Below the pieces are notes generated by a model, which saw only the letters and a list, made by a program, of their open reading frames with translations, did no database searches and was not told where the DNA came from. From the IMG/VR virus record IMGVR_UViG_2061766007_002383: DNA of 27,445 nucleotides. One strand, 5' to 3'. Positions 1 through 27,445 of the stretch are shown here, piece after piece. The DNA comes from an uncultured virus (IMG/VR IMGVR_UViG_2061766007_002383) (taxonomy: Duplodnaviria > Heunggongvirae > Uroviricota > Caudoviricetes). The translations under genes were made by a program, and so were the position numbers. How positions within the stretch are numbered: position 1 is the stretch's first letter; every line of letters begins with the position of its first letter.

Positions 1-1
1 A

Positions 2-67
2 CATACAAGTAGCAAATCCAAATGCAGTACCACAAAAACTTGTGAAAAAAATACTTATTTCAGTCAT
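2..67 (-). CDS. Partial hydrophobic ORF (MTENKYFFHKFLWYCIWICYLY...), runs off window edge
   Basis: ATG at 67 after GAGGTGAT SD; manual translation. Confidence 0.5.
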   Translation of the reverse strand, partial: MTEISIFFTSFCGTAFGFATCM

Positions 68-194
68 TCAAAATCACCTCATATTTATTACAACATTTGA
101 CCCAATATTCTAACATTATGTTATGAAAATTACAAAAACCACAATAAAATATTGGTATATAATGTTCGCAACTTTTACATTCTTTTTTGGTCAT
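60..194 (-). CDS. 44-aa Cys-rich miniprotein (MTKKECKSCEHY...CGFC...CCNKY)
   Basis: Manual translation; AGGTGAT SD; ATGA overlap with upstream ORF. Confidence 0.7.
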   Translation of the reverse strand: MTKKECKSCEHYIPIFYCGFCNFHNIMLEYWVKCCNKYEVILND

Positions 195-337
195 TCTACA
201 TCACCTTTTTTCCACCATTCAAAATAAATACAATCTGTTTCACACATATAACTTTCTTTTCCTTTTGGTTTATGAGTACACCATACATCACTTCCCCCAC
301 CCATACCATATTTGCAATTTACACATTCTCTTATCAT
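191..337 (-). CDS. 48-aa Cys-rich miniprotein (MIRECVNCKY...WC...C...CIYFE)
   Basis: Manual translation; AGGTGAT SD; ATGA overlaps on both sides. Confidence 0.7.
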   Translation of the reverse strand: MIRECVNCKYGMGGGSDVWCTHKPKGKESYMCETDCIYFEWWKKGDVE

Positions 338-792
338 TCCACATCACCTTTAAATTCAGTATTATACACTTCAATTACCTTATCAATGAATTTCTGATAA
401 GTTTTTTCATCTAACCAATTTGTAACTAATACTCTATCAAAATCACCAAACCATTGACCAGTAGCATAAATATGCCTTTGTAATTCACCAGTTTCAATAT
501 TGATAGATAATCTTATATGTTCACCAGTATGCTCAAATTTTGACATATCTTTGATTTGTTGTTTTAACTCTTTTTTTTCATTATCAATAGTTTTTGCTAA
601 ATCAATATATCTTTGAGTTTCTAATTCTTCACTCTTTAATTCTTTTCGTAACTGCTCATTTTCTTTTTTAACATCAACATACTCATTCAACAATATACAT
701 ACTTGATATGTTGATAAATATGCTCCATCATACCATATACCCCATCGGTTTGGTTTTGGTAGTTCAACAGTAGTAAATCGTTTTTCAGTCAT
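334..792 (-). CDS. MTxKRF-family coiled-coil hypothetical protein
   Basis: Start moved to MTEKRF (GGTGAT SD); LLNE..ENEQLR motif shared with neighbours. Confidence 0.8.
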   Translation of the reverse strand: MTEKRFTTVELPKPNRWGIWYDGAYLSTYQVCILLNEYVDVKKENEQLRKELKSEELETQRYIDLAKTIDNEKKELKQQIKDMSKFEHTGEHIRLSINIETGELQRHIYATGQWFGDFDRVLVTNWLDEKTYQKFIDKVIEVYNTEFKGDVE

Positions 793-796
793 TATA

Positions 797-1027
797 TCAC
801 CACTCCAATTCATCAACAATCTCATCAAATTCGTGGTCATATTTCCGTTTAAATCTAATTTTCATATCCTTGATTTGTTGTTTTAACTGCTCATTCTCAT
901 CATTTAATTCATTTAACAAACCGACAACTTCTTCTTTCCATAAAGTCTTATATCCATCTCGTATTGCCCACCAAATACAATGTTGGTCATTTGTTTCATA
1001 AGCCAATGTAAATCGTTTTTTAGTCAT
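797..1027 (-). CDS. MTxKRF-family hypothetical protein
   Basis: MTKKRF...LLNELNDENEQLKQQIKDM; ATGA overlap. Confidence 0.8.
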   Translation of the reverse strand: MTKKRFTLAYETNDQHCIWWAIRDGYKTLWKEEVVGLLNELNDENEQLKQQIKDMKIRFKRKYDHEFDEIVDELEW

Positions 1028-1287
1028 TCTAAATGCTCCTTTATCATTTCCCTTGCTTGATTTAAAGAATTTGCTTTATCGAATATGTCTAATATTCCTT
1101 TGCAGTATAGTTCTCTGCAATTCTTATCTGTTAATGCAGTTTCAACAAGTTCAAAGAATAATGTTTTGTAGTGTTCGTTTTCTTCGTGTAACTCATTTAA
1201 CAAATCGCAACAATCCCAAGCAGTTATCTCTTCTCTACATTCAAGTATTGTACTACCTTTCATCGTAAATCGTTTATTTTTAGTCAT
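1024..1287 (-). CDS. MTxKRF-family hypothetical protein
   Basis: MTKNKRF...CDLLNELHEENE; GGTGAT SD. Confidence 0.8.
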   Translation of the reverse strand: MTKNKRFTMKGSTILECREEITAWDCCDLLNELHEENEHYKTLFFELVETALTDKNCRELYCKGILDIFDKANSLNQAREMIKEHLE

Positions 1288-1448
1288 TCATCATCACCTA
1301 CAACCCTAAAATATAATTCATTGTCATTGCTCATATCAAATTCAAGATTATGGATGGTTACTCCTTTGACTTCATCATAACAAGCCAATTTAACTATTAA
1401 TTTATTGTCAAAATCTCTTATAATTGTTCTCAACTCACCTAATCTCAT
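1284..1448 (-). CDS. 54-aa hypothetical protein (MRLGELRTIIRDFD...)
   Basis: Manual translation; GGAG SD; ATGA overlaps on both sides. Confidence 0.7.
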   Translation of the reverse strand: MRLGELRTIIRDFDNKLIVKLACYDEVKGVTIHNLEFDMSNDNELYFRVVGDDE

Positions 1449-1780
1449 TTTTGCAACTCCTTTAATATTCGTATTGCTTTTTTTGTAGCAGTAGCCATAT
1501 AATAAGCATCTTTATTATCTAATTCATTTAATTCTATGTAAGCAATAATATTGTGTTCTGTTGCTTTATCGGAGAATACATCAACTTCATCAGATAACAA
1601 CTCAATAACTTCTTTTATTGTTGCTTTTAACTGCTCATTCTCATCTGCAAGTTCATTCAAAGAATCACAGAGTCTTTGTAAATCTTGCTTTTCATAAGCA
1701 TAATATCCATCAACAGTATTATCAACAATACAGTACCCATCGAATATTTGCTTTTCTACTCTAAATCGTTTTTTGGTCAT
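1445..1780 (-). CDS. MTxKRF-family hypothetical protein
   Basis: MTKKRF...LCDSLNELADENEQLK; start moved to ATGA-coupled ATG. Confidence 0.8.
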   Translation of the reverse strand: MTKKRFRVEKQIFDGYCIVDNTVDGYYAYEKQDLQRLCDSLNELADENEQLKATIKEVIELLSDEVDVFSDKATEHNIIAYIELNELDNKDAYYMATATKKAIRILKELQK

Positions 1781-1949
1781 TTTAACCATCCCAAGTACAT
1801 AAGAATAAACCCTATTAAAAATATTCCACCAAAAAACATTGCCGCTAAAACAATATCTGCAAAGATTACAGTCCAGAAATTATAATCCCAGCCAAGCCAT
1901 TGAATAAATNNNNNNNNNNNNNNNNNNNNNNNNTAGTTACATCAGTCAT
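1777..1949 (-). CDS. Small membrane protein (..WTVIFADIVLAAMFFGGIFLIGFILMYLGWLK), spans an N gap
   Basis: Hydrophobic open frame 1777-1908; probable ATG at 1949 beyond the gap, frame across gap unverified. Confidence 0.6.
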
Positions 1950-1950
1950 T

Positions 1951-2238
1951 TTACCACCTACTATTATCTAATATAAATCTGCGACCATCTTTCAAAGAGA
2001 TGTAAGCATCTTCATCGTTACCATGCCCACAACAAGCATAATCAATAAAGTCGCAGACAGTTAATCCTTGTAAACAAAAATCACAATTTTCAATACCATT
2101 AATATCTAATTGTGGTTTTTTGCATTTTTGACAAATTTTTTTACCATTAATATATTTTTTACCATCTTCTGTTTCCCATCGCCAAAGTTTTTCATTCCAT
2201 ATTATTTTTGTACCATTTCTAATTGCCCATATTGTCAT
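1951..2238 (-). CDS. Phage-type conserved hypothetical protein with CxxC...DxCL...ACCGHG metal-binding motif
   Basis: ORF track; motif recognised from memory as recurrent in viral hypotheticals. Confidence 0.7.
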   Translation of the reverse strand: MTIWAIRNGTKIIWNEKLWRWETEDGKKYINGKKICQKCKKPQLDINGIENCDFCLQGLTVCDFIDYACCGHGNDEDAYISLKDGRRFILDNSRW

Positions 2239-2242
2239 TTAA

Positions 2243-2533
2243 TTACCCCAGTTCTAATGTAATTCCATTCTGTTCGTAATATAATCTATATACATCTGCT
2301 CCAAGTACAGTAATACTATAAAGTCTGCCTTTTCGCATATCTTCATTGTGACAGACAATAAGGTTTTTATCTTTTAATTCTTTTAATACTTTAGAGATAT
2401 GATTTACTCTAATTCCTGTAATCGCCGATAATTCTGTCGGTGTTGCAAACTTTTTAATGTTCAGAATTTCCAGTATTTTTGTTCTATAACTGGAGCGTTT
2501 TACATATGCGTATAAATGTATTAAATCATTCAT
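2243..2533 (-). CDS. Winged helix-turn-helix transcriptional regulator (ArsR/MarR-like, methanogen type)
   Basis: SSYRTKIL...TPTELS..TGIRVNHISKVLKELKDKNLIVC.NED.RKGRLY..T..G matches methanogen wHTH regulators. Confidence 0.85.
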   Translation of the reverse strand: MNDLIHLYAYVKRSSYRTKILEILNIKKFATPTELSAITGIRVNHISKVLKELKDKNLIVCHNEDMRKGRLYSITVLGADVYRLYYEQNGITLELG

Positions 2534-2537
2534 TCAA

Positions 2538-2801
2538 TCATCTCCATTCTAATAATTCTTTTACTGCAGAATTTGGATATACAACAGTACAATGCATTAA
2601 ATCCCCCATTACCCATATTCTTGCACCTACATCTCCACCAGAGATTCGTTGAAGTTTTTCATTATATTCTTCAGCGATTATTTTATTAGCGACTGGTGTG
2701 CCATCTAATTTTTTTATTTCTTTTATTAGCATCTGCATTTGTGCTACACTTTTGCCACCATCAATATCGCCACCTACTACTATTCTTGGTGCTTTATTCA
2801 T
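2538..2801 (-). CDS. Hypothetical protein with Walker A-like GDIDGGKS
   Basis: Start at ATG 2801 (AGGTGG SD, ATGA overlap). Confidence 0.65.
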   Translation of the reverse strand: MNKAPRIVVGGDIDGGKSVAQMQMLIKEIKKLDGTPVANKIIAEEYNEKLQRISGGDVGARIWVMGDLMHCTVVYPNSAVKELLEWR

Positions 2802-2881
2802 TTTATCCACCTACTTATACAACACATTCCTAAAACAACCATAATTACGATTATTGAAAATACTATCACATCGTATATCAT
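2798..2881 (-). CDS. 27-aa single-TM peptide (MIYDVIVFSIIVIMVVLGMCCISRWIK)
   Basis: Manual translation; GGGG SD; fills the gap exactly. Confidence 0.6.
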   Translation of the reverse strand: MIYDVIVFSIIVIMVVLGMCCISRWIK

Positions 2882-3268
2882 TTAATACCCCCTTTTCATA
2901 TAATTTTTTATCCTTCTCATTGTCGCTTCGTTACTTAAATCTTTTGGAAAATCGCTACAATTTAATCTGTATTGTCTTTCTCTTTCTAATGCTTCTGAAA
3001 AACTCATATATGGTTCATCATAATAATATTTGTATTCTATATTATCTAATATTTCTTTTGCTTTATCTATCGTTTTTTTATTAATATGTGATTTATTTTC
3101 ATCCCATTTAAAGCGATTAAACACTTCATCTTTATCGTATTTCAAAGATTGCAATGTGTAAGACAAACAGAATTGAATGGCATTAATATCATCGGTTTCG
3201 CCAGTCAGTTCTTTAATTTCATCTACCCATTTTTGCCGATTATTATGATTTGTATCAAAAATAGTCAT
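2882..3268 (-). CDS. Hypothetical protein
   Basis: ORF track; GGGTGA SD. Confidence 0.75.
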   Translation of the reverse strand: MTIFDTNHNNRQKWVDEIKELTGETDDINAIQFCLSYTLQSLKYDKDEVFNRFKWDENKSHINKKTIDKAKEILDNIEYKYYYDEPYMSFSEALERERQYRLNCSDFPKDLSNEATMRRIKNYMKRGY

Positions 3269-3366
3269 TCTTTCACCCAGTATTTATAAAATAAAGCAAT
3301 TACGAATAGAATTATTACAAATAAGATTATCCAAAAAGAAATAAGATAAATTTGGTGGGGAATCAT
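3265..3366 (-). CDS. 33-aa single-TM peptide (MIPHQIYLISFWIILFVIILFVIALFYKYWVKE)
   Basis: Manual translation; GGTGGG SD; ATGA overlaps on both sides. Confidence 0.65.
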   Translation of the reverse strand: MIPHQIYLISFWIILFVIILFVIALFYKYWVKE

Positions 3367-3458
3367 TTTTTACCCACCAATTTTTGTAGTCTGCATTTTG
3401 CTATTTTGATTTTTTTATCTCTACAACTGTATAGACATTTATTACAATTCCTTTTCAT
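3363..3458 (-). CDS. 31-aa basic Cys-rich peptide (MKRNCNKCLYSCRDKK...)
   Basis: Manual translation; GAGGTGG SD; ATGA overlaps. Confidence 0.6.
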   Translation of the reverse strand: MKRNCNKCLYSCRDKKIKIAKCRLQKLVGKK

Positions 3459-3520
3459 TCTTCCACCTCTATTTCTACTTCTTCTTCAAAATATTCAAGC
3501 AAGTAATCGTTTAATTTCAT
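3455..3520 (-). CDS. 21-aa acidic peptide (MKLNDYLLEYFEEEVEIEVEE)
   Basis: Manual translation; AGGAG SD; ATGA overlaps. Confidence 0.5.
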   Translation of the reverse strand: MKLNDYLLEYFEEEVEIEVEE

Positions 3521-3681
3521 ACTTGCTCTCCTAAATAATTTTTTCGATATAATTTATCGATTTGTTTGTCGGTCATATGGTCGTATAATCCATTTGCAAT
3601 GCACCATTGTGCATACCATTGTTCAACTTGTTTTTCTTCTTCAGTCATATTTTTTCTTTGTTGATATGCTTTTAAAATCAC
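3517..3681 (-). CDS. 54-aa hypothetical protein (...MTEEEKQVEQWYAQWCIANGLYD...)
   Basis: Manual translation; GTG start after GGAGAGTGAT. Confidence 0.6.
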   Translation of the reverse strand: MILKAYQQRKNMTEEEKQVEQWYAQWCIANGLYDHMTDKQIDKLYRKNYLGEQV

Positions 3682-3695
3682 ATTATCACTCTCCA

Positions 3696-3887
3696 TTATT
3701 CAAGTAAATCAAAATGAATATTATTTAATAATTCTAATCTATCTTTGTATATTTGTTTTAATTTTTCTTTTTCAAAATCACTCAATTTTACTGTTAAATA
3801 ACCTTCTTTATCTACCAGTTCAATAGATTTTTTTTCTAATTCCATATATCTTTGTAATGTTTTTTCAATAAAATCTGCACTTACCAT
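3696..3887 (-). CDS. Hypothetical protein
   Basis: Start moved to MVSADF (GGAGG SD). Confidence 0.7.
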   Translation of the reverse strand: MVSADFIEKTLQRYMELEKKSIELVDKEGYLTVKLSDFEKEKLKQIYKDRLELLNNIHFDLLE

Positions 3888-3909
3888 TTTTCTTCCTCCA
3901 TTTATTATT

Positions 3910-3940
3910 TTGTATACACTATTATATATAGTGTACACAA
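3910..3940. promoter_or_regulatory. 13-bp inverted repeat enclosing a TATATATAA box; candidate promoter/operator or RNA hairpin
   Basis: Minus strand TTGTGTACACTAT-ATATA-ATAGTGTATACAA, one G.U pair. Confidence 0.45.
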
Positions 3941-4215
3941 TAATCTTCCATTCCTACTTCTTCGTGATTGAAGTCGCAGAATAATAAATTATTGTTATAG
4001 TAATTTCTTGCACAATTACCACAACAATGTCTAGTTTCATCGACTTTTTCTAATGCTTTAATTTCTTCTCTTAATGAAGTATCAACTTCACTAATTTTTT
4101 CTATAGTTATATGTTCAAGTTCTTGTTTGTCGAATGAATTACAATATTGTTCTGCATTCCATATTTCTAAAAACAAGCCTTTGAATGTTCCTTTGTATTT
4201 TACAATAAATAACAT
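3922..4215 (-). CDS. Hypothetical protein with C-terminal CxxC...C...C motif
   Basis: ORF track; GGTGAT SD. Confidence 0.75.
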   Translation of the reverse strand: MLFIVKYKGTFKGLFLEIWNAEQYCNSFDKQELEHITIEKISEVDTSLREEIKALEKVDETRHCCGNCARNYYNNNLLFCDFNHEEVGMEDYCVHYI

Positions 4216-4512
4216 TTAATCACCTTTTAACCATTTTCTTACATATGTATCGCATATTTTGGAATTAAAATATTTTTCATCAGTTTTTACGATATGTATC
4301 ATAAACATATCTTTAAGTACTTTATTGGTTTTTTCATCTGTTATTTCAATGATGCGATGTCTACCTAATCCCCAGTCATCATCGCCAACATATCCATCTG
4401 CATCTATGCCTTCTTCATCTGCAAAAGTTGCTTCATAACAGATTTTTTTATCCCAAAATAATTCTACAGTTTCTATATTTCCATTTGGTAATTCAAAAAT
4501 GTCTATCCACAT
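4216..4512 (-). CDS. Hypothetical protein
   Basis: ORF track; GTG start with AGGTGAT SD. Confidence 0.7.
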   Translation of the reverse strand: MWIDIFELPNGNIETVELFWDKKICYEATFADEEGIDADGYVGDDDWGLGRHRIIEITDEKTNKVLKDMFMIHIVKTDEKYFNSKICDTYVRKWLKGD

Positions 4513-4520
4513 ATTATCAC

Positions 4521-4919
4521 CTACTTAATTAATTGTTTAATTACTTTTTTGCATTCTTGTGTTATTTCTTTTGTTGTGTATTTTCTACCACTTCTTGACC
4601 ATATATCATAATCTCCATAGTGTGCATAATCCCAACCGATAATCCATTTATCTTTAATTGATGTTCTGACCATACATTTGTATTTTTCAGACCATTCAAG
4701 AAAAGATATTGTTGGTTCGGCATATGTTATTCCACCATGACAATCAATATATATTTCATCATAATGTTTGCCGAAATATTCATCTTTTTCTGTAAGACAT
4801 ACATATGCAGTTGGATGTCTGCCTAAAGAAATCACTAAATATTCATATCCCTTATAAATTCCCCTATTTAAAACAAAAGTTGGTTGCCCTTGTTTGTATT
4901 TATAAACCATTTCTATCAT
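4521..4919 (-). CDS. Phage-type conserved hypothetical protein (HGGITY...IGWDYAHxGD family)
   Basis: Motif recognised from memory as widespread in phage hypotheticals. Confidence 0.8.
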   Translation of the reverse strand: MIEMVYKYKQGQPTFVLNRGIYKGYEYLVISLGRHPTAYVCLTEKDEYFGKHYDEIYIDCHGGITYAEPTISFLEWSEKYKCMVRTSIKDKWIIGWDYAHYGDYDIWSRSGRKYTTKEITQECKKVIKQLIK

Positions 4920-4927
4920 TTAATCAC

Positions 4928-5167
4928 CTATTCATAGTGTCCATCGATTGGTACATCACTTCCACCAATAAATATTGGTTCATAGTCTTCTTCTTCGATT
5001 TGTGGTCTACCTTCTAAATCTCTTAATTGCCTATATAATGCTTTAACATATTCGTTATTAGCACTATATTGGTCATTATCTGCAAAATCTTTAATGATTG
5101 CTCTGATTTCTTTAATTTTCGCTTGTCTTTCTTCTTCGGTGTAATTATCTGTCCATATTCCCATCAT
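4928..5167 (-). CDS. Hypothetical protein
   Basis: ORF track; GGAGATGAT SD. Confidence 0.7.
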   Translation of the reverse strand: MMGIWTDNYTEEERQAKIKEIRAIIKDFADNDQYSANNEYVKALYRQLRDLEGRPQIEEEDYEPIFIGGSDVPIDGHYE

Positions 5168-5178
5168 TTCATCATCTC

Positions 5179-5295
5179 CTATAAGTTGTTGTTAATTATG
5201 CTTAATGTTTTATCAATTTCACTTAACCTTTTGTTTTGTTCTTCTAATGCGATTACTAATCGTTCTAGTAAATTAATTGTGTGTTGGTCTAACAT
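5179..5295 (-). CDS. 38-aa coiled-coil peptide (MLDQHTINLLERLVIALEEQNKRLSEI...)
   Basis: Manual translation; GGAGATGAT SD. Confidence 0.65.
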   Translation of the reverse strand: MLDQHTINLLERLVIALEEQNKRLSEIDKTLSIINNNL

Positions 5296-5513
5296 TTTGT
5301 ATCATCTCCATATTTTTTCCAGTCACTACAACAAATTCCAAAATTTAAGTTTGCCATTGTCATACCATTAATAGGTTCAATACAGAAAATATATGGGCTT
5401 TTAGTAATTTTACCCCTATTTCCATAATGACAATTTAAACAACTTTTTTCACAGTTTTCCAATATGTATTCTGACGCTTCTTTCCAATCTTTAAATGATT
5501 TTGTTTTTTTCAT
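5289..5513 (-). CDS. Cys-rich hypothetical protein (CLNCHY...FC...CCSDW)
   Basis: ORF track; GGTGAT SD. Confidence 0.75.
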   Translation of the reverse strand: MKKTKSFKDWKEASEYILENCEKSCLNCHYGNRGKITKSPYIFCIEPINGMTMANLNFGICCSDWKKYGDDTKC

Positions 5514-5521
5514 ATTATCAC

Positions 5522-6072
5522 TTATTCGTATTCTTTAAATAACCATTTAAGGTCTTTCCACCATTGTTTAACTTCTTTTTTTGCATTTAATGGACATACG
5601 AAATATAAAATATCTCCATTAAATGTTACTTCGTAGCGATTTTCTGTAAGTTTGTTGGCTTGAATGTTACCATATTTAATCGCTTCTTCAAATATATGTT
5701 CAATTTCATATTTATCTACGAAGCATGGTTCTCTATCGTGATATTCATGCCAGTCAAGACACATTAAATCTTCTTCATCATCTAATTCATCAATCCAATC
5801 TTTATTACTTATTCTTTCATTAATAACACATTCAATNNNNNNNNNNNNNNNNNNNNNNTTTTATAAAGAGTAGTCTGTGCATATTGATTTATTTTGGATA
5901 CAAGTGCAGTAATTTTTTCGGCTCTATCGTATACAATTAAATCATATAGCCATACTCCATCTTTATCTTCACATTCTCCATCATAGTAGACATCACAGTA
6001 TACTAGGTTTTCTTTTTTGATAATTTTGTTGATTTCTTTTTTAATTTGATTGATTTTATTTGTTTCCATCAT
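5522..6072 (-). CDS. Hypothetical protein; probably one gene split by the N gap at 5837-5858
   Basis: Frame of 5522..5764 stays open up to the gap (IECVINERISNKDWIDE...), no SD before 5764. Confidence 0.65.
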
Positions 6073-6081
6073 TGTATCACC

Positions 6082-6255
6082 TTAATATTTATCTGTTGTC
6101 TGTAGAATCATTCTAGGTTCTCCACCATCTTCAGTTTCACTTATTTTTGCATAGAATAATTCGCCATCGTGTTCAATAAGAATTTCTACACCACATCCAT
6201 CATCTAAACATTCTAGATATATTCTATTGTGTATATCATAACTTGTTAGTGTCAT
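6082..6255 (-). CDS. 57-aa hypothetical protein (MTLTSYDIHNRIYLECLDD...)
   Basis: Manual translation; AGGTGAT SD. Confidence 0.7.
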   Translation of the reverse strand: MTLTSYDIHNRIYLECLDDGCGVEILIEHDGELFYAKISETEDGGEPRMILQTTDKY

Positions 6256-6284
6256 TGTATCACCTATTTAATTAAGCAATGACT

Positions 6285-6617
6285 TTATAAAGCCATTGCT
6301 CTTATTTTTGCTTCTGCTCTTTCTTTTTCAAGATTTAAAGTATTTAATTGTTTAACTGCATCTTTGCATTCCATATCATCGTAGCATAAGATTCTATCAT
6401 CTGATAGTTTATCGCTCACAGTTAGTACTCCATCTCTAAAGAAGCGATTAACATTGATGATATCCCAATGTAATCGGTCAGGCATATCATCATCCATTAA
6501 TGGTTTTGAAAAACCATTTACATAATTATCTGCTACATCAATTGCTTCATATTCATTTTCTGCGATACCACAGAAATTTCCATCTACATATACTACATAT
6601 ACTTCTTCTTTAAACAT
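6285..6617 (-). CDS. Hypothetical protein
   Basis: Start moved to MFKEE (AGGTGAT SD). Confidence 0.75.
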   Translation of the reverse strand: MFKEEVYVVYVDGNFCGIAENEYEAIDVADNYVNGFSKPLMDDDMPDRLHWDIINVNRFFRDGVLTVSDKLSDDRILCYDDMECKDAVKQLNTLNLEKERAEAKIRAMAL

Positions 6618-7026
6618 TTTTATCACCTATATTATATTTTTCTATATTTTTCATCAAACGATATAGTTCGACACTTTTGTATAAAATCTTTATTCTTGTT
6701 TTCTTTCGCATACACAAATCCTTTGCATCACAATTATCTTTTCGTTGTAAGTGTATCTTTTCATATAATTCAAATTCATTTTTATTAATGAAATATCGAA
6801 TATCTATATCATAATATCGACAATCTGGAATTAAATGATGTCTTATCTTACATAATGAAAATAATGTCATATGATGCTTAAAATTTTTACAATATTGACA
6901 TTGACCATATTTATCATCTAGCGTGTCAAAAACCATATTAACAATATGTTGAACTCCTTTAATAGGTACTTCTGATATATCTATATCTGTGTTATGTATG
7001 CATTGTGCTATTTCTTCTCTGTTCAT
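6610..7026 (-). CDS. Hypothetical protein with CxxC...C...C motif
   Basis: ORF track; GGAG SD; ATGA overlap. Confidence 0.7.
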   Translation of the reverse strand: MNREEIAQCIHNTDIDISEVPIKGVQHIVNMVFDTLDDKYGQCQYCKNFKHHMTLFSLCKIRHHLIPDCRYYDIDIRYFINKNEFELYEKIHLQRKDNCDAKDLCMRKKTRIKILYKSVELYRLMKNIEKYNIGDKNV

Positions 7027-7301
7027 TCTAATCTCTCTCCATATGTTCCTTGTAAATCTTTAATATTGCTTTTGTCTTTTTTCGCACTTTCTTTTGCTTT
7101 TTCTAAATCAATAATCCCCCATACTAATCCTTGTTCAATCACTTTAAGTTTTAAAATGATTAATCGTTTACTTTTAATTGTTTTTTTAACTAATTCGTTG
7201 TCAACTTTATACACCCATTGATATTTAGTTTTTTCACCTTTTAATGTCTGTGTTTTATATTTTTGTCGATGTACTCTATAAAAGCCAGTATTGTTCGCCA
7301 T
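7023..7301 (-). CDS. Basic AP2-like putative DNA-binding protein (NNTGFYRV...WVY...LKLKV...GLVW)
   Basis: Resembles the C-terminal domain of methanogen-virus HNH endonucleases (recalled, not searched). Confidence 0.55.
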   Translation of the reverse strand: MANNTGFYRVHRQKYKTQTLKGEKTKYQWVYKVDNELVKKTIKSKRLIILKLKVIEQGLVWGIIDLEKAKESAKKDKSNIKDLQGTYGERLE

Positions 7302-7927
7302 TATATCACCCCATTACTGACTTTTTCTAACCAACAAACTTCGTTGTATATATTTTGAATTTGTTTTCTTGTCATACTTGTAGGAATTTTTAAATTCCAT
7401 ATTTCTGTAGTATAGAATGGTTCTTCAATATATGTGTAGTTGTCAACAAGTTTATTCCACATTTTATTCTTCATCAATATTTCCATTCGCTTTTGTATGT
7501 CAAAATTTGTATAATTTACTGTTTTAAAAGTGTAATATTTTAGCTGTTCTTGGTTAGTATCTTTAATAATTTGTTGATGTTCATTTTGTAGTTCTTTTGT
7601 TTTAAGTTGCTCTTGTTGTATAATTTTTTTGTTAAAAATTTCTTCAAAATATTTAATGTCTTGTTGTTTGTATCCTTGACTTTTTAAGTACGCAATAGCA
7701 ATATTAGGTTTATTTTCAGTTGGATTTCCAGTTTGTTTATCGTATTTAATTTTACATCTTCTTAAAATATCAGTAAAGTGTTTGTTTATTGTGTTTTTGT
7801 TATTGATAGTACCTACATACGATGCTTTTGTAACTTTGTCTATTTTATTTGCTTGTATATCGTTTTTAACAACAAAAGTACTATATGCAATACTACCAAT
7901 TAATCCTAAAGTAGTAATTAATCCCAC
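7301..7927 (-). CDS. Hypothetical protein with N-terminal hydrophobic anchor
   Basis: MGLITTLGLIGSIAYSTFVV then basic soluble region; GGGGG SD. Confidence 0.75.
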   Translation of the reverse strand: MGLITTLGLIGSIAYSTFVVKNDIQANKIDKVTKASYVGTINNKNTINKHFTDILRRCKIKYDKQTGNPTENKPNIAIAYLKSQGYKQQDIKYFEEIFNKKIIQQEQLKTKELQNEHQQIIKDTNQEQLKYYTFKTVNYTNFDIQKRMEILMKNKMWNKLVDNYTYIEEPFYTTEIWNLKIPTSMTRKQIQNIYNEVCWLEKVSNGVI

Positions 7928-7939
7928 ATAATAACCCCC

Positions 7940-8338
7940 TTATTTAATTTCGTAAGCGATATGTTTTTTAATCGCTTCAATAATATCATATACTACTATT
8001 TTCCAATGCAAGTTTAGGTCTGAATAGAAGTGTAACCAGTCAAAAATTTCTACACTATCAATAGACCATAAATTTACGATTTCATCTTCGGTGAATAAAT
8101 CTGCACCACTTTTCCAGTACACCACTTTAAGATTGTTATCTTTGATTTCATTAATAACATTTTTAATATCTTCTTTTTTCAACAATTCAATTGCTTGTTC
8201 TTTTTCCATATTATCATCTCCTTGTAATTCATCCATTAATGTAATTAATTCGTTGTTGGTTAAGAGTACATTATTTAATGCAATTGGGGAAATTTTATCC
8301 CCTTCTTTTTTATATACTAATTCAATATTTGCTTTCAT
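7940..8338 (-). CDS. Hypothetical protein with internal in-frame SD+ATG at 8209
   Basis: ORF track; GGAGATGATAATATG occurs at both 8338 and 8209. Confidence 0.7.
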   Translation of the reverse strand: MKANIELVYKKEGDKISPIALNNVLLTNNELITLMDELQGDDNMEKEQAIELLKKEDIKNVINEIKDNNLKVVYWKSGADLFTEDEIVNLWSIDSVEIFDWLHFYSDLNLHWKIVVYDIIEAIKKHIAYEIK

Positions 8339-8351
8339 ATTATCATCTCCA

Positions 8352-9104
8352 TTATATACTTCTTACTTCACTTGTAATCAGTTCGTTACAGTATTTACAT
8401 CTTAAATTATGGTCTTTATCTTCGTATGAATGTGCATATACGAATTTTTGATTCACTTCTTCATCATTATTCCAATATTCAATAGTGTTTGCATCTGATT
8501 GATAATAATTATGCATTCCACATTTGCAGTAAATTGGGGCTTCACTTTTAGCATGATAAACTTCTTCTGCCCAGTCTACTTTAAATATATGAATATCAGT
8601 ATATCCACCCCTAGTATCACATCCATTATGAATAGAGATAGCAATATAATCTTCTGAATCATATTCAAACCAAATATATTCAAAACCTTGTGAAAGTAAG
8701 TCTTCTCCATTATATGTATTATCTATTTTACTGCCAAAAAAACTGTTCTTTTCAAATACTTGAAGAATCTTGCTATAATTTGATGGGTTGTTAGTAATGT
8801 CTTCAATATAATACAAGGTATCTTTGCTTAAATTAGGTAGTAATGATTCAAGTATCTGACAGTTTTCATTATATTCCATCAATGACAAATAATCAAATAT
8901 TGGAACAGTAGCAATTAACTCTGCAGTTTTTGTTTCATCGTATCTGTAAGCGAATAATGGTTGTTTGCCCTTTTTGATTTCTTCTTGGTTTTCTTCCCAA
9001 TATCTGCCATATGCATTTCCACTATCCATTGGATGTTTACCAGTTGATTCGGTAAGCATTTCAGTAATTACTTTTTCAGTTGCTTGTTTAATTTCTTCAG
9101 TCAT
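8352..9104 (-). CDS. Virus-type conserved hypothetical protein (MLTExTG.H..DSG.AYGR.W / HxGCDxRGGYT) with C-terminal Zn-ribbon-like Cys
   Basis: Motifs recognised from memory as recurrent in viral hypotheticals; GGTGAT SD. Confidence 0.8.
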   Translation of the reverse strand: MTEEIKQATEKVITEMLTESTGKHPMDSGNAYGRYWEENQEEIKKGKQPLFAYRYDETKTAELIATVPIFDYLSLMEYNENCQILESLLPNLSKDTLYYIEDITNNPSNYSKILQVFEKNSFFGSKIDNTYNGEDLLSQGFEYIWFEYDSEDYIAISIHNGCDTRGGYTDIHIFKVDWAEEVYHAKSEAPIYCKCGMHNYYQSDANTIEYWNNDEEVNQKFVYAHSYEDKDHNLRCKYCNELITSEVRSI

Positions 9105-9360
9105 TCTTATCACCACTTTTAAAATATTTTGTTTGATTTAAAAAACAATATTGATTAAAATTAATATCAACATTATCATATTTTTGAGTTTGTTCAATAA
9201 GGTTATCTATAGTCTGTAAAATACCTTGATGAATCGGTAACCATTCACCAGTACAAAGTAAGCATTGAGTCGCTTCAATTATAGAGTCAACATCATAATC
9301 GACTCCATTTATATAATCTGCCTTAAATTGTTCTAAAAATTTTTTTACTTCTTCATTCAT
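9097..9360 (-). CDS. Hypothetical protein
   Basis: Start moved to MNEEVK (GGAGATGAT SD). Confidence 0.7.
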   Translation of the reverse strand: MNEEVKKFLEQFKADYINGVDYDVDSIIEATQCLLCTGEWLPIHQGILQTIDNLIEQTQKYDNVDINFNQYCFLNQTKYFKSGDKND

Positions 9361-9364
9361 ATTA

Positions 9365-9628
9365 TCATCTCCATCTGCAATCATATTGTTTGTCTTTTTT
9401 ATATTTTTCCATTTCAGATTCGGTTACTTCTTCAACAAATTCTAAATCAAGAGTATCCCAATCTCTTGCAAATTCATCTTCTTCTGTTTCTTTATACCAC
9501 CAGTCAAATACTTCATCTTTTGTTTTAAAATAATTTTTATCAAAACATTGAACAGTATATAATGGTTCATCATCTTCATCTCTGTATCTGCTCCAAAAAC
9601 CTAAAAAGTATTTTCTTTCTTCATTCAT
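9365..9628 (-). CDS. Acidic hypothetical protein
   Basis: Start moved to MNEERK (GGTGAT SD). Confidence 0.75.
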   Translation of the reverse strand: MNEERKYFLGFWSRYRDEDDEPLYTVQCFDKNYFKTKDEVFDWWYKETEEDEFARDWDTLDLEFVEEVTESEMEKYKKDKQYDCRWR

Positions 9629-9633
9629 TGTTA

Positions 9634-9738
9634 TCACCATTCTGATTGTTCTTGTTCTCTATATAATTGTTTGTAGTCTTACCAAGAGTAAAATTCTCCC
9701 ATTGGGTCTGTATACCAATTTCTAGTTAATTTTGTCAT
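9634..9738 (-). pseudogene. 35-codon micro-ORF with in-frame TAA (MTKLTRNWYTDPMGEFYSW*DYKQLYREQEQSEW)
   Basis: Canonical GGAGATGATAAAATG start; frame continues past TAA (9679-9681) to a TGA inside the next SD. Confidence 0.5.
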
Positions 9739-9750
9739 TTTATCATCTCC

Positions 9751-10218
9751 TTATCTATTTCTTGCTCCAAATTTGTAATGATAACTATGGTTATCTATTC
9801 TATCTGATTCTATTCTAATACATTTTCCATTTTTTTCAATTTCTTGCTTATATTCTGAAGGTATATCACTATAATAATTACATTCACCCCAAAAAACTGG
9901 CTCTTCTTTTTGTATTTCTTTAGAGATATAATCTGCTTGTGATTGTAAAAATTCTGCAGTAATAAACCATCTGTATTGCGAACCCCTTCTTGTTGGATTT
10001 AGTGAAACAAAATCATTCATTGCAATATGGCTCATATTATCTTCAATAAGTTTGTAAACATTATTTGGTATATTTTGATTTCTTAATCGCTCATAACAAG
10101 ATTCTCCCCTATATATACCCTTTGTATATAATACTTGATATGATATCATTTCGTTTTCAATCATAAAATTAATTGCATTTTTAATGGCTTCTCTTTTGGC
10201 TTCATTGTATCTTTTCAT
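9751..10218 (-). CDS. Hypothetical protein
   Basis: ORF track; start next to N gap. Confidence 0.7.
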   Translation of the reverse strand: MKRYNEAKREAIKNAINFMIENEMISYQVLYTKGIYRGESCYERLRNQNIPNNVYKLIEDNMSHIAMNDFVSLNPTRRGSQYRWFITAEFLQSQADYISKEIQKEEPVFWGECNYYSDIPSEYKQEIEKNGKCIRIESDRIDNHSYHYKFGARNR

Positions 10219-10421
10219 TTTNNNNNNNNNNNNNNNTTTGATTTATAATGTGTTCTGTTTGTTATCCAATGTCTGTTTTGAAAGCAGTAATGAGAGTTCT
10301 GTGGGAAATCAGTTTCATCCCACATTCTGCTATCTCCATATCTTATCCATATCTGTTTGTATAAGAAATTAATTACTCCATAATTTTTTCTTCTTTTTTT
10401 AAATCCTTTGCCTTGTAACAT
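10215..10421 (-). CDS. Basic hypothetical protein (3' end crosses N gap)
   Basis: ORF track; GGAGATGAT SD. Confidence 0.55.
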   Translation of the reverse strand: MLQGKGFKKRRKNYGVINFLYKQIWIRYGDSRMWDETDFPQNSHYCFQNRHWITNRTHYKSXXXXXXK

Positions 10422-10425
10422 TCAA

Positions 10426-10857
10426 TCATCTCCATTCATAATGGTTATATATATGTGTGCCTTTATCATTTTTAACAAATGTGAAGTCAGTTACCTTAAG
10501 ACAAACAACTAATTGTTCTTGTTTATCGTAAAATTTAATTTTATCTTTACCTATCAAGCAATATGTAGCATAAATAGTGCCTACATTTGTTTCAAAAGGT
10601 TTCAAATTATCTTTCTTTTTATAAAGATATTGGTGTACTTTTTCGATTTCTTGTTCTGCTACTTTATACAATATGTTTGGATTTAGTATTGTTTCAACAT
10701 ATTCATTTATAGCATCACAGATAGAGAGTTCAGAATATTCCCAGTATTGATATCCTTGATAATCGTGTTTAATAAAATCAAATGGGTCTGCATTATTAAC
10801 CCAGTATTTAATTTTTTCAACATCTTCTTCGTATATTTCATCGTATGTTTTATTCAT
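10426..10857 (-). CDS. Hypothetical protein
   Basis: ORF track; AGGTGAT SD. Confidence 0.75.
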   Translation of the reverse strand: MNKTYDEIYEEDVEKIKYWVNNADPFDFIKHDYQGYQYWEYSELSICDAINEYVETILNPNILYKVAEQEIEKVHQYLYKKKDNLKPFETNVGTIYATYCLIGKDKIKFYDKQEQLVVCLKVTDFTFVKNDKGTHIYNHYEWR

Positions 10858-10861
10858 ATCA

Positions 10862-11110
10862 TCACCTTAATCCTAATCTTTTTTCTAGTTCAACTTCTAA
10901 TTCTTTCTGTTTTGATTGGACATAATTAGCCCATTGCCATTCGACTTTGTTTGTATCAAAATCAATGCCATATTCAATACATAAGCCATTTAACCATTCC
11001 AAGTAACCATAGTGATACATATCTTCATATGCATAATTACAGTCTGCCATATGGTTTAATTCGCCATTAGATTCTAATAATTCTTTGTAGTCATCTAATG
11101 TTTTACTCAT
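10862..11110 (-). CDS. Acidic hypothetical protein
   Basis: ORF track; GGATGTGAT SD. Confidence 0.75.
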   Translation of the reverse strand: MSKTLDDYKELLESNGELNHMADCNYAYEDMYHYGYLEWLNGLCIEYGIDFDTNKVEWQWANYVQSKQKELEVELEKRLGLR

Positions 11111-11121
11111 TGTATCACATC

Positions 11122-11757
11122 CTAATTTTTTTCAATTATCATACAAAACCCATTCATTTTGTAAGCATATCCATATGCTCTTCTGTTAATAATATCTTCA
11201 ATTCTTGTTTTAACATTATCCCAGTCATTCATTATCTTTTCAACAAGGTTAGCAATATCTGTGTCTTCGTACATTTCATAATCGCAATAGTCAATAGTAC
11301 ATTCAGTATATTCTTCTCCCATTCGCATTAAATCTAAATCCATACTATCCCAAGTTTGGCAACATTCATCGTGACAGATGATATTGATATGTTCTTTTTT
11401 GCGATGTTTGAGAACTTTTTTATTTAAGAATCTCATAATATCTTTAAACCATATTTTATACTTGTCATCGGCTTTTAATGGACATATTACATATTGAACT
11501 TTTGATTCATTTATTTTATGGATACCACCGAAGTAGTATCCATCTGACTTGTTGTATATCATTAAAAAGTCTTCTGAAAAATAGAAAATTGAATCTTCTT
11601 TTGCAAAGTTATTATTAATCATATGAATAACTTCACTTTTATCTACATAATATTCATATGCATCTTGTAATTCAATACCATTTACAAGTATTAATCCACC
11701 ATTACAATCATCATATTGTCTTGTAAGTTGATATATCTCTTCTTCAGTAAGTGTCAT
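11122..11757 (-). CDS. Hypothetical protein
   Basis: ORF track; start moved to MTLTEE. Confidence 0.75.
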   Translation of the reverse strand: MTLTEEEIYQLTRQYDDCNGGLILVNGIELQDAYEYYVDKSEVIHMINNNFAKEDSIFYFSEDFLMIYNKSDGYYFGGIHKINESKVQYVICPLKADDKYKIWFKDIMRFLNKKVLKHRKKEHINIICHDECCQTWDSMDLDLMRMGEEYTECTIDYCDYEMYEDTDIANLVEKIMNDWDNVKTRIEDIINRRAYGYAYKMNGFCMIIEKN

Positions 11758-11759
11758 AT

Positions 11760-12047
11760 TTACCATTCCTTATTGATGATTTCGCCATTTTCGGCTAATG
11801 TGATTGTTTTATTTGTATTATAGTCTTCACAGTATACATCGCAATTAAATTTTTTGTAATATATAATGCCGATTATTTTATTGTTCTCATCAAAACAGTC
11901 AATTGACATATCTACATAATTAAAGCCGATTTTGTATACTCTAGTGATTACTACTGATTCTTTATTGATGTATACATTTCCATTATGTATGTATTTAAAT
12001 TCATTATATTCGCTAATTTCTTCTCCTTTTTCATTTACTGTTACCAT
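11760..12047 (-). CDS. Hypothetical beta-rich protein
   Basis: ORF track; GGGGGT SD. Confidence 0.7.
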   Translation of the reverse strand: MVTVNEKGEEISEYNEFKYIHNGNVYINKESVVITRVYKIGFNYVDMSIDCFDENNKIIGIIYYKKFNCDVYCEDYNTNKTITLAENGEIINKEW

Positions 12048-12061
12048 ATTATTACCCCCTT

Positions 12062-12253
12062 TTAAAATACTGTATATTCTGTTTCAAAATGTAAATCTCT
12101 TACTAATTTATTCATATTTGGAGATTTATATTCATATTTATCTTTTGTTGTTACAACTACAAGTACATCTTTATTTTTTCTTTCAAAATATCTAATTTCT
12201 TCATCTAATGGAAATTCGTTTAAAAAATCTAAATATCCGTGTATAGTTCTCAT
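12062..12253 (-). CDS. Hypothetical protein
   Basis: ORF track; AGGTGAT SD. Confidence 0.7.
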   Translation of the reverse strand: MRTIHGYLDFLNEFPLDEEIRYFERKNKDVLVVVTTKDKYEYKSPNMNKLVRDLHFETEYTVF

Positions 12254-12270
12254 TTTATCACCTTCTGTTT

Positions 12271-13427
12271 TTATTGTTTGTATTTTCTTTTAATTCTTTG
12301 AATTATATCTTCTTTTGCGAATTTGTATTCATTATTTTCGTTTTTGTCAAATTTTTCAATGATATCTCTAATGTAGTAATAGATATTATCCCATTCTCTT
12401 TGTTCTTGTGTACATAAAACAAGTTCTAATGCTTTATAAATACAGTCACAGTCATCCCATTGTTCATCAAGTTTTTCAAGATAGTTTTTGATGGTTTTGT
12501 CTTCTTCATCAATGGCTTCTTGAACGAAATCGTATCTGTACTTTAAAGAACAGAGATTTTCTGCATTGATTAAATCATCATCATATTCATCATCTTGAAT
12601 ATCTCTCATTGGATGATGGAAAACAATATCTCTTAATTCTTCGTTGTCTAATCTGCCTAAATATGCAGTCGCTTCATCAATTAATCCACTTCTTTGCTTT
12701 ATTTCATATTCATTATTAGCAATTTCATAAAATTTGTTGTCTTGAATTATTTTATGTGCANNNNNNNNNNNNNNNNNNNNNNNNNNNNNNNNNNNNNNNN
12801 NNNNNNNNNNNCTTTATCGTTGATATCATAATAATCTTTCTTTTTGAGCATTTGTAATTGAAGATACTGTAAAAAGTTATCTTCTCCAAAATGATGATAT
12901 ATGTGCCAATTGTTTCTAATAAAATCTTCTGTCGCTTCTTTGTTGTTTTTATATTTAAGANNNNNNNNNNNNNNNNNNNNNNNNNNNNNNNNNNNNNCTT
13001 CGGCTTCATCTGTTAGTCTATAATGCCAAAATTCAAGAAATTGCCAACCACAGTTATCTTCAATATCTTCAATATCTACACTTAATCCCCAGTATTTACT
13101 GTGTTTATCGTAAACATCACAGTATACTTTAATTGATTGCTCTTCAATAGGTTTGAATCGTTCTAAATTTTTTCTACTCTCTTCTGTTGAAGAGCAGTCA
13201 AAATAAACTTGATAACATTGTTCTATATAAAAACCATCTTTTTGCATTGCTTTTATTATGCCTTGTTTAAAATTATCTTTATTATATGTTTCTCCGAAAT
13301 TAATATCATAATTAGATGCATCAATAATTTCTGATTTAGTTTGGTCTAAAGCACCTACTTTTATGCCAAAACTTCTTGCTTCTAATTCATAAAATTCTTC
13401 AATTATTTTATCGATAATGTCAGTCAT
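12271..13427 (-). CDS. Hypothetical protein, about 385 aa; probably one gene broken by two N gaps
   Basis: Frame of 12271..12609 stays open up to the gap at 12761; start MTDIIDK with GGAGATGAT SD. Confidence 0.65.
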
Positions 13428-13446
13428 TGTATCATCTCCTTTAAAA

Positions 13447-13771
13447 TTAAGCATAGAAGACACTTTTGTCTTCTATAGTCATAAAAAGGACTTCCATCCT
13501 TGTTTGATAATTTTTATATATTTGTTCGTATTCTTTCTGTAGTTTCTGTGCATAGCAGAAGATTTTGTGATAATCTCTCTCATTAATAATTTTAATTAAG
13601 TAATTCTTTTCAGAGTTACTTAATTTACTCATTATAAGATTATGTTCAATCTTTTTTTGATTAATGCGAAAGAATCTTCTGTTCTTTGCATTAGCCATTA
13701 CAGAAATANNNNNNNNNNNNNNNNNNNNNNNNNNNNNNNNNNNNNNNNNNGACTCTTCGATATCGTGGCAT
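13447..13771 (-). CDS. Basic hypothetical protein spanning an N gap
   Basis: SD-linked ATG at 13771 (MPRYRRV...); ORF-track frame 13447..13698. Confidence 0.6.
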
Positions 13772-13784
13772 CTATATCATCTCC

Positions 13785-14408
13785 TTAATAATTAAAATGG
13801 TAATAAGTTGGATAAATTATTTGTATAATTGTTTCCAATTCTTCTGTCACTTCTAAATCCCACCAACAGAATCTTGATAATTCTTTTTCTAACCATTCAA
13901 AAAATTCTTTTTGATTGTAAGATTTAATTGTTGGTGTTTTTTTATAATATTCTGTTTTAACAATAAAATATTCATCTTTTTTAATATCCCAATAAAATTT
14001 GTCAATGTAGTCATATTCTATCATATCATCATATAGTTCTGTTTCATCGTGCATAAAGAATAATGGTTGTGTAAAAACTTCAGTACCATCCCCATAACAC
14101 CCAAACCAGTCAGATAATCTATACATTAATGTATTAATTTCTATTGTTTTGAATTCTTTAATTAATTGTTTGGCTACAAAATTATCGTTACTAATGTCGC
14201 ATTCTTGTTTTTCTTTTTCTATTTCATTCATTTTGTCATCATATGATGACCAAGCACAAGCCATTGCATGAGTATATGCATCTTCTTCGTTATATCCAAT
14301 ATCAGTCATTGCATCATATTCTCTTTCGTATGTTGATGCTTTCTCTTCTGCATCGTTATACTCTTCTTCTAACATTTCATAATTTTCTACCATTTCTACA
14401 ATATTCAT
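13785..14408 (-). CDS. Highly acidic hypothetical protein
   Basis: ORF track; AGGAG SD. Confidence 0.8.
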   Translation of the reverse strand: MNIVEMVENYEMLEEEYNDAEEKASTYEREYDAMTDIGYNEEDAYTHAMACAWSSYDDKMNEIEKEKQECDISNDNFVAKQLIKEFKTIEINTLMYRLSDWFGCYGDGTEVFTQPLFFMHDETELYDDMIEYDYIDKFYWDIKKDEYFIVKTEYYKKTPTIKSYNQKEFFEWLEKELSRFCWWDLEVTEELETIIQIIYPTYYHFNY

Positions 14409-14420
14409 TATATTACTCTC

Positions 14421-14888
14421 CTAATAATCGTATCCCATATCTTCGATTTTAATCTCATCATCATCTTCATCATCGTTTTTACGATGAGTTGTAAAAGTAT
14501 GACCAATATCGTTGAATTTTTTGTTTATGTTTTCAAGGATGTATTCGGTGTTTCCTTTTTTCATAATTTTTTGAATATCATCTCTTGTGATTGTGATGTT
14601 TCTTTTACTGTCGGTTAAGCCAAGAAAATCAGTTCTTGGTTCTTTACATCTTACATATTTCCAGTAAGCACTTCCACAAGAAGTTTCTAGTAAAAAATTG
14701 TGTAAGACAATAAGTTCTGTAGCATAAGTGTAATATGCATCAAAAGTTTCACAAGTTTTATCTTCTTTATTATGGTTCATAAAACAGATGATTTTTAATT
14801 GCCCATTTTCAATGATTGGGATAGGTAAAATCCATCTTTGTCTGCTATTTTCGTATCTATTGAATAAGTTTTCTATTGTTAGTTCCAT
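14421..14888 (-). CDS. Hypothetical protein with acidic tail
   Basis: ORF track; GGAGATGAT SD. Confidence 0.8.
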   Translation of the reverse strand: MELTIENLFNRYENSRQRWILPIPIIENGQLKIICFMNHNKEDKTCETFDAYYTYATELIVLHNFLLETSCGSAYWKYVRCKEPRTDFLGLTDSKRNITITRDDIQKIMKKGNTEYILENINKKFNDIGHTFTTHRKNDDEDDDEIKIEDMGYDY

Positions 14889-14910
14889 TTTATCATCTCC
14901 TTAAAGAAAA

Positions 14911-15588
14911 TTATTGGTATGGAATCCAAATGTACATTGCCATTCCATATTCACATCCAATATTCCATTTGCTTAAAGTTACTTTAACTTTATATTCTTT
15001 ATATTTTTCTTCAATCTCTTTTGCAGTCTTTCTTTCAAAATCTCTGATTTCTTGTACTGCATCGAAATATTCATCTGTAAAACCATTGAAAGCAGATTGA
15101 TTAGTATATTCATCTTCAACCACTAAATCGGAAAAATGTTCAAGCATATAGCCATATTTTTCATCGTAGCCATTTAAATTATTGACAGATGATATGTCGC
15201 TATTTGAATCATCATACCAACTATAAATGTAATCGATTTCAATATCGATGTTATCAATGATTTCTTGTGCTACTTTTTGAGTTCTTTCCTTTGCTAAACT
15301 TCTACCTACTGCACGAATGTATTTATCGTTTTCTTCGACAATCCATTCACTAATTTCTTGTTCATTTGTTTCATTTCCATTTTCATCAATATCTGCAATA
15401 AAAAATTTATTTACATTATCAATTGGAATTCTACAACAAGCATAATCTTCTCCTTTATCGTTTGTTTTACCTATAAATACATCACCAAGCCCAACATAGA
15501 CATATGTGATGCCATCGAAGATAACTCCATTTACCATTGCCCATCCACAGTTTGCATCAAAACTAATATCATTTTTTTCGGTTTTCAT
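14911..15588 (-). CDS. Acidic hypothetical protein
   Basis: ORF track; GGAAGTGA SD. Confidence 0.8.
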   Translation of the reverse strand: MKTEKNDISFDANCGWAMVNGVIFDGITYVYVGLGDVFIGKTNDKGEDYACCRIPIDNVNKFFIADIDENGNETNEQEISEWIVEENDKYIRAVGRSLAKERTQKVAQEIIDNIDIEIDYIYSWYDDSNSDISSVNNLNGYDEKYGYMLEHFSDLVVEDEYTNQSAFNGFTDEYFDAVQEIRDFERKTAKEIEEKYKEYKVKVTLSKWNIGCEYGMAMYIWIPYQ

Positions 15589-15599
15589 AATTTCACTTC

Positions 15600-16103
15600 C
15601 TAATTTATGTATATATTAAATAGTGTTTTTCCAAAATCTGATTGATATACACTTACCACATCAGAATGTTTTTGTTGGAATGCTTTTAATCCTTTAATAT
15701 CTTTAGTAATTAAACTGTATCCTTCATCTTCACGATGTAATTCATCATAGAATTTTCCATTTTTTAAATCAGATATTGCTTGATGAATTTTAGTCAGTCT
15801 TGGTGAATTTCTAATGCTTATATATAATTCGCCCCAATATCCATCATATTCAATTCTTTCATTGTCGAAATGGATTCTTCTAATTAATTGTTTTGCTTGT
15901 TCCACTTCTTCTTTAGAGTTAAGAGATTCTATTGCATAGCAATCAAAATGTTCTGAATCTACTTGTGTCGCTTCCACTTCGATATAGAAACTATTATGTT
16001 CTTCTGAAATAACGATTCTTAAATCTTCAATTGGCTCTTGTCGGTAAATATTTTTAGCAGTACCAACAATGTTAATCATTTTTTTTACAATATCTTCTTT
16101 CAT
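15600..16103 (-). CDS. Hypothetical protein
   Basis: ORF track; GGATGTGAT SD. Confidence 0.8.
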   Translation of the reverse strand: MKEDIVKKMINIVGTAKNIYRQEPIEDLRIVISEEHNSFYIEVEATQVDSEHFDCYAIESLNSKEEVEQAKQLIRRIHFDNERIEYDGYWGELYISIRNSPRLTKIHQAISDLKNGKFYDELHREDEGYSLITKDIKGLKAFQQKHSDVVSVYQSDFGKTLFNIYIN

Positions 16104-16121
16104 TTTATCACATCCTTAATG

Positions 16122-16149
16122 AAGTAAGCGATTTATTTATCGCTTACTT
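16122..16149. promoter_or_regulatory. Perfect 11-bp intergenic hairpin
   Basis: AAGTAAGCGAT-TTATTT-ATCGCTTACTT between a stop codon and the next SD. Confidence 0.6.
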
Positions 16150-17912
16150 TATAATGCATATTGACCAGTTGTTCCATACATATGGCAGTAATTATATCCC
16201 CATTCGTTACCAAAATAAGGGTCATCATCAATACCATAAATATCGTGCATTTTTTCGCTTACAATATCATCAATATATTGTTCTGTGAATTTAATAATAA
16301 TGTCTTCTTGAATTCTGCTTGGGTCACCAACAAGGTGTGGGAATGCTATATCGTGAAGATAAGCAGATTTACAAGAGTGTTCTCTGTTTTCGTGGAAATA
16401 TATTTCATTTTTTACTGAATCAATATGGCAGTAAATATATCTTTCATTTTCTTCGTAATCGCCGAACCAATCAATATATCCAACAAGAATATCATTTTCA
16501 TATTCTCTGTTGTTTTGTAATAATCTACCAAGTAGATAATAGCATTTTTCAGATATACTACTTGCTTTAAGTAGATATTCATTAAAGTCTTTTGGCATCT
16601 TCATTTTATATTGACATTCTTTGTGCAATTCTTCTGCGAATTTAATGATATCATAGTTGTCTGTTTGTAGATATTTATTGGCTAATTCAATCGTTAAAGG
16701 ATTGTTGCATTTTGCAATATTGTTTCTTTCGTTTCCAATAATATGGTCAGAGAGAAGTCTTGCTATATATGTGGCAGAGCCAAAACCCATTCCACATTCA
16801 TCTTCACTTGTATCAGACATATAAGCGACAATCATTCTTTTATAATCAATATCATTAATTGTTTTGCCAGTTAGTTTTTCAAAATCTTCGGCTATATCAT
16901 CAAGATATTTCCAAACATCAACATAATATTTGTCTTCTAGGTTGTCGCATTCTTTACCAAATTTAATTAATTGTTTTTGGAATTCTTTAACTGTTTCATC
17001 ATCTGCAACATAATCAAAGACTGGTGTTTTGATATATAATGCAAATAAATAAGCATTAAATAAATCTGTTGAAATGGTTGCTTGATTATCATTTTGGTCT
17101 TCTACTCTCATTAAGCCACCATCCCAGTATACTGAAATATCTTTAGGTTCGGCTTTATCTAATTCATTAAATGCTTTAATAAAAGGTTTCATTTTATCAC
17201 TCCTTTGTTTTGTTGTTTTATTTCTTTTTATGATTTGCCCATCTTCGTAGATATACTCTTCATCTTCCATATTGTTGTAATTCTCATCGTAATATAGTTC
17301 TGCATCTATTCTGTTTAGTTGATATTCATTTGCTAAATCATCTACAAATCGATTATATCTTCGTTTTGACTCCATTGTCGGTTCAAAATATTTTTTTCTA
17401 TAAATAAACCATCCAATGATGTCACTATGAATTTTAAGTTTGTTTTGTACTTTATGTAATCCACTATATCCACATAAGTCTGTTACCATCTGTAATAATG
17501 CGAACATTTCACCAAAACAATCGTACATTCTTTCATTGCTCCCAAAAAATCCACATTCATCATCATTATTTTCGTTACAATATTTACAACTTTTATTTTC
17601 ACAAGGTTGCCATTCTTTCCAAGTATGTACTGGTTTATCGGCTTCGTGAAAACGGGCATCTATTCCCAAAAATACATTTGATGAACGAATAATAGGTTCT
17701 TTTTCCCATCCATCATATGCATCTAGAATTTTAAATTTATCTTCGTTTGGGTTATCTTTGCTATATGCATTGAAGAGATAGTTTCCTTCATCAAACCATT
17801 CAAAATACCAACCCCAATCATATTTTTCGGCTTCTTTTTCTTGTGTTTGTTCATCTAAATTGCACCAGTCATTTACTTCTTTTAAAAACATTACATCTTC
17901 GGTAAAAAACAC
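16149..17912 (-). CDS. 587-aa acidic hypothetical protein, apparent two-gene fusion with internal start at 17192
   Basis: ORF track; internal AGGAGTGATAAAATG in frame. Confidence 0.8.
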   Translation of the reverse strand: MFFTEDVMFLKEVNDWCNLDEQTQEKEAEKYDWGWYFEWFDEGNYLFNAYSKDNPNEDKFKILDAYDGWEKEPIIRSSNVFLGIDARFHEADKPVHTWKEWQPCENKSCKYCNENNDDECGFFGSNERMYDCFGEMFALLQMVTDLCGYSGLHKVQNKLKIHSDIIGWFIYRKKYFEPTMESKRRYNRFVDDLANEYQLNRIDAELYYDENYNNMEDEEYIYEDGQIIKRNKTTKQRSDKMKPFIKAFNELDKAEPKDISVYWDGGLMRVEDQNDNQATISTDLFNAYLFALYIKTPVFDYVADDETVKEFQKQLIKFGKECDNLEDKYYVDVWKYLDDIAEDFEKLTGKTINDIDYKRMIVAYMSDTSEDECGMGFGSATYIARLLSDHIIGNERNNIAKCNNPLTIELANKYLQTDNYDIIKFAEELHKECQYKMKMPKDFNEYLLKASSISEKCYYLLGRLLQNNREYENDILVGYIDWFGDYEENERYIYCHIDSVKNEIYFHENREHSCKSAYLHDIAFPHLVGDPSRIQEDIIIKFTEQYIDDIVSEKMHDIYGIDDDPYFGNEWGYNYCHMYGTTGQYAL

Positions 17913-17924
17913 ATTATCATCTCC

Positions 17925-18347
17925 TTATAATATTGGATAATCGCACCAGTATTTAAGTGATTTTAAACCACATTCAAGCCCTAATTTTACAAAATTCATT
18001 AATTCATCATTTAAATCAAGGTATTCAGAGTCAAAATCCATTACATCGAAATCACCGATTCTTTCTTCTCCATATTCTGCTAAATGAGATTCTTTTGCTC
18101 CTTGATAAGTTTCAGTAGCAATTACATCAAGATATAAGGTATATCCACCAAAAACTTCTCCATCACAGTAGTCAGAATCTGTAGTGAATTCTCCGATGTA
18201 TTCATCTTGTGCATAGTCATATAATTCTTTAATTTCATCAATAATTGATTCTATCATTTTATCTTTATCAATACTTTTCATTCTGCAGATGATGTCGAAT
18301 TTTTCATCTGCAGTCATATTATCTAATAATTCTTGATTGCTAATCAT
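17925..18347 (-). CDS. Highly acidic hypothetical protein
   Basis: ORF track; GGAGTGAT SD. Confidence 0.8.
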   Translation of the reverse strand: MISNQELLDNMTADEKFDIICRMKSIDKDKMIESIIDEIKELYDYAQDEYIGEFTTDSDYCDGEVFGGYTLYLDVIATETYQGAKESHLAEYGEERIGDFDVMDFDSEYLDLNDELMNFVKLGLECGLKSLKYWCDYPIL

Positions 18348-18650
18348 TTATATCACTCCCATATTTTTCATATCAATTGTATTAGTCAAGATGAAATATC
18401 TGTTGATATTTCTTTGTGACTCAAAAAGACAAGCATCTTCGTGGTCTTTTAATAAATCGATGATTTTTTTGTTTTCTTTAGTATCTCTGAAGATGGTTAC
18501 ATTTTTATTAATGAAATCATCATATGACATATGAGAACAACATCCAAAGTAGATGTTGAGTAATTCTTTAACATCAAAATCATCTAAATCAAGTTCTTTC
18601 TCTAATCTTTCGGCTTCTTCAATATATAGTGTATTACTGTGCATAATCAT
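18348..18650 (-). CDS. Hypothetical protein
   Basis: ORF track; GGAGATGAT SD; ATGA overlap. Confidence 0.75.
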   Translation of the reverse strand: MIMHSNTLYIEEAERLEKELDLDDFDVKELLNIYFGCCSHMSYDDFINKNVTIFRDTKENKKIIDLLKDHEDACLFESQRNINRYFILTNTIDMKNMGVI

Positions 18651-19630
18651 TGTATCATCTCCATCATTTCTGCATAATCAAATTCAATAGTGTTTTGCCA
18701 GTATTGGTTGATTATGTTATTAAGTTTTTCATTAATTTCTTTTTCATACTCTCTATCATATACATCACGAACATCTTTTTCGTAATATTCAAACACTTCT
18801 TCAATATAATTGAAAAAGTAATCCATATTTTCATACTTATAGCAATCAAGTGATTGAATGCTTTCTTCATCTTTTAATATAATGACATCTGAATCCAAGA
18901 TGGTTTGACCATCTGATAAAATTTCATAGCCACCGAAGTAGATGAGTTCACAATAATGCTCATCTTCTTCATTACTATAAGTATGGTTTGGAATCCATAA
19001 TCTGATACTACCATCTTCAATATTATCGTTTATTAAGTCCAATACATCATTTATACAATAAAGTAATTGCTTTCTGACTTTGTCAATATTGGAAGCCCAG
19101 TAGATTTTTTGTTCACCAAAATCATTTTTAAAGATATGCAATAATGCTTTAAATCTTTTGAATCCATAATAAGAAATGTTTAAGTCGTAATATGCTTGTA
19201 GCATCTTTTTGTTTTCTTTTTGTTGTTTGATTTCGGCATCACTTAATGGTCTTTCAATGTCATAAGTTTCATAGAAATCTTCAATTTCGCTAATATCTAG
19301 GCACTCTTGATTATGTCTAAAGAAATATCTTTGACCATTCTCATCATCAGTTATTTCAGTATAATCATTATCGGCTTCAACAAAACCAATTATCCATTCA
19401 TCCCAATTGGCTTCGATTTCTTCTTTTTCTTCTTCAGTATAATCACACCAAACATCTTTTCTGTTACAGTAAATCCAGTCTTCATCGCATTTTACTGCAT
19501 ATTCAAGTGTGTATATGTATGGAGATAGATGCTCTACCCATTTTTCGTAGTCTTTTTCCACATCTATATCTCCATAATTAAGCATAAAATCTTTTGCTAC
19601 TTTAATAAATGTTTCTTTATGAATATTCAT
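18647..19630 (-). CDS. Acidic Tyr/Glu/Asp-rich hypothetical protein
   Basis: Start moved to MNIHK (AGGTGAT SD). Confidence 0.8.
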   Translation of the reverse strand: MNIHKETFIKVAKDFMLNYGDIDVEKDYEKWVEHLSPYIYTLEYAVKCDEDWIYCNRKDVWCDYTEEEKEEIEANWDEWIIGFVEADNDYTEITDDENGQRYFFRHNQECLDISEIEDFYETYDIERPLSDAEIKQQKENKKMLQAYYDLNISYYGFKRFKALLHIFKNDFGEQKIYWASNIDKVRKQLLYCINDVLDLINDNIEDGSIRLWIPNHTYSNEEDEHYCELIYFGGYEILSDGQTILDSDVIILKDEESIQSLDCYKYENMDYFFNYIEEVFEYYEKDVRDVYDREYEKEINEKLNNIINQYWQNTIEFDYAEMMEMIQ

Positions 19631-19639
19631 TGTTATCAC

Positions 19640-19822
19640 CTAGTCTTTATTGCTTGTAAGCACAATATCATTATCATCTATTTCAATATTAGTGATTCTT
19701 AAGTATTCGCCACCAGTTGAGTATGTATCTTTAATGTACACTTCTGCATTCTGTCCAATTTCATTTTTAATATTGATGAGTTGTTTAATTAACTCATCAA
19801 CATTATAGATTGATTCATTCAT
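19640..19822 (-). CDS. 60-aa hypothetical protein
   Basis: Start moved to MNESIY (GGGGAT SD). Confidence 0.7.
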   Translation of the reverse strand: MNESIYNVDELIKQLINIKNEIGQNAEVYIKDTYSTGGEYLRITNIEIDDNDIVLTSNKD

Positions 19823-19826
19823 TGTT

Positions 19827-20267
19827 TTATCCCCAATCTTCAATCGCAATGATGATTTTATCACCATCATTGTAGATTGTAAATTGGCTCACAGACCAAT
19901 ATGAGCCACTTAATGCATCTTCTTTAGTAAAGAAATAAAATGCATCAACAACTTCATAATTGTCGATGACTGCATCTTTTAATTGGTCTTTGTCACCATA
20001 TTCGTTCAAGAAATTATCTAATTCTTGTTTGAATTCGATGAATGTGCCAATATTTAATTCTGCATCTTCATCTGTATCGTTTATTCTGAAAACGATACAA
20101 CCATCATCTTCAAAGTACCAGTAACTTTCTCTCATATCAATAACTGGTGTATTGAAGTTTGAATCTCTCCAGTTTACTTGAAATGCTACTGGAAGATGTT
20201 TTGTTTGTTCATCGCATACACTATTTATTCTTTTACTAAATTCATCTAGAATTGCTCTAATTTTCAT
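19827..20267 (-). CDS. Acidic hypothetical protein
   Basis: ORF track; GGAGATGAT SD. Confidence 0.8.
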   Translation of the reverse strand: MKIRAILDEFSKRINSVCDEQTKHLPVAFQVNWRDSNFNTPVIDMRESYWYFEDDGCIVFRINDTDEDAELNIGTFIEFKQELDNFLNEYGDKDQLKDAVIDNYEVVDAFYFFTKEDALSGSYWSVSQFTIYNDGDKIIIAIEDWG

Positions 20268-20278
20268 TATATCATCTC

Positions 20279-20590
20279 CTATTCGTTTTCTTGTATCATT
20301 CTACTTAAATCATCGTGTTTAGCCCATAAATCATCTAGACTTGTACCACTTAAGTAATCTAACAAGTCTTGCCATTCCCAGTTGCCATATCTAATATTAT
20401 GAATAATATTCATAATATGTGCTAATTCAAATGAATCTTGTTTTAATTCATTTAATGTTTTGCAGAGCATTTCTGTTCTGCATTTATCTACTTGTTTGTA
20501 CTTGAATGGTTCACCATCAATGTGACAAGCAGTATTATCAACAATCCAAGTTTCTTCACCTTTAGTTTCTATATCAAAGTAACTTACCAT
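20279..20590 (-). CDS. Hypothetical protein, distant relative of the MTxKRF family
   Basis: WIVDNT...LCKTLNEL resembles CIVDNT...LCDSLNEL of 1445..1780. Confidence 0.75.
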   Translation of the reverse strand: MVSYFDIETKGEETWIVDNTACHIDGEPFKYKQVDKCRTEMLCKTLNELKQDSFELAHIMNIIHNIRYGNWEWQDLLDYLSGTSLDDLWAKHDDLSRMIQENE

Positions 20591-20602
20591 TATATCATCT
20601 CC

Positions 20603-21271
20603 TTAAACATAGTCTGCTAAACCGATTTTAGCACATACAAGTTCTCTTAATTCAAAATCATCCATATCATAGATATCGTATTTATCAAACAAGTTGTTAG
20701 ATGCTTGATTGATTTCTTCGATAAATTCTTCTTTTGCTTCTTCTAAAACATCACCCCATTGATTATCAACATCAACATCTTCTCTGACAGTTTCTTTATT
20801 GAAGATGTCAGTAATAGCAGTAAATTTTGACATTGCTTTATGAATACCGATTAAATCAATTTTATTATAATCATTTTTGTATTCAGTAGTAGCAAGATAA
20901 ATACCACTATCTGAATGACCAAAAATGTGCCATTCTTGTTGGTAAAGTATGGCTATATCATCTATCATTCCTTTTAGGTCAGAATTCATTTCATCTATTT
21001 CTGAAAAATATTGTTTAAATCTCCATTTTTCTAATATCATTGGTCTACCATTTTCATTTCCATCGCATATCCATTTAAAGAAGTCTTTTTTGATATCTTC
21101 AAGATACACATCTCTAATATATCTTACGGCTTCTTCTACACCGAATTCACATCCTATACGAACATTATTTACATTAGCGATACTGAATTCCATTCCATTT
21201 AATGCTAATGCTCCTAATTCAGTTTTATCTATCATTTCAATTGCTTTTTTATCTTCAATCGCTTCATACAT
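20603..21271 (-). CDS. Acidic hypothetical protein
   Basis: ORF track; GGAGATGAT SD. Confidence 0.8.
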   Translation of the reverse strand: MYEAIEDKKAIEMIDKTELGALALNGMEFSIANVNNVRIGCEFGVEEAVRYIRDVYLEDIKKDFFKWICDGNENGRPMILEKWRFKQYFSEIDEMNSDLKGMIDDIAILYQQEWHIFGHSDSGIYLATTEYKNDYNKIDLIGIHKAMSKFTAITDIFNKETVREDVDVDNQWGDVLEEAKEEFIEEINQASNNLFDKYDIYDMDDFELRELVCAKIGLADYV

Positions 21272-21284
21272 AATGTATCATCTC

Positions 21285-21920
21285 CTATTGTATTTTATAT
21301 GAAAGTTCAATTTCTCCAGTCGCTCCTTGTTTTTTGAAACAAAGTGATTTCTCTGCAGATGCATCTGTTAATCTGTTAATAGATTCTTTTGCATATTTAT
21401 CGGCAATGTCGATAACTTGTTTCGCTTCACCGATTGTTGTTTTATCGGAGAAGTCTTTAGTAAGGCAGACATATTTTTTTTTCGGATTATCGTTACAATC
21501 ACAACAACAAGAATCGCAATCTCTTTTATTGAAATTGAATTCGTCGATAAGTACATCTTGAATATCTTGAAAGATGTTTTTTTCTTTGTTGTATTTGTCT
21601 TTAATGGCTTNNNNNNNNNNNNNNNNNNNNNNNNNNNNNNNNNNNNNNNNNNNNNNNNNNNNNNNNNNNATAATTGTGTGGTTGTTTGTTTGTTCAATCA
21701 CTTTAGCATATTCAATATATTGCCATTCGTGGTCATTGATATGATTATCATATTCTCTGTATTCTTCTGTCCAAAGATTCCAGTATTCAAAATCTAGACC
21801 TTTTGTAATGATTTCGCTGAATGGTACATCGTTATTTTTGCAAAAATCAAAACATCTTCCATCTTTGTATTCGTATGTACTTTTTCCATAGTTGTGGTAG
21901 TTATTAGTCTTTTTAATCAT
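21285..21920 (-). CDS. Hypothetical protein with CDSCCCDC cluster; spans an N gap
   Basis: ORF track; AGGTGAT SD. Confidence 0.7.
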   Translation of the reverse strand: MIKKTNNYHNYGKSTYEYKDGRCFDFCKNNDVPFSEIITKGLDFEYWNLWTEEYREYDNHINDHEWQYIEYAKVIEQTNNHTIXXXXXXXXXXXXXXXXXXXXXAIKDKYNKEKNIFQDIQDVLIDEFNFNKRDCDSCCCDCNDNPKKKYVCLTKDFSDKTTIGEAKQVIDIADKYAKESINRLTDASAEKSLCFKKQGATGEIELSYKIQ

Positions 21921-21949
21921 ATTATCACCTTTTAATTTATTTTAGGAAA

Positions 21950-22008
21950 TTGTAGGCAAGGAATCAAACCTTGCTATCTTTTTTAAGATATTTGACAATC
22001 AGTTACAA
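21950..22008 (-). ncRNA. tRNA-like mini-cloverleaf with T-arm; not a canonical tRNA
   Basis: TTGTA-AC-TGAttgTCA-AA-TATCTTaaaaAAGATA-GCAAGGtttgattCCTTGC-C-TACAA. Confidence 0.5.
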
Positions 22009-22011
22009 AAA

Positions 22012-22263
22012 TTATTCATTTGTGTATTGTTTAATGATTTTGCCATCAGAAAATCTTGTTACATTATATTCTGCATCTTCATATTCTGTATGAAGATGAA
22101 CAAATGATAGAACGATTGCTAATTCAATACAATCTTCTTCTGACATTGTTAATTGACAATCAGAGATGTTTTTAACTAATTTTCCATCATAGGTTACTGC
22201 ATTTGTTTGTATAAATACATCACCAAATTCAGTTCTGCTTATGTTAACACTTGTATTTAACAT
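22012..22263 (-). CDS. Hypothetical protein
   Basis: Start moved to MLNTS (GGAGTGAT SD). Confidence 0.7.
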   Translation of the reverse strand: MLNTSVNISRTEFGDVFIQTNAVTYDGKLVKNISDCQLTMSEEDCIELAIVLSFVHLHTEYEDAEYNVTRFSDGKIIKQYTNE

Positions 22264-22298
22264 TTTTATCACTCCCTTGTAATTTTAATGGTGGATAT

Positions 22299-22640
22299 TT
22301 ACATTTCCACCATTTTTGTTATGATTTTGCTAACTATAGACAAGTTAGTTTCGATAATAGTTGCTATATCGGAGCATTCATCATCTTCGACTTTAATTCC
22401 GATTTCATCATCGGCTTTAATATATACCAAGCCTTTGTAGTAAAAATTGGTAATTGAATCGTATTGTTCGTATTTTAAATCGACAATTGAGCAATTAATG
22501 TCGCAGTTAAAGTATTCAGAATCAGATTCCATTGCTCCTAATATCCAACTTCTTGCATCATCGACATCTTCAAGTTCTAATGCTAACATTTCATCTACTT
22601 CTTTATCTCCACCCATTTCTATAATATAGCATCTTTTCAT
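22299..22640 (-). CDS. Acidic hypothetical protein
   Basis: ORF track; GGAGATG SD; ATGA overlap. Confidence 0.75.
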   Translation of the reverse strand: MKRCYIIEMGGDKEVDEMLALELEDVDDARSWILGAMESDSEYFNCDINCSIVDLKYEQYDSITNFYYKGLVYIKADDEIGIKVEDDECSDIATIIETNLSIVSKIITKMVEM

Positions 22641-22894
22641 TTTAACATCTCCTTTAAGACACCACCATCTTTACTGTATAATGTTTGTACATTGCCATCC
22701 ATTCTTCCATCTGAATCGTATTCAATCATCTCTACTGGTTCGTAAAGAGTTTTATGGTCAATTGTTCCAATTACCATTCCATTCCAGTCGCTTAATTCGA
22801 TTCTTTCATCATCGATGTCAATCATATAGACATCGCAAAAACTACATCCATTTCCAGTCACAAATGCTCCATTGTTTAATTTCATTAATACCAT
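22637..22894 (-). CDS. Hypothetical beta-rich protein
   Basis: ORF track; GGAGATGAT SD. Confidence 0.75.
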   Translation of the reverse strand: MVLMKLNNGAFVTGNGCSFCDVYMIDIDDERIELSDWNGMVIGTIDHKTLYEPVEMIEYDSDGRMDGNVQTLYSKDGGVLKEMLK

Positions 22895-22905
22895 TTTATC
22901 ATCTC

Positions 22906-23442
22906 CTATTCTTTTATTAATCTTTCTATGATTCTTTCTTTCATTTCTACGATATCATCAAGGATAAAATCATCCAAGTCGCATTCAGAAGATGGGTCTT
23001 CTTCTTCACAAAATTCTTGGATAGTTTGATATCTTTCGATTTCACATAGTGTACCAATTAATTCAATTTTTGGTGTTTGATTGATAATTTCGCTTGTAAT
23101 ATATTCTACAAGTTCTATTTTCATATCAAAAGCGACTGCATCGGCTTTTCCATAATTGTCGCTATTAACATTATTATGTTCAAAATCTTCTTCTGTGAAT
23201 GTTTCATTTTCATACCATTCATCATATTTAGTATCGGTGTATTCGGATTCTTTATATTCAAAAGAGAATCCTTTATATTTATTTGCTACTCCTTTAACAA
23301 GGAGTAATTCTGCTAATGCAATAGTGTCACATTCTGATGGGTTACCATCGCAGTTTTCCCATTCATTGCTTAATTCTCTGATTTTTGTATTGAGTTTTTC
23401 AATATCTGCTTTTGCATCTTCAATATCAATAATATCTTTCAT
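22906..23442 (-). CDS. Highly acidic hypothetical protein
   Basis: ORF track; GGAGATGG SD. Confidence 0.8.
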   Translation of the reverse strand: MKDIIDIEDAKADIEKLNTKIRELSNEWENCDGNPSECDTIALAELLLVKGVANKYKGFSFEYKESEYTDTKYDEWYENETFTEEDFEHNNVNSDNYGKADAVAFDMKIELVEYITSEIINQTPKIELIGTLCEIERYQTIQEFCEEEDPSSECDLDDFILDDIVEMKERIIERLIKE

Positions 23443-23454
23443 TTAACCATCTCC

Positions 23455-23583
23455 TTATTTGTTGTTTTTAATTATGTATTTTTTAAATTGATTACAAGCC
23501 TTATTTAAGGCATCAGTATTAGTTTTTTTGCTATCGCAATGACCACAGTAGTAGTCATTGCAAAAGCCACAGATTTTTTTCAT
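23455..23583 (-). CDS. 42-aa Cys-rich miniprotein (MKKICGFCNDYYCGHCD...ACNQFK)
   Basis: Manual translation; AGGTGAT SD; fills the gap. Confidence 0.7.
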   Translation of the reverse strand: MKKICGFCNDYYCGHCDSKKTNTDALNKACNQFKKYIIKNNK

Positions 23584-23592
23584 TGTTATCAC

Positions 23593-23997
23593 CTAATATT
23601 TACATTCATAAATTTTTGCATCATAAGTTGGAATGAAGTTTAGTAAATTATATCTTCTGTTACCATACACTTCTTTCCACCATTGTTGATTCTCACAGTA
23701 ATCGATGATTACATTAGCGAATTCTTCTGCAGATGCAGTAATTGTAAGAATAGTTCTTTTAGAATAGTTATAATTGATTGGGTCACCAAAATCTCCTTGT
23801 TCAACACTATATCTTCTTGAACACTTATTAAAGATGATTTGACCATCTTTCCAAGAGATTTCAAACCAGTTGCCATTATTTTCAGATTCTGCAAATTCTT
23901 CATCGAACCTTAATATGAATCTGAATATATCCCTAATAGATGCAGAAATTTTATCTGCATCTATAGGTTCGTAGTACTCTTGCATTTCTTCTAACAT
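23593..23997 (-). CDS. Hypothetical protein
   Basis: ORF track; AGGTGAT SD. Confidence 0.8.
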   Translation of the reverse strand: MLEEMQEYYEPIDADKISASIRDIFRFILRFDEEFAESENNGNWFEISWKDGQIIFNKCSRRYSVEQGDFGDPINYNYSKRTILTITASAEEFANVIIDYCENQQWWKEVYGNRRYNLLNFIPTYDAKIYECKY

Positions 23998-24005
23998 TGT
24001 ATCAC

Positions 24006-24383
24006 CTAGATTTTTTCTAATGCTTTATTTAAGCCTTTTAATTCAATATTAAGATTTTCATAAAAGGCTTCTCTTTGTTTGTTGTCTTTTATGACTCTGT
24101 CGATGAGTTTATTGATATCTAAAAAGATATCATTGAATAATTCGACTCTGTTGTGGTTGTAAATTTCACATCGTGAGTAACTATCGTAAGCATCATCCAT
24201 TAGTGTTCTTTGAGTGAATCTGCTTATACCATTAACTTCAACATAGATTGGTATGTTTTCGTTTTCAAATTCGTGAGTGTGTCTGAATCCGATGTGAATT
24301 CTATAGTGTTCTTCAGTCATATTTTCAATTTTATCGATAGCATCATCGATTTCTGTGATTACTTCTTCTTGGTATTTGTACAT
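24006..24383 (-). CDS. Hypothetical protein
   Basis: ORF track; AGGTGA SD. Confidence 0.8.
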   Translation of the reverse strand: MYKYQEEVITEIDDAIDKIENMTEEHYRIHIGFRHTHEFENENIPIYVEVNGISRFTQRTLMDDAYDSYSRCEIYNHNRVELFNDIFLDINKLIDRVIKDNKQREAFYENLNIELKGLNKALEKI

Positions 24384-24407
24384 TTTTTCACCTTATAATT
24401 TGTTTAT

Positions 24408-24475
24408 TAATCGCTTCTGCGATTATATAATCCCATAATTGCTTATGAGATTATATAATGGCAGAAATGCCATTA
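24408..24475 (-). repeat. 68-nt triple-hairpin intergenic element, copy 1
   Basis: Minus strand TAATGGCA-tttc-TGCCATTA | TATAATCTCATAA-gcaa-TTATGGGATTATA | TAATCGC-agaa-GCGATTA. Confidence 0.85.
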
Positions 24476-24715
24476 TTTTATCTTCTTGATGGTCAGATTC
24501 TTTTTATCGATTTGATATTCAGAATCTGTTTCATCAACAAGCATACTTGCTTGTGTTATTAAATCAAAGACTTTTTCTGCCTTTGATTGTGAAATTTCAC
24601 CATTTGTGACTGTCAACACTTCTGTATAGTGTTTGTTATCATCAGATTCAAATACTGTTCTGTGGTCAACCACAAATCCAAACTTTTCAAGAATGTTTCT
24701 CACTATAAATATCAT
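24473..24715 (-). CDS. Hypothetical protein
   Basis: ORF track; AGGTGAT SD. Confidence 0.75.
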   Translation of the reverse strand: MIFIVRNILEKFGFVVDHRTVFESDDNKHYTEVLTVTNGEISQSKAEKVFDLITQASMLVDETDSEYQIDKKNLTIKKIK

Positions 24716-24723
24716 AATATCAC

Positions 24724-25008
24724 CTACTCATATGTAATTTTGAAATTCTTTTTGTTGTAATTGATTGATGTGAAAGCAATGTATATTTCTTTTACATCAA
24801 ATACATCGATACTTATACTATCGTTAATCCACATTGTATCACCATTAAAATGTATTTTACGGACATCTCTGATGTGCATATCATTAATAATGACTACATC
24901 GCAAATTATATAGAATTTCTCATTATTTTCAATATATGTGTCTTCAAAAGCAAGGTTGTATGCTTTAATTTTTTCTATTATCTCTTTCTTACCTTTTACT
25001 TTCTCCAT
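24724..25008 (-). CDS. Hypothetical protein
   Basis: ORF track; GGTGAT SD. Confidence 0.75.
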   Translation of the reverse strand: MEKVKGKKEIIEKIKAYNLAFEDTYIENNEKFYIICDVVIINDMHIRDVRKIHFNGDTMWINDSISIDVFDVKEIYIAFTSINYNKKNFKITYE

Positions 25009-25012
25009 AATA

Positions 25013-25474
25013 TCACCATTCTTTATCGATATAGACTACTTGAGATGGATACCTTTCAACATCTTTGTAATGCTCAAGATATGATTTTCTGTCGGTATAA
25101 ACACAATCAAGCCATCCAATGTTGATGAACTTGATTTGTCTGTTAAATCTGTGGTAGTCTTCTTCTTCAATCTCTTCTTGATATGAATACATCAAGAAGT
25201 GGTCTTCCATTGCTTTTTGGAAGTAGTATTCTGCCATATGGAAGATTTCGGCTCTGAAATCTTCTTCTTTTAATTCTTCATAATAATCACAAAAATATCC
25301 AAGATACTCTAAAATTTCGTGTAAATACCTTTGTGGGTATTTTTTGGCTATTTGATACAATTTATAAGCCATTTTATCGTCTTGATTGATTTCTCTACCC
25401 CATTGGTCGGTAGAGAACTCATAATTATGTAGAATTTTTAAATCTTTTTGTACATATTTTGGTAGTTCTGTCAT
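25013..25474 (-). CDS. Hypothetical protein
   Basis: ORF track; AGGTGAT SD. Confidence 0.8.
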   Translation of the reverse strand: MTELPKYVQKDLKILHNYEFSTDQWGREINQDDKMAYKLYQIAKKYPQRYLHEILEYLGYFCDYYEELKEEDFRAEIFHMAEYYFQKAMEDHFLMYSYQEEIEEEDYHRFNRQIKFINIGWLDCVYTDRKSYLEHYKDVERYPSQVVYIDKEW

Positions 25475-25482
25475 AATATCAC

Positions 25483-25566
25483 CTATTCTTTGTGTAATGT
25501 CTTTATTTGTTCAAATCTTCTTATTTCATTCCAACATCTGATTAAGTCACATATCCATAATGGCAT
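25483..25566 (-). CDS. 27-aa peptide (MPLWICDLIRCWNEIRRFEQIKTLHKE)
   Basis: Manual translation; GGGGG SD; TAATG overlap. Confidence 0.55.
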   Translation of the reverse strand: MPLWICDLIRCWNEIRRFEQIKTLHKE

Positions 25567-25706
25567 TAGATTAACCCCCTAGCCATCATTTCTTTATGTA
25601 ATTTTGGTATTTCTTGTTTTAGGAAATATCCCCCTTTATCTTGAGCAATAAAGTAACGATTGAGTAAATCATCATCGTTTAATCTTTTATATTGAAGAGA
25701 TTTCAT
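25566..25706 (-). CDS. 46-aa peptide (MKSLQYKRLNDDDLLNRYF...MARGLI)
   Basis: Manual translation; GGGGG SD; TAATG overlaps. Confidence 0.65.
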   Translation of the reverse strand: MKSLQYKRLNDDDLLNRYFIAQDKGGYFLKQEIPKLHKEMMARGLI

Positions 25707-25834
25707 TAGAAATCCCCCAATAGTTCAATCTCTAAATCAACGATATCATTGATATCTAGTGATTCTAGAAAACTGTTCGCTTCTTCTTCGTTACCATTTC
25801 TTGCTAATCTTTTAATTAGTGCTTTTTTACTCAT
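25706..25834 (-). CDS. 42-aa peptide (MSKKALIKRLARNGNEEEA...LLGDF)
   Basis: Manual translation; GGGGGT SD. Confidence 0.65.
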   Translation of the reverse strand: MSKKALIKRLARNGNEEEANSFLESLDINDIVDLEIELLGDF

Positions 25835-25844
25835 TGTTTACCCC

Positions 25845-26159
25845 CTATTGTGTTAAAAATTCGTATGTTTCTTTATCGCCACCACTTGCGATGTATTCAT
25901 CGCAGTTAATGGCATTTTCTCTCACTAAATCGTTTCGGAATGCACTTAAATTGGCATCTCTGTTTTTGAGAATTTCCCAATGCCCAGTTGTAAGAGCAAC
26001 AAGGCAATAACCGATAGTACTGGTGGAAATAAGCCCCCCACGATTTCCGATGGTAAAACCAACAACTGTAGTATTTTCTTCATTGATGTGTTCAACATCT
26101 AATGCTTCAAATGAGATGTAAACCCCATTTTTCATTGTTTCATATAATATCTCTTTCAT
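25845..26159 (-). CDS. Hypothetical protein
   Basis: Start moved to MKEILYE (GGTGAT SD). Confidence 0.75.
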   Translation of the reverse strand: MKEILYETMKNGVYISFEALDVEHINEENTTVVGFTIGNRGGLISTSTIGYCLVALTTGHWEILKNRDANLSAFRNDLVRENAINCDEYIASGGDKETYEFLTQ

Positions 26160-26182
26160 ATTATCACCATAAATTGAGCAAC

Positions 26183-26851
26183 CTAGTAACAAGGTTGCTC
26201 TGCCCAAAACAAGCCATCTTCTTCGTTGGCTTCGTGATGGAAACTCCATTGTAAACAGTCTTCTATATTCTTGAATGATGCTCTTACTCTGCCACCATTG
26301 TAGTGACTGCAGTAGATTTCTTCAAATTTATGTCTTTCTTTGCCTTCTGCATAGTATTTGGTAGATTCTTCATCACCATTATACCCTACAAGTTGATTAG
26401 CAGTTCTACAAGCATCTATGAATCTACGATTATTGCTATCGTAGTAACTCCAGTCTACACACCAAAATGGAAGTTTTAAGACTTCTTTTGTGATTTCAAA
26501 AGCCCCATCAACGAAATTAGCAATAAAGAATGATTCTAATTCGTTTTTTGTATATTCAAAGTCATTTTTGATAATAGTCTTTGAATCTACAAATTCTGAT
26601 GTAGGTATAGTGAATTTAATGTCATATACATTGCTTGTATCTGCATATTTACTGTAATCTAAAGTTGTAGCATCACTATATATACCAGTCAAGCAACGCA
26701 TTTCATCCACACATTTCTCCAAATTAGTATCTTCTTTTGCTAATTCGTTTTCTAGTCTATTGCAGATTATTCTGAAGTTAGATAGGTCGCAACAAAGGTA
26801 ACCATTGTTAACTTCTTTATTATGTTTATAAATATCTTCCATAGTTCTCAT
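26183..26851 (-). CDS. Hypothetical protein
   Basis: ORF track; AGGTGAT SD directly after the triple hairpin. Confidence 0.8.
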   Translation of the reverse strand: MRTMEDIYKHNKEVNNGYLCCDLSNFRIICNRLENELAKEDTNLEKCVDEMRCLTGIYSDATTLDYSKYADTSNVYDIKFTIPTSEFVDSKTIIKNDFEYTKNELESFFIANFVDGAFEITKEVLKLPFWCVDWSYYDSNNRRFIDACRTANQLVGYNGDEESTKYYAEGKERHKFEEIYCSHYNGGRVRASFKNIEDCLQWSFHHEANEEDGLFWAEQPCY

Positions 26852-26862
26852 TTTATCACCTT

Positions 26863-26930
26863 TAATCGCTTCTGCGATTATATAAGCACCTATTGAGTAA
26901 CAGATGCTTATATAATGGCAGATGCCATTA
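26863..26930 (-). repeat. 68-nt triple-hairpin intergenic element, copy 2
   Basis: Minus strand TAATGGC-atct-GCCATTA | TATAAGCATCTGTT-actc-AATAGGTGCTTATA | TAATCGC-agaa-GCGATTA. Confidence 0.85.
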
Positions 26931-27356
26931 TAAATCGTGTGCTATGCAGTACATTGTTTCTGCATAGGACTCTTCTTGTCTTTCTAGGGATTTTGATAAG
27001 TCTTCATTGATTGGCAAATGGTCTATAAAGACTTCATTGATGAAGATTTTGACATTATCTAATCCTAAATCGTGGATTATGTTGCCTTTACTCAACATAT
27101 AGAGTAAAGTTTCTTCGTTTATGTAATATGTGGTTTTTATGTAATTAGAGTCATATTCCTTGAGAACAACTTTACCATTCTCAATTGTATAGTATTGGTT
27201 TTGTTCTAGGCTCACACAAACTGTGAATTCGCCTTTAAACAAACTAATAACAATATCTTTAATTATAGGCTTATGTTCCCAGTCATTATCTAATAAAGCA
27301 CCCCAAGTGCTTTTTACATATCTTAAAAACTGTTGGTATTCTTCTTTTCCATTCAT
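26928..27356 (-). CDS. Hypothetical protein
   Basis: ORF track; AGGTGAC SD. Confidence 0.8.
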   Translation of the reverse strand: MNGKEEYQQFLRYVKSTWGALLDNDWEHKPIIKDIVISLFKGEFTVCVSLEQNQYYTIENGKVVLKEYDSNYIKTTYYINEETLLYMLSKGNIIHDLGLDNVKIFINEVFIDHLPINEDLSKSLERQEESYAETMYCIAHDL

Positions 27357-27379
27357 ATTGTCACCTTAAAATTTAATTG

Positions 27380-27444
27380 AGCCATATTGGTAGCATTTGA
27401 ATCCTTTTGTTTTTAAAAAGGATTTGATTGCTTTATTATTGGCT
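27380..27444. other. Long interrupted inverted repeat upstream of an SD
   Basis: Nested pairs AGCCA/TGGCT, AGCA/TGCT, AATCCTTTT/AAAAGGATT. Confidence 0.55.
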
Positions 27445-27445
27445 A

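Follow-up and report, generated by a model that had tools for sequence, protein, structure and literature searches.

The window, by which we mean the whole stretch of 27,445 nucleotides of an uncultured gut virus that was analysed, carries every one of its genes on the minus strand, which is the gene-sense strand throughout. Two copies of a 68-nt element lie among these genes, at the positions and with the lengths that an earlier reading made from the letters alone (the sequence-only reading) had given. As that reading had claimed, bases 1–3 of each copy on the minus strand are the TAA stop codon of the upstream gene (ORF 24473–24715 for copy 1, ORF 26928–27356 for copy 2), and the element ends shortly before the next Shine-Dalgarno (SD) sequence, 15 nt (copy 1) or 2 nt (copy 2) ahead of the GGTG of the downstream gene. 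The features at the two sites are:

24408..24475, minus strand: element copy 1, 68 nt (R1 model, 94.6 bits)
24456..24475, minus strand: copy 1 hairpin A, 8-bp stem and 4-nt loop, beginning with the TAA stop of ORF 24473–24715
24451..24458, no strand: copy 1 TTATATAA box 1, palindromic, spanning the last bases of A and the first of B
24426..24455, minus strand: copy 1 hairpin B, 13 bp closed by a GCAA loop, with a single G.U pair (minus strand)
24423..24430, no strand: copy 1 TTATATAA box 2, candidate TATA box for gene 24006–24383, whose ATG lies at 39 nt
24408..24425, minus strand: copy 1 hairpin C, the same as in copy 2, with a 7-bp stem and an AGAA loop
24389..24392, minus strand: SD core GGTG of gene 24006–24383
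24006..24383, minus strand: gene downstream of copy 1, 125 aa, no family
24473..24715, minus strand: gene upstream of copy 1, 80 aa, no family
26863..26930, minus strand: element copy 2, 68 nt (R1 model, 61.8 bits)
26913..26930, minus strand: copy 2 hairpin A, the stem of copy 1 with a shorter loop, beginning with the TAA stop of ORF 26928–27356
26881..26912, minus strand: copy 2 hairpin B, 14 bp, ACUC loop, two G.U pairs (minus strand), unrelated in sequence to B of copy 1
26908..26915, no strand: copy 2 TTATATAA box 1
26878..26885, no strand: copy 2 TTATATAA box 2, with the ATG only 26 nt away
26863..26880, minus strand: copy 2 hairpin C
26855..26860, minus strand: SD GGTGAT of gene 26183–26851
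26183..26851, minus strand: gene downstream of copy 2, 222 aa, no family
26928..27356, minus strand: gene upstream of copy 2, 142 aa, no family

At least seven ORFs separate the two copies, and the element stands in front of only 2 of the approximately 65 window genes. None of the 61 window proteins reaches a Pfam cut-off, and there is no integrase or transposase among them. A 23-nt word made of hairpin C plus the junction occurs exactly twice in the window and had no match in 100 shuffles.

The architecture proposed in the sequence-only reading holds in detail. Each copy consists of three abutting hairpins, of 20+30+18 nt in copy 1 and 18+32+18 nt in copy 2, whose outer members are conserved (the A stem is common to both copies and C is identical) while the middle stem is rewritten yet paired (13 bp versus 14 bp); each non-canonical pair reads G.U in the minus strand but A-C in the plus strand, and the loop of B in copy 1 is indeed GCAA. 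Both helix junctions read TTATATAA, and the four junctions account for four of the five occurrences of this word in the window. The minus-strand RNA is predicted to fold with −31.1 (copy 1) and −34.8 kcal/mol (copy 2), with z-scores of −7.2 and −8.1, and none of 200 shuffles was as stable. A property absent from that reading is that each element is also a near-palindrome over all of its 68 nt (inverted repeats I2 and I13). There are two almost isoenergetic RNA folds: the predicted minimum-energy structure is one long hairpin, or rod, and the three-hairpin fold is weaker by just 0.3–4.2 kcal/mol.

Six additional copies were found, which brings the total to eight in four genomes or contigs:

1089–1156, on a 2.6-kb metagenome contig (L069)
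14360–14428, copy 1 of a 146,781-bp contig (C64)
17818–17872, copy 2 of C64
20184–20238, copy 3 of C64
113400–113469, diverged copy 1 of a complete 121-kb virus (G002)
115546–115614, diverged copy 2 of G002

We refer to the two window copies, that of L069 and the three of C64 as the six close copies, and to the two of G002 as diverged. Instead of hairpin A, the second and third copies of C64 have a hairpin followed by a T-run before box 1. All copies sit between unrelated ORFan genes; among 14 flanking proteins, the sole related pair are the two tandem paralogues that flank C64 copy 1. The viruses themselves share some genes, since 11 of the 69 window ORFs have homologues in C64 and 3 in G002. 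A G002 homologue of gene 24006–24383 (59% identical) lacks the element in front of it, and the 16 nt upstream of it that resembled half an element proved to be a common SD-preceding word, found before the SD of 22 genes with up to two mismatches, or about 34 with a looser pattern, within a 20-kb stretch; in the window, this word is not present beyond chance.

A blastn search with window positions 22000–27445 gave no match in the phage collection, and in viral contigs the exact 23-mer was found at no locus, the pattern of box plus hairpin C at 15 loci with no member among them, and a relaxed two-box pattern at 68 loci, namely 66 unrelated AT-rich hairpins and the two G002 copies (L005, L022). 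A half-element pattern searched in one genome for each of 185,579 species gave 47 loci, of which only one (L108) carries the element, and therefore it has not spread through host genomes in the manner of MITE or REP sequences. The R1 model matched neither the PhiF1 nor the HGTV-1 record. Among the terminase relatives G003–G007 it gave one weak match (22.4 bits, E 0.018) that, read by eye, is not a member; in the complete or near-complete G003–G005 there was no match among the 150 scored of about 300 candidates per genome, and a generic TATA-gap-TATA pattern was not commoner in the G003–G007 records than its reversed control. The sequence-only reading had not recognised the motif as a known family, and at the gathering score Rfam had no match in the window or in L069, and the only sub-threshold match was mir-216 (24.4 bits versus 53.5 required, E 0.13). 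As for the block between the window copies, its genes had no tblastn match in relatives, where only two genes outside the block were matched, and its only blastn match was one of 69 nt at the junction of two ORFs of 42 and 46 codons. None of the contigs from four DNA runs, which are fragmentary pieces with several parts uncovered in X3–X5, joins copy 1 to copy 2. One joint in X3 (26509 to 26863) ends exactly at the edge of copy 2; its short side, of 29 letters, is too short to interpret.

Are the hairpins maintained as structures? Across copies, 141 of 142 stem cells are paired, compared with 86% in shuffles, none of 500 of which reached that value, and both sides have changed in 7 of 18 pairs; these counts come from eight copies that are not independent, with four lineages of B and an almost constant A and C. 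The middle stem, B, has been rewritten across the four lineages, its arms pairing in cis at 64 of 65 positions versus a mean of 4.0 of 8 between lineages, and the loop of C varies from 4 to 8 nt. Because pairing exceeds that of shuffles and pairs have changed on both sides, the hairpins are under selection. Their imperfections point to one strand: on the gene-sense strand there are 16 G.U and 1 A.C wobble pairs among 167 cells, B is stabler in sense than in antisense in all eight copies, and four of the six close copies have a GNRA-type loop on the sense strand (GCAA three times, GAGA once). The claim that structure is selected on the transcribed strand thus describes a real, repeated, covarying and sense-biased signal. 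The invariant part of the element is the boxes, 15 of 16 of which, in eight copies, read TTATATAA.

How these boxes are interpreted depends on the host. In the phage collection, the C64 terminase has Methanobacterium virus PhiF1 as its best match (33% identity, E 4e-67), the portal-like protein matches PhiF1 only (33%, E 2e-62), and the capsid matches PhiF1 best (E 5e-30), together with other Methanobacteriales and Methanobrevibacter viruses; the terminase is also distantly related to that of HGTV-1 (21% identity, E 2e-12). C64 is filed under a 'Clostridia bacterium' genome bin, and it encodes a tyrosine integrase, located about 53 kb from the copies amid structural and adhesin-like genes, and an archaeo-eukaryotic primase-like protein. 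Because the relatives indicated by terminase, portal-like protein and capsid are tailed viruses of Methanobacteriales, the element-bearing viruses probably infect these methanogens, and we take TTATATAA as a putative archaeal TATA box. A sigma-70 reading of the TATAAT within it was discarded, since the host is probably archaeal and reading the sequences of the copies found no −35-like hexamer 16–18 nt upstream of the TATAAT of box 2.

Archaeal promoters have an 8-bp, A/T-rich TATA box with the motif TTWTAW, centred about 27 nt upstream of the start site and with an A-rich BRE just upstream of the box; a further A/T-rich element lies near −10, and some 6 nt separate the SD from the start site (PMC5316973). 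TTATATAA agrees with that TATA motif (PMC5316973). The distance from box 2 to the ATG is 39–42 nt in five of the six close copies, copy 2 of the window being the exception, and the GG of the SD comes 29–32 nt after box 2, that is, 5–8 nt past a start site set 24 nt after the box. In copy 1 this would place transcription initiation near 24398–24401. In copy 2 the predicted start falls at the end of the SD, because box 2 is just 26 nt from the ATG, and in copy 2 of G002 it likewise falls inside or after the SD. An A-rich BRE is absent before box 2, where the bases are those of the 3′ arm of B, G-rich in four copies and mixed in the others. Elsewhere in C64, an independent intergenic TTATATAA lies 47 nt ahead of the integrase gene, and the word is not enriched genome-wide (30 sites versus about 39 expected); the C64 tRNA cluster was uninformative as an internal promoter reference because its tRNAs come straight after a gene. 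With boxes this invariant and a box 2 spacing that fits most close copies, the hairpin-embedded TATA promoter is the better of the two alternatives that the sequence-only reading had offered beside its own.

Taken together, we propose, with a probability of roughly one half, that the element is a portable intergenic cassette of terminator or hairpin plus promoter, carried by tailed viruses of Methanobacteriales. It would punctuate an extended run of small leftward ORFan genes that are probably early. At the DNA level, the invariant palindromic boxes would serve as TATA boxes: from box 2, transcription would start about 24 nt downstream, just beyond hairpin C, giving the next gene a short SD-bearing leader, and box 1 might provide a second start or one that faces outward. 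If box 2 fires, B and C are missing from its own transcript, so the sense bias needs read-through RNA, and hence the model has two parts. In RNA that reads through from the upstream gene, the sense strand would fold as A, B and C or as the single rod, and these hairpins may serve the upstream message as a cap or insulator and keep the cistrons apart; the hairpin plus T-run of C64 copies 2 and 3 would act as a terminator in the place of A. Finally, as a repeat that is conserved between unrelated genes, the cassette could offer homology for gene swapping, as has been proposed for the PeSLs, and recombination between copies may follow.

Cassettes of this kind are already known. In T4-type phages, the promoter-early stem-loops (PeSLs; Arbiol et al. 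2010, PMC2839356; Comeau et al. 2014, PMC4122927) are composite stem-loops placed right upstream of a promoter, in a unit whose last parts are the SD and start codon of the following gene, and they recur in ORFan regions between unrelated genes of related genomes, beside genes that have been replaced among relatives. The same layout is found here, with hairpin A (or the terminator-like hairpin of C64 copies 2 and 3), boxes, SD and ATG in order, and so is the setting, with no window protein at the Pfam cut-off and related flanks only beside C64 copy 1. The differences are that PeSL promoters are of the sigma-70 type (−35/−10 with 17-nt spacing) whereas the boxes here are archaeal TATA-like, that a PeSL is one stem-loop whereas our element is three abutting hairpins or a 68-nt dyad, and that mini-circle formation was shown experimentally for PeSLs (PMC4122927) whereas the present element is known from assembled contigs.

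Closer in host are the intergenic repeats of the archaeal tailed virus HF2, a halovirus (class I, 58 bp; class II, 29 bp), which also carry AT-rich promoter motifs, are conserved in sequence and position among relatives, and were active in a reporter in nine of nine cases tested, some of them bidirectionally (Russ, Pfeiffer and Dyall-Smith 2021, PMC8707807). They are conserved blocks without a covarying hairpin, one variant having a 9-bp inverted repeat.

A like layout is seen in the halovirus HGTV-1, whose conserved intergenic motifs were reportedly described by Sencilo et al. in 2013. This virus too is a large archaeal tailed virus, with repeats between small same-strand ORFans near one genome end. 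In its record (NC_021328.1), we find a T-run followed by a TATA-like word, then an inverted repeat and, last, a second TATA-like word that is complementary; the two words form the foot of the hairpin, this TATA-hairpin-TATA arrangement precedes at least 12 ORFs, and sense folds better than antisense in 12 of 12 instances. The published account of HGTV-1 likewise speaks of a region resembling a TATA box, together with an inverted repeat, before most ORFs of one arm (PMC3950731), and the same two parts are joined before ORFs here. The likeness is not one of sequence, since the R1 model had no match at E≤1 in NC_021328.1, nor of extent, since in HGTV-1 almost all ORFs of the arm have the motif ahead of them (at least 20 intergenic gaps of at least 90 nt) whereas the 27-kb window has 2 copies and the 147-kb C64 has 3. 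Moreover, the HGTV-1 inverted repeat is nearly constant whereas B is rewritten among copies, hairpins A and C have no counterpart there, and its transcripts are apparently leaderless whereas our copies precede SD leaders. With HGTV-1, HF2 and the PeSLs as precedents for TATA-plus-inverted-repeat cassettes, the idea of a new kind of cis-acting RNA or ssDNA motif is not supported: the kind of element is already known, and it is no new RNA class.

Could the hairpins act in RNA alone? On such an account, which we regard as possible though rather unlikely, the hairpins or the rod are a processing or stability module of a polycistronic sense transcript, in which B is the substrate of an endonuclease, host or viral, A caps the upstream 3′ end, C caps the downstream 5′ end and TTATATAA is an RNA recognition or cleavage motif. 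The 16:1 wobble bias, the greater stability of the sense strand in every copy, the GNRA-type loops, the covariation of all three stems with loops of varying length, and the placement exactly between stop codon and SD speak for it. However, the A-U pairs of a helix can be swapped freely and the 8-mers are unchanged in 15 of 16 cases, a constant distance from box 2 to SD and ATG is unneeded for a role in RNA, and two copies come right after a terminator-like hairpin and T-run, where read-through RNA would be scarce; also, we know of no dsRNA-specific nuclease in Methanobacteriales.

An unlikely reading would combine two media in one sequence, a promoter pair in DNA and, in read-through RNA, a bistable module of rod and three hairpins. 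A host or viral nuclease cutting at B would leave the upstream message capped at its 3′ end by A and the downstream one capped at its 5′ end by C. Between the early genes of phage T7 there are RNase III sites, of which the element, so read, would be the archaeal counterpart.

The palindromes may instead matter as double-stranded DNA, either as operators of a dimeric viral regulator or as a symmetric bidirectional promoter with inward BRE-like arms, hairpin potential being a by-product of dyad symmetry. The entire element is a dyad, and A and C lie in the interval from TATA box to start site, the usual place of action of archaeal repressors. A small winged-helix protein, below Pfam cut-offs, is encoded at 2243–2533, and the HF2 repeats promote in both directions, with regulator sites expected within them by the authors (PMC8707807). 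We consider this improbable, because B of the two window copies is wholly different but paired, a misfit for a sequence-specific operator, because the half-sites of C are spaced by 4 to 8 nt, and because a dyad or cruciform predicts unbiased mismatches rather than the bias observed.

Still less probable is an element folded from the sense strand as single-stranded DNA, whether an attC-like recombination site, as the sequence-only reading had suggested, a mobile element of miniature size, or a signal for priming or for replication. Integron attC sites lie between same-strand genes and are imperfect palindromes that fold strand-specifically, their outer parts being conserved while the centre varies but keeps its structure, and our element shares these traits as well as its position between unrelated genes; G.T wobbles are tolerable in ssDNA, the three-hairpin fold is the minimum in two of four copies with DNA parameters, and C64 encodes the integrase and primase-like protein mentioned above. 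However, attC needs unpaired stem bases, which the nearly fully paired stems here lack, and the conserved words are TATA-like. An integron has its integron-type integrase and one site per cassette; here the window encodes no such enzyme, that of C64 is far from the copies, and at least seven genes rather than single cassettes are bracketed. There are only 2–3 copies per genome, and target-site duplication is ambiguous (the ends are TAAT/ATTA and the flanks A/T-rich). Nothing specific favours the attC-like site. As for a bacterial-type intrinsic terminator of a Clostridia phage, suggested by a minimum-energy rod of about 30 bp right behind the stop codon and by the bin of C64, it is highly improbable, since there is no U-run after the rod or hairpin A in either window copy, L069 or C64 copy 1, hairpin A is missing from two copies, and the relatives' structural genes indicate Methanobacteriales viruses. 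Local hairpins are also favoured by a compensatory change that C shows in C64 copy 1 and by the self-complementary cores of A and C, of which there are five different ones, because those positions mismatch in the rod.

Gene expression in the viruses of gut and rumen methanogens is almost unstudied, and the cassette reading makes a concrete prediction for it, a transcription start about 24 nt after box 2, near window positions 24398–24401. With its 68 nt, the cassette is also a small candidate part that could serve as promoter and insulator in Methanobrevibacter genetics. The arrangement of TATA word, covarying hairpin and TATA word before ORFans would be extended from haloarchaeal viruses and T4-type phages to viruses of Methanobacteriales, in support of the view that large tailed viruses use portable cassettes of promoter and hairpin as a general means of expressing and exchanging their accessory genes. 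For cassettes of this type, so strong a strand bias among wobble pairs is unusual, and it raises the question whether such hairpins do their work as RNA and not as DNA.

The two 68-nt copies described by the sequence-only reading were found as claimed, and a 23-nt word made of hairpin C and its junction occurs twice in the window with 0 mismatches and has zero matches in shuffled sequences. On the minus strand, each copy opens on the upstream ORF's TAA stop and ends just 5′ of the next SD. The helix junctions do read TTATATAA, the four of them representing 4 of the 5 TTATATAA words of the window.

Features of the window and of two related viruses
24408-24475, minus strand: first window copy (hairpins A, B and C abutting; TTATATAA box 1 at the A/B junction, box 2 at the B/C junction)
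26863-26930, minus strand: second window copy, same layout
2243-2533, minus strand: 96-aa protein, weak winged-helix/MarR-like match (Pfam E 1e-4, below cut-off; PHROG E 1.6e-5)
Locus L121 3000-3100 (contig C64 about 23000-23100) and related virus G003 3712-3795: TATATAAATGT repeats

Scanning metagenomes for the two junctions together with the outer stems yielded one further copy (L069:1089-1156, on a 2.6-kb contig), which begins with an ORF's TAA stop and ends before an SD, as the window copies do. A half-element pattern, run on one genome per species (185,579 species), gave 47 loci, and the element was present only in L108, on the 146,781-bp contig C64, binned as 'Clostridia bacterium' from deer cecum. 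On C64, the covariance model R1, which also recovers the window copies and that of L069, identified three copies (14360-14428, 17818-17872 and about 20184-20238). The second and third of these lack hairpin A and have a hairpin with a following T-run in that position. Two diverged copies lie at 113.4 and 115.5 kb (E 1.7e-5 and 7.5e-5) of G002, a virus whose complete genome (121,120 bp) bears terminal repeats. The element is a real, structured and conserved cassette. We give a probability of roughly 0.5 to its being a composite of hairpins and promoter, a reading whose functional steps we infer.

Which organism carries these copies? Among the products of C64 are a terminase, a baseplate protein, very large Ig-like and DUF11 proteins, a tyrosine integrase, NrdD, an ERCC4 nuclease, and DnaE-like polymerase and PriL-like proteins. 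Three structural proteins were compared with a phage collection: the terminase has Methanobacterium virus PhiF1 as top match (33% identity, E 4e-67; second best E 3e-16), the portal-like protein matches PhiF1 alone, and the capsid protein matches PhiF1 and Methanobacteriales or Methanobrevibacter viruses. Homologues of window ORFs are found on C64 between 3 and 14 kb (11 of 69) and in G002 (3 of 69), in shuffled order, and the SD sequences are GGTGAT or GGAG. On the basis of the relatives' structural matches, the shared ORFs and the SDs, we regard the window as a piece of a large tailed virus whose host is a Methanobacteriales methanogen; the bacterial label of C64 is probably a binning artefact. 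The window itself (29% G+C, seven masked N runs) carries about 65 tightly packed ORFs, on the minus strand only; of 61 tested, none reached the Pfam cut-off and three matched a PHROG family. In the two related viruses, repeated TATATAAATGT words occupy the divergent region between a leftward ORFan block and rightward structural genes, and these regions are probably the main divergent promoters. The approximately 2.4 kb between C64 copies 1 and 2 (L120 15000-17400) lacks long ORFs and notable repeats and matches nothing in Rfam, and its G+C content rises to 47%, against 29% for the genome.

Folded as minus-strand RNA, the window copies reach -31.1 and -34.8 kcal/mol (z -7.2 and -8.1), and the plus strand folds less stably (-26.3 and -26.9 kcal/mol). 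The sequence-only reading had missed that each element forms, in addition, a single long dyad, with one rod as its minimum-energy fold. Because the three-hairpin RNA fold lies only 0.3-4.2 kcal/mol above the rod, the element would be bistable on paper. In an alignment of eight copies, from box 1 through the end of C, standard pairs fill 141 of 142 cells; shuffled controls pair at 86.1% on average and reached the observed value in 0 of 500 cases, and slid controls pair at 27–47%. Both sides have changed in 7 of 18 pairs. The middle stem is indeed rewritten and still paired: inner B arms, which form four unrelated sequence lineages, match in cis at all but one of 65 positions (64 of 65), and arms taken from different lineages pair at a mean of 4.0 of 8 (maximum 6, n=42). 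Four B lineages give this set little formal power for a covariation test. The G+C cores of A and C exist in five self-complementary versions, with a C-G to U-A exchange in hairpin C of C64 copy 1, and the hairpin C loop is 4-8 nt long. Since the varying core positions are mismatched in the rod, this covariation supports local hairpins.

The wobble pairs had been assigned to the gene-sense strand, and this holds across 167 pair cells, with 16 G.U, one A.C, 150 Watson-Crick pairs and no other mismatch. By our own count, these correspond to 11–12 independent G.U events and one A.C event. From base composition, both kinds would be about equally expected (sense-strand G times U about 0.05, A times C about 0.045). 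The sense strand of B is more stable than the antisense in all eight copies, by 1.5-9.1 kcal/mol. A double-stranded dyad or cruciform predicts no such bias, and the stems are therefore under selection as a single strand, of which the sense RNA is the simplest candidate.

The boxes are what stays constant. TTATATAA is kept in 15 of 16 boxes, though the helix would allow free A-U swaps, and it fits the Thermococcus TATA motif TTWTAW; in the study reporting this motif, the start site lies about 27 nt downstream of the TATA centre, with an A/T-rich element near -10 and about 6 nt between start site and SD (PMC5316973). Box 2 lies 39–42 nt from the ATG, and the SD GG 29–32 nt past box 2, in the first window copy, L069 and the three C64 copies; in the second window copy, box 2 is just 26 nt from the ATG. 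Another intergenic TTATATAA of C64 lies 47 nt upstream of the integrase gene. Some features speak against a simple promoter: the sequence preceding box 2 is not A-rich, TTATATAA is no commoner across the genome than expected (30 sites in C64, about 39 expected), and an RNA starting past C would omit B and C. A processing or stability module acting purely as RNA would accord with the strand bias, and leaves the constancy of the boxes to be accounted for; we consider it unlikely, though the best of the alternatives. Less probable again is a double-stranded regulator site: the dyad could serve it, and the window has a single candidate DNA-binding regulator, the 96-aa protein, but such a site predicts no wobble strand bias, at odds with the G.U excess. 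A single-stranded DNA site for recombination or priming seems improbable, although with DNA parameters the three-hairpin fold has the lowest energy in 2 of 4 copies. A bacterial-type terminator is very hard to credit.

Composite hairpin-plus-promoter cassettes have known counterparts. The promoter-early stem-loops (PeSLs) of T4-type phages are repeated stem-loop, promoter and SD units among ORFans (PMC4122927; PMC2839356), implicated in gene shuffling (PMC4122927). One arm of halovirus HGTV-1 holds at least 12 instances in which two complementary TATA-like words flank an inverted repeat, the sense strand folding better in 12 of 12. For halovirus HF2, 9 of 9 tested intergenic repeats proved to be active promoters, some of them bidirectional (PMC8707807). 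The present element shares this design but not the sequence, and is less frequent per genome; it has two extra hairpins at its flanks and a middle stem that is freely rewritten, and its strand bias is unusually clear.

On the minus strand of the window, unrelated 9-10-bp hairpins without TTATATAA directly follow stop codons in the intergenic gaps at 16104-16148, 21921-22011 and 27357-27445. Also on this strand, at 25557-25568 and within a 91-nt gap, the 9-nt word of hairpin A's 3′ arm comes after the stop codon (TAA) of ORF 25566-25706; this could be the remnant of a cassette or a coincidental 9-mer. In run X3, one contig links a 26481-26509-like sequence to the exact edge of the second copy (26863), its short side of 29 letters being too short to interpret. 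Three contigs (window 25689-25756, L120 13794-13858 and L069 61-92) share, at 80–88% DNA identity, the junction between an ORF of 42 codons and one of 46 codons; in the window and C64, an element lies 0.5-1.1 kb upstream of this junction.

In G002, the homologue of the gene after the first window copy (59% identical) has no element in front. A 16-nt word before it was rejected as a half element because it precedes the SD of at least 22 G002 genes. On the minus strand of L130 (G002 101121-121120), a 16-nt word with the pattern WWAAACGGWWARRTGR stands immediately 5′ of the SD at most genes, with 22 matches at up to 2 mismatches for 0.04 expected and about 34 when the pattern is loosened. A T-run often comes before the word, which also provides hairpin C of both G002 copies with its 3′ arm. 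It may be a promoter-proximal, processing or translational signal.

The element appears with different genes. The 14 proteins flanking the copies are mutually unrelated, save one tandem-paralogue pair around C64 copy 1. The B stem of the first window copy is near-identical to that of C64 copy 1, where the neighbouring genes differ, and unrelated to that of the second window copy. At L120 13894-14938, C64 copy 1 sits exactly between the tandem paralogues (36% identity over 136 aa, E 4e-26), an order of paralogue, element and paralogue that unequal exchange between cassettes would produce.
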